Source: a candidate division TM6 bacterium RIFCSPHIGHO2_12_FULL_36_22 (GTDB lineage: Bacteria > Babelota > Babeliae > Babelales > UBA12409). From it: a stretch of 64,000 bases of DNA. Of this stretch, positions 1 through 64,000 are shown in pieces. Under the pieces are notes generated by a model that saw only the letters and a program-made list of their open reading frames with translations, was not told the origin of the DNA and made no database searches. Positions within the stretch are counted from its first letter, which is position 1. Each line of letters begins with the position of its first letter. The translations under genes and the position numbers were made by a program. The stretch covers positions 30,624-94,623 of the forward strand of contig METK01000008.1 in NCBI GenBank assembly GCA_001771315.1. The letters run 5' to 3'.

Positions 1-9272: not shown

Positions 9273-9504
9273 TGTAACTCCTAATACTTAAAAATAATCT
9301 TATAATACTTGTAGAAATATTACTATAGAATGGGTTTAATAGCAATATTTGGCTAAATTTTGCCCTAATTTCTATAACCTTTCCATTTTTTAAATATCGT
9401 GAATTATTCGTCCTAAATGATCTTTTTCGTTCAATCAACTTTATTTTTGTTTTAGTTAAAGAATTAGAGCGACATCCTGTTGTGAACCGCTTTTACTATA
9501 CGAT

Positions 9505-9538
9505 TAACAAAAAGGGCCGCCCGCAAGGGAAGCCCTTT
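9505..9538 (-). terminator. rho-independent terminator after the 9561..10403 gene
   Basis: On the minus strand: AAAGGGC-(14 nt, contains CCC-TTGC-GGG)-GCCCTTT followed by TTGTT. Confidence 0.5.
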
Positions 9539-9560
9539 AAATTCATAAACCTAAGATAGT

Positions 9561-10403
9561 TTATTTTTTGCGAATTGGCGTTGTAAATGGGTTCTTATTT
9601 TTATGGGTTACATAAGAATAAAGAGCTGGAACAAGAACCATAACACCTGTAGCTAATACAAGAGCAACAACAAGCACAAAGATAGCAGCTATACCTTCTG
9701 CTGCTAACATAGCATATGGTTGTCTTATAGCTTCTTGCATTCTTGCAAAGAAGTCCATTCTGCTTATTTTAAGAAGAAATGCACCTACTCCAACACAAAA
9801 ACCTACAAGTACCCATGATGTTGCAACACCACAAATAACCTCTATAAATGAGCTGAGGAAGTGTTTTACAGAACGACCTACAGCATCAAAGAAGTTTTTT
9901 GTCTCATAAGCAACAACAGGAAGAAAATAGAATGTTGCTGCACACCAAGCAATATATACTACCAACAATCCTAATGACATTGAATCCATTGCCGCAAACG
10001 AAAAATCAGGACTGAAATAGGTTTCAACTGATGGTACTACAAAAGCAAGGAATGCTTTTATAAGCACATAAAAAAATAAACAAATAAGCATTCTTCCATC
10101 AACTGCCATTGCTTTCCAAAACTTAATTGTTTTGCCTTCAAGACGAGCAACCGTCCCTCTAATCAAACCAATAAAGAAAATTGTAACAACAACAAAAGTT
10201 ACCACTTCCATCATAAACATAACGATGTCTAAAGGTAAACTTGCAGCATTGCTATGAACTATATTCATAACTATTGCTGCTGCAGGAAATGCGATTGCAA
10301 AACAAATAAGAGGGTAAAGGAACAAGGCTGGATGCTTAAATGAAAAAAGCATCGATACGACTGAGATGGAAATACCTTCTCCAACTCTCTTTAAAAAACT
10401 CAT
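9561..10403 (-). CDS. polytopic membrane protein, unknown function (paralog of 8484..9272)
   Basis: 280 aa. MSFLKRVGEGISISVVSMLFSFKHPALFLY ... LYSYVTHKNKNP aligns by eye with the paralog. Confidence 0.7.
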   Translation of the reverse strand: MSFLKRVGEGISISVVSMLFSFKHPALFLYPLICFAIAFPAAAIVMNIVHSNAASLPLDIVMFMMEVVTFVVVTIFFIGLIRGTVARLEGKTIKFWKAMAVDGRMLICLFFYVLIKAFLAFVVPSVETYFSPDFSFAAMDSMSLGLLVVYIAWCAATFYFLPVVAYETKNFFDAVGRSVKHFLSSFIEVICGVATSWVLVGFCVGVGAFLLKISRMDFFARMQEAIRQPYAMLAAEGIAAIFVLVVALVLATGVMVLVPALYSYVTHKNKNPFTTPIRKK

Positions 10404-10600
10404 GGGTTCTCCTTTCTTTTTGGGTTTTCATGAGTAAAACTTAATATTTTCATTACCATCCAAATATGACTATATCATATTTAAAATGCGTTTTTGAAGA
10501 ATTTCATACCAGAAAACTTATTTTCTGAAAAATGACCCTTTCCTTCTTTAACTTTTTTATCTACAACAAAATAGTTTACCCGACTTTTTATTATCCTTTT

Positions 10601-11818
10601 TTATTTCTTGCAAAGAGAATGCAAAACGTCAAGTAGATAATTGATTTCTTCTTGTGTATTGTATAAATAAAGACTGACACGATTTAAAGAGTTTATACCT
10701 AAAATGCTCATCAAGGGCTGTGCACAGAAGTGTCCTGCGCGTATTGCAATGTCATGTTTATCTAAAAATGCTGCAACATCATGTGCATGAATCCCATCTA
10801 CTGCAAAACTTACTAAATGACCATATCGGCGTAATTCATCTAATGGCCCAAACAAGGTAATTGCTGGAATCTCTGATAACCCGTCAATTAGATGACTACA
10901 TAACTGTGACTCATATTTCTTAATTTTATCCAAACCTACTCCATTGAGATAATCTATCGCAGCCCCAAGACCAATAGCTTGGGCAATTGGCGGAGTTCCA
11001 GCTTCATATTTATGTGGCGCCTGAACAAAAGTAGCTTCCGTAAAGGTCAAACGCTTAACCATACCACCACCAAATTGATATGGGGGTACATGATCTTGTA
11101 TTTCTTTCCTTATATATAAAACTCCAATTCCAGTGGGAGCCAACATTTTATGCCCTGAAAATACCAAAAAATCTGCCGCTAAATCCATAACATTGATTGG
11201 CATATGTGGTACAGATTGAGCTGCATCAACAAGAACACGCGCATTGACCTGATGCGCTAGCTCGGCAATCTCCGCAATAGAATTTAATGTACCCAATACA
11301 TTAGATTCATGAGTGATACTTACCAATTTTGTTTTTTTAGATAATAAAGTAGAAAAAACTTTCAAGTCTAAAATTCCTTGAGAAGTTATAGGAATAAATC
11401 TAATAATTGCACCCTTGCGCTTGGCAAGCTCCATCCACGGAACAAGATTAGCATGATGCTCCATTTGCGTTAATATAATTTCATCACCAGCTTTAATTTC
11501 AGCTTCACCCCAAGTTGAGGCAATAAAATTGATACCTTCAGTAGATCCCTGAGTAAACACAATTTCATCGCTCTGTGCACCAATAAATCGCGCTACTTTG
11601 CAACGAACTTCTTCGTAAAATGCTGTTGCCCGTTCACCACTTTCATAAATTCCCCTATGAATAGTTGAGTATTCATAACTATAAAAATTTGAAAGAGTAT
11701 CAATAACTTGACGCGGCTTTTGCGAAGTTGCTGCGTTATCTAAATAAATAATCTTTTTATTCTGTTGTAAAAAAGGAAAATCTTTGCGTACATTCAAACC
11801 CATAACTCCATTGGACAT
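10601..11818 (-). CDS. sufS: cysteine desulfurase, SufS type (class V aminotransferase)
   Basis: 405 aa. PLP-lysine region FSGHKMLAPTGIGVLY and active-site loop RAGHFCAQPL (group II SufS R-x-G-H-x-C-A). Confidence 0.9.
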   Translation of the reverse strand: MSNGVMGLNVRKDFPFLQQNKKIIYLDNAATSQKPRQVIDTLSNFYSYEYSTIHRGIYESGERATAFYEEVRCKVARFIGAQSDEIVFTQGSTEGINFIASTWGEAEIKAGDEIILTQMEHHANLVPWMELAKRKGAIIRFIPITSQGILDLKVFSTLLSKKTKLVSITHESNVLGTLNSIAEIAELAHQVNARVLVDAAQSVPHMPINVMDLAADFLVFSGHKMLAPTGIGVLYIRKEIQDHVPPYQFGGGMVKRLTFTEATFVQAPHKYEAGTPPIAQAIGLGAAIDYLNGVGLDKIKKYESQLCSHLIDGLSEIPAITLFGPLDELRRYGHLVSFAVDGIHAHDVAAFLDKHDIAIRAGHFCAQPLMSILGINSLNRVSLYLYNTQEEINYLLDVLHSLCKK

Positions 11819-11971
11819 ATAGTTTTACTTATTTGCAAGACTAGTACATGTTCCAACAAAAATAAAGTGTTTGTTTATATCGTATACACAAACGTATTCT
11901 TTCCAAATTATTGCTATTGAGCTAATGACTTCAATATAGTTATACATAGGGATCAATCAAATGGAGAAAGA

Positions 11972-12637
11972 ATGAACAAATTAAAAATATTATTTTGTAT
12001 GTATGCTTTTAGCATAATCATCCCCTGTAAAACCCAAACCCCTATAGATGAACCTGTAACACCATTGAGTACAATCAAAATACCAGTAGTATGTGCTTAT
12101 GAGCTGCATCCTTGGGCAAATAATGTACTTTTTCCGGTTTTGACAAAATTTAATAGTGATCTTGCTGAAATGAAACGATTAATTGAACGAGCCACTCACC
12201 AGCGGACTATTGATTTATATAATAAATATGCCTACAATATCGAAGCCGGCATTAAAAAACTACAAGAACCTAGTCAAGCTCGAACAGATTTTATGAAAAC
12301 TCAAAATGCACAAAAACAAATAAATGACGTTATAAAAACTTTACAAGAAATCGTTAATAATCTTCATACTATTGCACGTACAGTTGGGCCCATCGACATT
12401 ACTCAACTCAATCAATATATTACTGCTTATCATAAAGATTATACTCAAATAGAAGAAGGCTTTGAGTTTTTACAACGTAATAAAGTGGTACAAATGGAAG
12501 CAACTGTTTCTATCCCACCAAAATTTAAAGGCTGGGTTGATGTTCGTCCATTCTGTAATAAAAAACTTACTGAGGCCCAACAATTAACCATTAAATCTGA
12601 TGAAACCACCTATAAACGTAAAGAAACATCACGCTAA
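11972..12637 (+). CDS. hypothetical secreted protein
   Basis: 221 aa. N-terminal signal-like MNKLKILFCMYAFSIIIPC, GGAG upstream, helical charged body. Its 3' end overlaps the convergent pilB by 9 nt. Confidence 0.55.
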   Translation: MNKLKILFCMYAFSIIIPCKTQTPIDEPVTPLSTIKIPVVCAYELHPWANNVLFPVLTKFNSDLAEMKRLIERATHQRTIDLYNKYAYNIEAGIKKLQEPSQARTDFMKTQNAQKQINDVIKTLQEIVNNLHTIARTVGPIDITQLNQYITAYHKDYTQIEEGFEFLQRNKVVQMEATVSIPPKFKGWVDVRPFCNKKLTEAQQLTIKSDETTYKRKETSR

Positions 12638-13810
12638 TACGCGCATCAATTCTTCAACACACACATCACCATTTTGAATCTTCTCAAATCCGTCATAGGC
12701 CAAAGAACGCATGCCATCAGTTTGTGCCTGTACACGAATAGTTTCAAGTTTTGGATATTGGTTTATAAAAGATGATAAGGTATCATTCATTACTAGTAAT
12801 TCAAAAATTCCCGTTCGCTTACGAAATCCTGTACCCAAACATGCTTGACACCCTTCACCACGATAAGCGTGTGTTACACGCTCACTTTCACCGTTAAAAT
12901 GTTTTTCCAAAAACTTTTTTTCCTCCAAAGACAATTCACCTAGATGTTTGCATTGGTTACAAATCTTTCGCGTTAAGCGTTGCGCCAACACACCTGTAAC
13001 AGCAGCGTTAATTAAAAAAGGCTCAATCCCCATATCCATTAACCTAATGATTGCACTTGGTGCATCATTGGTATGCAAAGTGCTTAAAACTAAATGACCC
13101 GTCATAGCAGCTTCTATTGCAATACGTGCACTTTCAGGGTCTCTAATCTCGCCAATCATGATAATATCTGGATCTTGTCGAAGTAAGGACCGAATTCCTT
13201 GAGCAAAAGTAAAACCTGTTGCTCTATTAATATGCCCCTGCGTAATCCCTTCAATATTGTATTCAACGGGATCTTCTAATGTAATAATATTTTTTTGCGG
13301 AGAATTAAGCAAAGATAACGCTGCATACAGCGTTGTTGTTTTGCCTGAACCGGTAGGACCAGTTACAAGAAAAAACCCTTGTGGCCTAGAAAGAAGCTGT
13401 TTAAATTGTTCAAGCATGTTATATGAAAAACCAAGATCTTCAAGAGAGATTTTCATTTGATTTTTATCTAAAATACGAATAACCATCTTTTCACCATGCA
13501 AGGAAGGAAAGGTCGAAATTCGCATATCAATTGCTGCACCATCTGATGTTTTCAAGATGAATTTACCATCCTGAGGAATTCTATGCTCAGTAATATCCAT
13601 ATGTGCAAGCACCTTAAGACGAGATATAATTTGTTTTTTTATAGAATTATGAGCAACGGCACCATCCTGCAACATGCCATCAATGCGAAAGCGTATGCGA
13701 AGCTCCCGCTCCAATGGTTCCAAGTGAATATCAGATGCATTCAATTCAAGTGCTTTATGAATCACTTGATCAACAATATTGACCACAGAAACATCTTCTT
13801 GGCCTACCAT
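12629..13810 (-). CDS. pilB: type II/IV secretion ATPase core (PilB/GspE family) lacking the N-terminal T2SSE_N domain
   Basis: 393 aa. Starts at the N2 domain (NIVDQVIHKALELNASDIHLEP). Walker A GPTGSGKTTTLYA, Asp/His boxes (IIMIGEIRD, GHLVLSTLHTN), tetracysteine CNQC...CQAC. Confidence 0.85.
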   Translation of the reverse strand: MVGQEDVSVVNIVDQVIHKALELNASDIHLEPLERELRIRFRIDGMLQDGAVAHNSIKKQIISRLKVLAHMDITEHRIPQDGKFILKTSDGAAIDMRISTFPSLHGEKMVIRILDKNQMKISLEDLGFSYNMLEQFKQLLSRPQGFFLVTGPTGSGKTTTLYAALSLLNSPQKNIITLEDPVEYNIEGITQGHINRATGFTFAQGIRSLLRQDPDIIMIGEIRDPESARIAIEAAMTGHLVLSTLHTNDAPSAIIRLMDMGIEPFLINAAVTGVLAQRLTRKICNQCKHLGELSLEEKKFLEKHFNGESERVTHAYRGEGCQACLGTGFRKRTGIFELLVMNDTLSSFINQYPKLETIRVQAQTDGMRSLAYDGFEKIQNGDVCVEELMRVLA

Positions 13811-13842
13811 ACTACTTACTCTCTCTATTCTTTTTATATATC

Positions 13843-14373
13843 TTAAGAAATGAAATCTACAATATCATCATCATCATCTGGTGCACCAGATTCTTTATCA
13901 GCTTCCTCTTCTTCAAGCTCTCGCACATTTTTATCATAAAATTCACGAATTGCACTGATAATATCACGCCGCAAACCAACACGAAACTCTATAACATAGG
14001 TAGTATAATCACCAATATCATCACGTAAATTTTCAAGTTCAGGATCACTCACAACAATAGTCATTATACTTTCATCAAGTTCAATAGGTATAAATACGTC
14101 ACGTTCTAACAAATCTTTCGGAAATAAAATCAGCAAATCTCGATTGAAAAAATAACCTTCAATATCAAAATAAGGAATTTGATAGTATTCGCTCAATGCA
14201 CGCAAAAGGTCATCTTTTTCAACAATACCTTCTTCTAATAAAAAATAATCAAAACGTGCTTTCGGACTTACTTTAAAATCGTGAATCAAACCTTCCATTT
14301 CATCGGTTGATATGACTTTCATTTTAGCCAAAATTTTTGCTAACCCTTCTACAAAAGTACTATTTCCGTTCAT
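13843..14373 (-). CDS. stand-alone T2SSE_N (MshEN-like) domain protein, the detached N-terminal domain of PilB/GspE
   Basis: 176 aa. LLEEGIVEKDDLLRALSEYYQIPYFDIEGYFFNRDLLILFPKDLLERDVFIPIELDESIMTIVVSDPELENL is the GspE/PilB N-terminal domain pattern. It ends in an acidic linker-like tail (EEEEADKESGAPDDDDDIV). Confidence 0.7.
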   Translation of the reverse strand: MNGNSTFVEGLAKILAKMKVISTDEMEGLIHDFKVSPKARFDYFLLEEGIVEKDDLLRALSEYYQIPYFDIEGYFFNRDLLILFPKDLLERDVFIPIELDESIMTIVVSDPELENLRDDIGDYTTYVIEFRVGLRRDIISAIREFYDKNVRELEEEEADKESGAPDDDDDIVDFIS

Positions 14374-14384
14374 AGACCCTCCTA

Positions 14385-14801
14385 CTATCCAACTTTATAA
14401 CCAATAAAAAAACCCAATATCATACTAATAACAAGCATAATGTGTGTTCTTGCAAGTTCTACCCACATACTTATCAAGCCACTAATTGTATCCTGAGGAT
14501 GGACACCGGTCATTTGTCGTAACTGAACCCAATCAATAGTTACAATTTCAAATGCTTCAAGAAATACTAATGCCACAACAATAGCAATCAAGCCAATAAT
14601 GATTGAACGTGAATATTTTTTAAAAATAAACCCAACAAAAAAAGCAACTCCTAAATAGGCAATCACCTCAATAAACTGTTGCGATGAAATATTAAAACGT
14701 TCAGAAAATCCATCAAGATTGGTATATGATTTGAATTTATCAACCCACGTAGTTACTTTCTCAGTTGCTGTTGCTGCAGCTGTCGACTTATCCATGATCA
14801 A
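14385..14801 (-). CDS. small membrane protein, unknown function
   Basis: 138 aa with 3-4 hydrophobic helices. It lies 11 nt upstream of the T2SSE_N gene on the same strand. Confidence 0.55.
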   Translation of the reverse strand: MIMDKSTAAATATEKVTTWVDKFKSYTNLDGFSERFNISSQQFIEVIAYLGVAFFVGFIFKKYSRSIIIGLIAIVVALVFLEAFEIVTIDWVQLRQMTGVHPQDTISGLISMWVELARTHIMLVISMILGFFIGYKVG

Positions 14802-14911
14802 CTCCTTTATAACAAATACAAATTTTTTGTATACCGTAGTATATCAGTCTATGTCAGGGCCCCGTTAATAACAAGAAATTATTAACCAAAGTATAGGCAA
14901 ACAGGCAATAA

Positions 14912-14945
14912 GCAATAAAAAAAGGGGATGCGATTTTGCATCCCC
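14912..14945 (-). terminator. rho-independent terminator after HU paralog 2
   Basis: On the minus strand: GGGGATGC-AAAATC-GCATCCCC followed by TTTTTTTTATT. Confidence 0.7.
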
Positions 14946-14969
14946 TTAATTTTGAATGAAGCCTCAAGG

Positions 14970-15242
14970 TTATTTAACAAGATCCTTTAATGCTTTTCCT
15001 GCCTTAAACTTAGGAACTTTCTTCCCAGGAATTTGCATTTTTTTGCCTGTCGCAGGATTAACCCCAGTGCGCGCTTTTCTTTTCATCACTGAAAAAGTCC
15101 CAAACCCTGTTAAGACCACAGTCTTGCTTCCTTTTAAAGCACCGCCAACAGCTGATATTATTGCTTCCAGGCAATCTTTACATTGCGACTTTGGAAGCTT
15201 AGTAATCTTAGCCATTTGCTCGACTAACTTCGCTTTATTCAT
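14970..15242 (-). CDS. hup: HU/IHF-family DNA-binding protein (paralog 2)
   Basis: MNKAKLVEQMAK...VVLTGFGTFSVMKRKARTGVNPATGKKMQIPGKKVPKFKAGKALKD. ATG at 15242 with GAGGA 7 nt upstream; the track start at 15248 is GTG. Confidence 0.9.
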   Translation of the reverse strand: MNKAKLVEQMAKITKLPKSQCKDCLEAIISAVGGALKGSKTVVLTGFGTFSVMKRKARTGVNPATGKKMQIPGKKVPKFKAGKALKDLVK

Positions 15243-15366
15243 ATACACATCCTCTAACCTTATGCAACCAATTTCTAATAAGGCAGAACTGTGCTAGTAC
15301 TTACATGTACCATATTATGCCCATGAGTTTTGTCAAGCCTTTTAATATAAATGTTTTTTAAAAAGA

Positions 15367-15454
15367 TGGTGCCGAGGGCCGGACTCGAACCGGCACAGGC
15401 AAAAAGCCCGAAGGATTTTAAGTCCTTTGCGTCTACCTATTCCGCCACCCCGGC
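15367..15454 (-). tRNA. tRNA-Leu (anticodon UAA)
   Basis: Minus strand reads GCCGGGGTGGCGGAATAGGTAGACGCAAAGGACTTAAAATCCTTCGGGCTTTTTGCCTGTGCCGGTTCGAGTCCGGCCCTCGGCACCA. It has a 7-bp acceptor stem, the Leu-type D arm GGCGGAAT.GGTAGAC, anticodon stem AAGGA/TCCTT with loop CTTAAAA, a long variable arm, TTCGAGT T-loop and encoded CCA. Confidence 0.9.
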
Positions 15455-15475
15455 ACATTTCAAAGAAAAGGAATT

Positions 15476-15549
15476 TGGAGGCGGCACCCGGATTCGAACC
15501 GGGGATCAAGGTTTTGCAGACCCATGCCTTACCACTTGGCTATGCCGCC
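15476..15549 (-). tRNA. tRNA-Cys (anticodon GCA)
   Basis: Minus strand reads GGCGGCATAGCCAAGTGGTAAGGCATGGGTCTGCAAAACCTTGATCCCCGGTTCGAATCCGGGTGCCGCCTCCA. Anticodon loop CTGCAAA, T-loop TTCGAAT, discriminator U before CCA as expected for Cys. Confidence 0.9.
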
Positions 15550-15556
15550 GAATAAT

Positions 15557-16093
15557 TTAAGCAAGCAATCCAGCTTGCTCCATTTCACTTTTCAATTGAT
15601 CGATGGAAATAATAACAATATCGTTATCTTGCTCATCATCATGTTTTACATTTTCTGCTATCAAGTAAGGGCTTACCGATTTTTTGTCTTGATGCATACA
15701 ATTACCTTCTACAGGTAAACCTTTTTGATACCATTCAGCCATACCAGCTTCAAATGCTTTTACATTTGTAAAGCCCATATCTTTTAACATCTGCGCTACA
15801 GCACCACTTGCACTACATTGATAATTTGCACAATAAGTTACAATTGGTGTATCGCGATCAACATCAGCAAAAACATTTTCAACTTTGTCAAAGTCTAACT
15901 GCGCAGAACCTTTAATATGACATTCATTATAGGTATCCTGATCAGCAACATTGACAACAACTAGTTTTTTTTTTACTGGAGCTTCTGAAGTTTCCTGCTG
16001 AGAAATCTGCGCTTTTTCACAATTGCAACATGGCAATATAAAAAGACTTACACAAATAACAGATAATTTCAAAAATTTACTCAAAAATTTCAT
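15557..16093 (-). CDS. rhodanese-domain lipoprotein
   Basis: 178 aa. Signal plus lipobox-like LFILPCC. Rhodanese-like core (VVVNVADQDTYNECHIKGSAQL ... VTYCANYQCSASGAVAQMLKDMGFTNVKAFEAGMAEW). Confidence 0.6.
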   Translation of the reverse strand: MKFLSKFLKLSVICVSLFILPCCNCEKAQISQQETSEAPVKKKLVVVNVADQDTYNECHIKGSAQLDFDKVENVFADVDRDTPIVTYCANYQCSASGAVAQMLKDMGFTNVKAFEAGMAEWYQKGLPVEGNCMHQDKKSVSPYLIAENVKHDDEQDNDIVIISIDQLKSEMEQAGLLA

Positions 16094-16167
16094 TACAGCT
16101 CCTTATATAGAATATAGCATAATTCTTACTAATAATATCGAAAATGATGCTCTTATGCAATTAGTTA

Positions 16168-17046
16168 TCATACTGGTTGCAAAAATCGAGACCAACGTAC
16201 CCTGCTCCAAAAATCAATAGGATGGCGCAATAAGTCGAAAACAATCCAGGATTGGTTGGTATCAAAAGACCATAATCTCAATAAAATTTTTCCATGTATA
16301 AATTTCTCTTTTAATGGTCCCCAACTACGAGAATCATGGCTTCCACGGCGGTTATCCCCCATTGCCCAATACTCATCCGGCCCCAGCTTAACTTCTTGGG
16401 TATCTAAAATACGACCTCCTTCAGAATATGGTGCTGCGGATGGCTTGAGATCTTCTTCTCCAAATCTCTTTGCAAACATATTACCATACTTGATTTCTCG
16501 TTCATTAACCCTATAAAATGGCTGATCTTTGTACGAATAACTCGGATCATATGACTTCCATGTCAGTGGAGAACGTGATGCTTCTGGATCATAAACAGCA
16601 ATTAAAGGGTACTTATTAAGATAAGGTTCATCAAGTTTTGTACCATTGCGATATATTACCGGCTTGCCTTCTTCTAGAGTCAATTTTATTGTATCACCCG
16701 GAACACCAATTACACGTTTAGTATAATTAGTTGGGCCCCATACATATCGTTGAAAATATTCCATTAATTTGTTATTTGAATACGGATAATTTGGATCATT
16801 AAATGTAATAATATCTCCATGTTTTGGTTTTTTAAACCATACAGACAATTTGTCTGCAAAAAAACCTTCCCCAACTAACATCGTGGTTTCCATTGATCCA
16901 GTTGGCACTTGATACAAACCATAAAACCATGTTCGTACAATAAAAACTAATGGCAAAATTATGATTGCACTTTCAATCCATGATGCAAGCGTAGACTTAT
17001 TCGGTCGCTTTAACCATATGCGTAATTTTCGAACATGAGAAGTCAT
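16168..17046 (-). CDS. lepB: signal peptidase I
   Basis: 292 aa. N-terminal TM, Ser box VPTGSMETTM, Lys box YTKRVIGVPGD, box E GDNRRGSHDSRSWG. Confidence 0.9.
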   Translation of the reverse strand: MTSHVRKLRIWLKRPNKSTLASWIESAIIILPLVFIVRTWFYGLYQVPTGSMETTMLVGEGFFADKLSVWFKKPKHGDIITFNDPNYPYSNNKLMEYFQRYVWGPTNYTKRVIGVPGDTIKLTLEEGKPVIYRNGTKLDEPYLNKYPLIAVYDPEASRSPLTWKSYDPSYSYKDQPFYRVNEREIKYGNMFAKRFGEEDLKPSAAPYSEGGRILDTQEVKLGPDEYWAMGDNRRGSHDSRSWGPLKEKFIHGKILLRLWSFDTNQSWIVFDLLRHPIDFWSRVRWSRFLQPV

Positions 17047-17128
17047 AATCGTAAAATCCTTTTATAATCAATAAAATAATTATTGATAGTGTATTATAAA
17101 AAATCATAAATTAATAGCCGTTACAGCA

Positions 17129-17564
17129 CTGACTGCAAGAAGCGAGACTACCGGACACGACTCCAAAAGTCGATTGGATGGCGTAATAAGTCAAATATAA
17201 TCCATGACTGATTAGTATCAAAAGACCACATTTTTCCGTGTAAAAACTTCTCTTTCAATGGCCCCCAGCTACGAGAGTCATGGCTTCCACGGCGGTTATC
17301 TCCCATCACCCAATATTCATCCGACCTCAGCTTAACTTCTTGGGTATCTAAAATACAACCTCCTTCAGAATATGGTGCTGCTGGCAACTTGAGATCTTCT
17401 TCTCCAAATCTCTTTGCAAACATATTACCATACTTGATTTCTCGTTCATTAACCCTATAAAATGGCTGGTCTTTGTACGAATAGCTCGGATCATATGACT
17501 TCCATGTCAGTGGAGAACGTGATGCTTCTGGATTATAAACTGCAATTAGAGGGTACTTATTAAG
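17129..17564 (-). pseudogene. lepB 3' fragment created by tandem duplication of 16173..16620
   Basis: The DNA aligns by eye along its whole length with the 3' part of lepB. Long exact runs include GAGATCTTCTTCTCCAAATCTCTTTGCAAACATATTACCATACTTGATTTCTCGTTCATTAACCCTATAAAATGGCTG. It encodes only the region from LNKYPLIAVY.. to ..FWSRVR. The TM helix, the Ser box and the Lys box are missing, there is an in-frame TAA just upstream, a 12-nt deletion (HGKILLRLWSF becomes HGKMWSF) and an early stop. Confidence 0.8.
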
Positions 17565-17570
17565 AAATGC

Positions 17571-18479
17571 TTAAGCTAAATAGTACAATGGATTAATTTG
17601 CTTACCCATTCGATAAACTTCAAAATGTAAATGTGATGCATCTCGACCGGATTTTCGCACATAACCCGTAGCTCCTACCGTACCAATTAACTGTCCTCTA
17701 CGTACAATCTGCCCTGTCTTTACTTTCAATTTTTGTAAATGGGCATAACGTGTCTTATATTTATCGTTATGCATAATGATAATTGTATTACCATACCCTT
17801 GTGCAAAACCCGCCATTATGACCTTGCCTGATGCAACTGATTTTATCGGTGTTCCACGTAAAGCCGCAAGATCAATACCACGATGAAAACCCCAACTACC
17901 ATCGCTTCGTTTTCTACGCCCAAAGAAAGAACTAATCCAAAAATGCTCCCGATCAAGTGGCCATGAAAAAATAATGTCACGAGCATATGGACGACGATGC
18001 CTCGTAATTGGTCGTTGCACTGATTGTCGGCCAGACGAGCGAAGCTTGCATTTACGTAAAGAAGAAATACGCTCTGTAGTATGATCCATATAGGATTCAT
18101 AAATACGATCGATCTCATCCATATCAATATTGAGATCTTTTTCTTGAATGTAATTAAGAAGCGATTGTTTTAAGTAGGCCGGACGCCGATCGACAATTTC
18201 GAATTCTCCAGAACTATTCGATTGTTTTTTTTTTTCATCTGCTGAGTCATTCTCAGTAGATTCTTCTTGCTCACCATTTGGTGCTAGTTCATCAATAATC
18301 TGTTTGAGAGTTGTCAAATAACTTCGATACTCTTCCTGCAGAGCATACAACTCTTCTGTCGCCTCTTTAAGAGTACAGTAATCTCGCCAAAAGATAAAAC
18401 AGCTGATTCCTAGTATGCCAACTAAAAAAAGCCATAAAATTTTAATATTACTAATCTTGATACGTTTTATTGTAAACAT
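17571..18479 (-). CDS. M23-family metallopeptidase (membrane-anchored)
   Basis: 302 aa. N-terminal TM plus coiled coil, then C-terminal HRGIDLAA ... YAHL ... SHLHFEV (the H-x3-D and H-x-H motifs of M23/LytM). Confidence 0.85.
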   Translation of the reverse strand: MFTIKRIKISNIKILWLFLVGILGISCFIFWRDYCTLKEATEELYALQEEYRSYLTTLKQIIDELAPNGEQEESTENDSADEKKKQSNSSGEFEIVDRRPAYLKQSLLNYIQEKDLNIDMDEIDRIYESYMDHTTERISSLRKCKLRSSGRQSVQRPITRHRRPYARDIIFSWPLDREHFWISSFFGRRKRSDGSWGFHRGIDLAALRGTPIKSVASGKVIMAGFAQGYGNTIIIMHNDKYKTRYAHLQKLKVKTGQIVRRGQLIGTVGATGYVRKSGRDASHLHFEVYRMGKQINPLYYLA

Positions 18480-19126
18480 CCAACTTGCACCAGAAAGTTT
18501 TTATTTACCCATCCTTTACCACTCTGTGTATGGATTAGGCACCATCCATCTCGTTCTTGTGTAATAATCCCTTGATCTCCACACCCTACACGACAACGAG
18601 CACTATACACCTTATCAGGCCCTGATAATAACTCTACACCAGAATTAATAATTATGCCTCTTTTAATTGTATTATATTTATACAAACCAATGATAGGAAC
18701 CTGCAAAAGCAACCATGCAAGGCTGAATATAAGCAATAATCTTATTCGCTTGGTACCCCATAATATGAGAATTTCACAAAGAAAACCAAATAAGATCAAG
18801 CTTATTAAGCACCATAACCAAAATGGTATAAATCCCGTAAAATTTCCACAAGCATCTATTAACCTTAACCTCGATTCAATTTCAGGTTTTTCATCAAGCT
18901 CTTCTGATAATTGTGCCAAACCTTTTTGTGCTGCTTTAGATACCATCAAATTATTATCGCGGCATGCTTGATAATAAGCGATAAGCCAGGCAGTATAAGC
19001 ATCTTTTAATTTTTCATCTTTATATAATGTTTGTCCTGTGTTGTACCAATCACATGGTGTTTTATTGATATCAGCAATAGTAAAACTGCTACAACAAAAA
19101 AGGAAAAAATAAAAAAATTTTTTCAT
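18467..19126 (-). CDS. BatE-like protein (TPR-like N-terminus, TM segments, C-terminal SH3b-like)
   Basis: 219 aa. Signal peptide, two TM helices, C-terminal RDGWCLIHTQSGKGWVNKNFL (SH3b-like). Its position directly after batD matches bat-operon order. Confidence 0.55.
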   Translation of the reverse strand: MKKFFYFFLFCCSSFTIADINKTPCDWYNTGQTLYKDEKLKDAYTAWLIAYYQACRDNNLMVSKAAQKGLAQLSEELDEKPEIESRLRLIDACGNFTGFIPFWLWCLISLILFGFLCEILILWGTKRIRLLLIFSLAWLLLQVPIIGLYKYNTIKRGIIINSGVELLSGPDKVYSARCRVGCGDQGIITQERDGWCLIHTQSGKGWVNKNFLVQVGCLQ

Positions 19127-20859
19127 TATTTTTCCTCTTTGCTTTGTTTTTGAATTAACTTAATCCAATGATCGGCTTCTTCTAATAATTTTTTTATAAT
19201 AATTTTCTTTTTAAACAGCTCCCGATCATCACTAAATGCCGCTTGTTCAATTACAGCATAAAATGTATCCCACTCTTGCAATTGTTTTTCATCAAACTTT
19301 AATTGATTTAGCAATTTTTTAATGGTTGTAATATTTATACTATTTGACTCTTCCTGCAACAACGCTGCTACAAACTCGATAAAGAGCGGATACAATAAAA
19401 CAAGATCATGGGTTCTTTCAAGATGCTTTAATTTTTTTTGTGCTTGATAAAATGCAAGCTTTTTTCGTATTGATAAATAATGATAAGCATAATAGCGCTG
19501 ACCATAACAATATAATAAATACACGACTGTTAGCAATGTCATAATAATCAAAGAAAGAATATACCAAAAAATTATCTTATATGTTCTTATGAAATTAATA
19601 TTAGGACAAGCACTTTGTGCAATTTCTGCAAGCAACTCACCTTGTTGATCCTGCTCTATCATTCCATACTGCGATGGAAGAATATTAAGTGTAATAGGCT
19701 TAGTTTTAATTGTTTGATATTGTTCCGTTTTTGTATTGAAAAATGTAAATGCTTGTGAAGGAATGGTTATCGGACCTGGTCTAGTTCCTTGTACAATATA
19801 TTCAAAGGTTTTTGTTTGATCCTTTTTCCCTCGCTTGATTGAAGTATTTGAATGATATTGTTTTAATTCTTGAGGAAAATTAGACACTTCAAGATCAACT
19901 TTTTTCATATCAATATTGCCAGTCAAATTCAATTTCAATACGATAGCATCACCCTGCTGCGCTTCTTTTTGGTTAACAAAAGCAGTGAACGCTGATACTT
20001 GACCCACATGTGTAATAGGAGGCCTATGCGATGGTAATGGTTTAACTGAAAGGTTGATGGCATTCGATACCATTCGCTTATTAACTGTATTATACGCACC
20101 AAACATCTGTAGCATCGATTCCATTTGATTTCGTGCTGGTTGCGCTATCACATAATTACATATCGTAGCTGGAATAGTAAACTCACCTGTCTTTTCTGGA
20201 TATACCTTCATTTTTATTTCATGATAATCCCATTGCTTTCCATTAAGTGTCGTTGTACCACTTGTTGGTCCTATTGGATCACTAACAGATAAACCTTCTG
20301 TACTTGGCAGTTGTGGCTGTACTTGACCTATTTCACCACGAACATAAATTCGTACTTTGAGTGTAACTCCTTCATATAAATAAACTTTTTCTTTATCGAC
20401 ACTCATAGTAATCAATGCTTCAGATTCTGCTTCAGATTTTGATTGTAGTTCTGGAACATCTTTTTCTCTGACAACCTTGATAGTAAATGGCTTACTTTGT
20501 ATCGTCTGTCCTAGATGATTCAATACAATTGGTCCCAATTCATACGTACCAGGATTATCAATACGCACTTGATAAGTATACTTATTTATTGCTGTTATAC
20601 TGCCGTTAATCATTTGTACTGATGTTTGCACGCCACCTGATGTATAACAATATTTATTAAGTTGTTTTATTTCAGGCTTTTCTGAAATATTTTCATTTCC
20701 AACAACAGAAATTTCTAGTATAAATGGCACACCTGCACCAATTTTTTTTATGTTCTCGCCCTGCATATTAAAAAGGCCAACCCTAAATGAGATTTCTCCT
20801 AAAAGCGGCGTCGTAAGTAGTAAGCATATGAGCAAGAGTTTACCAATTTTTTTGTCCAC
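19126..20859 (-). CDS. batD: BatD-like (oxygen-tolerance family) protein
   Basis: 577 aa. Signal peptide, repeated beta-rich modules, one late TM (IIFWYILSLIIMTLLTVVYLLY) and a helical cytoplasmic tail. Located after batC. Confidence 0.6.
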   Translation of the reverse strand: MDKKIGKLLLICLLLTTPLLGEISFRVGLFNMQGENIKKIGAGVPFILEISVVGNENISEKPEIKQLNKYCYTSGGVQTSVQMINGSITAINKYTYQVRIDNPGTYELGPIVLNHLGQTIQSKPFTIKVVREKDVPELQSKSEAESEALITMSVDKEKVYLYEGVTLKVRIYVRGEIGQVQPQLPSTEGLSVSDPIGPTSGTTTLNGKQWDYHEIKMKVYPEKTGEFTIPATICNYVIAQPARNQMESMLQMFGAYNTVNKRMVSNAINLSVKPLPSHRPPITHVGQVSAFTAFVNQKEAQQGDAIVLKLNLTGNIDMKKVDLEVSNFPQELKQYHSNTSIKRGKKDQTKTFEYIVQGTRPGPITIPSQAFTFFNTKTEQYQTIKTKPITLNILPSQYGMIEQDQQGELLAEIAQSACPNINFIRTYKIIFWYILSLIIMTLLTVVYLLYCYGQRYYAYHYLSIRKKLAFYQAQKKLKHLERTHDLVLLYPLFIEFVAALLQEESNSINITTIKKLLNQLKFDEKQLQEWDTFYAVIEQAAFSDDRELFKKKIIIKKLLEEADHWIKLIQKQSKEEK

Positions 20860-21913
20860 GAACTCCCTTCATCTTTTCTTGCACTTGCGCTTGCATAAAC
20901 ATTTTATTACCAGCTTTGTCTTCTTGTTCCAACTGAGCAAGCACAGATTTCATATGCTCATTTAAGTTGTTTTCTGGCTTTTTTTGCTTCTGCTCAGTAT
21001 GGTTGGATTGTGATACTTGTTGTTGGTTGTTGTTAATTTTTTCTTGAGAGTTATTATGGTCGACGGATGGTTGTTGCTGTTTCCCTTGGTGATTTTGATC
21101 GGTATTAGATACGCTCCCTCCTTTTTGCTCAAGATCATTGTTTGTGGGATCGCACTGGTCGTTTCCCCTGTCTTGTTTCCGGTCGTCCTTGCGGTCATGT
21201 TCTTCAGAATCTTGTTTTGGATCGCTGCCGCCGGATGTTTGTTGTTCTTGTTTATCGCCTTGTGATGATTGAGGAGTAGAATTATGAGAATCTTTTTTAT
21301 CGTCGCGCTGTCCTTGATTGGACTGTTGCTGTTGCCCGCTGTTCTTCTGCTTGCCATCCCCTTGATCTTTAGACTCTTGGGATTTATTTTGCTCTTGCTG
21401 GCCTTGTTCCTGTTCCTGCTTATCGTTGTTCCCTTGACTATCTTTTTGTTTCTCTTGGCTCCGATTTTGCTTTTCCTGGTTATCATTTTGCTGTTGTTGC
21501 TCTAAATATTCTTTTATTTTTTTTGCATTTTGTTCTGCTTGTAGATTCTTTGGATTAATTTTTAATGCTTGCTCATATGATTCTAATGCTTCTTGAAGTT
21601 GATTATCTCGTACATATGCAGTTCCAAGATTAACATAAGCATTTTCCTGTAATTCAGAATTTTTTGTCGCATGCGTTAATGAACGAACAGCATTTTTTGG
21701 ATCATTATTTTGAAGTGCAATAATACCAGCATTAAAATTAAGTTGCGGATCATCTGGGTAGTCGACCAAAAGTTCATCAATTATCTCTTTTGCTTGACCA
21801 TATTTTCCATTGTTTAATGCCTGCTGTGCTTGATAGTTTTGATACGTTTCATATGTATCTAAAGAGCAACAATTGAATGACAATAATACAAAGATGAACA
21901 ATAGTTTTTTCAT
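20840..21913 (-). CDS. batC: BatC-like TPR protein with long Q/D/K/N-rich low-complexity region
   Basis: I place the start at the ATG at 21913 (MKKLLFIFVLLSFNCCS), which forms an ATGA overlap with the batB stop. TPR repeats (GKYGQAKEIIDELL..., AYVNLGTAYVRDNQLQEALESYEQALKINP) are followed by roughly 200 aa of Q/N/D/K/S repeats. Confidence 0.65.
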   Translation of the reverse strand: MKKLLFIFVLLSFNCCSLDTYETYQNYQAQQALNNGKYGQAKEIIDELLVDYPDDPQLNFNAGIIALQNNDPKNAVRSLTHATKNSELQENAYVNLGTAYVRDNQLQEALESYEQALKINPKNLQAEQNAKKIKEYLEQQQQNDNQEKQNRSQEKQKDSQGNNDKQEQEQGQQEQNKSQESKDQGDGKQKNSGQQQQSNQGQRDDKKDSHNSTPQSSQGDKQEQQTSGGSDPKQDSEEHDRKDDRKQDRGNDQCDPTNNDLEQKGGSVSNTDQNHQGKQQQPSVDHNNSQEKINNNQQQVSQSNHTEQKQKKPENNLNEHMKSVLAQLEQEDKAGNKMFMQAQVQEKMKGVRGQKNW

Positions 21914-22893
21914 AATATCCATTCCAAAAGAAAGCATATATAACTGATACCAATAAACCATGGATATTGTTCTTGTTTTGCTGTCATATTACGTTTACCA
22001 AATTTCTCTTTTTCAAACCGCTGAACTTTAGCATATATTTTTTCAATATCATCATCATTTTTAGTTGGTGTAATATAAACACCACCAATTTGTGTTACCA
22101 AATTTTTCAAAAGCGATTCATTAAGACGAGATATAACAATAGAACCATCGTCATCTTTTAACACACCAGATTTTTTGCCATGTTGATCGTAAACTGGAAT
22201 TGGAGCACCATCCAAACTGCCCAGTCCCTGTGCAAAAATAAACAATCCATTTTCTTGAGCTTGTTGTCTAACTGCTGCAAGATTATGGGAAAAATCTTCA
22301 CCATCGGTAAAAATAACTGCAAGCTTACTTTTTTTGTTACCAGCTCGTTCAAATTGTTCAATAACTTTTTGTAATGCCACATCCAATGCCGTCGTTCCAG
22401 AACCAACAGTTTCATAGCTTGTCTGATCTAAAAATAACTTAAATGCTTCTATATCTTGCGTTAAAGGACACTGAACAATTGGCCGTCCAGCAAATAATAC
22501 TAGTGCAACGCGATCAGTTGCCAATCGATCAACAAGTTGCTTAATTTTTTTCTTTGCAAATTCTAGTCGGCTTGGTTCCATATCTTGAGCTAACATACTC
22601 TTTGAAACGTCCAACAAAATAAATAAATCACGACCTTGTTGCTGTACAGCCTCTTCTTTTTTTCCCCATTGAGGTTGTAAAAAAGCAAGACCCAATGCTA
22701 GTGTACCGATACAAAAAAACAATGTCCTCAATAAACGTCGCACACTCGAATAATGTAACAAAAATTTATTGTCTTTAAATCCAAAACCAGCCTTACGCAT
22801 CAATATTGTAATTTTGCCATAAATTACAACACGTAATAAACATAATGCAACAGCAATGAATAGTATCCAACTATTAGAAAGATTGCCCCACAT
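21910..22893 (-). CDS. batB: BatB-like vWA-domain membrane protein
   Basis: 327 aa. Two N-terminal TM helices, vWA MIDAS motif LLDVSKSM, C-terminal TM. Confidence 0.75.
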   Translation of the reverse strand: MWGNLSNSWILFIAVALCLLRVVIYGKITILMRKAGFGFKDNKFLLHYSSVRRLLRTLFFCIGTLALGLAFLQPQWGKKEEAVQQQGRDLFILLDVSKSMLAQDMEPSRLEFAKKKIKQLVDRLATDRVALVLFAGRPIVQCPLTQDIEAFKLFLDQTSYETVGSGTTALDVALQKVIEQFERAGNKKSKLAVIFTDGEDFSHNLAAVRQQAQENGLFIFAQGLGSLDGAPIPVYDQHGKKSGVLKDDDGSIVISRLNESLLKNLVTQIGGVYITPTKNDDDIEKIYAKVQRFEKEKFGKRNMTAKQEQYPWFIGISYICFLLEWIL

Positions 22894-23888
22894 TAGATCA
22901 CCCGCCAGATAAAACTTGAAAGCAAACTATAAAGAATAATAAATAACAAAGCAATCCATAAACCTATCATAAATGTGTCTTTATATTGTGTATATAGATT
23001 GGCATCACGCTTAGTCTTTTCTAACTTATTAATAACTTCATAGATCGTACGCATCTCTTTTTGATTTTTTGCACGGAAAAATTTACCACCCGTTTCATAA
23101 GCAATTTGCTCCAATAAAACAGTATTAAGTGGTGAATATGCTAGCTGATAACCAACCATAGAGTTGTACAGATATCCCCCTTGCTTTCCTCCAATGCCGA
23201 TTGTATATATTTTAATATTTAATTTTTTTGCTATATCAATTGCCGTGTGTGGTTGCATATCATGATGACTTGGAACACCATCGGTTAAAAGAATAATAAT
23301 CTTGCTTTTAGCAGCAGAATCTTTTAATCGATTAAGGCTTGTTGCCAGTGCTTTTGCAATTACTGTTCCATTAGGATCTACAGTATTACCTAAATCCAAT
23401 TCCTTAATAATCTCAATTAAAATTTTCTTATCAAGAGTTAGTGGTGCTCGCGATAGAGCATTCTGCCCAAAAACAACAAGGCCTATTGAATCGTCATCTC
23501 GCTCTTTAATAAATCGAATAGCTTCTTCTTTAGCAATGGCAACACGAGATTTAAGTTCTTTAAGATCATCAAGCGCTTGCATGCTTCCAGAAAGATCCAA
23601 TGCCAACATAATATCAATACCTTCAACTGGCAACTTGGAACGTTTATCAACCACTTGAGGCTTGAGCATTAAAAATGAAAGTATGATTAAAAGTGCAAAT
23701 CGAAGCATGAAAAATGCTCTACTAGGAAGTGCAGAACCACGAATTCCCATCTGTTTCATTAAACCTACCAATGTATATTGGTAGGTCACAGGCTTGTATA
23801 ACCATAATCGGTATATTAAAGCTCCAACGAGTGTTGGAATAATAAAATATAGCCAATTAAGTTGAGCGAAATGTATATCGAACACCAT
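22893..23888 (-). CDS. batA: BatA-like vWA-domain membrane protein
   Basis: 331 aa. N-terminal TM helices, MIDAS motif ALDLSGSM, ..LLTDG.., C-terminal TM. 1-nt overlap with batB. Confidence 0.75.
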   Translation of the reverse strand: MVFDIHFAQLNWLYFIIPTLVGALIYRLWLYKPVTYQYTLVGLMKQMGIRGSALPSRAFFMLRFALLIILSFLMLKPQVVDKRSKLPVEGIDIMLALDLSGSMQALDDLKELKSRVAIAKEEAIRFIKERDDDSIGLVVFGQNALSRAPLTLDKKILIEIIKELDLGNTVDPNGTVIAKALATSLNRLKDSAAKSKIIILLTDGVPSHHDMQPHTAIDIAKKLNIKIYTIGIGGKQGGYLYNSMVGYQLAYSPLNTVLLEQIAYETGGKFFRAKNQKEMRTIYEVINKLEKTKRDANLYTQYKDTFMIGLWIALLFIILYSLLSSFIWRVI

Positions 23889-23966
23889 GCGTTATCTAAC
23901 TTTGTACTTCTATTAATCTATCTATTAAAAGTTTTAGCGTAGCACAAAATTATGATAACTAAAAAA

Positions 23967-24647
23967 TTATGATTGTGGTAGATCTTTTCGCTTAATGTAT
24001 ACAACTTTAGTAAGCGTCTCATTCGGTGCAATATAATTCATACCAAATGTTTCATATGGGGAGGTGATATTATCTCGTATTTTTTTCTTTTCTTTTCGAT
24101 ATTGTAAGCCACAGATCACTGATGGAGCCATAGACACTATCAGCGAACCGATAAGAATTCCCTCGAAAACAAGTAAAGGCCAGCCTGCCCATGCAGCCAA
24201 TATAGCGCACCAAATACCCGCTATAAATATGAAAGGCGCAAATATACATGCTCCTGCTCCTATTGCAACATACAAACGTGCTTGAAACTCTGCTTGGATC
24301 CTCACATCTTGAAGTGATGCTAACTTAAGATTAATATCATCCCTAGAAAAATTAATACCACGAGAAGAATGATTGGTAACCTTAACAGCAAGAGGAATAA
24401 TCGCATGCGCTTTGTTTCTTCTCTTAAATTCATTTCCTAACTTTTCCTTGGATTCCTGTGGTGTCATCTCTTGAATGCTTATTGAAACCCCATTCTTCAT
24501 ATATTCATGAGAATAGTGTTTTTGCCTATTTGAAGGTTTAGACTGTGCAGCCTGAAGCGGACTTGCAAAAACAATACCTATAATAAACATAAAAAAGGAT
24601 GATTGCGTCATTGTATACATTATATTTCTATAGTTAACTGTATTCAT
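23967..24647 (-). CDS. hypothetical membrane/secreted protein
   Basis: Signal-like MTQSSFFMFIIGIVFASPLQAAQS and a Gly/Ala-rich double TM region (LYVAIGAGACIFAPFIFIAGIWCAILAAWAGWPLLVF). The start is uncertain, with ATGs at 24647, 24620 and 24611; the track start at 24671 is TTG. Confidence 0.5.
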   Translation of the reverse strand: MNTVNYRNIMYTMTQSSFFMFIIGIVFASPLQAAQSKPSNRQKHYSHEYMKNGVSISIQEMTPQESKEKLGNEFKRRNKAHAIIPLAVKVTNHSSRGINFSRDDINLKLASLQDVRIQAEFQARLYVAIGAGACIFAPFIFIAGIWCAILAAWAGWPLLVFEGILIGSLIVSMAPSVICGLQYRKEKKKIRDNITSPYETFGMNYIAPNETLTKVVYIKRKDLPQS

Positions 24648-24940
24648 TATGTAGCTCTTATTCTCTGTCAACCCAATAAAATGTCCTAATAGACATTATT
24701 ATGAACTGTTTACAGATATAGTCAAGAATTCACCCTTGCATTCTCCTTCTTTTTGCGATATCTTCCTCATACATACTCAAGTATTAGTTTACGATAAAAA
24801 TAAATAGCCTATATAAAAGCCTCGAAAACGAATTTTGAATATTATTTGACTTTTTGAAAATAAATACCTTATTCTTAAATTTAAGATGAAAAAATTAGCA
24901 GAAGAGCGAGTGGCTGTGAGCCAATGATTAAAAGAGGATT

Positions 24941-27304
24941 ATGAAGAAATTATTAATTGTAGAATCCCCCGCCAAGATTAAGACCATTTCCAAGTTTCTG
25001 GGAAGTGATTTTAGAATTATGTCTACGGTGGGTCATATCAAGGATCTTCCTAGTAAATCAATAGGTGTTACTATGGGTACACCTATCAAGCTTGAATATG
25101 TAACGCTTGAAAACAAGGAAAAGGTCATTGCGGACATCTGCAAACAAGCAAGCACGAGCGACGAAATCTATCTTGCTCCCGATCCTGATCGTGAGGGAGA
25201 AATAATTGCCTGGCATATTGAAGAAGAAATTAAAAAAGTTGCCCCTAAAAAGGCTAAAATATATCGTATCACCTTTAACGAAATTACTAAGCCAGCTATC
25301 ATAGAATCTCTCCAACATCTCTCTGACGTTGATATGCAAAAGGTTGCTGCACAGCAAGCACGTCGAGTACTTGATCGCTGGGTGGGCTATGAAGTATCAC
25401 CTATTCTTTGGCAAAAACTTATGAAAGGCCTATCTGCAGGCCGTGTGCAATCTGTGGCTCTCAAGCTTATCTGTGATCGTGAAGAAGTAATCAGAGATTT
25501 TAAGCCTGAAGAATATTGGTCCATTCAGGGTGAATTTCAACAAGGTAAGGCCAAAATTTCTGCTGATCTTGCACAGATCAATAAAAAAGCTTTCAAGATT
25601 ACAAATAAACAAGACGCCGACAAAATTATTAATGAAATCAAAAAAGATGATTTCATTGTTGAGTCTATCCAAGATAAAAAACGCCTCAAAAATCCTCTTC
25701 CGCCATTTATGACGAGCACACTTCAACAGGCAGCATACAATCGTCTTGGGTTCTCGGTAAAAAAGACCATGACGGTCGCACAAAAGCTTTATGAAGGTAT
25801 ACCATTACAGGATAAAAGTACGCCAGTTGCTCTGATTACTTACATGCGTACAGATTCGCTCCGTATCTCTGATACAGCACTCAAACAAGCTCGTGGTTTT
25901 ATTAAAAAGATATATGGTGATGAATATCTTCCAAAAACTGAAAATAGTTATGAAAAGAAAAAAGGTAGCAAAGTTCAAGATGCTCACGAAGCTATCCGAC
26001 CAATTGATACCAACTTGACTCCTGAACAAGTTAGCCAATATCTACCGCCTGATGCGGCTAAACTTTATAAACTTATTTGGCAGCGATTTGTTGCATGTCA
26101 AATGACACCGGCAGAGTACGCACAACGTCAAGTTACCATTACTAGCGTAAAATACCTTTTTAGGGTTACTGGATCTACCCTCGTCTTTGACGGTTTTCTA
26201 AAAGTTTATAATATCGAAGAAGATGAAGATGAAAACAAAATTGTCATCCCAAAAGAGCTTGAAGCTAAAAAGCCTATCGACAATAAAAAGACTGAGGGCA
26301 AACAGCACTTTACTCAACCACCTCCACGATTTAGTGAAGCATCGCTGGTAAAAGAGTTAGAAAAAGAAGGTATCGGACGTCCAAGTACTTATAGTGCAAT
26401 CTTAAGTACTATTCAAGCACGGAATTATACTGCTTTGGATTCAAAAAAGAGATTTATACCAACTGAACTTGGTATGCAAGTCACCAAACTTCTTGTAGAA
26501 AATCTTCCTCATATCATCAATGAAAAATTTACAGCACGTATGGAAGAAGAATTAGACAAGGTAGAATCAGGAGATCTTGAAAGAGACAAACTTCTTAATA
26601 CATTCTACAAAAGCTTTTCTGAAGATTTAGTAGCTTTCAAAGGAACATCTAAAGGGAAAAAACCATTAGAACCTACAAATATTAAATGCCCAAAGTGTAA
26701 AAAAGAAAAACTGGTCATACGATTCGGAAAAGCCGGTGAATTTCTTGGTTGCCCTGCATACCCTGAATGTGATTTTACAAGCAACTTTGAACGCACCGAA
26801 GACGGCACTATCAAACTTGTCGAAATGGAAAAGCCTAAACTTTTGGATATGAAATGTCCTGAATGTGGCAAACCATTACGTAGTATGGTTGGTAGGTTTG
26901 GTCCATTCATATCATGTTCTGGTTATCCAGAGTGTAAGTATATTCATCAAGAAGTAGCTAAATTCCCATGCCCAGACTGCGGTGGTAAAATAGGAAAGCG
27001 TTCTTGGAAGGGTAAAACATTTTGGGGATGTAAAAACTATCCTAAATGTAAATTTGTGATCTTTAGTGATATTGAAGAAACAGAGTGTCCTAAGTGTAAA
27101 TCACCATATCTTCTCAAACGAGTTGATAAAGAAGGCAATGTTATACTTTCATGCCCAGTATGCGATAAAGAAGCTACCGCCCCTGTTAAAAGAACAGCTG
27201 TAAAAAAAACAACTTCTCGCAAGACAACTACAGTAAAAAAAGCCGCTACTAGTAAGACTGCAACTAAAAAAGTTGCTAGTTCACGAAAAACCACAAAGAA
27301 ATAG
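24941..27304 (+). CDS. topA: DNA topoisomerase I
   Basis: 787 aa. TOPRIM start LLIVESPAKIKTISKFLG, core domains, four C-terminal Cys4 zinc ribbons (CPKC..CPAYPEC, CPEC..CSGYPEC, CPDC..CKNYPKC, CPKC..CPVC) and a K/T-rich basic tail. Confidence 0.95.
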   Translation: MKKLLIVESPAKIKTISKFLGSDFRIMSTVGHIKDLPSKSIGVTMGTPIKLEYVTLENKEKVIADICKQASTSDEIYLAPDPDREGEIIAWHIEEEIKKVAPKKAKIYRITFNEITKPAIIESLQHLSDVDMQKVAAQQARRVLDRWVGYEVSPILWQKLMKGLSAGRVQSVALKLICDREEVIRDFKPEEYWSIQGEFQQGKAKISADLAQINKKAFKITNKQDADKIINEIKKDDFIVESIQDKKRLKNPLPPFMTSTLQQAAYNRLGFSVKKTMTVAQKLYEGIPLQDKSTPVALITYMRTDSLRISDTALKQARGFIKKIYGDEYLPKTENSYEKKKGSKVQDAHEAIRPIDTNLTPEQVSQYLPPDAAKLYKLIWQRFVACQMTPAEYAQRQVTITSVKYLFRVTGSTLVFDGFLKVYNIEEDEDENKIVIPKELEAKKPIDNKKTEGKQHFTQPPPRFSEASLVKELEKEGIGRPSTYSAILSTIQARNYTALDSKKRFIPTELGMQVTKLLVENLPHIINEKFTARMEEELDKVESGDLERDKLLNTFYKSFSEDLVAFKGTSKGKKPLEPTNIKCPKCKKEKLVIRFGKAGEFLGCPAYPECDFTSNFERTEDGTIKLVEMEKPKLLDMKCPECGKPLRSMVGRFGPFISCSGYPECKYIHQEVAKFPCPDCGGKIGKRSWKGKTFWGCKNYPKCKFVIFSDIEETECPKCKSPYLLKRVDKEGNVILSCPVCDKEATAPVKRTAVKKTTSRKTTTVKKAATSKTATKKVASSRKTTKK

Positions 27305-27349
27305 GCCTTACTTGAAATTTTAAAATAGCCTACCTAGCTAATTAGTTGG

Positions 27350-29278
27350 TTATTTTAAAATAGAGCCATTTACCATTGGTTTATGCGGCGTAATATAGGA
27401 TAGATTGCCATTGCCGTCATCGGCACATAGCATCATGCCCTGAGATTCCATACCCATCATCTTACGTGGTTTAAGATTAACAACAAAAACACCTTGTTTA
27501 TTTACAAGATCTTCAGGCTGGTAAAATTTCTTAATCCCTGCAAAAATTTGGCGAATACCCTTATCTCCACAGTTGACCAGCATTTTTAAAAGCTTATCTG
27601 AACCCTCAACTGGTTCAACTGATTCAATCGTTCCTACAACAAGTTGTACTTTAATAAAATCTTTAATATCGATGGTATCTGAACTGACTACTTCTTCTTT
27701 CTTTTCAATAATTTTTTCTTCTGACACTTTTGTGCTTTCAATTTTAGTAAACAATACTGGTACTTGTTTCAATTCAAATGTTTTATCCCAATTTTCTAAG
27801 CCCTTAATCACATCACCATTCAACTCAAATTGAGAGTCGATAGCATCAAGCAATGTTTCCATCTTACTTGGCATCACTGGCCAATAGATAGTACCAATTG
27901 TGCGTAGCGCATGACATGTCGCAGCAAGAACTTGCATAAAAGCTTCATTATCAGACTTAGCAAGCTTCCATGGTTCTTGGGCATGAAAATATGCGTTAGT
28001 TCTTGCAACAAAGCGCTTTACTTCTGCATAAGCCATATGCAATGAATATTCTTGAAGATACATGGCAACATCAGCAAGCATTGTTTTATTTGCTTGTTGT
28101 AGTTCTAATGCAGCATGTGACCACTTTGCTGGTGGAACAATAGTTTTTACATTGTTGAGCTGTGCAAGCATAGTCATTCGATTAAGAAGATTGCCTATCT
28201 CATTTGCAAGATCTGAAGTAATACGTTGTTCAAGATCCTCAATACTAAATGGTGAATCTTGAGTTACAGCCATCTGTGTTGTCAAAAAATAACGAACTGC
28301 ATCGGGACCATATTCTTTGTACAAAAATTCTGGATCCATTACATTGCCTAAAGACTTAGACATCTTTTGATCGCCAACCTTAATCCAACCATGAACTAAT
28401 AAATGCTTTGGCATTGATAAATCAGACGCCATTAAAAATGCTGGCCAATAAACCGCATGAAAGCGTACAATATCTTTCCCCATTACTTGGACATTAGCCG
28501 GCCACCATTTGGCAAATTGATCTTTTTTATCTTCTTGAAGATAGCCTATAGCTGTAATATAGTTATTCAGAGCATCTGCCCAAACATACGTAACATGTTT
28601 AGCATCACCTGGAAATGGAATACCCCACTTCACTGTTGTTCGAGAAATACAAAGATCTTTCAGTCCTGATTCTACGAAGCTAATAACTTCATTCATCCGT
28701 TCTTTTGGCAAGATAAATTCTGGATTATTTTTATAAAAATCCAACAGTTTATTCTGATATGCAGAAAGCTTAAAGAAATAACATTCTTCTTCAATATAAT
28801 GTGTTGATCTATTACAACTTGGACATGCTGGTCCAGATTGATTTGTATCTGTCGGTGCTCCCTGAGCTTCTTTATCGGACAAAAACGTTTCACATGGCGT
28901 ACAATACCAACCATTATAGCTGGACTTGTACACATCACCTTTATCAATCAACTGCTGCAACCATTGCTGTACTGCTTTAACATGGTACTCATCAGTTGTA
29001 CGAATAAAATGTGAATAATCTATTTCAAACTGCTTCCATGTTTCTTTGTAAGCACTGATAAAACTATCCGTAAATTCCTTTGGAGTTTTACCAGCTTTTT
29101 GCGCTGCAGCTGCAATTTTTTGACCATGCTCATCGGTACCCGTCAAAAAAAATGTTTCTTTTCCTTGCAACTTTTCCCAACGATTGAGCACATCAGCAAG
29201 AACCGTTGTATAGAGTGTACCCAGATGCGGCTTGGCTGTTACATAATAAATTGGCGTAGTAATGTAAAATGTATTCAC
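27350..29278 (-). CDS. metG: methionyl-tRNA synthetase with C-terminal tRNA-binding domain
   Basis: 642 aa, GTG start. HIGH-type AKPHLGTLY, zinc knuckles CTPC/CPSC, KMSKS (QKMSKSLGN), C-terminal Trbp111/EMAP-like domain (VGTIESVEPVEGSDKLLKMLVNCGD). Confidence 0.95.
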   Translation of the reverse strand: MNTFYITTPIYYVTAKPHLGTLYTTVLADVLNRWEKLQGKETFFLTGTDEHGQKIAAAAQKAGKTPKEFTDSFISAYKETWKQFEIDYSHFIRTTDEYHVKAVQQWLQQLIDKGDVYKSSYNGWYCTPCETFLSDKEAQGAPTDTNQSGPACPSCNRSTHYIEEECYFFKLSAYQNKLLDFYKNNPEFILPKERMNEVISFVESGLKDLCISRTTVKWGIPFPGDAKHVTYVWADALNNYITAIGYLQEDKKDQFAKWWPANVQVMGKDIVRFHAVYWPAFLMASDLSMPKHLLVHGWIKVGDQKMSKSLGNVMDPEFLYKEYGPDAVRYFLTTQMAVTQDSPFSIEDLEQRITSDLANEIGNLLNRMTMLAQLNNVKTIVPPAKWSHAALELQQANKTMLADVAMYLQEYSLHMAYAEVKRFVARTNAYFHAQEPWKLAKSDNEAFMQVLAATCHALRTIGTIYWPVMPSKMETLLDAIDSQFELNGDVIKGLENWDKTFELKQVPVLFTKIESTKVSEEKIIEKKEEVVSSDTIDIKDFIKVQLVVGTIESVEPVEGSDKLLKMLVNCGDKGIRQIFAGIKKFYQPEDLVNKQGVFVVNLKPRKMMGMESQGMMLCADDGNGNLSYITPHKPMVNGSILK

Positions 29279-29349
29279 AAAATTCCTAATCTGAAAACAA
29301 AATTTTTAAGATCTTTATCTAATAGTCTACCGCGAATAACGAGATTGGT

Positions 29350-29397
29350 GAACTACTCGCCCCAAAGGAGCGAGAATGCGCAAACTTTTTAGTTCAA
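29350..29397 (+). repeat. 48-bp palindromic intergenic repeat, copy 2
   Basis: GAACTACTCGCCCCAAAGGAGCGAGAATGCGCAAACTTTTTAGTTCAA, in the divergent metG/symporter intergenic region. Confidence 0.85.
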
Positions 29398-29516
29398 AAT
29401 TATTCCATCCATTTAAAGGCTTAAATAAAAGCATAATTTCACTTTTTGTATGCACTTATAGTTCCTACGATTGATCTATTAAATCTGGCACAATAAAGAT
29501 AAATGATATACCTTTA

Positions 29517-29545
29517 TTGACCACCTGTCATAGAATTGGTAATCT
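29517..29545 (+). promoter_or_regulatory. sigma70-like promoter candidate upstream of a mini-ORF/leader
   Basis: TTGACC-N17-TAATCT read directly from the sequence. No experimental support. Confidence 0.35.
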
Positions 29546-29733
29546 GAAGGTGTAGAATCAATTATATGAGAGGATGTCCATGAATAATTTCAATTTCTTA
29601 TCCAGCAGTATGCTATCACTATTCATTTCTAGGCTCCCTCATCTTCATCATCACTCCAACTAAAGGCTTTATCGACCAGCCTTGATGGTCTTTTTTGTTG
29701 TATATTTAAGTTTTAAGTTATCAGGAGTTTTTG

Positions 29734-31119
29734 ATGAATATTTATTTTATTTCCATTTTTTCAATTTTAACCATTATTTATTTGTATCTTGGCTATATTG
29801 CTTCCAAACGTATAAGTACACTTAAAGACTATTTTTTAGCCGGCAGAGATCTTGGATTTTTTGCTTTGGTATCTACTTTAATTGCCACTCAATTAGGTAG
29901 CGGAACTCTACTAGGGATTGCCCAAAAATCATATGAAGTTGGATATTATGGCATCCTATATGCTCTTGGCATGAGTATTGGTTTCATTATCCTCAGTCTT
30001 GGACTTGCATCAAGAATGCAGGCTCTTGATGTAGCAACTACGGCAGAGCTTTTTGAAACACGATATAATAGTGTAACTTTGAGAAAAATTGCCTCAATTT
30101 TATCCATTATTACATTATGCGGAATTCTTATTGGTCAGATTGTCGCCTCTCGAGAATTTATTGTTGGTATCTTTCAGTCTCAGTCTCTAGGCACAGAGAT
30201 TATGTTCCTACTATTCTGGATCTTTATTATTACCTATACCATTCTAGGTGGTTTGAAAGCAGTTGTTATCACAGATGTATTCCAACTCTTTTATATCATT
30301 GTAGTATTTACTGGAATTTTTGTTTATGCCCTTTGGCAAGAACCAGCAAGCTTTTTTAAGGTTTCTAATCTTTTAGGCACCCAAAAACAATTTAATATAT
30401 CATATTATGAGCTTATGACTTTTTTACCCACCTTAATTGCACCAGCATTATTTAGTCTTATTGAACAAGATCTTGCTCAACGCTTCTTTTCTGCACGTAC
30501 CAAAATAATTGCAACAAGCTCAGCCATTGTTTCCAGTATCTTCATGATTGCTTTTGCAATTATTCCTATTTATTTTGGCATGCAAGCAAAACTGCTTAAC
30601 TTAATCATTCCAGCAGGAAGCAACCCACTCATACCAGGGTTGCAATACTATGCCAATAACTTTGTTTTTGCACTGCTAATATGCGGCCTTATTGCAGCTA
30701 TTACTTCAACAGCAGATTCTTTGCTTTGTGCTATAAGCTCCAACGTTGCACAAGATTTCAAATTCAGTTTTCTTGGAAACAAACAATCAATTCAGCGGTC
30801 ACAATGGATCACCTTGTTTGTCGGAATAAGCATGCTTACCCTCTCCTATTTCATTAATGCAGGGATCATTGATATCATTATCAGCAGCTATAGCATCTCT
30901 ATTAGTACCCTCTTTGTGCCACTCATTATCTGCTATTTTAAAAAGAATGTTTGTAGACAAGCCGCATGGGCCAGTGTAATTATAGGTGCCATTTCCCAAA
31001 TTCTTTTTTGGTTGTACCCAGTATTTCTTGCTGACCTCTATATTATTGGTATCGCAACATTGGCATTCATATTGACCAGTTATACCTGTAAAAAGCTTAA
31101 AACCGGTAGTTATAATTGA
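29734..31119 (+). CDS. sodium:solute symporter family transporter (second SSF paralog)
   Basis: About 461 aa polytopic protein. YFLAGRDLGFFALVSTLIATQLGSGTLLG is an SSF-type N-terminal region. ATG at 29734 with AGGAG 6 nt upstream; the track start at 29731 is TTG. Confidence 0.75.
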   Translation: MNIYFISIFSILTIIYLYLGYIASKRISTLKDYFLAGRDLGFFALVSTLIATQLGSGTLLGIAQKSYEVGYYGILYALGMSIGFIILSLGLASRMQALDVATTAELFETRYNSVTLRKIASILSIITLCGILIGQIVASREFIVGIFQSQSLGTEIMFLLFWIFIITYTILGGLKAVVITDVFQLFYIIVVFTGIFVYALWQEPASFFKVSNLLGTQKQFNISYYELMTFLPTLIAPALFSLIEQDLAQRFFSARTKIIATSSAIVSSIFMIAFAIIPIYFGMQAKLLNLIIPAGSNPLIPGLQYYANNFVFALLICGLIAAITSTADSLLCAISSNVAQDFKFSFLGNKQSIQRSQWITLFVGISMLTLSYFINAGIIDIIISSYSISISTLFVPLIICYFKKNVCRQAAWASVIIGAISQILFWLYPVFLADLYIIGIATLAFILTSYTCKKLKTGSYN

Positions 31120-31181
31120 CTTTTATGGCCAATAATATAATATATATAAAGGTTATATTTACATAAATATGAAGGAAACTT

Positions 31182-31970
31182 ATGAAAAAGTTAATATTCA
31201 CAACTGCGTTTGCTTCTAAGATCTTGTTAGTAACGCTCCTTGCCTCTATGACTTCACAATCTATTATTGCAAAAGAACGAGACACTCAAACTGAAAATAT
31301 GGTACTTCAACTTATAGGGGACCCCTCAATCGCCGTAATTGAAAATATGGCAAAAAACCTACAAATCAAAGATTCTGCTATTGTAGATAAGGTTATACAA
31401 CAAGTAAAAGACCAGCTTCAAAATAATATCGAAACAATTACCGAGATTTATCTTAAAGAATTCTCCAAGAAAGAACTTCAACAAATTGTTAACTTTTTTA
31501 AAGGTGAATTGGGATCAAAATACAGTAAATTTAGCGCAAATGTTGTCCAAAATAGTGATTACATGCAACTTCTAACTCCCATCTTTGCAGAGGCTATACA
31601 ATCTCTCCAATCAATGCTCCCTAAGCAAAATGCACCTCAAATGGTGGAAGCCTCAAAGGAAATTGAAGCTATTAGTTCACAAGCTGAATTAGATATCCTT
31701 CTCAAAGAAAATAACTTGGTTGTTCTTAAATTCTACTCTGATTCATGTCCACCTTGTAAAATGCTCAATGGACCCTACAATGAACTAGCAGAAAAGAACA
31801 ATGAAATTAAGTTTGTTTCTGCCAACCTTAATGTTGCACAAGAACTAGCTAAGAAATATTCTGTTACAAGTATTCCTGCAGTTAAAATTTTCAAAAACGG
31901 TGAACTTGTAGATGAGGTCATTGGATACAATCCTGACAAGCTAAAAGAACTCATCACAAAAAATAAATAA
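31182..31970 (+). CDS. exported DUF2059-like domain fused to a thioredoxin domain (CPPC)
   Basis: 262 aa. Signal peptide. The middle region EIYLKEFSKKELQQIVNFFKGELGSKY resembles the DUF2059 core (FT..EL..l..FY.sp.G.K). The C-terminal thioredoxin fold is VVLKFYSDSCPPCKMLNGPYNELA...SIPAVKIFKNGELVDEVIG. Confidence 0.65.
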   Translation: MKKLIFTTAFASKILLVTLLASMTSQSIIAKERDTQTENMVLQLIGDPSIAVIENMAKNLQIKDSAIVDKVIQQVKDQLQNNIETITEIYLKEFSKKELQQIVNFFKGELGSKYSKFSANVVQNSDYMQLLTPIFAEAIQSLQSMLPKQNAPQMVEASKEIEAISSQAELDILLKENNLVVLKFYSDSCPPCKMLNGPYNELAEKNNEIKFVSANLNVAQELAKKYSVTSIPAVKIFKNGELVDEVIGYNPDKLKELITKNK

Positions 31971-31995
31971 CTCCAACTCCAAAAAAGGACATTGT

Positions 31996-32373
31996 ATGAA
32001 CAATACTCAAGCAGAAAAATTAGTGCTTGAATTGGTTGGCAATCCAATCATTGAACATGTAGAGCATATGGCAGAAATAGCTGAAATTGAAGATTCCGCA
32101 GTTTTAAATGCCACTAAAAAAAAGGCTCTAGCAAATTTAAAGCAAAATCTATCTGAAGTAACAGAATATTACCTCAATGAATTTTCAATTGAAGAACTCC
32201 AAAAGATCGTCGAGTGGAACTCAAGCGAACTGGGAATTAAACATAGAAACTTCTACGAAGACAGTATGTCTGATCAACTACATATGCAAATGATCATGCC
32301 TCCTCTCAAAGAAATAATCGAAGATCTTGAAAACGCAGCACCAGATGCTGAATATGAAGAAGAAGAAGATTAG
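31996..32373 (+). CDS. DUF2059-like protein (no signal peptide, acidic tail)
   Basis: 125 aa. It aligns by eye with the N-terminal half of the upstream gene (LVLELVGNPIIEHVEHMAE.. vs LQLIGDPSIAVIENMAK..; EYYLNEFSIEELQKIVEWNSSELGIKH). Confidence 0.6.
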   Translation: MNNTQAEKLVLELVGNPIIEHVEHMAEIAEIEDSAVLNATKKKALANLKQNLSEVTEYYLNEFSIEELQKIVEWNSSELGIKHRNFYEDSMSDQLHMQMIMPPLKEIIEDLENAAPDAEYEEEED

Positions 32374-32390
32374 ATTTTTTAAATAAAGAT

Positions 32391-32428
32391 AAAAAAAAGA
32401 CCCGCAATTAATTGCGGGTCTTTTTTTA
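32391..32428. terminator. bidirectional rho-independent terminator
   Basis: Perfect palindrome AGACCCGCAATT/AATTGCGGGTCT flanked by an A8 run and a T7 run, between convergent genes. Confidence 0.8.
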
Positions 32429-32439
32429 GCTATTTAATT

Positions 32440-34248
32440 TTAGCTGGAACGCTTTCGCATACCTGCTTTCAATATCTTTTTACGAAGTCGAATACTTTCT
32501 GGCGTCACTTCAATAAGTTCATCTGGACGAATCCATTCCATACATTTTTCCAAATTCATGACACGTACTGCACCAATTTGTGCTGCTTCATCTGTACCAG
32601 AAGCTCGCATATTAGTAAGTTTTTTTGTCTTACATGGATTAACTTCAAGATCAACTTCTCGACTATTTTCACCAATTACCATACCTTCATACACTTCTTG
32701 TCCTGGCTTAACAAAGAACTCACCACGAGATTGAAGATTGTCGAGAGCATACGTTGTAATTTTACCTGGTTCCATCGTAACAATGGCACCTTTATTACGT
32801 GTTGGAATATCACCTTTATATGGTTCATAACCTTTGAAACTCACATTTAATAAACCAGTACCACGAGTATCTGTTAAAAACTGACTTCTGAATCCAATAA
32901 GTGCACGTGATGGAATAGCAAATTCCATCTTTATTCTTCCTTCACCACTTGGTGATATATTGGTTAATTCAGCTTTTCTGCTACCAAGACTCTCCATAAT
33001 AATACCTTGGTGAATTTCTTGGATATCCAAAATAAGATTTTCAATTGGCTCATGTTTAGCGCCATTGATAGTCTTATAAATCACTTCTGGAGCTGAAAGT
33101 TGTAGCTCAAATCCTTCACGACGCATGTTTTCAACTAAAATTCCAAGGTGTAACTGACCTCGACCAGAAAGCTTGAATGATTCTGGTGAATCAGTTGGCT
33201 CTACACGAAGTGCTACGTTAGTTTCTAATTCTTTTTCAAGACGTTCCTTAATCTGACGAGATGTCAAAAGTTTGCCTTCTCGTCCATTGAATGGAGAATT
33301 ATTAACTGATAAATACATAACAAGTGTTGGTTCATCAATAGCAACATATTTACAAGGTAATGGCTTATCAACATTGCAAAGCGTTGTATTAATCTTTATC
33401 GGATCACTAAATCCGGTAACAGCAACAATATCACCAAACTTGGCCTTATCTACTTCAAGCCGATTAAGACCTTCAAATTTGTAAATTTTTGTAATTTTTG
33501 ATGGCTTGCTGACTTTATTATCAAGACAACTAATAAAAGACATACCTACTGTCATTTCACCACTAAAAATACGGCCAATCGCAATAAGACCCAAATAATC
33601 AGAAGAGTCAAGACATGTTGTTAAAAACTGAAGCCCTTCGCTTGTTTGTTCTTCTGGTGGACTAATGTACTCTAGAATTGCCTCAAAAAGAGGTATCATA
33701 TTACCTGAACGTTGGGTTGAATCTGTAGATACATATCCATCTCTAGAAGATCCATATAAAACTGGAAAATCTAACTGGTTTTCATTGGTAGCTAAATCTA
33801 AAAACAAATCATGAATTTGAGATTCAGTTGCCTCAATTTGGGCATCTTTTCTATCAATCTTATTGATAACCACAATTGGTTTAAGATTAAGATTTAACGC
33901 TTTTTGAAGCACAAATCGCGTACCAGGTAGCACACCTTCAGCAGCATCAACGAGCAAAATAAAGCCCTCAACCATCTGTAAAGTTCGTTCTACCTCTCCA
34001 CCAAAGTCAGCGTGACCTGGGGTATCAACAATATTAATGAACTTATCTTTATATTTGATACCAGTATTTTTTGCTAAAATGGTAATACCACGCTCTTTTT
34101 CGATAGCATTCGAGTCCATAATCCGATCATCAGTCTCCTTGATCGTACCAGACTGCTGAAGCAACTCATCAACCAAGGTAGTTTTACCATGATCCACGTG
34201 CGCAATAATAGCAATATTTCTTATATCTGATCTTATCTTCTTATCCAT
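32440..34248 (-). CDS. typA: translational GTPase TypA/BipA
   Basis: 602 aa. IRNIAIIAHVDHGKTTLVD, DTPGHADFGGEV, NKIDR, and the BipA-type C-terminal domain. Confidence 0.95.
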   Translation of the reverse strand: MDKKIRSDIRNIAIIAHVDHGKTTLVDELLQQSGTIKETDDRIMDSNAIEKERGITILAKNTGIKYKDKFINIVDTPGHADFGGEVERTLQMVEGFILLVDAAEGVLPGTRFVLQKALNLNLKPIVVINKIDRKDAQIEATESQIHDLFLDLATNENQLDFPVLYGSSRDGYVSTDSTQRSGNMIPLFEAILEYISPPEEQTSEGLQFLTTCLDSSDYLGLIAIGRIFSGEMTVGMSFISCLDNKVSKPSKITKIYKFEGLNRLEVDKAKFGDIVAVTGFSDPIKINTTLCNVDKPLPCKYVAIDEPTLVMYLSVNNSPFNGREGKLLTSRQIKERLEKELETNVALRVEPTDSPESFKLSGRGQLHLGILVENMRREGFELQLSAPEVIYKTINGAKHEPIENLILDIQEIHQGIIMESLGSRKAELTNISPSGEGRIKMEFAIPSRALIGFRSQFLTDTRGTGLLNVSFKGYEPYKGDIPTRNKGAIVTMEPGKITTYALDNLQSRGEFFVKPGQEVYEGMVIGENSREVDLEVNPCKTKKLTNMRASGTDEAAQIGAVRVMNLEKCMEWIRPDELIEVTPESIRLRKKILKAGMRKRSS

Positions 34249-34445
34249 ATACTTTTTTTATTCCTAATGATTGATTTGTGTCCCTCGAATTGGCTTACTA
34301 CAGCCCCTTTGTATAGATTACAGCAAATATTTCTCTTTGTAAATTCCATCCTTCATTTTTTTTGGCTTTGTTGTTTGGCATAGATAGAATAAGTGATATA
34401 CTAGTACATATAGGTAATTTTTAGTAAATTTTAGGGTAATTATTT

Positions 34446-35354
34446 ATGTTTTCACTCATTTATCCCTTTGCCGTTCTTGCAAGTGGGATTACAGCTAATA
34501 AGATGATTTTGAGAGATTTACCAGCAATCTTCTTTGTTGGTATCCGTATGATTCCTGCCGGTCTTATATTGCTAACCTATATATTGATTAAAACTAACCT
34601 TAAAAGCTTTCTGACTAAGATAAAAGATTATTCTGGATGGCTAGCTATTGCCACCTTTTTTACAACCTTTTTTCCGGCTTTGTGTAAAGCATATGCATTA
34701 AAACATACCCTTTCATCTAAGGTTGCCCTGATTGGAAGCTTGGATCCATTTATTACAGCCATCTATGTATACTTTATTTTTGGTGAAAAGCTTACGCGCA
34801 ATAAGCTTTTTGGTATTCTCCTTGGATTCACTGGAAGTATTATCCTGGTATATTACCATTCTGGCCAGACACAAAATATTGAGTTTTTTGGCTTTCTGTC
34901 CTTAGCTGAATTGGCAGCCTTCGGTTCAGTAGCCTTAAGTCGATTTGGTTGGATTTATGTACAAAAGCTCCTACGCACTAAGCAGTTTACTCCTATGGAA
35001 GTCACTGCAGTTACAATGCTAATCGGTGGAATTTTAGCCCTTTTCACAGCTATTGTATTAGGCGAAGGCACCCATGCCACACTACAACTCACACCTACAA
35101 TCATAATGCTCCTGATTTATACAATCTGTATAGGCAATGTCATTGGTTATAACCTATATGCTCGACTACTTAAGCATTATAGTTCAACCTTTGTAGCTCT
35201 GTCAGGATTTAGCCTCCCATTCTTCGTATATCTCTATGGCTGGCTCATAATTGGCGAACCTTTATACATAAGCTTCTTCATTTCAGCAGCCATAACTTTC
35301 CTCGGACTTCTTGTATTTTATAAAGATGAAATCAAGACAGCTTTGCATAGATAA
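34446..35354 (+). CDS. EamA/DMT-family transporter
   Basis: 302 aa with 10 predicted TM helices in two EamA-like halves. Substrate unknown. Confidence 0.7.
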   Translation: MFSLIYPFAVLASGITANKMILRDLPAIFFVGIRMIPAGLILLTYILIKTNLKSFLTKIKDYSGWLAIATFFTTFFPALCKAYALKHTLSSKVALIGSLDPFITAIYVYFIFGEKLTRNKLFGILLGFTGSIILVYYHSGQTQNIEFFGFLSLAELAAFGSVALSRFGWIYVQKLLRTKQFTPMEVTAVTMLIGGILALFTAIVLGEGTHATLQLTPTIIMLLIYTICIGNVIGYNLYARLLKHYSSTFVALSGFSLPFFVYLYGWLIIGEPLYISFFISAAITFLGLLVFYKDEIKTALHR

Positions 35355-35424
35355 CCTGTAGACAATTTTAACTCTATTTGTATACTTATAAAAGAATTAT
35401 TAAACTCACAAATGAAAGCTCAAT

Positions 35425-36234
35425 ATGAAGAAATTATTACTTTCTATCTTAATTTTAACGACAATTACCCCCTGTTACTCTAAAACTTGGGAAGCTAGCT
35501 TCAAGTCTGCAGTTGGTTTTGCAGCTGGTGCTGCAACCGGTGTAGGAACCGCAGAGGGACTCAAATATACTTTTCAAGACCCATATTATTCTCAATACTC
35601 CGCATTTTCATTAGGTGATCAACCAAAACTCAATGCTGCTATTTATACAGCGTCATTTTTCCTTGGTGGTTACATTGGTAAAAAAATTGGATACTATTGT
35701 ACTCCAGATTCAAGATTCAAACGAGCAAAAAAGTTGGTCCAAAGTATTGATACCAAATTACTCGATATTTGTAGCTATGGATGCCAGAATGTTGGTATGT
35801 GTTATGTATATGATGCTGACAAATTTTATTACGGTATCAAAACTTGGTATGCACATAGCAAATTTCCTCTCCGCTCTGCATTTGAAAATTTGATCCAACA
35901 ACAATATAAATTAACCAAAGCAAAATCACTTCTAGAGTCTACACGAGAAAAAGCTACATTTACTAAAGCTTCTGATCGTCTTTTAGATGTAATTTACAAT
36001 GCACGAATGATCATTTTAGAAGCGAGTATGGCACTCAAAGAATGTCCGAATTGGATTGAAGAATCACTAGCTTATGAAGCAGAACAAGCGCGATTAGCAC
36101 AAGAAAGAATTGCACGAGCACAAGAAGATCAAGCACGTGCGCAACATTCTTTGGCTACTGCAACATGGATAAATGCTCTTCAATCAAAAAAACAAAATAA
36201 TATTTATATCGATAATCACAATTATAACAACTAG
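35425..36234 (+). CDS. hypothetical exported/membrane protein (family A, paralog of 36840..37526) with coiled-coil tail
   Basis: 269 aa. Signal peptide, Gly/Ala-rich hydrophobic segments (AVGFAAGAATGVGTAEG; AAIYTASFFLGGYIG), helical body, then C-terminal EAEQARLAQERIARAQEDQARAQ. Confidence 0.6.
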   Translation: MKKLLLSILILTTITPCYSKTWEASFKSAVGFAAGAATGVGTAEGLKYTFQDPYYSQYSAFSLGDQPKLNAAIYTASFFLGGYIGKKIGYYCTPDSRFKRAKKLVQSIDTKLLDICSYGCQNVGMCYVYDADKFYYGIKTWYAHSKFPLRSAFENLIQQQYKLTKAKSLLESTREKATFTKASDRLLDVIYNARMIILEASMALKECPNWIEESLAYEAEQARLAQERIARAQEDQARAQHSLATATWINALQSKKQNNIYIDNHNYNN

Positions 36235-36261
36235 CTTATAGCCATTTTTTTAAGGAATTTT

Positions 36262-36714
36262 ATGAAAAAATTAATGTTGATATCTCTTTTATCTCTTTCA
36301 ACTCTCAGTTTTGCTGAATCTGGAACCTCAGTAGAATCAAATGTAGAGTGGATTTTGAATGAAACACTAACTAAATCACTTGCAAGCGATATTACTCGTT
36401 TGTTTGCTTCACAACCTAATCTTACACAACAAGAACAACAAGAAGCTGAAAAGGTTATGGGTCAAATTTTCGATAAACTCTTTGAATTGATGAAACAAAA
36501 TGTACCCGCTATCACTAATATTTATCTAAAGTATTTTACAGCAGAAGAAATTGAACAATTAGTAAGTTTATATAGAAGTGAGCTAGGACAAAAATTGATC
36601 CTTGTTCAAGGTTCAATGATGAATAACATAGCAGAATTTTTACAGCCTCAAATTATAAACATAATCAATGATCTAAGCAGTGATTTTGCGAAATCTGATA
36701 TGATTATTGCTTAA
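36262..36714 (+). CDS. exported DUF2059-like protein
   Basis: 150 aa. Signal peptide, then NIYLKYFTAEEIEQLVSLYRSELGQKL (DUF2059-like core). Confidence 0.6.
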   Translation: MKKLMLISLLSLSTLSFAESGTSVESNVEWILNETLTKSLASDITRLFASQPNLTQQEQQEAEKVMGQIFDKLFELMKQNVPAITNIYLKYFTAEEIEQLVSLYRSELGQKLILVQGSMMNNIAEFLQPQIINIINDLSSDFAKSDMIIA

Positions 36715-36739
36715 AAAGCATTATATATAACCTCAACAG

Positions 36740-36769
36740 ATCCCCATGTTAACGCATGGGGATTTTTTT
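36740..36769 (+). terminator. rho-independent terminator
   Basis: ATCCCCATG-ttaacg-CATGGGGAT followed by T7. Confidence 0.75.
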
Positions 36770-36839
36770 ATTGCTTTTCTTTGACAATCGTCTAGACTCT
36801 GTAAATGATGTTTTTTATCTCAAAAAAAGGATGCATATT

Positions 36840-37526
36840 ATGAAGAAAATACTTCTCTTTCTCCTCCTTATCCCAACACTGCAACAAGCAGAAGAAAAAA
36901 AAAGAAAACTTTCTCAAGAAACTAAAATAAAAACTGCTGTTGGTGTTGCTACTGCCGCATTAGCTGGATTTGCTCTGTATGAAGGATATAAGTTTTACAA
37001 AAGTAATTACTTTGATAATGAATGGGTACTTTGTAAACTTGGTAATAAAAAAGTTCAAGAAGTTATTCGGTATACCGCTGCTACAGCCGTTGCTAGTTTC
37101 TTAGGTTATCATGGCGCATATCAAGTAACCCCAGATGGTAAGCTTGATCGTGCAAAAGGTGAAATGAACAAAGTAAATCATCATCTTGTTGAAATTTGTA
37201 AAAAAACTAATGACCCAGTTACTTTTTACAAAGAAATTAATCAATTTTTCTTCTATAGTCATTTTCCTCTAATCACAGCATTTGCACAACTTGATGCATA
37301 TGATAATTCATTGGTACATGCTGAAGAACTATTAGTAGCAGCCAGCAGCAACAAAGACGTTGCTGATGAATGTTTTACTCTCTTGATAGAAATCAAAGTC
37401 ATTAGAAAAGTTCTTGTTGAAGCAATGGTAACATTGAAAAAACATCCTGAATGGTCAGAACAAATGAACAGCCGTAACTTACATGCAGCTGCACGACGTG
37501 AATGTACTCGAGAATTTTGTGCTTAA
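36840..37526 (+). CDS. hypothetical exported/membrane protein (family A, paralog of 35425..36234)
   Basis: I place the start at the ATG at 36840 (MKKILLFLLLIPTLQQAEE; AAGGA 8 nt upstream). The track start at 36756 lies inside the preceding terminator. Shared blocks with the paralog: TPDG/SKLDRAK, FxYSHFPL..AF, LKKHPEW/LKECPNW. Confidence 0.6.
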   Translation: MKKILLFLLLIPTLQQAEEKKRKLSQETKIKTAVGVATAALAGFALYEGYKFYKSNYFDNEWVLCKLGNKKVQEVIRYTAATAVASFLGYHGAYQVTPDGKLDRAKGEMNKVNHHLVEICKKTNDPVTFYKEINQFFFYSHFPLITAFAQLDAYDNSLVHAEELLVAASSNKDVADECFTLLIEIKVIRKVLVEAMVTLKKHPEWSEQMNSRNLHAAARRECTREFCA

Positions 37527-37534
37527 GCACAGTA

Positions 37535-37567
37535 AGGGCCATGGAAATTCCATGGCCCTATTTTTTT
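37535..37567 (+). terminator. rho-independent terminator
   Basis: AGGGCCATGGAA-a-TTCCATGGCCCT (12-bp palindrome) followed by A then T7. Confidence 0.75.
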
Positions 37568-37938
37568 ACAAAAAAATTAATAATAAAAAGCTGTATAGTT
37601 TTTTATTATTAATAAGCTTAACTATCGCTCCTCAAGAAAGTGAACAAAAAAATAGGCCCTGGAAAAAATATGTCCCATACGCTCTTGTTGCTACTTCGGG
37701 AGTTATGCTTGTTGCTTCTGTATTAATACTCAAAGAAGCTCGTAAAGAATCACGCCTAGCCCATCAACTCACTGAACAACAAATTGAAAATCAAACCTTC
37801 CTTAATTCTCTTTTCAATGACGCTGATACACAAAACTATCTAACCAATATAAAGCGTCCCTTCGTTAAGGAATTCTTACGAAGATGGCGTTTAGATTTAT
37901 TTGAAACCTACCTAGAAAAAAATCCACCCCGAAAATAA
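37552..37938 (+). CDS. hypothetical small membrane protein (start uncertain)
   Basis: A long open frame in an AT-rich, stop-rich background, with a TM segment (YALVATSGVMLVASVLIL). The only ATG lies in the terminator stem, so the real start or expression is doubtful. Confidence 0.35.
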   Translation: MALFFYKKINNKKLYSFLLLISLTIAPQESEQKNRPWKKYVPYALVATSGVMLVASVLILKEARKESRLAHQLTEQQIENQTFLNSLFNDADTQNYLTNIKRPFVKEFLRRWRLDLFETYLEKNPPRK

Positions 37939-38058
37939 TCCATCTCCAAGCTGATGTTTGGAAGTTTTAACCTGGATTTATAGACCATTTTTTCTTCATA
38001 TGCTATAATAAAGTGTAATAATCCCTAAATTAGTTTAAGTTAATGGAGGAACAGCTCG

Positions 38059-39459
38059 ATGATTCATCGTGTTATACATCGCTTTTTTCCCGATCTTAAT
38101 GACCAAGAGGTACAAAAATTTAGCATACTATCGCTAGGTTTTTTTACAATCGTTGGTGCATATTGGCTTATGCGTCTTTTAAAAGAGACCGTGATGTACA
38201 AGATAGCTTTCCCTATAGAACTTGGCTGGGCATGTGGGCATGGACGTATGATGCAACCATTGGCAAAGTCATTATCACCACTCATGATTATTCTAGTTAT
38301 CCTCCTTTATTCCAAACTTATTGATCGATATAAAAAACAAACACTCTTTTATATCATCTGTTCTGGTTATGCTTTATTTTTTACCGTTATTGGTATTTTA
38401 CTTGGTATAAAATTATCTATGGGTAGCGCCTGTCTTGGTAAGTCACTCCTAGCAGCCGTTGGCTGGGCAGTTTATTTAGGCACAGAAAGTTTTGGATCTT
38501 TGATTATCACCCTTTTTTGGTCATTTGTTGTTAGTATTTCAAAAACTGATGAAGCAAAAAAAGGCTTTCCTCTCATTATTGCAGGTGGACAGCTAGGGGC
38601 AATTATCGGTTCATCCCTCAATTTATTCACTGAGCAATTAGGTGGCACCTGGATTTTATTTTTTATTGCAGCAGCCGCAATTGCCACAATAATTCCAATT
38701 ATTGTCTATTTGATGAAAGTTGTACCAGAAAGCCAATTAATTGGTAACGTAAAAGCTCATGCTTCTGAAGATAAAAAAGAAGGATTCGTTGAAGGATTTT
38801 TAACAGGCATGCAATTGCTATGTACGAAGCCTTATTTGATGGGTATTTTAATAATTTCTACAATCTATGATATTGCAAGTCAAATTATGGATTATCAAAT
38901 GCATTCGCTTGCTGATATAAGTAGTCTATTTCATGGAGAAATTGGCTTTTCTCAATTTCAAGGAATCTATGGTATTACAACCAACACTCTTTCGTTTGCA
39001 ATGGCATTATTAGGTACAAGTTTCCTATTTAAAAAATTTGGAATTAGGCGCTGTCTTCTTATTTACCCATCTGTATTCGCCTGCATTGTTATTACTTTCT
39101 TGGGTTTATATATGAATATGACACTTTCAATCAACCAACTTCTATTCATGTCTTTGTGCGCTATGGTACTTATTAAAACAGTAAGTTTCACAGTTAACAA
39201 CCCCGCCAAGGATATTTTATACATTCCAACAAGCAGAGATGCTCGATTTAAAACTAAAGGTTGGATTGATATGTTTGGTAGCCGAACAACCAAAATGATC
39301 GGCTCTCGCGTTACAGATACGCTTAAACATAGTTTTAATGAACTCATTATTTATGGCGGACTTATTAGCCTTGGCATAATAGGATTCTGGGTCATTGCTG
39401 CAATTCTTGTTGGTAAGAAAAACGAACAACTCGTTAAGAGTGGCGAAATTGTCGAATAA
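38059..39459 (+). CDS. ATP/ADP translocase-type nucleotide transporter (TLC/NTT family)
   Basis: 466 aa with about 12 TM helices. By eye it resembles rickettsial/chlamydial Tlc: N-terminal KFSILSLGFFTIVGAYWLMRLLKETV, central LFWSFVVSISKTDEAKKGFPLIIAGGQLGAIIG (compare LFWQFANQIT..EAKRFY..), and C-terminal PAKDILYIPTSRDARFKTKGWIDMFGSR. GGAGGA SD. Confidence 0.75.
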   Translation: MIHRVIHRFFPDLNDQEVQKFSILSLGFFTIVGAYWLMRLLKETVMYKIAFPIELGWACGHGRMMQPLAKSLSPLMIILVILLYSKLIDRYKKQTLFYIICSGYALFFTVIGILLGIKLSMGSACLGKSLLAAVGWAVYLGTESFGSLIITLFWSFVVSISKTDEAKKGFPLIIAGGQLGAIIGSSLNLFTEQLGGTWILFFIAAAAIATIIPIIVYLMKVVPESQLIGNVKAHASEDKKEGFVEGFLTGMQLLCTKPYLMGILIISTIYDIASQIMDYQMHSLADISSLFHGEIGFSQFQGIYGITTNTLSFAMALLGTSFLFKKFGIRRCLLIYPSVFACIVITFLGLYMNMTLSINQLLFMSLCAMVLIKTVSFTVNNPAKDILYIPTSRDARFKTKGWIDMFGSRTTKMIGSRVTDTLKHSFNELIIYGGLISLGIIGFWVIAAILVGKKNEQLVKSGEIVE

Positions 39460-39461
39460 AA

Positions 39462-40550
39462 CTAAGCAGCCTTAACCGCAAGCCATATCCGATTTAAATC
39501 TTTTAGTGAAATCGAACTATCAAAAAATGAAAATTGCTTAAAGTCTTTCAATTTAGATAGATTCTCAATACCTGATATATATGAGGTATCTCGTTCAAGC
39601 ATAAGGTCTTTTCTTGTAGGCAAAAAACCTTGTAAATCTGCATTGATACGTAGCACATCTTTTTGGTATAAAAAATTTATAAATTCATAAACCAAATCCG
39701 TATTAGAACCAGCTTTTGGGATGACGATATTATCAATTAACATGAATGCTTTTTTTGGAACCAAAAATCCAAGATTTTTAAACTGGCCACTTTTGATACC
39801 TGCCCAAACTTGAAAACTTGGTATCATAGCAACAGCACTCGTCTTGGAATAAAGTAAAAACTCACCTCTTAAGTCTGAATATGATTCAACCCATTGTTTT
39901 TGCTCTAATAACAATTTTTTTATTTGCTCAAGTTCTTCACTATTCAAATCTGTAACTTTACCAAACAAATACTGTGCTGCAGAAAGAATTACTTCACGCG
40001 GATCATCTGTCATGCCTACATGACCTGGTGTTACATTTTTATCAAAAAGAAGTCCCCATCCATCTGATGGTGGTTGCATAAACGCTGTTTTATCATAACC
40101 AATACCCATGATATCCCAGTAATATGGAATTGAGTATTCATTTTTGGGGTCAAAATAATGTCCTAATAAACGCGAATCAAGTTCATGCCAAAAATTCAAC
40201 TTGCTCTTATCAAGTTTTTTAAGCATCCCTTTTTCTATTAAAATACGAGTTGATGAATCCGTTGGAATGACAAGATCATATCCTTGAGATTTTGTTAACT
40301 CCAATTTAGACAATAATTCTTCATTGTTTTCATAAAAATTTATATAAACTTTTATCCCAGTATTTTTCTCAAATTCTCGTATGCTATCTTCATCAATATA
40401 GTCTGGCCAAGTAGCCACAGTAATGACACGACCAGATTTAAAAATCAAACGTGCTGCTGGAGAAAGATAGATAAATAATGCAATAATCCCAATCCAAAAA
40501 ACAATAAATCCACATCGGATCATCACTTTTGTAACAAAGTTATATACCAT
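39462..40550 (-). CDS. potD: spermidine/putrescine ABC transporter substrate-binding protein
   Basis: 362 aa. N-terminal anchor, then PotD-like VITVATWPDYIDEDSIREFEKNTGIKV...YDLVIPTDS...IPYYWDIMGIGYDK. Confidence 0.8.
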   Translation of the reverse strand: MVYNFVTKVMIRCGFIVFWIGIIALFIYLSPAARLIFKSGRVITVATWPDYIDEDSIREFEKNTGIKVYINFYENNEELLSKLELTKSQGYDLVIPTDSSTRILIEKGMLKKLDKSKLNFWHELDSRLLGHYFDPKNEYSIPYYWDIMGIGYDKTAFMQPPSDGWGLLFDKNVTPGHVGMTDDPREVILSAAQYLFGKVTDLNSEELEQIKKLLLEQKQWVESYSDLRGEFLLYSKTSAVAMIPSFQVWAGIKSGQFKNLGFLVPKKAFMLIDNIVIPKAGSNTDLVYEFINFLYQKDVLRINADLQGFLPTRKDLMLERDTSYISGIENLSKLKDFKQFSFFDSSISLKDLNRIWLAVKAA

Positions 40551-41326
40551 TACAATATCTCCTCCGAAGACTTTTTAGTTACGTAGGAAAATAATAGGAC
40601 AAGCAACATACTCACCATCAGCATAAGCATGGATAAAGCATTTATAACTGGAGAAACACCTGATCGAATAAGCGCAAATATATACAAAGATAACGTTTGA
40701 GAGGTTGGACCAGCACAGAAAAATGCGATCAAAAAATCATCCAGACTTATAATAAATACAAGCAATGCTGCGGATATTAGTGCCGGATATAAAAAAGGCA
40801 AAATAACTTTAAAAAATGTCTGTCTTGTTGAAGCTCCCAAGTCAGCACTCGCTTCTAAAAGACGGTTATCCATTTCACCGTAGCGAGCGTGGAGTATTGG
40901 AACCACAAATCCAAGACCCAATAATGTATGCCCAATAATAAGCGTATTAAGACCCAATGGTACCATTAACCAAGAAAATATTGATAATAAACCAACAGCA
41001 ATTACAATCTCTGGAATCATTGCAGACAAGTAGAAAATGGAAAAAAATTTATCTAATTTTTTTCCAAAACTATATACAATCATCAATCCAAAGATCAGAC
41101 TTAAAAAAACCGCCACAACAGCAATAATAAGTGTATTTTTTAATGCAAACCAAAGCTCTTGTGCTTGAAACAATTGTTGATACCATTCAAAAGTAAAGCC
41201 AGTCCAAAAATAACCTAGTTGATTATTATTAAATGAAAATATTAACATAATCACAATTGGTATATACAAAAAAAGATATATCCCTAACACGGTTGTTGGC
41301 AGCCAAAAACGTTTCAATATGTTCAT
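40550..41326 (-). CDS. potC: spermidine/putrescine ABC transporter permease
   Basis: 258 aa with 6 TM helices. EAA-type loop LLEASADLGASTRQTFFKVILP. Confidence 0.8.
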   Translation of the reverse strand: MNILKRFWLPTTVLGIYLFLYIPIVIMLIFSFNNNQLGYFWTGFTFEWYQQLFQAQELWFALKNTLIIAVVAVFLSLIFGLMIVYSFGKKLDKFFSIFYLSAMIPEIVIAVGLLSIFSWLMVPLGLNTLIIGHTLLGLGFVVPILHARYGEMDNRLLEASADLGASTRQTFFKVILPFLYPALISAALLVFIISLDDFLIAFFCAGPTSQTLSLYIFALIRSGVSPVINALSMLMLMVSMLLVLLFSYVTKKSSEEIL

Positions 41327-42174
41327 GAACTTGCCCTCGTAATTCTATAAAATATGTATCTAAATAAAACAAAGATCATTAACAAAGCCCAACCAAGCAT
41401 GAAACCACTTAAGCAGGTAAAAGCAGAACCAAGTGCAACATTCTGATCAAGAAGAAAGTAGCTCGATATAAGCGTTCCAACAAAGAGCATTTTACCTCCT
41501 CCCATAAGTGTAGGAATAACAAACTCACCAAATGATAAAATGAATACCAAAAACACCCCTATGCGTGCCCCTACCAGTGTTAATGGAAATGTAATTCTAA
41601 AAAATGTCTGCGAAGATGTAGCGCCAAGATCCGTAGAAGACTCAATCAATGTATAATTTAATTTTTCAAATATTGTATACAATGGCAAAACCATGAATGG
41701 TAGATAAGTATGAAACATTACTAATCCAACAGCAAATAATGAGTTAGCTAAATACAATGGCTCATTGATGATATGAAGCTTTAATAAAACTGTATTAAGA
41801 ATACCATTGCGTTCCAATACAAAAAACCAACTATATACATGAAGTAAAAAATTAACCCAAAACGGTAACGTCAATAAAAAAAGCAATATGGCTTTACTTT
41901 TTTTAACTTTGAACGCTAAAAAGTATGCAATTGGATACGCAAAAAATAAACAAAGCATTGAGTTAATCGATGCTAAAAATAATGAACGCAATATAACTCG
42001 AAAATGAGTAAGATCTAAAATTGTTAAGTAATGAGTAAATGAAAAACCATACGCTATACTATACATACTTGATATCATCAAGAAGGCTAGTGGAAGCCAT
42101 AAAAAAGCTACCTGCCAAAGCATTGCAGGAATGCTGAGGAAAAAATTCAACTCATGTTTAATAATTTTTTTCAC
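41323..42174 (-). CDS. potB: spermidine/putrescine ABC transporter permease
   Basis: 283 aa. EAA-type loop LIESSTDLGATSSQTFFRITFP. 4-nt overlap with potC. Confidence 0.8.
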   Translation of the reverse strand: MKKIIKHELNFFLSIPAMLWQVAFLWLPLAFLMISSMYSIAYGFSFTHYLTILDLTHFRVILRSLFLASINSMLCLFFAYPIAYFLAFKVKKSKAILLFLLTLPFWVNFLLHVYSWFFVLERNGILNTVLLKLHIINEPLYLANSLFAVGLVMFHTYLPFMVLPLYTIFEKLNYTLIESSTDLGATSSQTFFRITFPLTLVGARIGVFLVFILSFGEFVIPTLMGGGKMLFVGTLISSYFLLDQNVALGSAFTCLSGFMLGWALLMIFVLFRYIFYRITRASS

Positions 42175-42175
42175 T

Positions 42176-43267
42176 TTAACGCTCCATAATAAGTGCGTCT
42201 TCTTTCTTCCAATACAAATTTACAATGTCATCATAATTAATGACTTCTTTTGGGAAATGTTCATCATTCTGTTCAAAAACTTGAATCGTACGATGATCAT
42301 TAATCGAAATGATATATTGTGTAGAACGACCATGATAAATGATAGCTTTAACCTCACCGCGAAGCATATTTGAAAAGCCCGATACCTCTTGCTTTGTAAT
42401 ATAAATCTTCTCCGGTCGTAAGTTCATAATAACTGAAGCACCTTCAACTACCCAGTCCTTTTGTACATCGACAGATACAACAAATAATCCTAAATGTTCG
42501 ACATCTAACATCCATTGTTCGCCATCCTGATTTAACTTTCCCGAAATAAGATTCGTTGTTCCTACAAAGCTAGCAACAAATGAGCTGTTGGGAAACTCAT
42601 AAACTTGCTTTGGTGATCCTATTTGTTCTATTTGACCATCGGGATTCATAATCGCCATTTGATCCGCCACGGTCAATGCTTCATTTTGGTCGTGCGTTAC
42701 ATATATAAATGTAGTTTGAAGAGTATCTTGTAAATCAATCAACTCAACCAACATTCTTTCTTTTAATTTTTGATCTAATGCCGCAAGAGGCTCATCTAAC
42801 AAAAGCACACGTGGTCGGTTAATAATCGCACGAGCTAGTGCGACCCGCTGTTGTTGTCCACCTGATAATTGATCTATAGATTTATTTACCTGTTTTTCCA
42901 AATGTACAGTTTGCAAAACTTTCATAACACGTTCTTGAATTTCTTCTTTAGGCAATCCTTGAATGGTTAAACTATATGCAACATTTGCAAATACATTTAA
43001 GTGTGGAAAAAGAGCATAATTTTGAAACACTGTATTAACATGTCTCTTATTGCCAGGCAAGTACGTAACGTTTTGGTCTTCAATAAAAATACTTCCTGAA
43101 TCAACACTCTCAAAGCCCGCTATAAGACGCAAAATAGTAGTTTTACCACAGCCACTTGGACCCAAAAGTGCAAAAAATTTTCCCGAAGGAATCTCGAGAT
43201 TTAAATTTTGAAGTATAGGTTCATCCCCATACATTTTCGTAACATTCTCTAATCGAATACCATTCAT
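42176..43267 (-). CDS. potA: spermidine/putrescine ABC transporter ATPase
   Basis: 363 aa. Walker A GPSGCGKTT, signature LSGGQQQRVALARA, Walker B LLLDEPLAALD, C-terminal regulatory domain. Confidence 0.9.
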   Translation of the reverse strand: MNGIRLENVTKMYGDEPILQNLNLEIPSGKFFALLGPSGCGKTTILRLIAGFESVDSGSIFIEDQNVTYLPGNKRHVNTVFQNYALFPHLNVFANVAYSLTIQGLPKEEIQERVMKVLQTVHLEKQVNKSIDQLSGGQQQRVALARAIINRPRVLLLDEPLAALDQKLKERMLVELIDLQDTLQTTFIYVTHDQNEALTVADQMAIMNPDGQIEQIGSPKQVYEFPNSSFVASFVGTTNLISGKLNQDGEQWMLDVEHLGLFVVSVDVQKDWVVEGASVIMNLRPEKIYITKQEVSGFSNMLRGEVKAIIYHGRSTQYIISINDHRTIQVFEQNDEHFPKEVINYDDIVNLYWKKEDALIMER

Positions 43268-43944
43268 TTTTTATTTCCTGATCGGGCAAACAAAATTGGC
43301 ACAACAACATCTGAAAACGTACATGGAAGCACTACCGCAACCATGAGAATAACAAATACTAACCCAACTTGTGGCATCCAATCAACAAAACCGTTAGCTA
43401 CCATATAAAACATTGAAGCCAAGGAACTGAGAAGTATGTGAAGAAAATGAGACCAACGAGCAAAAGATGCACTAGAATCAGTATGCCGTTGATGCAAACT
43501 TAAAACAAGACCCGTTGCAAGACCAATACCTAAAAAGGTACCAATGTTAGCTAATTCATGATAAAAACAAATATGAAGCTGCATTGGAACACCAACAACC
43601 CAACCACCTAAATATGGCACAATAATATCCGACAAAATACAAAAAATAGTCGGCGAAATAATGCCAATAATCAATCCCTTAACAATATTTTTAGAAAACT
43701 TAAAGAAAGTCAAAAGTGTTCCCGCTGCTGCAAAAACAATGTGCAAATAGTGAAACATATGAAACAAATTTTGATATGCAAAATCCACCACAGTTTCATC
43801 TATCAACATTGATGTAAACGTTAAAAGAATAATCCCTAATGCGATAGAAAAAACTCCATATGGAAAATGACAAATAAACTCTTCATATAGACCGTGTTCA
43901 TGATCATGATTATGTTCATTATGACTTTTTGATACAGTAGACAT
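43264..43944 (-). CDS. His-rich polytopic membrane protein, possible metal-ion transporter
   Basis: 226 aa. N-terminal HNEHNHDHEHG, about 6 TM helices with embedded His (FHMFHYLHIVF, HICFYHE, WSHFLHILL). 4-nt overlap with potA suggests co-transcription. Family not recognised. Confidence 0.5.
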   Translation of the reverse strand: MSTVSKSHNEHNHDHEHGLYEEFICHFPYGVFSIALGIILLTFTSMLIDETVVDFAYQNLFHMFHYLHIVFAAAGTLLTFFKFSKNIVKGLIIGIISPTIFCILSDIIVPYLGGWVVGVPMQLHICFYHELANIGTFLGIGLATGLVLSLHQRHTDSSASFARWSHFLHILLSSLASMFYMVANGFVDWMPQVGLVFVILMVAVVLPCTFSDVVVPILFARSGNKK

Positions 43945-44030
43945 AGTAATGATCCCCCAATTTTAAACAACAAAAATAAATAACCAATATTAATATCTTA
44001 AATATACGGTTTTTTTCCGTCCTTGTATAC

Positions 44031-46910
44031 CTAAAATGCATGCCCTAGAGCCAAGTACCAGGCATACGGGGAATCACATTCACATTGCTGATTAATATTC
44101 CAACCGAAATCAAAGCGTAGAGGACCTATAGGGGTATTATATCGTACACCAACCCCAACCGCCCCTAAAATGTTTGCCCGCCAGGTCTCTGGCATTTCAC
44201 ACTTACAACACGTCTGATAGCTTCTGGATGCCTCATTCGTACTTTTAGGCTTATTTAAAACACCTAAATCATTGAAAATAACGGCAGACATTGATCGAAA
44301 AAACGGACATCTTAGCTCAAAGTTAATATTAAGCATTGTAGCACCCCCCTGAGGAAAACAACATAAGCAATCATTGATCCGAATCCTGCCAAGCGGAGGT
44401 GCCAAATCTGGCAAATAACAGCGAATTGAGTTTTGACCCCCTAAATAAAAACGTTCTGTAGGAACAATTTCAGAGAAATTTTTAGCAAATATGTGTCCAG
44501 CACGAACTCGCATAGCAAAGACTATACGACTTATCGGATAAAAACCTGCCTGATCAATCATACATTTAAAAAAATATTCTGCCTTACCATCTAATGGCAA
44601 CATCCATTTACATGAGAGAAGCGTTGAAAAACCCTTAGAGGGATACAGTTTATCATTGAGAGATTCAATAAAAAGTGTCGGTTCAAGATTAAAATAAGGA
44701 ACCCATTTATCTGTTAATTTAAAAGAAAAATCAATTGCCTCAGCTAGAGCCATAGATAGCTGATCAATTTTTACATCTTCAATCCCAAGATTAAGAGCAA
44801 CATTACGATCCAAATTCTTACGCTGCCAACCAATTAGCCCACCATTTTGACGAGCACGATACAATGTATGCTTGCTTCCAATATAGACTGGCTGATCAAA
44901 TTTATTACTATAGCCCTTTATAACCGTCTTAATCGGAAAACCAAAGGTCCAAGGAACAGAGTATGAAGCTTCCACAATCCGATAAAAACGAGTTATATCA
45001 CCATCAAGACGAATTTGATCTGCATTACCAGTCACATCCTTATAAATAAAAGTACCACCTATTTTATAGGTTGCCCGTTCTCTAAAAATGAGATTTTTAC
45101 TGACATTTTGAAAACCAATTCGTGTTCTAATTTCATATGGCTCATCTGGTATAACGCGTATCGTAACCGGCTGTTCTCCACAGGGATCAGTTTGCGCCAG
45201 AGGATGCACAGAAACCGTATCATAAATACCAAGGCCATTAAGACGCGCAAAGGTTTGTTCTAATTTTTTTTTGGACCATACATCACATTGCTTATAACAC
45301 AACTCACGATAAATATGTTCAAGATTAACACCAAGAGCCCCAACTACTACCGTTTTACCAAATCGGGCTTTTTTATCACTCAATTGTACATGCCACTCAA
45401 GATTAATGCCATCAGGAAATTCATTAAGTTGTGGTTTAATGATAATCGACCGAAATCCATGTTGTTGAAAGTGATTAAGTAACCATTTTCGTTGTTCTTT
45501 CAAGTAACTAAACTTAAATGGAACGGGCAAAGAAACCGTCTTAAATCGCGCAAAGGGACCCTGAGATTCTAGTTCACACCAGTCTGGAATTGAAATGCTT
45601 TTAAGCTGACGACGCTCACCTTCATTAATAAATAGTTTAAGACAAAGCTGCTTGTCGGGTCCGCAAATAAATTTTTTTTTGATTATCTGAATATCCCAAA
45701 ATCCTTGTTCAAGATAGACCGATAAAAGATTATCGACAATATCAGAAACCATTTCTTCGTCATAAGGACGCTTAAGTGATGAGGTAAAAAGTTTGCGAAG
45801 TAATTGAGAACTAAACTTTTCAACACCTTCGAATTGAACATCACCCAATAGATATCGTTGGCCTTCATCGATATTAAAAATCAATTCATTATTAACTTCT
45901 CGACATTTGACCTGAATGTCCCAAAATCCTTTTTTACGATAATAATCTTCTATTTCATGTATACAAACAGGAGCCGAGATAGGCCAAAGATTTTCAGATC
46001 CACGCAAGATGTGTTCGTGCAGTTGTTGCTGAGAAAAAAAATGGTTACCTACAAACATTGTCTTGAGATATTTATTGAATGTAACTTGCCATTCCAAATT
46101 AACAGAATGACGAACAGAATCTCGAACCACTTTATATTCAATGTGTGCAAATGGATATCCATGACGATTCAAATAAGTTGAAACGTCTTCCTGAAAACGA
46201 TCTACCACATGTTGTTTGTACCACATATTATGCAACTGTTTAGACGCATAAATACGAATAGATTCCAAAATCTCTGCTTGAATATCAGAAAGCTTTGCGG
46301 GAGAACTTACACAATTGTGATTAATAGCAAATCGAGGACCTTTGGTCATCGACAAAACAACCGATACTGTTTTATTTTCGTAGTTTCTTGTAACAGTATC
46401 AATAATACGAATATCCAAAAATCCACGCTTAATAAAATCCTCTTTCATACGCGCTACAGCTCGATCATGCTCTTGTGGCATAAATACTGCACCACAATCT
46501 AGATTATATAAAGAACGTATCTTTTCTTTGCCAACCCAAACTCCTTTGCAGCATAAATTAGCCAATGTCCAATATGAATAAAGAAAAAATAGAAGCTTTT
46601 TATCATTAATTTCAATAATAAGTCGTTCAAACTTTTGAGTATATTTTAGATAAAAAACTGCCTGCTCAATATCCCGTTTAGAAACACAGGAATTATTTTT
46701 AATATCAATCAAATATTCTAAAGGCTGACAATTTGGATTGACGTCAGCCTCTATTTCTAGGGATTCACAATAAAATGATTCTGGCAATACTGACAATGAG
46801 GTTTGCCAATCTTTTTGAGACAAATCTATTTCTATAGTTTGAGCCTGATTAAATAAGCTGAAATTGCTAACGAGAAGCAATAGAATAATTTTTTTAGAAG
46901 ATAGAAACAC
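44031..46910 (-). CDS. bamA: outer membrane protein assembly factor BamA/Omp85 family
   Basis: 959 aa. Signal peptide, multiple POTRA-like repeats (e.g. GFWDIQV, GFLDIRI), C-terminal barrel ending GVRYNTPIGPLRFDFGWN...ALGHAF with a terminal Phe. Confidence 0.8.
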   Translation of the reverse strand: MFLSSKKIILLLLVSNFSLFNQAQTIEIDLSQKDWQTSLSVLPESFYCESLEIEADVNPNCQPLEYLIDIKNNSCVSKRDIEQAVFYLKYTQKFERLIIEINDKKLLFFLYSYWTLANLCCKGVWVGKEKIRSLYNLDCGAVFMPQEHDRAVARMKEDFIKRGFLDIRIIDTVTRNYENKTVSVVLSMTKGPRFAINHNCVSSPAKLSDIQAEILESIRIYASKQLHNMWYKQHVVDRFQEDVSTYLNRHGYPFAHIEYKVVRDSVRHSVNLEWQVTFNKYLKTMFVGNHFFSQQQLHEHILRGSENLWPISAPVCIHEIEDYYRKKGFWDIQVKCREVNNELIFNIDEGQRYLLGDVQFEGVEKFSSQLLRKLFTSSLKRPYDEEMVSDIVDNLLSVYLEQGFWDIQIIKKKFICGPDKQLCLKLFINEGERRQLKSISIPDWCELESQGPFARFKTVSLPVPFKFSYLKEQRKWLLNHFQQHGFRSIIIKPQLNEFPDGINLEWHVQLSDKKARFGKTVVVGALGVNLEHIYRELCYKQCDVWSKKKLEQTFARLNGLGIYDTVSVHPLAQTDPCGEQPVTIRVIPDEPYEIRTRIGFQNVSKNLIFRERATYKIGGTFIYKDVTGNADQIRLDGDITRFYRIVEASYSVPWTFGFPIKTVIKGYSNKFDQPVYIGSKHTLYRARQNGGLIGWQRKNLDRNVALNLGIEDVKIDQLSMALAEAIDFSFKLTDKWVPYFNLEPTLFIESLNDKLYPSKGFSTLLSCKWMLPLDGKAEYFFKCMIDQAGFYPISRIVFAMRVRAGHIFAKNFSEIVPTERFYLGGQNSIRCYLPDLAPPLGRIRINDCLCCFPQGGATMLNINFELRCPFFRSMSAVIFNDLGVLNKPKSTNEASRSYQTCCKCEMPETWRANILGAVGVGVRYNTPIGPLRFDFGWNINQQCECDSPYAWYLALGHAF

Positions 46911-46983
46911 CCAAATATACTCGGTAATTGATAGTTAATCTGTTTATTGATCCAGTATATCAAAATGGTAATTATCTTCTAGC

Positions 46984-47031
46984 GAACTACTCACACCTAA
47001 AGGAGCGAGAATGTGCGAGTTTTTCATTCAA
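46984..47031 (+). repeat. 48-bp palindromic intergenic repeat, copy 3
   Basis: GAACTACTCACACCTAAAGGAGCGAGAATGTGCGAGTTTTTCATTCAA. Its 3' arm overlaps the last codons and the stop of ORF 47024..47302. Confidence 0.8.
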
Positions 47032-47302
47032 TAACACGAAATATCCCCCTAAAATCCTTAACTTGTAAATAAGGTTCTACTTTGAGGTCATCAGGCTTAC
47101 ATCTACCAGCACCAAAATAAAGCAAATCGATAAACTGATCGATCGCATCGGCAGCACCATTGGCAACAATGGTTACATTCTTTGGGTCATTAATAAATGC
47201 CATCCCTTCAATACCTGACTGACCCGCACTTTCCTGAATGTACGTTTTCAGGCTCACGTTCTGTAATGCTATAGAAAGCATTATTTGTACGCACTGCTTC
47301 AT
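47024..47302 (-). CDS. small acylphosphatase-like-fold protein (motif-degenerate)
   Basis: 92 aa. GIEGMAFINDPKNVTIVANGAADAIDQFIDLL ... FRVIE resembles the acylphosphatase-like topology, but the V-x-G-x-VQGV-x-FR phosphate loop is absent (LSIALQNVSLKTY). Confidence 0.4.
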   Translation of the reverse strand: MKQCVQIMLSIALQNVSLKTYIQESAGQSGIEGMAFINDPKNVTIVANGAADAIDQFIDLLYFGAGRCKPDDLKVEPYLQVKDFRGIFRVIE

Positions 47303-47419
47303 TATCCTTCTCTCCTTTTTTTTACAAGAATTTCACGCTTTGCGCATTTTGTTTCTTGCGCTACACTATATATAAATTGCCCAAAAAGTATAGTCACTGT
47401 ATAGAGTTAAGGAATCCTG

Positions 47420-48877
47420 GTGTCAGAAATTCGTAATATTCAAACAAATGAACCCATTCGAGTTCGATTTGCACCATCCCCAACCGGAATCATGCATCTA
47501 GGTAATATCAGAACTGCATTGATGAATTTTCTATTTGCTCGGCAAAAAAATGGCATTTTCGTCTTGCGTATTGAAGATACAGATCCACAAAGAGATTTCG
47601 ATCCAGAAGGTCGCCAAATTATTCAAGACCTCGAATGGCTCGGTTTGTCATATGATGAAGGACCACACAAAGGTGGCCCATATGCCCCATATTATCAATC
47701 ACAACGTTCAGCTATTTATCAAGAACAACTTAATGTTCTTATTAAAAATAAATCCGTATATCGTTGTTTTTGTACAACTACCGAGTTAGAAACAAAACGC
47801 CAAAGGCAAATTACACTGAAACAGCCTCCACGCTATGATCAAACTTGTTACAAGTTATCGAAGGAAGCAATTGCTGATAAGCTTGCAATTGATACACCTT
47901 TTATTTGGCGATTTCATATTGATCAAAATAAAAAAGCCGAATTCAAGGATTTAGGCCATGGAAATATGTCATTTGATCTTGTAAATTTTTCTGATTTTCC
48001 TTTAACCAGACAAGATGGCAGCTTTACCTTTATCTTTGCAAACTGTGTTGATGATATTGCTATGAAAATCAACTACGTTTTCCGTGGTGATGATCACACA
48101 TCTAATACGGTTAATCAGGTAGTTTTATATCAGGCATTTAATGCTAAGTTGCCTATTTATTGGCATATGCCAATAATATGTAATTTAGAAGGAAAAAAAC
48201 TCTCAAAACGTGAGTTTGGTTTTTCATTACGTGATTTACGCGAAGCTGGTTTTCTATCGGAAGCAATTAATAATTATTTGAGTATCATTGGTGCTTCTTT
48301 TGAAAACGAAATTCTCACTCTCGATGAAATTATTGCTCAGTATAATTTTGACAACATATCATCAGCAAATCAGATTAAATATGATGTTGAAAAGCTTCGA
48401 TGGATTAATCATAAATGGATTGGTCAATTAGATACTCAAGAATTGCTTAAACGTTGCATGCCTATCCTCGAAAAAAATTATAGTGATATTGCACAACAAG
48501 ATCACAATACCTTACTCAATCTTATTGCACTTGTACAAACTGACTTAGTAACACTCAATGATGTTGTACCCGCTGTACGATTCTATTTTATCAAACCTGT
48601 AATTGCTTCTGATCAGATACAAGCTATTAAACCAAATGCGCCACTTGAAAAGATTTCAAAAATTCTTTCAAATAACTTAGAATTACTTAAAGACTCAGAA
48701 AATTTTTTGAAAATTGTTACAGTTACTGCTAAGGAAGCTGGAATTAAATTATCTGACATGATGCCAATCATACGTATGATATTAACAGGCAGCCCACAAG
48801 GCCCACACATCGGCCAAATCATTACAATCCTCGGTTGGCAAGAAGCAGAAGCTCGCTTTCAATCTTATTTTGGATAA
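47420..48877 (+). CDS. gltX: glutamyl-tRNA synthetase
   Basis: 485 aa, GTG start. RVRFAPSPTGIMHLGNIRTAL (HIGH), KLSKR (KMSKS), and the class I GluRS anticodon-binding C-terminus. Confidence 0.95.
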   Translation: MSEIRNIQTNEPIRVRFAPSPTGIMHLGNIRTALMNFLFARQKNGIFVLRIEDTDPQRDFDPEGRQIIQDLEWLGLSYDEGPHKGGPYAPYYQSQRSAIYQEQLNVLIKNKSVYRCFCTTTELETKRQRQITLKQPPRYDQTCYKLSKEAIADKLAIDTPFIWRFHIDQNKKAEFKDLGHGNMSFDLVNFSDFPLTRQDGSFTFIFANCVDDIAMKINYVFRGDDHTSNTVNQVVLYQAFNAKLPIYWHMPIICNLEGKKLSKREFGFSLRDLREAGFLSEAINNYLSIIGASFENEILTLDEIIAQYNFDNISSANQIKYDVEKLRWINHKWIGQLDTQELLKRCMPILEKNYSDIAQQDHNTLLNLIALVQTDLVTLNDVVPAVRFYFIKPVIASDQIQAIKPNAPLEKISKILSNNLELLKDSENFLKIVTVTAKEAGIKLSDMMPIIRMILTGSPQGPHIGQIITILGWQEAEARFQSYFG

Positions 48878-48928
48878 ACTTTAAAAAATACCTTTTCTAA
48901 AACCCCCCCATAACTATTAAGGGAAACT

Positions 48929-50137
48929 ATGTCTACCAAGCAATCGGCCCCGATTCAAAAAATCGGTTTGTTTACTGCAACGATTATCAGCATGAACTGT
49001 ATGATGGGTTCTGGTATCTTTGTTACACCAGTAGAACTTTCCACCATGGCTGGTCCCGCAGCTATCCTCAGTATGCTTTTTGTTGTAGTAGCAGTTTGGT
49101 TTATGGCTATGTCAATCGCTCGTGTCGCTTCTATTATTGCAGCCGAGGGTTCCTTTTATGCATATGTAAAATCATGGGCAGGCCATACAATCGGTGTTAT
49201 TGCGGCCAGTCTTTATGTTTTAGGATTAGTTATTGCCATGGGTGGATTACTTGGCCATGTTGCTGGTGCTTATGCCTACAAGGTATTACATATAGGAACA
49301 CCATGGGGATTAGGATTGACGATATTGTTATTGTTAACGTTCCTTAATTTGTTAGGCGTTGTCATATCAAAGGCTATACAATATGTCATTATTACACTTA
49401 CAGTTTTGGCACTCTTATCAACCACAATCATATGCTTTTTTCATGCCGACATAAACAATCTATTTCCATTTGCTCCGCATGGCGCATGGGGAATCTTTCA
49501 AGCTATGCAAGTATTTATTTTAGGCCTTTTTGGATTTGAAGCAGCAGCATCATTATTTCCAATTGTAGAAAATGCCTCAAAAAATATCCCTAAAGCATTA
49601 GCATATGCTATTTCTGCTGTTGGTGTTTTGTACATCTTGTTTGTTTTTTCAATTATTCTTGCTGTTCCAACACATATTTTCACAACTTCTGATATGCCAA
49701 TAACTGAAGCCTTAGGACAAGTACTTCGTTATGGTAGTTGGATTTTACCATTTATTAATATTGCCATTGTAACCGCAGTTAGTGGTGTATTGCATTCAAT
49801 GATCTGGAGCTCAAGTAGTTTAACATTTTCACTTTTAAAAAATTTAAAATCTCCTTGGGTTAAAAATTTAATAAAAAATAAGGTTATTACCCCCCGTATA
49901 AGTGTTTTGATTGTTGGCATACCAATCATTCTATGTCATTTACCAAAACCTAATTTTGGACTTATATTTCCACTTGTTGCTGCATCAATTGTTACCGCAT
50001 ACATTCTTGCAATGTGGAGCTTACTCTCAACAAAATACAACAAGAGTGTAATTACTTACATTGGATTATTAACGGCTTTCATTATTCTTTTATCAGCACT
50101 CGGTGGTGCTTATATCGCAATAACAAGATTATTTTAA
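48929..50137 (+). CDS. APC-superfamily amino acid/polyamine permease
   Basis: 402 aa with about 11-12 TM helices. The N-terminal LFTATIISMNCMMGSGIFVTP motif is typical of the APC family. Confidence 0.7.
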   Translation: MSTKQSAPIQKIGLFTATIISMNCMMGSGIFVTPVELSTMAGPAAILSMLFVVVAVWFMAMSIARVASIIAAEGSFYAYVKSWAGHTIGVIAASLYVLGLVIAMGGLLGHVAGAYAYKVLHIGTPWGLGLTILLLLTFLNLLGVVISKAIQYVIITLTVLALLSTTIICFFHADINNLFPFAPHGAWGIFQAMQVFILGLFGFEAAASLFPIVENASKNIPKALAYAISAVGVLYILFVFSIILAVPTHIFTTSDMPITEALGQVLRYGSWILPFINIAIVTAVSGVLHSMIWSSSSLTFSLLKNLKSPWVKNLIKNKVITPRISVLIVGIPIILCHLPKPNFGLIFPLVAASIVTAYILAMWSLLSTKYNKSVITYIGLLTAFIILLSALGGAYIAITRLF

Positions 50138-50139
50138 AA

Positions 50140-50177
50140 AACAAATAGTTGCTCTGGTGTTAAAATCCGGAGCAACT
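50140..50177 (-). terminator. hairpin terminator between convergent genes
   Basis: AGTTGCTC-(15 nt)-GAGCAACT. On the minus strand it is followed by ATTTGTTTTTT. Confidence 0.5.
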
Positions 50178-50202
50178 TACTATTAAATTAAAAATTAGCT
50201 GT

Positions 50203-50448
50203 TTATGGTTTTAATCGATTTGGTAATTTTTTAACATTTAACGCTGCACCTTTTTGTTCCATAAGTTGCATAAAGTAAAGAAACTCTTCTTCCTTGTCAG
50301 GAGATATAAAGAATTCAAAAATATTTTTTTGAACATCTATGGTTCTATCAAAAGCAAGATGATCATGACTGCGCAAAATTGCAGTGATATACCATCCAAA
50401 TTGTTTTGGAATTTCAGCCTGGTAATAAAGAGAATACGTCATAATCAA
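50203..50448 (-). CDS. hypothetical 81-aa protein
   Basis: MIMTYSLYYQAEIPKQFGWYITAILRSHDHLAFDRTIDVQKNIFEFFISPDKEEEFLYFMQLMEQKGAALNVKKLPNRL. A compact, non-low-complexity ORF with a downstream terminator. Family not recognised. Confidence 0.5.
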   Translation of the reverse strand: MIMTYSLYYQAEIPKQFGWYITAILRSHDHLAFDRTIDVQKNIFEFFISPDKEEEFLYFMQLMEQKGAALNVKKLPNRLKP

Positions 50449-50617
50449 TCAACCTTTGAAAAAATTATATTTTCTAGGTACAGTATAACAAAAAGCATAA
50501 GAGTGTGAAAATTTATGCAGAAATTTCTAGTCATTGACGGGATTGAATTGATGCTATAAGGTATCGATAATGGGAATTTTTGAATAGAAAGGCAGAGCCT
50601 TGCAAAGGATGATAGTA

Positions 50618-52156
50618 ATGAAGAAATGGAGCTCTTTCTACAAACTGTGTTTGGTTGTGTTATTAGCCACCACACAGGTGATAGTTGCTACCGACATCAC
50701 AACATTGAATAACAACGACCCAATGCCAATGTTCACCACTCAATATCCATATGCTTTGCTTGGCATTGCTGAACAAGAATACATTAAATCAAATCATAGA
50801 ACTGCATGTCCTAATCATTTTGGTTTAGCGATTACACCGTTCTACCAAAGAGCTTCATCAGGTAAAGATACATGTGGCAACAAAGCTGAACTTGGGGATA
50901 TTAAAGGGTTATGGAACATGTTGGCGCTCCTTAATGACACAGCAGATACCAATCCATCACCCTGTTCCATTCCATTATTAACGACAATTGGCGATACGCT
51001 TCTTGAAGAAATTGAAAAGGTATTCGGTTCAGAAGCAGATACCCCAACAGAGCTTAATACGATTAAACATATTCTTGAAACACAACAATCAAATTCTCTT
51101 TTAAGACAAACATTTGGTTACTTTTCCGTTGATGCAAAGTACAATAAGCGTGGCGTTCGTTTCCAAATTGAGTCGGTACTATGTGGCGGGTTTGGTTTCT
51201 CTCTTAAATCTGGCATCTCAAGCATTTCATTTTGTCCTAACTTTATAGATCAAACAGCAAGTGCAACCCAATACAATCCTTTAGCACCAAAAATAGTTGA
51301 TGGCTCCGATACTAATATTTCAATAAGCAGTTGGGAAGGTGTTATTAAAATTGTATCTAATGAGGTTATGTCACAACTTGATGCGATCGCTAAAGCTATT
51401 GATCTTGATATTTGTCCGTATAGAAAAACTGACATGGAAGATCTGTATGGAGAATTATTCTGGCGACATCCATTCCAAATTAACAAACGTGCACGCACAG
51501 GAGAATGGCCGAAGTTCCTATTTATACCTATGATGGTACTTGGCGGTAGTTTGGATATTGCAAAACCTGTTGATCCTTCTAAAGCATTTGCAATCCCAGC
51601 TGGCAACAATGGTCACCGTTCTTGGTATGTTCGCGGTGGTTTTTCATTCGATTTCTATGAAACAATTAACTTATCTGTTGCTGCTGGTTATACGGCTTTC
51701 AACTCAAAAAACTTTAATAATGTATTTGTACCAAGTTCACAGGCTCAATCAAGTATATTTCCTTGTAAGGTCAGTATCTGTAAAAAACCAGGTAGTAACT
51801 TTGATTCTAGTATTGGTTTTAATAGCTATCACTTCCTTGCTGGAACTAATTCGCCTCTCGATAAGTTGTCATTTTACTTCCAATATCGTTATATGAGCCA
51901 TCAAACTGATACTATTACTCTAAATCAGGATTCAGCCGATTGTAATTCAAGCACTTATACAGCCGAAGAATTAGCCCTATTCCTTCCAAATCATCTAGAA
52001 TGTGTAAGCGGCTTTTCCGTGCAGGTTTTCAATATAGGCTTTAATTACGATATTTCACCCAATATGCTTATTGGATTTGCCGCCCAGATCCCATATAAAC
52101 GCAAAGGCGCATTCAGATCAACCACCCTTCTGGGATCTATGGAATTTACCTTCTAA
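50618..52156 (+). CDS. Cys-rich outer-membrane beta-barrel (MOMP/porin-like) protein
   Basis: ATG at 50618 (MKKWSSFYKLCLVVLLATTQVIVA signal); the track start at 50600 is TTG. The sequence has alternating beta-strand character and ends MEFTF with the terminal aromatic OMP signature. I count ten Cys in the mature part. Confidence 0.6.
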   Translation: MKKWSSFYKLCLVVLLATTQVIVATDITTLNNNDPMPMFTTQYPYALLGIAEQEYIKSNHRTACPNHFGLAITPFYQRASSGKDTCGNKAELGDIKGLWNMLALLNDTADTNPSPCSIPLLTTIGDTLLEEIEKVFGSEADTPTELNTIKHILETQQSNSLLRQTFGYFSVDAKYNKRGVRFQIESVLCGGFGFSLKSGISSISFCPNFIDQTASATQYNPLAPKIVDGSDTNISISSWEGVIKIVSNEVMSQLDAIAKAIDLDICPYRKTDMEDLYGELFWRHPFQINKRARTGEWPKFLFIPMMVLGGSLDIAKPVDPSKAFAIPAGNNGHRSWYVRGGFSFDFYETINLSVAAGYTAFNSKNFNNVFVPSSQAQSSIFPCKVSICKKPGSNFDSSIGFNSYHFLAGTNSPLDKLSFYFQYRYMSHQTDTITLNQDSADCNSSTYTAEELALFLPNHLECVSGFSVQVFNIGFNYDISPNMLIGFAAQIPYKRKGAFRSTTLLGSMEFTF

Positions 52157-52467
52157 GCTGTTCTGGTTAAATTTACGGCGATTAGATAAAATAGATATGG
52201 TGTTAATTTTTTGCCTTACAGAGGCCAAATTCACCCTAATCTGACGGTATATAACCAGAATCTTCCTACATAAGCTACTATATTTAACAGATGAGGCTTC
52301 AGCTGTCTAATAATGGGACATTATGGATTTTTTGAACAAAACAATATTATGCGATAGTTTATTGCTATTTAGATTTTCTTTTTGATATAGTATCTATTAG
52401 AAGTATTACTAACACAATAAGAAAGTTAAAGATTAAATAAATCCGATTAATATGAAAGGAAGTAGTA

Positions 52468-52752
52468 ATGAAAAAATTACTAGTATTAAGCTTAGGTCTG
52501 CTTACAAGTTCCGTTTTTTCAGGTGTTACATATATTTCGTGCAAAAATAAGGATACTGGAGACAAAGGAAGCATAACTATTTCTTGGCATAAACCTAAAC
52601 CTGGCCAACAACAAAAACCTAAACCTGGCCAACAACAAATATATACTTGGAACAGTACAAATGGTAAAAATGGTAGCTCGAATTTGAGGCCTGGATGCCA
52701 GGATGTTTTTGGCGAAGATTATCATACAGATAAAGTTATAACTTCCTCATAA
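52468..52752 (+). CDS. small secreted protein with KPKPGQQQ tandem repeat
   Basis: 94 aa. Signal peptide MKKLLVLSLGLLTSSVFSG, GGAAG SD, internal duplicated octapeptide. Confidence 0.55.
   Translation: MKKLLVLSLGLLTSSVFSGVTYISCKNKDTGDKGSITISWHKPKPGQQQKPKPGQQQIYTWNSTNGKNGSSNLRPGCQDVFGEDYHTDKVITSS
52591..52638 (+). repeat. perfect 24-bp direct tandem repeat x2 inside a CDS
   Basis: AAACCTAAACCTGGCCAACAACAA occurs twice back to back (52591..52614 and 52615..52638). Confidence 0.9.
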
Positions 52753-52875
52753 AAAGTATATACCAAGATAATGTCAATTTTAGAGCATAACACTTGAATT
52801 TTTCTAATAGAAACCTTCAAAAAACCTTATTCAGGGATAAAGTTAAGCAACTTTCTTGATATATTGTTGATAATT

Positions 52876-52921
52876 TCAGCTCGCCCTAAAGGAGCGAGAA
52901 TGCGCGAGCTTTTTCGTTCAA
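52876..52921 (+). repeat. 48-bp palindromic intergenic repeat, copy 4 (5' arm degenerate)
   Basis: CAGCTCGCCCTAAAGGAGCGAGAATGCGCGAGCTTTTTCGTTCAA. Confidence 0.75.
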
Positions 52922-52964
52922 TCACAGGCCTTCAGTCTCATATGTATTAAACCAGTACAACCTC

Positions 52965-52993
52965 TGGACAAATGGTGCCTAAGGCTTTATAAT
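52965..52993 (+). promoter_or_regulatory. sigma70-like promoter for rpsU-rbfA-pilD
   Basis: TGGACA-N17-TATAAT, located 58 nt upstream of the rpsU ATG. Confidence 0.55.
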
Positions 52994-53050
52994 GTATCTA
53001 TAAGTGTAAAATTCGTATAACGCATAAACTCGTAAAGTAGTTGATTTTTA

Positions 53051-53260
53051 ATGAATAAAGTAACAAACGTAAAAGTAGTTGTTCACAACCATGTTGATCG
53101 TGCGCTCAAGCAATTGAAAAAGAAAATTGAACGTGAAGGTGTCGTTCGTGATATGAAACGTGGTGTTTATTTTGAACCTCCTACACAAAAACGACGTAAG
53201 CGCCTTATTCGCGCTATCAAACAAAATATGATTCTTATGGCTGGCCAGGGTCAACTATAA
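53051..53260 (+). CDS. rpsU: 30S ribosomal protein S21
   Basis: 69 aa. VKVVVHNHVDRALKQLKKKIEREGVVRDMKRGVYFEPPTQKRRKR is the S21 pattern. Confidence 0.9.
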   Translation: MNKVTNVKVVVHNHVDRALKQLKKKIEREGVVRDMKRGVYFEPPTQKRRKRLIRAIKQNMILMAGQGQL

Positions 53261-53264
53261 AATT

Positions 53265-53630
53265 ATGCGTTCGACAGTACAAGATATCAAACGAAGACAA
53301 AAAGAGTCTTTGTTATATAGAGAAATATCCAAACTCTTTCTTGAAGTTGCATTAGATAATCCTGGTTTTCAATCTTTATTTATTAATAAGGTTGTATTAT
53401 CACCAGACAAGGGTTTATGTACTGTTTATTTTTATTCCCCTAAAGGCATTGATTTTTTCAAAACACAGCTTGAAGCATTAAAATTGTTTAAGCCATCTTT
53501 GCGGAAAGCCTTATCTCAAACAATCAATTCTCGTCGTGTACCACAAATTGTATTTGCTTTTGATAGTCAATTAGAAAAGCAAGAACATATTGAACAGCTT
53601 TTGGATCAAATCAAACAAGAAAATGACTAA
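53265..53630 (+). CDS. rbfA: ribosome-binding factor A
   Basis: 121 aa. RRQKESLLYREISKLFLEV...VVLSPDKGLCTVYF is the RbfA KH-like pattern. Confidence 0.8.
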   Translation: MRSTVQDIKRRQKESLLYREISKLFLEVALDNPGFQSLFINKVVLSPDKGLCTVYFYSPKGIDFFKTQLEALKLFKPSLRKALSQTINSRRVPQIVFAFDSQLEKQEHIEQLLDQIKQEND

Positions 53631-54388
53631 TGATAGCATTGCTGTTATTAATTCCTATATTTTTTTGCCTTGGTTCTTTTTTGAATTGCATGGCTTATCG
53701 CTTAGTTCATCTTCAACATCCTCGTACGTCTCGCTCATGTTGTCCAGTATGTAAACAAATTATAGCATGGTATGATTTAATTCCTGTTATATCTTGGATA
53801 TTTTTACGGGCTCGTTGTCGTCGATGCGCTGCGCCGATTTCATTTTTGTATCCACTTATAGAATTACTTACGGTAATAATATTTTTAGGCTTAATATATA
53901 AAATTCCAATGGAATACCTTTTTGGTTACGGAATTTTTTTTGCTGCGCTTATTATCTCCATTCGCACTGATCTAGAAACAATGCTCATTTCTCGATTTGT
54001 AACCCTTTGTCTCATTCCTATTGGATTCATGCTCTCATTACTAGGGCTACTACCCATTCATTTTTCACAAGCTTTGTTGGGAACTATATTTGGTTATTTC
54101 ATTTTATGGGGAATTGCAAAAATGTTTTATCTTTTGACCGGTAAACATGGAATGGGTGAAGGTGATTATGATCTTTTAGCATTTATTGGAAGCTTTACCG
54201 GCGTAGTCGGCGTTTGGCTTTCATTACTATTGGGATCTGTTGTTGGAAGTATTGTAGGCATTCTATTAATTGCCTGGTCAGGAAAAAAGCAAATGACACA
54301 ACCAATTCCATTTGGACCATTTTTAGCCGGTGGAGCTATTTTATATGTGCTTTTTCAAACACAAATTACATCCTTTTTACTATATTAA
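53630..54388 (+). CDS. pilD: prepilin peptidase (A24 family)
   Basis: 252 aa. N-terminal Cys pairs CPVC...RCRRC, polytopic body, aspartate-containing GMGEGDYDLLAFIG. Confidence 0.85.
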   Translation: MIALLLLIPIFFCLGSFLNCMAYRLVHLQHPRTSRSCCPVCKQIIAWYDLIPVISWIFLRARCRRCAAPISFLYPLIELLTVIIFLGLIYKIPMEYLFGYGIFFAALIISIRTDLETMLISRFVTLCLIPIGFMLSLLGLLPIHFSQALLGTIFGYFILWGIAKMFYLLTGKHGMGEGDYDLLAFIGSFTGVVGVWLSLLLGSVVGSIVGILLIAWSGKKQMTQPIPFGPFLAGGAILYVLFQTQITSFLLY

Positions 54389-54837
54389 ACCAAGTCATCC
54401 TGCAATATCTTGATCACATGTTTATCATTGATTGTAATAATATCTGGCTTACCATCCCCATCAATATCCCCGACTGCCGCCGCAACAAAGCTGCCCTTAT
54501 TTGCATGTGTAATACCAGACAACAAATTACCTGCTGCGTGCAAATCACCTTCAAAGTAATTAATGCCGGGGAAACCCGCAAAACCATATGTATAAAGAAA
54601 TTTTCCTTCTGGACTCCATCCTATACCTTCTGATCCTGTTAACTGAGCCGAATACGTTCCATGCTCAGCCCAATGAGCTTTCTGTGCAGCATAAAGCGCG
54701 CCTAAGTTCAAATACACTTCTGTACGTTTAGCCTTAGCAACAAATCTCATGTAACTTGGAATACCAATCATTGCCAAAAACGCAATAATCGCAATAACAA
54801 TCATCAATTCAATGAGTGTGAAACCCTTACAATACAT
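54385..54837 (-). CDS. type IV pilin / pseudopilin
   Basis: Leader MYCKG then FTLIELMIVIAIIAFLAMIGIPSY (class III signal, N-methylation motif with Glu5). C-terminal DIDGDGKPD loop. ATG at 54837 with GGGAGAG upstream. Confidence 0.85.
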   Translation of the reverse strand: MYCKGFTLIELMIVIAIIAFLAMIGIPSYMRFVAKAKRTEVYLNLGALYAAQKAHWAEHGTYSAQLTGSEGIGWSPEGKFLYTYGFAGFPGINYFEGDLHAAGNLLSGITHANKGSFVAAAVGDIDGDGKPDIITINDKHVIKILQDDLV

Positions 54838-54995
54838 TATCAACTCTCCCGTATAAAAAATTAAATTTAAAGTTAAGAATCTTTTCTCATTGATAAAATT
54901 GGCTTAAAAAGCTTTATTCATATTGATTTTAAGCCGCTCACAAATTACTCTATTTGAAAATTTCACAAAGGGCTGTTAAGTTACTTATTATTATT

Positions 54996-55024
54996 TTGAC
55001 ATTTAAAAGTTTGGTACTTATATT
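54996..55024 (+). promoter_or_regulatory. sigma70-like promoter upstream of the folC-like/atp gene string
   Basis: TTGACA-N17-TATATT read directly from the sequence, about 58 nt upstream of the ATG at 55082. Confidence 0.5.
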
Positions 55025-55081
55025 GAAAGTATCAAGGTTTTATTAAAAATTCAAAATTTATATCTATACGGGGAAATCTCA

Positions 55082-56512
55082 ATGAACATTTCGAAGCAAA
55101 AGAGACCAGCCAAAGTTATCACCCCTGAAAAAAATCGTAGCTACTCCGAAATTACTGAATATCTTGACAGTAAGTGGCACGTTTCTTTAATCGATACAAG
55201 CAAAGAAACAATTAAAAAATTAGATAAAGCTCTTGGATCGCCTGGAGCAAAAATACATACGGCGTTTGTTTGTGGTAGTAATGGTAAAAGTTTAACAATT
55301 AATTTTGCAGCACAACTTCTCAAAGAAGAAGGTCTTAAGGTCGGAAGTTTTTATTCTCCACACTTACTTACATATAACGAGCGTATTTCTCTCAACAATG
55401 AAGCTATTGCCAATAAAACATTTGCAGACTTAGCAAATGAAGTAATTAATACTGCTGCTAAGCTTGCTCTCGATCCACATGCACAAGACATACTTACTAT
55501 GACTGCCCTTCTATATTTCAAGAAAAGCAATGTTGATATCGCTCTTTGTGAAATGTCTCTTAATGGTTCATGGGATCCAATCACCATTTGTAGCCCACTC
55601 ATCACAGCAATTACACGTTTAACCGATAAAGAAGAAGAAGAGCTTTCAGCTAAAGAAGCAAACAAAATTATCAAAGAAGCTATGATTGTGGTTAAAAAAG
55701 ATGGTTGGGTTGTATCAGCTGATCAAAGCAAAATGAATCTTCAAGTTATGCAAGATATCACAACTGAAAAAAAAGCTCATTGGGCTATGCCTATTAGAAA
55801 GCTTGCAACTCTTGAATATCCATTCGAACAACTTCATGGCCGCTGCGCTGCACTTGCTGAAAGAATCGCACAACTTTACGTTGAGCATTATGCTACAAAA
55901 AATGTAACTTTTATGGCAAATTCACTTTTGGTTAAACCAAAAGGCCAACGTGGTCGTCCAACATTAGAAGCAAAACGTCAATCAGAACTTAATCCAAAAC
56001 GTACTATTGAACATTTTTGGAAAGAAACACAATCAACACTTCCTGGGCGATTTGAATTACTCAGCAAAGACAAACCATCCATTTTATTGGATAACTCTGA
56101 TAACCTTGATGCATTTAAAAATCTGCTCCTTGGTATTCGTCTTTTACACTACCAACGCCCACTTAAAGGTTTGACAATCATCATTGGTTGTGAAGACAAT
56201 GCACTACACACACAAGAATTTTTAAAAGCAATTCGATATTTCTTTAAAAAGACTGCTGGTTCTATCATATTCTGTCCACTTAAAAAATCTCCTCTCTGCT
56301 ATGATAAAGATGAATCAACATGGGATATAGACAAGATTACAAACGATGTAAAAAACATTAAAGTTAAGGCTAAGACAGCCAAAAACCTTGCTGATGCATA
56401 TGAAACTGCAAAAAAGAGTGTTGATGAACGTCAAGGTCTATTAGTAATCACAGGATCTAACTCTATCTTACAAGAATATTGGAATTATAAAGGCATCAAA
56501 AAGTTTAATTAG
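55082..56512 (+). CDS. FolC-like Mur-ligase-family protein with degenerate catalytic motifs
   Basis: 476 aa. AFVCGSNGKSLTINFAAQLLKEEGLKVGSFYSPHLLTYNERISLNNEAI parallels FolC (GTNGKGS ... SPHL..ERI). The P-loop reads GSNGKS, and the usual T-x-I-x-x-DH segment reads TAITRLTDKEEEE. Confidence 0.5.
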   Translation: MNISKQKRPAKVITPEKNRSYSEITEYLDSKWHVSLIDTSKETIKKLDKALGSPGAKIHTAFVCGSNGKSLTINFAAQLLKEEGLKVGSFYSPHLLTYNERISLNNEAIANKTFADLANEVINTAAKLALDPHAQDILTMTALLYFKKSNVDIALCEMSLNGSWDPITICSPLITAITRLTDKEEEELSAKEANKIIKEAMIVVKKDGWVVSADQSKMNLQVMQDITTEKKAHWAMPIRKLATLEYPFEQLHGRCAALAERIAQLYVEHYATKNVTFMANSLLVKPKGQRGRPTLEAKRQSELNPKRTIEHFWKETQSTLPGRFELLSKDKPSILLDNSDNLDAFKNLLLGIRLLHYQRPLKGLTIIIGCEDNALHTQEFLKAIRYFFKKTAGSIIFCPLKKSPLCYDKDESTWDIDKITNDVKNIKVKAKTAKNLADAYETAKKSVDERQGLLVITGSNSILQEYWNYKGIKKFN

Positions 56513-56530
56513 TAACAAGTAACGCGTAGT

Positions 56531-56788
56531 ATGATTAGCATCATTTACTCAGTAATTTTTGGCATACTAAGCGGTTCAATATATGGGCTTCTCTTTTACT
56601 ATTCTAAAAAGAGAAGCCTCTTTATTTCTAAAAAATCAATCGTTACAGAAAGTGTTCGTTTTATAGCTCTTGCATGCTTTCTTGTTTTTTTCTTGCTCCA
56701 AACACCACTTGACCTTATAATAAGTATGGTGTTTTTTTTAATAGGATTCTGGGGAGTAATCCTTAAACAAGAAAGATTCTTCTCGTGA
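56531..56788 (+). CDS. AtpI/AtpZ-like small membrane protein
   Basis: 85 aa with 3 hydrophobic helices. It sits immediately upstream of the a-subunit gene and overlaps it (GTGA). Confidence 0.5.
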   Translation: MISIIYSVIFGILSGSIYGLLFYYSKKRSLFISKKSIVTESVRFIALACFLVFFLLQTPLDLIISMVFFLIGFWGVILKQERFFS

Positions 56789-57513
56789 TTAATCTTTTCG
56801 AAGTTTCAACGATAAATCCGTTTGCTAGATTTGGTTTAATTCATGCTTTTTGGCATATTAATCTCGAAACACTTTTATATACTTGGGTTGTATTAGCCGT
56901 TGTGATCATTATTGTTGCTATCTTTAACATAGCTCTCGCATACAATCATGACATCCTATTGTTTGGTTTACTTTCGTTTGTAAAAACGTTTAAGGATCTT
57001 GTTACACAAACACTAGGTTTTTATTCATTTGGACATACAGCATTTATTCTGACTTTATTCACTTTTATTTTCCTATCTAACTCTCTTGGCATTATACCCG
57101 GTTTAGAAGAACCAACCAGCGATCTTAATACCACTCTCGCTTTGGGTATTACATCATTTCTATACATACAAATAAACAGTATCCGTGTACACGGTATTTT
57201 TGGATATCTTGGTGAATTTTTTCAGCCATTTTTCTTTATGATGCCACTTAATATTGTCGGCGAGCTTGCAAGCATCATGTCAATTTCATTCCGTCTTTTT
57301 GGTAATATTTTTGGTGGACTCATTATCGGTAAGCTTTATTATGGCGCTATTGGCGGCGTAGCAATACTTGAAATATTAGGAATGATATCTGGCCTTAATT
57401 TGATATTAATTTTGTTTTTAGGTCTTTTTACAGGTGCCGTACAAGCATTTGTATTTTCCATTTTATCCCTCACCTATCTTTCACTAGCGATTCAAATGGA
57501 TGAAGAGGAATAA
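56785..57513 (+). CDS. atpB: F-type ATPase subunit a
   Basis: 242 aa, GTG start. SISFRLFGNIFGGLIIG contains the essential Arg motif (R-L-F-G-N). About 5-6 TM helices. Confidence 0.85.
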   Translation: MINLFEVSTINPFARFGLIHAFWHINLETLLYTWVVLAVVIIIVAIFNIALAYNHDILLFGLLSFVKTFKDLVTQTLGFYSFGHTAFILTLFTFIFLSNSLGIIPGLEEPTSDLNTTLALGITSFLYIQINSIRVHGIFGYLGEFFQPFFFMMPLNIVGELASIMSISFRLFGNIFGGLIIGKLYYGAIGGVAILEILGMISGLNLILILFLGLFTGAVQAFVFSILSLTYLSLAIQMDEEE

Positions 57514-57515
57514 TA

Positions 57516-58478
57516 ATGACACTAGGCTCATTTTTTCATTATGGTAGCATTGCTGGTACTATTGCCTGCAGCGCTTTAGGCATAAGTATCGGCCTAAGTT
57601 ACATAGCCAAAGGCGCTATAGATGCTCTCTATACTCAACCTTCCGCACATAAAGAAATTTCAAAAATATCAATTTTAGCAATGGCACTTACTGAAACTGG
57701 TGGGGTCATTGGTTTAACGGTTTCTCTCATGCTATTTATTACCACCCTCAAGCTAGATAATACCCTCCTTTATCCCGGCCTTGCTCGATTTGGAATATTT
57801 TTTACAACCGGTTTAGTATCACTTTTTGTAGGTATTGTATCTGCGCTTCCAGCTCGACAAGCTTGCTTGTCTGTAGCTCGACAACCTTTTTTTAGTACAA
57901 AAATTATGAATCTTTTACTTATTACCATGTCCATTGTGCAAACACCCATTATCTTCGGCTTTCTTGCAGCTGTCATGATAAATTCTCAAGCCAATACAGC
58001 TGAATCCATTGGTCAAGCACTAGCAATTTTAAGTGCAGGCGTATGCCTTGGAATCGGGTCTATTGGTCCTGCATATGGGCAAAGTATTTATGCAGCACAA
58101 GCATGTGAAACACTCGGCAATAATAGAGATACATATCGAGGAATTTTAACTTTTTCATTAATCAGTCAGGCAATGATTGAGTCTCCAATAATTTTTGCAC
58201 TCTTAATTACCTTAGTTATTCTTGGAACTACATCAAATTTAATGACCCCTATACAAGCCGTAGTAACTACAGTTGCTGGATTTTGTGTTGGTATTAATAA
58301 TATTGCTACCGGTATAAGTTCAGGACGTACCGCAGCTGCTGCAAGCAAGCAAATAACCCATAATTTATCGAGTTATACCGCCATCACACGTACCAGTCTT
58401 ATTGCCCAAGGATTAATTGATACATTTGCAATTTATGGTTTGCTCATTGGATTACTCCTGCTATTCTTAGGAAAATAA
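57516..58478 (+). CDS. atpE: F-type ATPase c subunit, four fused hairpins (8 TM) in one 320-aa polypeptide
   Basis: There are four units of about 80 aa, each with a Gly-rich helix, a polar loop and a carrier helix. Loops: YTQPSAH, ARQPFFS, GNNRDTY, THNLSSY. Carrier positions: ALTE60TGG, SIVQ142TPI, MIE222SPI, LID302TFA, spaced 82/80/80 residues apart. Confidence 0.75.
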   Translation: MTLGSFFHYGSIAGTIACSALGISIGLSYIAKGAIDALYTQPSAHKEISKISILAMALTETGGVIGLTVSLMLFITTLKLDNTLLYPGLARFGIFFTTGLVSLFVGIVSALPARQACLSVARQPFFSTKIMNLLLITMSIVQTPIIFGFLAAVMINSQANTAESIGQALAILSAGVCLGIGSIGPAYGQSIYAAQACETLGNNRDTYRGILTFSLISQAMIESPIIFALLITLVILGTTSNLMTPIQAVVTTVAGFCVGINNIATGISSGRTAAAASKQITHNLSSYTAITRTSLIAQGLIDTFAIYGLLIGLLLLFLGK

Positions 58479-58504
58479 CTCCTTAACAAAATCAAGAGTT
58501 AATC

Positions 58505-59653
58505 ATGCAGAAATTAAATAAAAAAAATAAACCTACTATTGTTTATATAATAACCAAACTTGAACTTGGTGGTGCACAAAAAATCTGCCTTTCCTTGTTT
58601 GAAGACCTTCAACAAAAAGATGTCGATACATATCTCATTTCTGGAACAACTGGTCCTCTTGTCGAACAAGCAAAAAAAAATCCTCACACAATCTTACTTG
58701 AGACCATGACACGAGAAGTATCTACCACAGGATTTTTTAGTGAACTAAGAAATTTTTATCAAATTTTTCGCGCATTAAGAAAAATCAAAAAAAAGAATCC
58801 CAACATTATTGTACATACACATAGCACCAAAGCTGGCCTTATTGGTCGCTGGGCTGCCTGGTTTGCCGGTATTAAAAAGAAAGTTCATACAGTTCATGGA
58901 TTCGGCTTTCATACACACCAACATATGGCCGTATGGTTTGGTATTTATTTTTTAGAACTTATTACAAGCCTTATAACTACCCACTTTGTTTGTGTTTCAT
59001 CTGCTGACATTAAACAAGGAATTAAACTTTTTCCTCGATTTGCAAAAAAAAGTAGTATTATCCGCGCGGCAGTACCATCTCAAGAATTTTACATTCCAGC
59101 TCGTAAATTAATTGAAGTTCATAATAAGTTTGTATTTGGTACTGTTGCTTGCTTTAAGCCACAAAAAAACCTTTTTGACTTATTAAAAGCATTTAAAAAA
59201 GTATACATTCAATATCCTCAAGCACGTTTAGAAATTATTGGTGATGGACAATTACGCATAGCACTTGAAGCATGGATCGATCATCATGGACTCAATAATG
59301 CGGTAAAATTACATGGTTGGCAACATGCTGTAGCACCTATTATGTGTAACTGGAATACATTTGTTCTCAGTTCTCTTTGGGAAGGCCTTCCATGTGCCAT
59401 TATTGAAGCTCGATTACTTAAATTACCTGTTTTAAGTTATAATACGGGAGGTATTCATGATGTTATCTCCAATGGTAATAATGGATTTTTATATCCACAG
59501 GGCCACTGGGGCGAACTTGCAGATGGCATGATAGAAGTTATGAAAGATAAGAAATTATACAGCAAACTATGCTCATTCAAAGATGATTTATCAGCATTTG
59601 AAAAAGAAACCATGATTACGCAACATGATCAGCTTTATCAGCAACTTGGATAG
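58505..59653 (+). CDS. glycosyltransferase, GT4-like (GT-B fold)
   Basis: 382 aa. N-terminal KLELGGAQK, C-terminal LSSLWEGLPCAIIEARLLKLPVLSYNTGGIHDVI (E-x7-E type motif). Confidence 0.8.
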   Translation: MQKLNKKNKPTIVYIITKLELGGAQKICLSLFEDLQQKDVDTYLISGTTGPLVEQAKKNPHTILLETMTREVSTTGFFSELRNFYQIFRALRKIKKKNPNIIVHTHSTKAGLIGRWAAWFAGIKKKVHTVHGFGFHTHQHMAVWFGIYFLELITSLITTHFVCVSSADIKQGIKLFPRFAKKSSIIRAAVPSQEFYIPARKLIEVHNKFVFGTVACFKPQKNLFDLLKAFKKVYIQYPQARLEIIGDGQLRIALEAWIDHHGLNNAVKLHGWQHAVAPIMCNWNTFVLSSLWEGLPCAIIEARLLKLPVLSYNTGGIHDVISNGNNGFLYPQGHWGELADGMIEVMKDKKLYSKLCSFKDDLSAFEKETMITQHDQLYQQLG

Positions 59654-59715
59654 TTTGCAAAAGTTGGTACGCTAAATATAAGAACAATTTTTAAATAGAT
59701 ATAGGAATCAAGTAC

Positions 59716-60627
59716 GTGAAATATGACTCACTTATCAAGGCAATAGGCAATACTCCCATCGTTAAGCTACCTTTGAAAGGTAAGGCTACTATCTATGCAA
59801 AACTAGAATATCTTAATCCAGGGGGAAGTGTTAAAGATCGCTCTGCTCTTTATATGATTGAGGAAGCAGAACGTCGTGGTGATCTCAAGCCAGGGGGAAC
59901 TATAATTGACGCCTCCTCCGGCAATCAAGGCATCGCTGTTGCTATGATCGGTGCTATCAAAGGCTATAAAGTCATTATTACAGTCGCTGAAAAAATCAGC
60001 GAAGAAAAGAAAAAAACAATGAAGGCCTATGGAGCTGAGGTCGTGGTTTGCCCGGTCACAATGCTCATCAATGATCCAGAAAACTATCATGCAAAGGCTG
60101 TAGAATTACATAAAACAACTCCTAACTCATTTATGCCTAACCAATATTTCAATATTGATAACCGTAATGCTCATTATCATTCCCTTGGTCCAGAAATTTG
60201 GCGACAAACGGAAGGTAAGATTACTCATTTCTTTGCTGGCGCTGGTACTGGAGGCACAATAAGCGGTGCTGGAGGCTATTTAAAAGAAAAAAATCCCAAT
60301 ATTAAGGTAATTGCCGTTGACTCCAATAACTCTTTTCGTGCAACAAAAGGTCACCCAAAGCCATATGCCGTTGAAGGCATGGGTGTCGATTTTGATTCTC
60401 CTGTATTAAACTATGAAACTATCGATGAATTTATCGAAGTAACCGATCAACAAGCTTTTGATATGCTAAAAATTTTGGCACGTAAGAATGGTTTGTTAGT
60501 TGGACCGAGTAGTGGCGCCGTTGCATATGCTGTCGCGTCGTACGAGCCAAAATTTAATGACGGTGACATGGCCGTTTTTATTTGTGGCGATTCTGGTCGT
60601 GCATATTTATCTAAAGATTTTTATTAA
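59716..60627 (+). CDS. cysK: cysteine synthase / cystathionine beta-synthase family PLP enzyme
   Basis: 303 aa, GTG start. NPGGSVKDRSALYMI (PLP-Lys), ASSGNQGIAVA, GAGTGGTISG. Confidence 0.85.
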   Translation: MKYDSLIKAIGNTPIVKLPLKGKATIYAKLEYLNPGGSVKDRSALYMIEEAERRGDLKPGGTIIDASSGNQGIAVAMIGAIKGYKVIITVAEKISEEKKKTMKAYGAEVVVCPVTMLINDPENYHAKAVELHKTTPNSFMPNQYFNIDNRNAHYHSLGPEIWRQTEGKITHFFAGAGTGGTISGAGGYLKEKNPNIKVIAVDSNNSFRATKGHPKPYAVEGMGVDFDSPVLNYETIDEFIEVTDQQAFDMLKILARKNGLLVGPSSGAVAYAVASYEPKFNDGDMAVFICGDSGRAYLSKDFY

Positions 60628-60798
60628 ACTTGCTTATTTAAGCGTATCAATAAACTTTTGCAGAGTATCCGTTGCTAGACTATATGTATCTAATAGGTTC
60701 TGCACATCAGTTTTAGATGAAGAAGCCGTCAACGTCTGACTCATAATCTGGCTTTGAAGAGAAAGATAGGAATCCAAGAGTTTCTGACTTTGCTTCGT

Positions 60799-60847
60799 GA
60801 ACTACTCGCCCCTAAAGGAGCGAGAATGCGCGAGCTCTTTAGTTCAA
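60799..60847 (+). repeat. 48-bp palindromic intergenic repeat, copy 5 (best consensus copy)
   Basis: GAACTACTCGCCCCTAAAGGAGCGAGAATGCGCGAGCTCTTTAGTTCAA. Confidence 0.85.
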
Positions 60848-61019
60848 AAGCTCCGCAATCTCTTGATCAACAACTTGTGCAATTAATGGGATCAACTACA
60901 TCTCCATTATCAGCCATCGACAAAACATTCCTAATATTAATCATGGCAATAACACCAAATAAAGGACATGGAGCTATATATAAGACTTGTGTCGCAAATA
61001 CAAAACATCAAATGTTTTG

Positions 61020-62045
61020 TTAAATTTCCAACAATTGTATTCTTTGTGAAGATAAAGAATCAAGAAACTGTTCAGGCTTGAACTGTTGTCCCATTTTATA
61101 GAGATGTAATTTTCTATCTTGCAGTTGAGCTTTATTCTCATTCCACCAAGCAAGTAAACGCTCTATCGGCTGTTCATAGTAGTCGATACCAAAAAAGAAG
61201 GTTCCCCAATGCATGGGTATAAAGTGTTTGGCATTGATCTCAATGAATGCCCTACCCGCCTGCTCAGGACTTAAATGAGCCTTTTCCATCCAGTTACGAG
61301 GCTCACATGGTCCGATTGGCATAAAAGCTACATCAATAATTGGAAACTCATTTGAAATTTCTTTAAAGTGCTTCCAATAAGCAGTATCACCCCCAAAATA
61401 GATCTTTTTGCCAGCAACATCGAGCATCCAACTACCCCATAAAGACTTATTTCGATCTAGAATGCCTCTCTGAGACCAATGGTAAGCTGGAAGGAAAGTA
61501 AAGTTAATATCGAGAAAACTCACATTTTTCCACCAATTGAATTCTGATACTAAATCTAGATTATAACCATATCGTCTAAACCAATCTTTATCACCATGCG
61601 GCACAAGAATATGTGCTTTTGGGTTATTTTTAACTACAGTTGCAAGACTTTTACGATCCATATGATCACGATGATTATGAGAAAGAAGGATATAATCAAT
61701 TGGAGGTAGCTGCTCGACTGTCAATCCTGGAGGCAAAATACGTGGAAATAAACAACTCGAATTTCCAAATATTGGATCAATAAGGATATTACATTGATTA
61801 ACTTGAATTAGAAAACTTGCATGTCCTATCCAAGTAATTGTAAGCTCTTGACTCCTTTTTGGTGGAGTAGATGATTTAACCCATTGTTGCTTATCATGTG
61901 GTTTTCGTGAATTATAGTTTTTTAGTAAGTGCAAAAGCATTAATACCGTATGACCAAAGACATTATCAAAAGTCTCTCCATGCTCATTGGCAAAGCGACG
62001 CCCATCATGATGGGGCATTAATTTATAAAATTTTTTTTTATCCAT
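61020..62045 (-). CDS. MBL-fold metallo-hydrolase (NAPE-PLD-like)
   Basis: HNHRDHMD (H-x-H-x-D-H) plus the downstream GGDTAY and PMHWGTF motifs. The likely start is the ATG at 62045 (MDKKKFYKL) and not the track start at 62117. Confidence 0.75.
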   Translation of the reverse strand: MDKKKFYKLMPHHDGRRFANEHGETFDNVFGHTVLMLLHLLKNYNSRKPHDKQQWVKSSTPPKRSQELTITWIGHASFLIQVNQCNILIDPIFGNSSCLFPRILPPGLTVEQLPPIDYILLSHNHRDHMDRKSLATVVKNNPKAHILVPHGDKDWFRRYGYNLDLVSEFNWWKNVSFLDINFTFLPAYHWSQRGILDRNKSLWGSWMLDVAGKKIYFGGDTAYWKHFKEISNEFPIIDVAFMPIGPCEPRNWMEKAHLSPEQAGRAFIEINAKHFIPMHWGTFFFGIDYYEQPIERLLAWWNENKAQLQDRKLHLYKMGQQFKPEQFLDSLSSQRIQLLEI

Positions 62046-62184
62046 AAAAATCACTTTTATAACTAATTTCCCCCATCCAGACAGAATGTCTTGGATAGGG
62101 GAAATGGAGGTTATCACGGTTAAAAGATCTTACCAATCTTTCTTAAATAAGAATATCTACTTTCCTTCAAGAAATCAAATTAGA

Positions 62185-62652
62185 TTACTTCTTACAACAA
62201 ACATCTACTATGCAGACCCCGCCATAGGACGGTAAAAGCTGTTGTAAACGTTCAATAGAAATTTGTGTTCGAAGTGCATTAAAGACCTGATTGCTCAGCA
62301 AAATTTGGCTTCCATCACGTAATTTTACTAAACGTTTATTTCTAAATAATGCATTAAAAAGCCATTGTACATCAACCCACACAAATTGCTGTTCCCGCCT
62401 CGCCTGAATTTCAAGGCCATATTGTCGCGGAACCAAAGAAAAAGAATAATCCCCAATTAAATTATAAAATCGAGGACAAGCCTCTTGTTTACCATATGTT
62501 TCATTTGGTAATCCTCCCCAAAGACCTGTTTCATCCTGCACAAACCCTAAATAGGAACGTCGATTATAAAAACTTAATGGAATGGTACTAGATATAATCT
62601 GAGCATCGATAGATATGGCAAGGAGTGCAAACAGAATTAAGAACTGCTTCAT
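62185..62652 (-). CDS. hypothetical secreted protein
   Basis: 155 aa. Signal peptide MKQFLILFALLAISIDAQ, C-terminal Cys cluster CIVDVCCKK. Confidence 0.5.
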   Translation of the reverse strand: MKQFLILFALLAISIDAQIISSTIPLSFYNRRSYLGFVQDETGLWGGLPNETYGKQEACPRFYNLIGDYSFSLVPRQYGLEIQARREQQFVWVDVQWLFNALFRNKRLVKLRDGSQILLSNQVFNALRTQISIERLQQLLPSYGGVCIVDVCCKK

Positions 62653-62781
62653 GGCTATGTCCTTTCTTTTATGGCTACATTAGCATAGCCTATCATTGTA
62701 ATTCTACAATAGAAGGGATTTAAAAAAAAATCACTGCATAAAAATAGAGCTTAATACTTTGACATAAGCATTAATCACCAG

Positions 62782-63882
62782 TTATTGACCTAATAATTTA
62801 TCATACTCTCGTTGATACTGTTCAACCATTTTACTAAAACTAAACTCTGATTCAATCGTCAGCGCTGCCGCCCGACCTAATTTTTCCTGTAAAATAGGAT
62901 TCTGAGCAAGCTTTAACAAACTTTTTGCTAAAGATTTTGATTCATAAACATTTACCAAAATACCATTATTATTAGACTGTACCACCTCATGCTTACCATC
63001 AGGCTTTATGATAATCGGAGGAACTCCTGCACTCATGGCCTCTAACAAGGCTATAGAAAGTCCTTCCTGCCATGACGTCATAACAAAACAATGAAAAAGT
63101 GGATAATATTCGGTAGCCTTGTTGGCTTTAATAAAGTGTACTTTGGTCGCAATACCTAACTGTATAGCCTGCTTTCGTAATTGCTGTTCCAGCTCACCCT
63201 GGCCGACAAGAAGCAAAACACTGTTAGTATAGGACTCAAGAAAAACTGCAAAACTCTCTAATAATAGAGAATAATTTTTGACTAAACTAAAGCGGCCAAC
63301 TGAACCGACAACAAAGCAATTGTTTGTATTGAATTGCTTTGTCAAAGTTTCGTTTTTTGTCGATTTATTTAATTGAACACCATTTTGTATTGTAATCACC
63401 TTTTCATGTGGTAATCCAAACCCGTTCATTTGTGACGAAACAAGAACATAGCATTGTGCCCAATGAGCTAATAATTTATCTATAATTGAACGAAATCGAC
63501 TATTTTTTGTTCCAATAGTAGCCAAATTAGTTTGAGAATGAATCGCACATAAAACCGGAATACGAAGTAATTTACCTACTAAACGTGCACAAACATTGGC
63601 TGACCACAATGAAGAATGAATAACATGAGGCCGTAATTTCTTAACAATTCTAATCAATCGTACAAAAAATATAGGATCATAGAGTTTTATTACACCAGAA
63701 ATTTGAGTTGTTTTAAAGCCTAATTGCTCAAGACATTGACGGTTTGGACCATCATGAAAATAAATGATTTCATTGTGATAATTTTTAGCCCGCAATGCTT
63801 GTACAAGCTCAACCAGTAATGCTTCAGCACCACCCACCTTAAGACTCGTTATAATATGGACTATGGTTTTTTTTCTTGGCAT
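62782..63882 (-). CDS. glycosyltransferase, GT4-like
   Basis: 366 aa. N-terminal SLKVGGAEALL, C-terminal TSWQEGLSIALLEAMSAGVPPII. Confidence 0.8.
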   Translation of the reverse strand: MPRKKTIVHIITSLKVGGAEALLVELVQALRAKNYHNEIIYFHDGPNRQCLEQLGFKTTQISGVIKLYDPIFFVRLIRIVKKLRPHVIHSSLWSANVCARLVGKLLRIPVLCAIHSQTNLATIGTKNSRFRSIIDKLLAHWAQCYVLVSSQMNGFGLPHEKVITIQNGVQLNKSTKNETLTKQFNTNNCFVVGSVGRFSLVKNYSLLLESFAVFLESYTNSVLLLVGQGELEQQLRKQAIQLGIATKVHFIKANKATEYYPLFHCFVMTSWQEGLSIALLEAMSAGVPPIIIKPDGKHEVVQSNNNGILVNVYESKSLAKSLLKLAQNPILQEKLGRAAALTIESEFSFSKMVEQYQREYDKLLGQ

Positions 63883-63955
63883 GAAATACTTTACATTTAT
63901 GCTTGATATAACACACTTATATTAACAAGTATATTATTGAATTGGTAGCAAACTT

Positions 63956-64000
63956 ATGATTACAGTTAAGAATGGTCTTTTGATTTCTGTTGAAGGGATT
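63956..64000 (+). CDS. tmk: probable thymidylate kinase, first 15 codons only
   Basis: MITVKNGLLISVEGI resembles the Tmk N-terminus (G.FI..EG.DG.GKST), but it is truncated by the window edge before the P-loop. Confidence 0.35.
   Translation, partial: MITVKNGLLISVEGI

Follow-up and report, generated by a model that had tools for sequence, protein, structure and literature searches.

A Four-Hairpin F-Type Rotor Subunit Conserved across the Phylum Dependentiae

Directly downstream of the gene for F-type subunit a (atpB), a Dependentiae (TM6) MAG encodes a 320-aa protein, denoted c4, that consists of four F-type c hairpins fused in a single chain. Three of the hairpins have a carboxylate at the ion-carrier position (E60, E222, and D302), and hairpin 2 lacks one. 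Far from being confined to this MAG, the gene is universal in the phylum Dependentiae, whose members are intracellular bacteria that steal ATP. A four-hairpin F-type rotor subunit appears to be previously undescribed: no published description was found, in agreement with the initial annotation of this DNA, and a specialist paper from 2022 gives hairpin numbers of 1, 2, 3, or 13 only, for archaeal enzymes (PMC9171764). With fair probability, c4 is the proteolipid from which Dependentiae build the rotor of their F1Fo ATPase, an enzyme that most likely serves as an ATP-driven ion pump.

Organization of the a–c4 Locus

The window, the whole 64-kb stretch of the MAG that was analysed, contains the following features.

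56531..56788, + strand: small membrane protein, 85 aa (ORF)
56785..57513, + strand: F-type Fo subunit a (atpB), 242 aa, GTG start (PF00119)
57516..58478, + strand: c4 proteolipid, 320 aa, ATG start (PF00137 in four stretches)
57516..57755, + strand: hairpin 1, aa 1–80 (PF00137, 28.7 bits)
57756..57995, + strand: hairpin 2, aa 81–160 (PF00137, 26.6 bits)
57996..58235, + strand: hairpin 3, aa 161–240 (PF00137, 44.1 bits)
58236..58478, + strand: hairpin 4, aa 241–320 and stop (PF00137, 38.4 bits)
38059..39459, + strand: TLC-family ATP/ADP translocase, context (PF03219)

The three consecutive ORFs are tightly packed. atpB overlaps the ORF upstream by 4 nt, the ATG of c4 lies 2 nt past the atpB stop with a GAGGA Shine–Dalgarno sequence present, and a glycosyltransferase gene starts at 58505, 27 nt past the final base of the c4 stop. 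These ORFs, their order, and the downstream neighbour lie exactly where the initial annotation had placed them. Across loci, the spacing between atpB and c4 ranges from −29 to +31 nt and is most commonly a 4-nt overlap, which indicates co-expression. The pair is possibly also co-transcribed with non-atp neighbours. The remaining ATP synthase genes had been described as missing from the locus, and this holds over a wider range: neither b, delta, alpha, beta, and epsilon nor gamma (atpG) is found in the 64-kb window plus 10 kb past each end, 84 kb of this MAG.

The product of atpB matches PF00119 (E = 1.8e-36, 126.5 bits, cutoff 33.9). All 14 of its NCBIfam matches are to F0F1 subunit a models, including the alternate-F1F0 model TIGR03306, and all score under the equivalog cutoffs. 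It aligns full-length with the solved chloroplast, Bacillus PS3, and mycobacterial a subunits and keeps the motifs PTxDxNTT, SFRLFGN, and QAxVF. The essential Arg170 (codon 57292–57294) lies inside SFRLFGN, located at 57286, so that the Arg/Asn motif is intact. Judged by its sequence, the window's atpB product is a normal F-type stator, as had been claimed.

Architecture and Conservation of c4

Over its full length, the protein has four stretches that match PF00137 (E = 9.7e-29, 99.9 bits), and each 80-aa quarter by itself passes the family cutoff of 24, which bears out the earlier reading of every quarter as a complete F-type c unit. The AF2 model (pLDDT 95.1, pTM 0.91) has eight long helices, the number that had been expected. 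The four hairpins are only 19–35% identical to one another (65–81% different), and each one is conserved across species.

Homologues found at E ≤ 1e-30 fall into 137 clusters at 50% identity and are collinear and nearly all 305–325 aa long; at 90% identity there are more than 120 clusters, with pairwise identities of 36–91% and lengths that are all ~320 aa. The orthologous fused genes that the initial annotation proposed to look for are thus abundant, with the order h1-h2-h3-h4 kept in 82 intact ORFs from ~80 species-level genomes. The cultured Babela massiliensis has c4 as well, where the annotation reads just 'AtpE, 8 TM'. Database records of the protein already exist, named either 'ATP synthase F0 subunit c' or 'hypothetical protein'.

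The Four Hairpins and Their Ion Sites

The carrier positions are E60, Q142, E222, and D302, as first given; the number of carboxylates, put initially at two or three, is three. The pattern E/Q/E/(D|E) occurs in 113 of 120 homologues. In hairpin 1, the carrier E60 (codon 57693–57695) is Glu in 118/120 and Asp in 2/120, and it is followed by T61 in 119/120. Position 27, the helix-1 site of this hairpin, is Glu or Gln in 106/120 and Leu in the window's protein.

Hairpin 2 has Q142 (codon 57939–57941) in place of a carboxylate, and Gln is found here in 116/120. It is nevertheless the most conserved hairpin with the most conserved loop: ARQPF, aa 121–125, in which R122, Q123, and P124 are invariant. 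The canonical ARQP loop occurs in hairpin 2 alone, and no foreign hairpin scores best on the hairpin 2 HMM.

The carrier of hairpin 3, E222 (codon 58179–58181), is present in 120/120. In the window's protein, Q189...E222-S223 reads as the 'Q....E[T/S]' Na+-type signature (motif as defined in PMC7911925). Position 189 is Leu in most members and Gln in the window's protein, and Q189 is found in all four members that have Leu or Ile at position 27. Hairpin 4 carries D302 (codon 58419–58421), Asp in 80/120 and Glu in 39/120, together with T303, Y307 (118/120), S269 (120/120), and G270 (119/120). It is the most generic of the four: its HMM is the one on which single-hairpin c subunits of other operons score best. 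Only part of the Na+ signature is present: hairpin 4 alone has an equivalent of the Tyr, and the equivalent of Thr67 is Ala, Pro, or Phe.

F-Type Affinity

The top NCBIfam matches of c4 are F-type c models at ~82–88 bits, whereas V-type K models reach at most 43.5 bits; the best F-type c equivalog scores 87.7 bits, under its cutoff of 116. A PDB sequence search at E ≤ 0.01 returned F-type chains only and no V-type chain, with Acetobacterium woodii c1 as the best match (8.2e-9). The same protein, 4bem_J, is the best structural match in the PDB (E = 1.4e-4, rmsd 2.0 Å over 155 columns), covering half of the query.

Two other classes were considered and rejected. A V/A-type proteolipid is contradicted by the higher scores of the F-type models, by the F-type a neighbour, and by zero counts of NtpA, NtpB, and NtpI in the COG table of Babela. 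For the N-ATPase, an alternate F1Fo enzyme (atpDCQRBEFAG), the models TIGR03306 (94 bits, cutoff 302) and TIGR03322 (70 bits, cutoff 131) both score below the standard F-type models, the operon structure is missing, and the small upstream protein has no match to AtpR or AtpQ.

Canonical AtpE (Escherichia coli, Ilyobacter tartaricus, Spirulina, chloroplast) shares with each quarter of c4 the fold, the Gly-rich helix 1, and the polar loop, and with the gene its adjacency to atpB. As for AtpE, an F-type subunit a is adjacent, and F1 is encoded in related genomes (gamma located in two relatives, the others in the Babela COG table). However, canonical AtpE is one hairpin of 70–90 aa with one site, an Asp or Glu mid-helix 2, and forms homomeric rings of 8–17 copies. 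c4 has four hairpins in 320 aa and the carboxylate in three of them, Q142 taking its place in hairpin 2, so that its hairpin number is fixed to multiples of four with every fourth site empty.

Comparison with Other Multi-Hairpin Rotor Subunits

V/A-type proteolipids (eukaryotic c/c′/c″, Enterococcus hirae NtpK, and archaeal K with 2, 3, or 13 hairpins) resemble c4 in that hairpins have multiplied and some carboxylates have been lost. This combination is classically linked to ATP-driven pumping. The V/A double-hairpin fold superposes on half of c4 with TM-scores of 0.76–0.88, normalised to the target. Unlike these proteins, c4 is F-type by sequence, its partner is a PF00119 a subunit and not subunit I/a, Babela has no V/A subunits, and four is not among the archaeal hairpin numbers of 1, 2, 3, and 13 (PMC9171764). 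The hairpins of c4 were fused independently, inside the F-type lineage.

Closer to c4 is c1 of the F/V-hybrid rotor of A. woodii and Clostridium aceticum (PDB 4BEM chain J). It also belongs to the F-type lineage, it follows atpB directly in an operon with an AtpI-type factor, and its fused hairpins include one Glu to Gln change ('QT' for 'ET'), to whose 'Q....QT' motif Q142-T143 of c4 hairpin 2 is equivalent (PMC7911925). The differences are substantial. c1 has two hairpins (~18 kDa) and one site, and c4, at roughly 32 kDa, has four hairpins and three sites. The position of the lost site differs as well: in c1 it belongs to the second and last hairpin, in c4 to the second of the four, which is the most conserved one. 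c1 is a minority subunit, one copy together with nine of the single-hairpin c2/c3, whose genes are adjacent (PMC9171764, PMC7911925); c4 has no such gene nearby in 82 loci. The organisms differ too: A. woodii obtains ATP via Na+ respiration, and Dependentiae import it.

Other bacteria, too, have multi-hairpin c genes, encoding 4, 5, or 12 hairpins. P0385 and P0400 (four hairpins, E/Q/Q/E) and P0323 and P0364 (five hairpins, E/Q/Q/Q/Q) are F-type fusions of 324–411 aa encoded directly after atpB, and their Gln-substituted hairpins have a 'QTP' motif, the same as hairpin 2 of c4. In the two contexts examined, those of P0400 (locus L094) and P0323 (locus L095), the operons are syntenic and A. woodii-like, atpZ-atpI/ORF-a-c(multi)-c(single)-b-b, with delta-alpha-gamma-beta-epsilon following in L095 only and not in L094. 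These four proteins have fewer live sites than c4, their hairpins are not one-to-one orthologous to h1–h4, and their organisms are GC-richer (49–56% GC) and not Dependentiae.

Proposed Composition of the Rotor

In the proposed rotor, the four covalently linked F-type hairpins of c4 form eight transmembrane helices; the termini and linkers would face the periplasm and the four polar loops F1. Ions would be carried by three hairpins, at E60, E222, and D/E302. Hairpin 2, with its Gln and ARQP loop, is probably where the gamma/epsilon foot mainly docks, a role suggested by its conservation. We infer that n chains of c4 assemble into a ring, with 4n hairpins and 3n ion sites in all, which would turn against the F-type a subunit, with its Arg170, encoded directly upstream. 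Such a ring would move n ions per ATP, that is 2, 3, or 4 for n = 2, 3, or 4, an ion count 25% below that of an equal-sized ring of single hairpins.

A more far-reaching proposal, which we put forward tentatively and at somewhat less than even confidence, is that Dependentiae have exchanged the single-hairpin ring for a homomeric (c4)n ring in which every fourth site is permanently empty and hairpin 2 is a fixed gamma/epsilon dock, an independent F-type re-run of the route taken by V-ATPases. If this is true, the number of ions moved per ATP would be exactly n, a whole number. A three-chain ring would have 12 hairpins, 9 sites, a ratio of 3, and a threefold symmetry matching that of F1, and a two-chain ring would have a ratio of 2, below all ratios quoted for single-hairpin rings (2.66–5.6; PMC9171764). 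Hairpin fusion and site loss would then have led to a dedicated ATP-driven pump across a whole phylum of energy parasites, and cultured Babela or Chromulinavorax would allow experiments on the question.

The homomeric ring has to be weighed against a heteromeric one, in which c4 is present in one or a few copies, like A. woodii c1, and the remainder is conventional single-hairpin c from an unlinked locus, possibly beside atpF. A ring of this kind is unlikely, though it deserves serious consideration. c1 is the best structural and sequence match of c4, a multi-hairpin gene followed by single-hairpin ones is the layout of A. woodii and C. aceticum (PMC7911925), and the 4- and 5-hairpin c genes of other bacteria are likewise followed at once by an 82–83-aa single-hairpin c in canonical operons. 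Around c4, however, no single-hairpin c gene is found within 10 kb in 82 loci, nor in 1.73 Mb of Dependentiae DNA surrounding a–c4 and atpG. The scattering of atp genes in Dependentiae makes an unlinked atpE conceivable, and the Babela COG table has a COG0636 count of 2, which may mean that there is another such gene or that one protein was counted for two footprints; counts of COG0636 in that table are erratic, with TM6SC1 scoring 0 despite having atpB. Moreover, c4 keeps three of its four carboxylates, whereas the multi-hairpin subunits of hybrid-type operons are site-poor (1/5 or 2/4), and its hairpins are not one-to-one orthologous to those of such proteins.

Direction of the Enzyme

The initial annotation suggested an ATP-consuming ion pump that energises the membrane of an energy parasite. 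The organism fits this description: the translocase at 38059..39459, identified initially, is confirmed by PF03219 (76.9 bits, cutoff 21), and ATP/ADP translocases are a hallmark of Dependentiae (PMC4776705). Published genome papers report no electron transport chain in the phylum and propose that ATP hydrolysis maintains the gradient (PMC4776705, PMC6561590). Given that there is no respiratory chain and that host ATP is imported via TLC translocases, the enzyme is most likely an ATP-driven H+ or Na+ pump. The TLC translocase would be the presumed source of the ATP to be hydrolysed, and the pump, whether for H+ or Na+, would energise secondary transport. The part of the suggestion that must be tempered is the effect of the gear ratio. 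With three of four carboxylates kept, the ion/ATP ratio drops by just 25% at a given ring size, a modest shift.

The enzyme could instead mainly make ATP, from a gradient supplied by a membrane pyrophosphatase or by host solute/ion exchange, the low ion/ATP ratio being a coupling adaptation. Loss of sites is compatible with this, for reduced-site rotors can still synthesise ATP, and a synthase with a V-type-like, site-depleted c does so at 90–150 mV (PMC9171764); the direction is therefore not readable from the c subunit. TM6 genomes encode a pyrophosphate-energised pump (PMC4776705), and the full F1 set is kept. Even so, we judge synthesis improbable as the main function. The phylum has no reported respiratory chain or other strong primary pump and imports its ATP through TLC translocases, synthesis at fewer ions per ATP takes a steeper gradient (dGp = n F dmu; PMC9171764), and the two Na+:solute symporters also encoded in the window would consume a gradient.

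Location of the F1 and Stalk Genes

F1 and the stalks would be encoded at other, scattered loci. The genes for alpha, beta, delta, epsilon, and b are separate from a–c4 in 83 of 83 a–c4 loci. Dependentiae-type gamma has 665 homologues, and a solitary atpG shares a chromosome with a–c4 in two relatives (1.42 Mb and 1.76 Mb). Gamma is itself solitary, so that atp genes stand apart across the genome and not at a–c4 alone. In Babela, the COG table has one copy each of AtpA, AtpD, AtpG, AtpC, AtpH, AtpF, and AtpB. The lack of F1 genes beside a–c4 reflects a scattering of atp genes throughout the phylum and not a loss of F1.

These genes speak against the alternative first raised for this locus, that a, c4, and the small protein work on their own, as a device for ion conduction or exchange that never couples to F1. 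Such a reading is invited by the a–c4 pair, which is tight and conserved and possibly co-transcribed with non-atp genes. None of its 83 loci includes alpha, beta, delta, epsilon, or b, and gamma lies elsewhere on the two chromosomes where both were placed. A stand-alone device is nonetheless highly improbable: gamma is conserved phylum-wide and occurs, itself solitary, on the same chromosomes, Babela has alpha, beta, delta, epsilon, and b, hairpin 2 keeps an invariant ARQP loop of the F1-binding type, and the COG table has one a-type stator gene per genome.

There is next to no chance that c4 is an artefact, produced when errors in sequencing or assembly joined four single-hairpin c genes in tandem, or that it is a V/A-type proteolipid or a member of an unrelated 8-TM family, despite the a priori rarity of such fusions and weak NCBIfam V-type K matches (~43 bits). 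ENA, Logan, JGI, and NCBI assemblies made independently contain the identical ORF, and the reading frame stays uninterrupted in 82 ORFs from ~80 species and in a cultured, closed genome, which rules out merged genes. F-type models outscore V-type ones about twofold, the PDB sequence search gave no V-type match, the a subunit encoded next door is F-type, and Babela is without V-type subunits.

The Small Protein Upstream of atpB

The 85-aa protein encoded before atpB has three TM helices. Orthologues directly 5′ of atpB are recognisable in 37 scanned loci and in Babela, where the protein (BAB00273.1) has 84 aa and likewise three TM helices. The aligned set of 28 orthologues is 81–108 aa long, with G15, Y18, G19, and R43 invariant. 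The description 'AtpI/Z-like', offered initially, agrees with the position of the gene, while profile support is weak: the window's copy has no significant family match in a profile search, PF03899 (ATP-synt_I) included. PF03899 is the only Pfam family that recurs, in 8 of the 28 orthologues, with a best E of 0.0028 and none at the gathering score. Position and these matches weakly suggest a candidate AtpI-like assembly factor, one that would probably aid assembly of the c4 ring.

Locus and Identity of c4

The two Fo genes lie behind a gene for a small protein and ahead of a glycosyltransferase gene. The three open reading frames up to c4, the protein of four fused c hairpins (h1–h4), stand at the positions of the initial annotation.

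Genes of the a–c4 locus (window coordinates)
56531–56788, small upstream protein, 85 aa
56785–57513, F-type a subunit (atpB), 242 aa, PF00119 at 1.8e-36, motif SFRLFGN with Arg170
57516–58478, c4, 320 aa, PF00137 (ATP-synt_C)
58505 (start), GT4 glycosyltransferase

Against the Pfam ATP-synt_C family, c4 has four matching stretches (9.7e-29), and each quarter taken alone is a c-type hairpin, with scores of 28.7, 26.6, 44.1, and 38.4 bits against a gathering threshold of 24, far beyond chance expectation. The carrier positions are E60, Q142, E222, and D302, as originally read, and the AlphaFold2 model (51-sequence alignment; pLDDT 95.1, pTM 0.91) contains the eight long helices that had been expected. 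The upstream gene likewise proves to encode a normal F-type a subunit, which keeps the arginine motif and is alignable over its full length with the solved chloroplast, PS3, and mycobacterial a subunits.

c4 is F-type, not V-type. NCBIfam models of F-type c score about 82–88 bits and those of V-type K no more than 43.5 bits, and the PDB sequence matches are solely F-type, led by Acetobacterium woodii c1 (8.2e-9) and followed by Spirulina, chloroplast, Ilyobacter tartaricus, and F. nucleatum. The top Foldseek match is A. woodii c1 (4bem_J), then E. hirae NtpK and eukaryotic c. All Foldseek matches span only about half of c4 (TMq 0.40–0.44), and therefore no four-hairpin chain is found among solved structures. 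Membership of the locus in the N-ATPases was rejected on the NCBIfam scores and a Pfam scan of the small upstream protein.

Conservation across the Phylum

The four-hairpin c4 is real, and its conservation extends over a whole phylum. The window copy has exactly the sequence of OGB97580.1, labelled there 'hypothetical protein A3F06_03550', and the same ORF is present in independent NCBI, JGI, ENA, and Logan assemblies. A protein search with c4 gave 670 matches, the best 120 of which are all full-length (307–331 aa, 41–87% identity), and when 1.84 billion representatives were searched exhaustively, 137 clusters appeared at E ≤ 1e-30, collinear and 305–325 aa in nearly every case. Among genomes scanned at one per GTDB species, 80 c4 loci were found, closed chromosomes among them, almost all with a Dependentiae or Babeliales label. 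Orthologous fused genes, which the initial annotation had proposed to look for, are thus plentiful: hairpin-specific HMMs find the order h1-h2-h3-h4 in 82 ORFs, the sole exception being truncated by a contig end. The gap from atpB to c4 is −29 to +31 nt, most commonly a 4-nt overlap.

The cultured relative Babela massiliensis carries the same arrangement. Its authors' annotation table gives BAB00271.1 as a 320-aa 'AtpE' with 8 TM, standing after AtpB and an 84-aa 3-TM protein, and offers no comment on it (PMC4378268 supplement). An RpsU-RbfA-PulO-PilE-FolC neighbourhood is common to the Babela and window atp genes. According to a 2022 specialist paper (PMC9171764), archaeal c subunits have 1, 2, 3, or 13 hairpins and bacterial F-type c a single one. 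In the literature searched, with incomplete coverage, no F-type c with four hairpins, or with any number above two, is described, and there is no report on Dependentiae and c-rings or on any oddity of the Dependentiae c subunit.

Anatomy of the Four Hairpins

Among 120 sequences, the carrier residues read EQED in 75 and EQEE in 38, and Ser or Thr occupies position +1 of the carrier in all four hairpins. Residue equivalents were assigned with I. tartaricus c as the reference.

Equivalents of I. tartaricus ion-site residues, and loop conservation, in each c4 hairpin
h1: Q32, E/Q (window: L); E65, E; S66, T; Y70, M/I; loop, QP conserved
h2: Q32, S; E65, Q; S66, T; Y70, F; loop, ARQPF conserved
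h3: Q32, L (window: Q); E65, E; S66, T/S; Y70, F; loop, NR..Y conserved
h4: Q32, S; E65, D/E; S66, T; Y70, Y; loop, Q-I..N-P, weaker conservation

The four hairpins are homologous but old, with a hairpin-to-hairpin profile identity of 19–35%. A simple double duplication (h1~h3, h2~h4) was rejected, since the profile comparisons have no such pattern and the closest pair is h3–h4. The most conserved hairpin is hairpin 2, which lacks the carboxylate; its loop is likewise the most conserved of the loops, and the three inter-hairpin linkers are the most variable segments of c4. Hairpin 2 has therefore probably become specialised and is not in decay.

The polar residue that helix 1 contributes to the ion site seems to change places between hairpins. 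Position 27 (window 57594–57596) is mostly E or Q and position 189 (58080–58082) mostly L among homologues, and Q stands at 189 in all four members with L or I at 27, the window protein included. This distribution hints that each protein retains one or more hairpins with 'Q/E....E[T/S]', which PMC7911925 gives as the simple Na+ signature. The Na+ signature in c4 is incomplete, and the transported ion may be H+ or Na+.

Location of the F1 Genes

The initial annotation saw no b or F1 genes beside a–c4, and nothing similar to alpha, beta, delta, epsilon, or b was found in the window or its 10-kb extension at either end, nor at a distance of up to 10 kb from c4 in 83 loci. Across 94 loci (1.73 Mb), a P-loop motif scan and tblastn with all F1Fo subunits of E. 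coli and of L095, a non-Dependentiae operon, recovered a, c4, and gamma only; alpha, beta, b, delta, epsilon, and a second c were absent. A single-protein query of IMG/VR for a Dependentiae beta subunit had no matches, and three contigs returned there by a beta alignment query were rejected as gammaproteobacterial (85–94% identical to E. coli beta).

With the Babela AtpG sequence as probe, 665 Dependentiae-type gamma subunits were found. On a 1,417,897-bp chromosome gamma lies at ~509 kb and c4 at ~582 kb, and on a 1,758,355-bp contig at ~257 kb and ~1,059 kb; atpG and a–c4 are tens to hundreds of kb apart. Four Dependentiae lineages have a solitary atpG, always in the order tsaE-yacP-atpG, with no alpha or beta alongside.

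Solitary atpG genes (locus coordinates)
L088, 10001–10843
L090, 10001–10825
L092, 10001–10825
L093, 10001–10888

The published Babela COG table lists one each of AtpA, AtpD, AtpG, AtpC, AtpH, AtpF, and AtpB, and zero NtpA, NtpB, and NtpI. The atp genes are scattered, not absent, and an F1-independent module of a and c, suggested at first as an alternative, is therefore unlikely, with gamma on the same chromosomes as c4 and the other F1 subunits and b in the Babela table. The total lack of F1 genes that would have weakened a pump was not found: gamma was recovered as sequence, and alpha, beta, delta, epsilon, and b are represented by the Babela COG table only. The atp operon is fragmented throughout Dependentiae, which is unusual among bacteria.

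Multi-Hairpin c Subunits in Other Bacteria

The exhaustive search also returned other four-hairpin proteins (P0385, E/Q/Q/E; P0359, E/E/E/Q) and five-hairpin proteins with a single Glu (P0323, P0364). The longest fusion, P0356, is a Trp-rich protein of 968 aa with ~12 c-type hairpins in tandem, every one bearing a carboxylate motif of the 'ALVESAAIYGL' type, in a cluster of 12 members on contigs of up to 155 kb. It may form a single-chain rotor akin to the 13-hairpin Methanopyrus subunit. Judging from these four-, five-, and twelve-hairpin genes of uncultured bacteria, bacterial rotor subunits seem to be fused much more often than the literature implies. Hairpin-by-hairpin orthology of c4 with the four- and five-hairpin proteins was dropped after hairpin-level comparison.

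Two such genes lie in non-Dependentiae F-type operons (a pair of 49–56% GC).

Multi-hairpin c genes of the two operons (locus coordinates)
L094, 8001–9293, four hairpins, E/Q/Q/E, 324 aa (P0400)
L095, 8001–9497, five hairpins, E/Q/Q/Q/Q, 406 aa (P0323)

Both have the order atpZ-atpI/ORF-a-c(multi)-c(single, 82–83 aa)-b-b, which continues with delta-alpha-gamma-beta-epsilon in L095 but not in L094. This is the A. woodii hybrid-rotor layout, and the two seem to be hybrid rotors of the A. woodii kind that have longer fusions and that apparently have not been described. Since a single-hairpin c accompanies the multi-hairpin gene here, as in A. woodii, Dependentiae might also encode an unlinked single-hairpin c and build a hybrid ring, and a COG0636 count of 2 in Babela is readable as a second c gene. 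Such counts are unreliable, however, as TM6SC1 has 0 though atpB is present; no single-hairpin c was found near a–c4 or atpG (1.73 Mb); and c4 keeps three of four live sites vs one of five or two of four in the hybrid-type proteins. From the loci and proteins compared, a hybrid ring is improbable. Whereas A. woodii c1 is a minor part of its ring, c4 may be the sole rotor subunit of Dependentiae, in which case its ring stoichiometry would be confined to multiples of four.

Coupling Ratio and Direction of the Enzyme

In the usual account of rotary-ATPase evolution, duplication of the c hairpin together with carboxylate loss turns a synthase into a pump. To our knowledge, the known cases are V/A-type enzymes and one F-type oddity, A. 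woodii c1. As an F-type protein with four hairpins and three sites throughout a phylum, c4 is a natural test of this textbook idea. It also offers a second natural experiment, independent of the first, on the way in which fusing hairpins and losing sites set the ion/ATP ratio.

With n c4 chains, a ring would hold 4n hairpins and 3n sites and so would move n ions per ATP. By the relation dGp = n F dmu (PMC9171764), with fewer ions per ATP, hydrolysis builds a larger gradient and synthesis becomes harder. The gear shift from the lost site is only 25% at a given ring size, and ATP synthesis is still possible with site-depleted rotors (Litty and Mueller, PMC9171764). Dependentiae are reported to have no electron transport chain, to obtain ATP via TLC translocases, and to run the ATP synthase in reverse (PMC4776705; PMC6561590). 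The window encodes one TLC translocase and two Na+:solute symporters.

Transporters of the window
3322–4734, sodium:solute symporter family protein
29731–31119, sodium:solute symporter family protein
38059–39459, TLC ATP/ADP translocase

An ATP-driven ion pump is therefore the best reading of the c4 enzyme. The ATP-consuming pump first proposed agrees with the Dependentiae papers and the window transporters. ATP import and the missing respiratory chain give independent physiological grounds for running the enzyme backwards. Symporters and translocase within the same 64 kb fit an ATP-importing cell whose uptake draws on an ion gradient, possibly one of Na+.

Each c4 hairpin has evolved its own loop, which could reveal which c loops bind gamma and epsilon. 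Annotation pipelines call c4 genes 'hypothetical' or plain 'subunit c', and an altered coupling ratio is therefore missed in metabolic reconstructions.

Small Upstream Protein and Surrounding Genes

Orthologues of the small protein, recognised by a G..YG motif, have 81–108 aa and three TM and lie directly 5' of atpB in at least 37 scanned loci; G15, Y18, G19, and an intramembrane R43 are invariant. Its early description as AtpI/Z-like holds for position, but the family match is weak: the sole recurrent Pfam family is ATP-synt_I, in 8 of 28 orthologues (E = 0.003 at best). As PMC7911925 and PMC9171764 cite, AtpI is an assembly factor, and it is needed to produce the A. woodii enzyme in E. coli. 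That the small protein helps to assemble the ring is plausible, if weakly supported.

Window 53630–58478 is a syntenic block of RpsU-RbfA-prepilin peptidase-(type IV pilin, opposite strand)-FolC-like-small TM protein-atpB-c4. The block is kept from the window MAG to Babela (genes 272–279) at only ~45–50% protein identity and is also found in the loci L001, L003, and L084. The 476-aa protein at 55082–56512, FolC in Babela, has only sub-threshold Mur-ligase matches (22.4 and 17.4 bits), which makes it a divergent protein resembling folylpolyglutamate synthase or Mur ligases. Predicted promoters and terminators were no more numerous than in shuffled sequence and marked out no clear transcription unit; the one strong promoter-like match (11/12) lies at 54996–55024, 5' of the folC-like gene.

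Eukaryote-like proteins are plentiful in Dependentiae flanks, with C2H2 zinc fingers, ankyrin repeats, and F-box-like domains (L001 1–2531; L088 10924–15723; L090 7035–19237), and in L090 a group II intron reverse transcriptase and an IS605 OrfB adjoin atpG. A typical Dependentiae a–c4 locus also occurs under the labels Alteromonas naphthalenivorans, Saccharimonadales, and Pseudomonadota (L052, L072, and many 'uncultured Pseudomonadota' records), which probably reflects taxonomic mislabelling or mis-binning of public MAGs.

Follow-up and report, generated by a model that had tools for sequence, protein, structure and literature searches.

The dispersed repeat found in the 64,000-nt stretch of DNA analyzed here (the window) very probably consists of gene-less, terminal-only, non-autonomous derivatives of an IS605-type insertion sequence of the IS200/IS605 family. 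The first-pass annotation had suggested a dispersed element of the REP/MITE type, and perhaps a mobile element in miniature. This reading was upheld by an empty site at the position orthologous to one copy and by the linkage of the repeat to tnpA and tnpB genes. The window lies within metagenome contig k141_11946 (ENA ERZ4903070; 124 kb), and its MetRS is 100% identical to a protein of 'candidate division TM6 bacterium RIFCSPHIGHO2_12_FULL_36_22', which makes the organism a Dependentiae/Babeliales member from groundwater. The G+C content of the window is 35% and its GC skew is negative over the whole length.

The 49-nt consensus of the repeat matched the window at 4801-4849 (-) and 60799-60847 (+), with one mismatch each, and gave no chance match in 100 dinucleotide-preserving shuffles. 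The copies at 29350-29397, 46984-47031 and 52876-52921 were also found, with a repeat finder and with an nhmmer profile built from the five copies. The five positions first given for the repeat were thus recovered by consensus matching, repeat finder and profile, and neither repeat finder nor profile revealed a sixth copy, be it in the window or in a further ~15 kb of its contig. None of the five copies lies inside a gene: all of them are intergenic or abut gene ends, just as had been described. Concerning the length of the repeat, earlier put at ~48 bp, its existence stands but the mobile unit measures 46 nt (45 nt in copies 2 and 3), running from the C after TTGAA to ...TAGTTCAC. The TTGAA is pre-existing target and lies outside the insert. 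Read on the top (tnpB-sense) strand, the TTGAA target is followed by CTAAAAAGCTCGCGCATT, an 18-nt left-end spacer with guide bases at its end, by CTCGCTCC TTTA GGGGCGAG, a subterminal hairpin with a T-G wobble, and by TAGTTCAC, an 8-nt right-end tail. The five copies are the following:

Copy 1: 4806..4851, top strand +; 46-nt terminal-only element; TTGAA at 4801-4805, hairpin at 4824-4843, right-end tail AAGTTCAC.
Copy 2: 29348..29392, top strand -; 45 nt, one loop base missing; TTGAA at 29393-29397 (read on the - strand), hairpin at 29356-29374.
Copy 3: 46982..47026, top strand -; 45 nt, the most diverged of the five; TTGAA at 47027-47031, hairpin at 46990-47009.
Copy 4: 52880..52916, top strand -; 37 nt, truncated to the left-end spacer and a 7-bp hairpin; TTGAA at 52917-52921, hairpin at 52880-52898.
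Copy 5 (the copy originally flagged): 60797..60842, top strand -; 46 nt; TTGAA at 60843-60847, hairpin at 60805-60824.

The gene surroundings of the copies are diverse. A distance of 2 nt separates the end of the copy 1 tail from the stop codon (4852-4854) of a convergent gene (4852-5310, -), and a separate canonical terminator is found nearby at 4755-4784. Copies 2 and 3 are located between divergent genes, those of copy 2 being metG (27350-29278, -) and a gene for an SSF transporter (29731-31119, +). An acylphosphatase-like gene (47024-47302, -; PF00708, 24.3 bits, cut-off 22.5) has as its TGA stop the first three bases of copy 3, where the consensus has CTA, and its last sense codon, GAA, lies within the TTGAA target of that copy. 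With the consensus CTA at this place, the gene would read through the entire insert; the TGA may have arisen by a later mutation, through which the gene, once it had received the insert, regained a short C-terminus. Copy 4, which is devoid of the 8-nt right-end tail, is ~130 nt upstream of rpsU-rbfA (53050-53630, +), and copy 5 is located between the convergent genes 59716-60627 (+, cysteine synthase-like) and 61020-62117 (-, metallo-hydrolase).

Other features of the window were recorded in passing. A 320-aa protein encoded at 57516-58478 (+), beside the gene of ATP synthase subunit a, gave four separate ATP-synt_C matches and looks like a fused multi-hairpin c-subunit, not the usual ~80-aa form. 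A signal peptidase I gene (16168-17046, -) is followed by a truncated second copy (17148-17423, -) of 91 aa that corresponds to the C-terminal part. The repeats involved (16172-16585 and 17128-17529) display 93% nucleotide identity over 300 nt and 79% over the adjacent 101 nt, which indicates a recent tandem partial duplication of the gene. A NurA-domain protein (PF09376, 2.2e-31) is encoded at 6283-7434 (-), with NifU-like and NUDIX genes nearby.

Orthologous intergenic regions of relatives had been pointed to as the place where an insertion would appear as presence versus absence, and such a difference was seen at the site of copy 2. Relatives with a MetRS 85% (L025-L027) or 75% (L028-L030) identical to that of the window keep the order SSF transporter/metG/topA, and in a profile search no copy of the repeat was found in L025-L030. 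The empty sites of these six relatives retain TTGAA, and in the window the insert is placed directly 3′ of TTGAA, with no target duplication. The empty site reads AATTTTGAA / TAAACTCCTTATTCGAGGTAGAC, versus AATTTTGAA / 45-nt element / CAATCTCGTTATTCGCGGTAGAC in the window, in a comparison that concerns one of the five sites and has a boundary ambiguous by one base; with longer flanks, L025 reads ...GCGACAATTTTGAA / TAAACTCCTTATTCGAGGTAGACTATTAG and the window ...GGAATAATTTTGAA / 45 nt / CAATCTCGTTATTCGCGGTAGACTATTAG. This junction was read straight from the sequences, as the diverged upstream flank was misplaced by MAFFT global alignment. Target-site duplications, which had been suggested as a further sign to look for, were absent, as were flanking direct repeats, from all five copies. 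Insertion 3′ of TTGAA without duplication is a hallmark of IS200/IS605 peel-and-paste transposition. The reading of an excision footprint was also considered and was rejected because IS200/IS605 excision is seamless (PMC3201880). As a side remark on the relatives used, L026 (GCA_002896335.2, MPMF02354559.1) and L027 (GCA_002998485.1, PVBE012050919.1) have contig numbers that run into the millions, and probably represent very large metagenome or eukaryotic-host assemblies with a Babeliales symbiont or contaminant.

The occurrence of the repeat beyond the window was searched for with a degenerate 21-nt core. Among the GTDB species genomes, a set in which the source species is missing or masked, only two chance matches were obtained, both in high-GC genomes. 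In the JGI metagenomes, the core was found in seven contigs of assembly Ga0155577 and three of metagenome C687J35021, the other matches being due to chance in high-GC DNA. No further DNA common to these loci and the window was found, and the limits of the conserved block are sharp, with ...GTGAACTA at one side and TTCAA at the other. In L004, and in L021, which is identical to it, the repeat starts at the TAA stop of a 162-aa ORF with a full-length match to Pfam Y1_Tnp (PF01797, 4.7e-38) and a score of 131 bits on the NCBIfam model of the IS200/IS605 family transposase (cut-off 55). On the opposite strand, the 141 nt that precede this tnpA encode the N-terminus of TnpB (MLTGVSFRAYPNKEQ...WMGCAKFIWNAK), the translation of which, MLTGVSFRAYPNKEQGLTLSQWMGCAKFIWNAK, is 61% identical to the TnpB of L024; several contigs break within these 141 nt. 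The interpretation of this upstream repeat as the C-terminus of another gene (GKKRPLTF...) was rejected, as six-frame translation identified it as the tnpB N-terminus on the other strand.

A search for tnpA and tnpB in the window, and in the ~80 kb read of its contig, revealed neither gene, as expected of copies that are non-autonomous. L021 and the window stem from one ENA sample, agree in G+C content and carry the identical repeat, and they have no overlapping genes; the Ga0155577 loci have no orthologues in common with the window, the nearest being one 52%-identical, paralogue-like aminotransferase. Judging by sample, G+C content, repeat and the lack of overlapping genes, the tnpA-bearing contig may belong to the window's own genome. 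A chimeric N-terminal query for a resident tnpB and right end gave only non-identical, mostly truncated TnpB fragments. L007, L008 and L012 carry the same tnpB start and end sequence as L004 without tnpA, with a common 57-nt replacement, and they are located at different sites. Three tnpB-only copies sharing one internal deletion at different sites indicate that TnpA acts in trans in this lineage. In the related assembly there are also degenerate or half copies of the repeat (L004 3591-3625, 3799-3847 and 4745-4777; L007 9638-9677), adjoining an ankyrin-repeat gene and the 3′ end of dnaE, from which it follows that the element family decays in place.

The identity of both ends was deduced from a comparison with full-length relatives. 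Those with a TnpA 66-71% identical have the layout of IS605, with tnpB and tnpA as divergent genes. After tnpA, they show a hairpin followed by ATTGCG...TTGTTCA(A) and, beyond the tnpB stop, GTGAACTA and a hairpin of the same type. The two ends of the relatives are thus the two halves of the window repeat, and therefore the latter is to be read as left-end spacer, one hairpin and right-end tail, with an assignment of the putative right end that rests on relatives having a TnpA 66-70% identical. Left-end and right-end hairpins are both present in L024, L033 and L036; the window copies retain one. Of the 17 distinct ends, 15 are preceded by TTGAA and two, those of L009 and L033, by ATGAA. The full-length relatives have the four bases GAAG 5′ of their right-end hairpin and TCAC as the terminus of that end. 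The solo copies have the left-end guide CATT only, without the GAAG of the right-end hairpin and, judging by the rules of IS608, the missing GAAG may render their right-end cleavage poor. In L024, two left-end-like segments are found in tandem after tnpA (2989-3160), the first one degenerate and the second intact, with a terminator-like hairpin in between, an arrangement suggestive of an end that is nested or has been duplicated.

The hairpin CTCGCCCC-TAAA-GGAGCGAG described at the outset, with one C/A mismatch, was found as such, and the mismatch on that strand (the reader's strand) corresponds to a G-T wobble on the opposite one. Folding of copy 5 gave -22.4 kcal/mol for the top strand versus -16 kcal/mol for the reader's strand, with z values of -3.35 versus -1.53. 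So, the check proposed earlier, folding of both strands, agreed with the hairpin but favored the strand opposite to the reader's consensus. Covariation was studied in 11 distinct hairpins, drawn from solo copies as well as from both left and right ends. On the top strand, 93% of the cells were paired, with double-sided changes in five of the eight pairs, and the observed covariation score was reached by none of 500 shuffles. Pairing amounted to 82/88 on the top strand versus 71/88 on the bottom strand. The left-end hairpins all reach 8/8 pairs on the top strand only, because the G-T wobble becomes a C/A mismatch on the other strand. This strand bias of pairing and folding indicates that it is the strand complementary to the reader's consensus that is functional. 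Concerning orientation with respect to replication, the top strand is on the G-rich strand in 9 of 11 solo copies (4 of the 5 in the window) and in 10 of 15 ends overall, GC skew being taken as a proxy for replication direction. This is a weak bias in the direction expected for the lagging-strand template, towards which the IS200/IS605 family is biased (PMC5027513).

With the boundaries and the active strand in hand, other properties first ascribed to the repeat can be reinterpreted. The outer arms GAACTA/TAGTTC are present in the sequence as reverse complements, but they are not true terminal inverted repeats. The apparent inverted repeat of 6-7 bp is formed by the flanking TTGAA plus two left-end bases, facing the right-end tail, and its target part was already there in the empty sites. 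Similarly, the embedded AAAGGAG-N5-ATG occurs in the five window copies, as had been reported, but it is incidental and varies in relatives: AAAGGAG is the hairpin loop plus the 3′ arm, and the guide bases 5′ of the hairpin foot contain the CAT to which the ATG is complementary. Among the five left ends of the relatives, four have ATT instead of ATG (L024, L031, L033 and L036), and four have an altered AGGAG (AGAAG in L023, L024 and L031; ATGGG in L036). The hairpin and the target and end motifs produce, as by-products, both the Shine-Dalgarno motif with its ATG and the apparent inverted repeat at the termini. In L021, the gene caller predicted a 52-aa ORF (691-849) that starts at the element ATG and extends into the sequence preceding an HI1420-like antitoxin gene. 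This prediction is probably an artefact of annotation, arising from the hairpin arm that resembles a Shine-Dalgarno sequence.

Three other explanations were weighed against the insertion-sequence derivatives. If the repeats were palindromes kept, as REP sequences are, by a domesticated single-copy REP-associated tyrosine transposase (RAYT) for host roles like mRNA stabilization or protein binding, one would understand their single hairpin, conserved flanking bases, intergenic location and frequency of about one per 13-16 kb, as well as their association with a Y1 HUH enzyme, all the more since REPs resemble the subterminal hairpins of IS200/IS605 (PMC3333891). This reading is nevertheless very unlikely. 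On the model of REP-associated tyrosine transposases (REP_Tyr_transpos, cut-off 80), the TnpA scored no more than 20 bits, against its 131 bits on the IS200/IS605 model; its gene has tnpB at one side and one left end at the other, in the layout of IS605, and is not flanked by inverted REPs; tnpB-only copies are multi-copy and break assemblies; and the copies decay freely. The possibility that the repeat is the conserved 5′ end of a family of small proteins or leader peptides (Shine-Dalgarno motif plus ATG, MRELFS...) has in its favor the good AAAGGAG-N5-ATG of the five window copies and the 52-aa prediction in L021, but it is almost negligible in view of the loss of each motif from four of the five left ends of relatives. 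The internal ATG opens ORFs of 7, 11, 16, 32 and 65 codons, which cease to resemble one another at the limit of the element, in agreement with the original description. No family match was obtained among the tested ORFs crossing the element, and the alternative of a paralogous protein family, raised at the same time, failed, as downstream sequence is not conserved past that limit.

A cis-regulatory host RNA spread by selection, be it a terminator, a 3′-end stabilizer or a riboswitch-like alternative fold, would be in agreement with the stable hairpin, with the closeness of copy 1 to a stop codon, with the position of copy 5 between convergent genes and with the CTTTTT run that, on the reader's strand, comes after a possible CTCGC/GCGAG pairing. 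It is, however, highly improbable. The terminator scanner flagged none of the elements, and copy 1 has its own terminator apart; two copies are between divergent genes and another one is upstream of rpsU, with an orientation independent of the flanking genes. For these reasons, transcript-end stabilization, one of the roles initially contemplated, is unsupported. Moreover, the strand with the wobble pair is set by the transposon and not by the neighbor genes, and the element is missing from the orthologous site in relatives. The search of Rfam, which had been advised, revealed no known family: there was no match in the window at the gathering threshold and, under relaxed thresholds, none at E<=1 around copy 5 and none at E<=0.1 on the insertion sequence ends of relatives.

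Taking the derivatives of an IS605-type insertion sequence as the preferred explanation, the full-length element would have one hairpin near either end, and in the miniature form everything between the two hairpins would be gone, leaving the left and right outer parts around a single hairpin. By analogy with IS608 and ISDra2, the hairpin would fold in the single-stranded DNA of the lagging-strand template, where a TnpA dimer would bind it; the bases 5′ of the hairpin foot would pair with the cleavage motifs; and the top strand would be excised as a circle and pasted 3′ of TTGAA.

Two origins can be envisaged for the 46-nt form. The mini-element, once collapsed, could have been amplified in trans, like a MITE that transposes itself; alternatively, full-length insertions could have collapsed in place repeatedly, losing what lay between their two hairpin repeats. 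On the side of amplification, many of the copies, although located at different sites, are near-identical, and some of them coincide with the consensus. The structure of the solo copies is exactly that predicted for a deletion between two palindrome repeats, but no site was found to be full-length in one genome and collapsed in another. On the side of repeated collapse, the spacer variants CTCTTT and CTTTTT each occur in gene-carrying and in solo copies, a distribution that hints at more than one origin. On balance the two possibilities have nearly equal weight, collapse in place being slightly the more probable one. The proposal that the single-hairpin form is an active substrate, excised and pasted by TnpA in trans in spite of its one hairpin and one set of guide bases, must be taken as tentative and is rather doubtful. 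If it were true, no smaller peel-and-paste transposon would be known from bacteria, and the element would be a living intermediate that connects IS200/IS605 elements with REP sequences.

As a finding, this is genuine but ordinary: a selfish-DNA remnant of a known sort in an uncultivated TM6/Dependentiae bacterium. No host function of the repeats is indicated, and they reveal no new mechanism. An unrecognized repeat can now be annotated as a mobile-element relic, and the target TTGAA, the end sequences and the active strand are now given for an IS605-type family of Dependentiae (TM6), a poorly studied phylum of intracellular bacteria. In practical terms, spurious small ORFs that start at the element ATG and a gene with an insert-derived stop codon are flagged, and likely assembly break points are marked. 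The wider interest is limited to the possible mobility of a 46-nt one-hairpin substrate: near-identical one-hairpin copies constitute a natural test of whether one subterminal hairpin is enough for mobility by TnpA, a question that bears on the origin of REPs.

Among known systems, the closest precedent is that of the terminal-only PATEs of Haloquadratum walsbyi, where IS605-type transposons and PATEs collapse into 52-bp terminal-only PATEs by deletion between near-terminal palindrome repeats of 19-22 bp (Dyall-Smith et al. 2011, PMC3119063). Examples are the core-deleted HqIRS46 and a 52-bp derivative of ISHwa23, and six strain-specific insertions of one family, known in the 52-bp form only, suggest that such elements may move (PMC3119063). 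PATEs are defined as too short to encode a protein, with an IS605-type palindrome and with neither inverted terminal repeats nor target duplication (PMC3119063). The 46-nt element agrees with this definition, both its boundaries being common to gene-carrying IS605-type copies. Like the PATEs of Haloquadratum, it is a gene-less sequence of ~50 bp made of fused IS605-type ends around one near-terminal palindrome, with no target duplication and with a short conserved target oligonucleotide at the 5′ side. Those PATEs occupy strain-specific sites and so are perhaps still mobile. They are, however, archaeal and of unrelated sequence, whereas the present host is a bacterium of the candidate phylum Dependentiae (TM6). 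The palindrome deletion was seen directly across Haloquadratum strains, while here we infer it, with the right end taken from relatives.

Likeness to IS605 and IS608 of Helicobacter pylori and to ISDra2 of Deinococcus radiodurans is found in the Y1 HUH TnpA accompanied by tnpB (divergent, as in IS605), in the subterminal imperfect hairpins on one strand and in the insertion 3′ of a 4-5-nt motif without duplication. ISDra2 has TTGAT as its target, which the TTGAA found here resembles. In IS608, the guide GAAT pairs with the TCAA end; the GAAG/TCAC of the relatives mirrors this arrangement by position, with a compensating C-G in the last one. The geometry is also similar: in IS608, 19 nt separate the left cleavage site from the left hairpin, on the 5′ side of the latter, and 10 nt separate the right site from the right hairpin, on its 3′ side (PMC3201880), and the distances here are 18 nt at the left and an 8-nt tail at the right, with the left cleavage site outside the element. 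Unlike those insertion sequences, the window copies are gene-less, with one hairpin, one set of guides and other end sequences. The gamma-proteobacterial REP/RAYT (TnpA-REP) system shares with them the single imperfect hairpins with a conserved flanking motif, dispersed and intergenic, and REPs are processed by a Y1 HUH enzyme related to the TnpA of IS200 (PMC3333891, PMC8266576). In contrast with that system, the TnpA considered here is by model scores an ordinary IS200/IS605 enzyme linked to tnpB, the window is free of BIME-like pairs and the copy number is modest. Finally, free-standing IS605 stem-loops have been reported on Borrelia plasmids (Delihas 2009, PMC2775950), and gene-less PATE-like elements in Geobacillus stearothermophilus (Meers et al. 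2023, PMC10055086). Like the window copies, these are IS605-end hairpins or end-only elements without transposase genes, some of them at the 3′ ends of genes, and their mobilization in trans is presumed. The Borrelia stem-loops are without adjoining end sequences, unlike the window copies, and the Geobacillus PATEs have separate left and right ends, often with omega-RNA, whereas here both outer segments are gathered around one hairpin.
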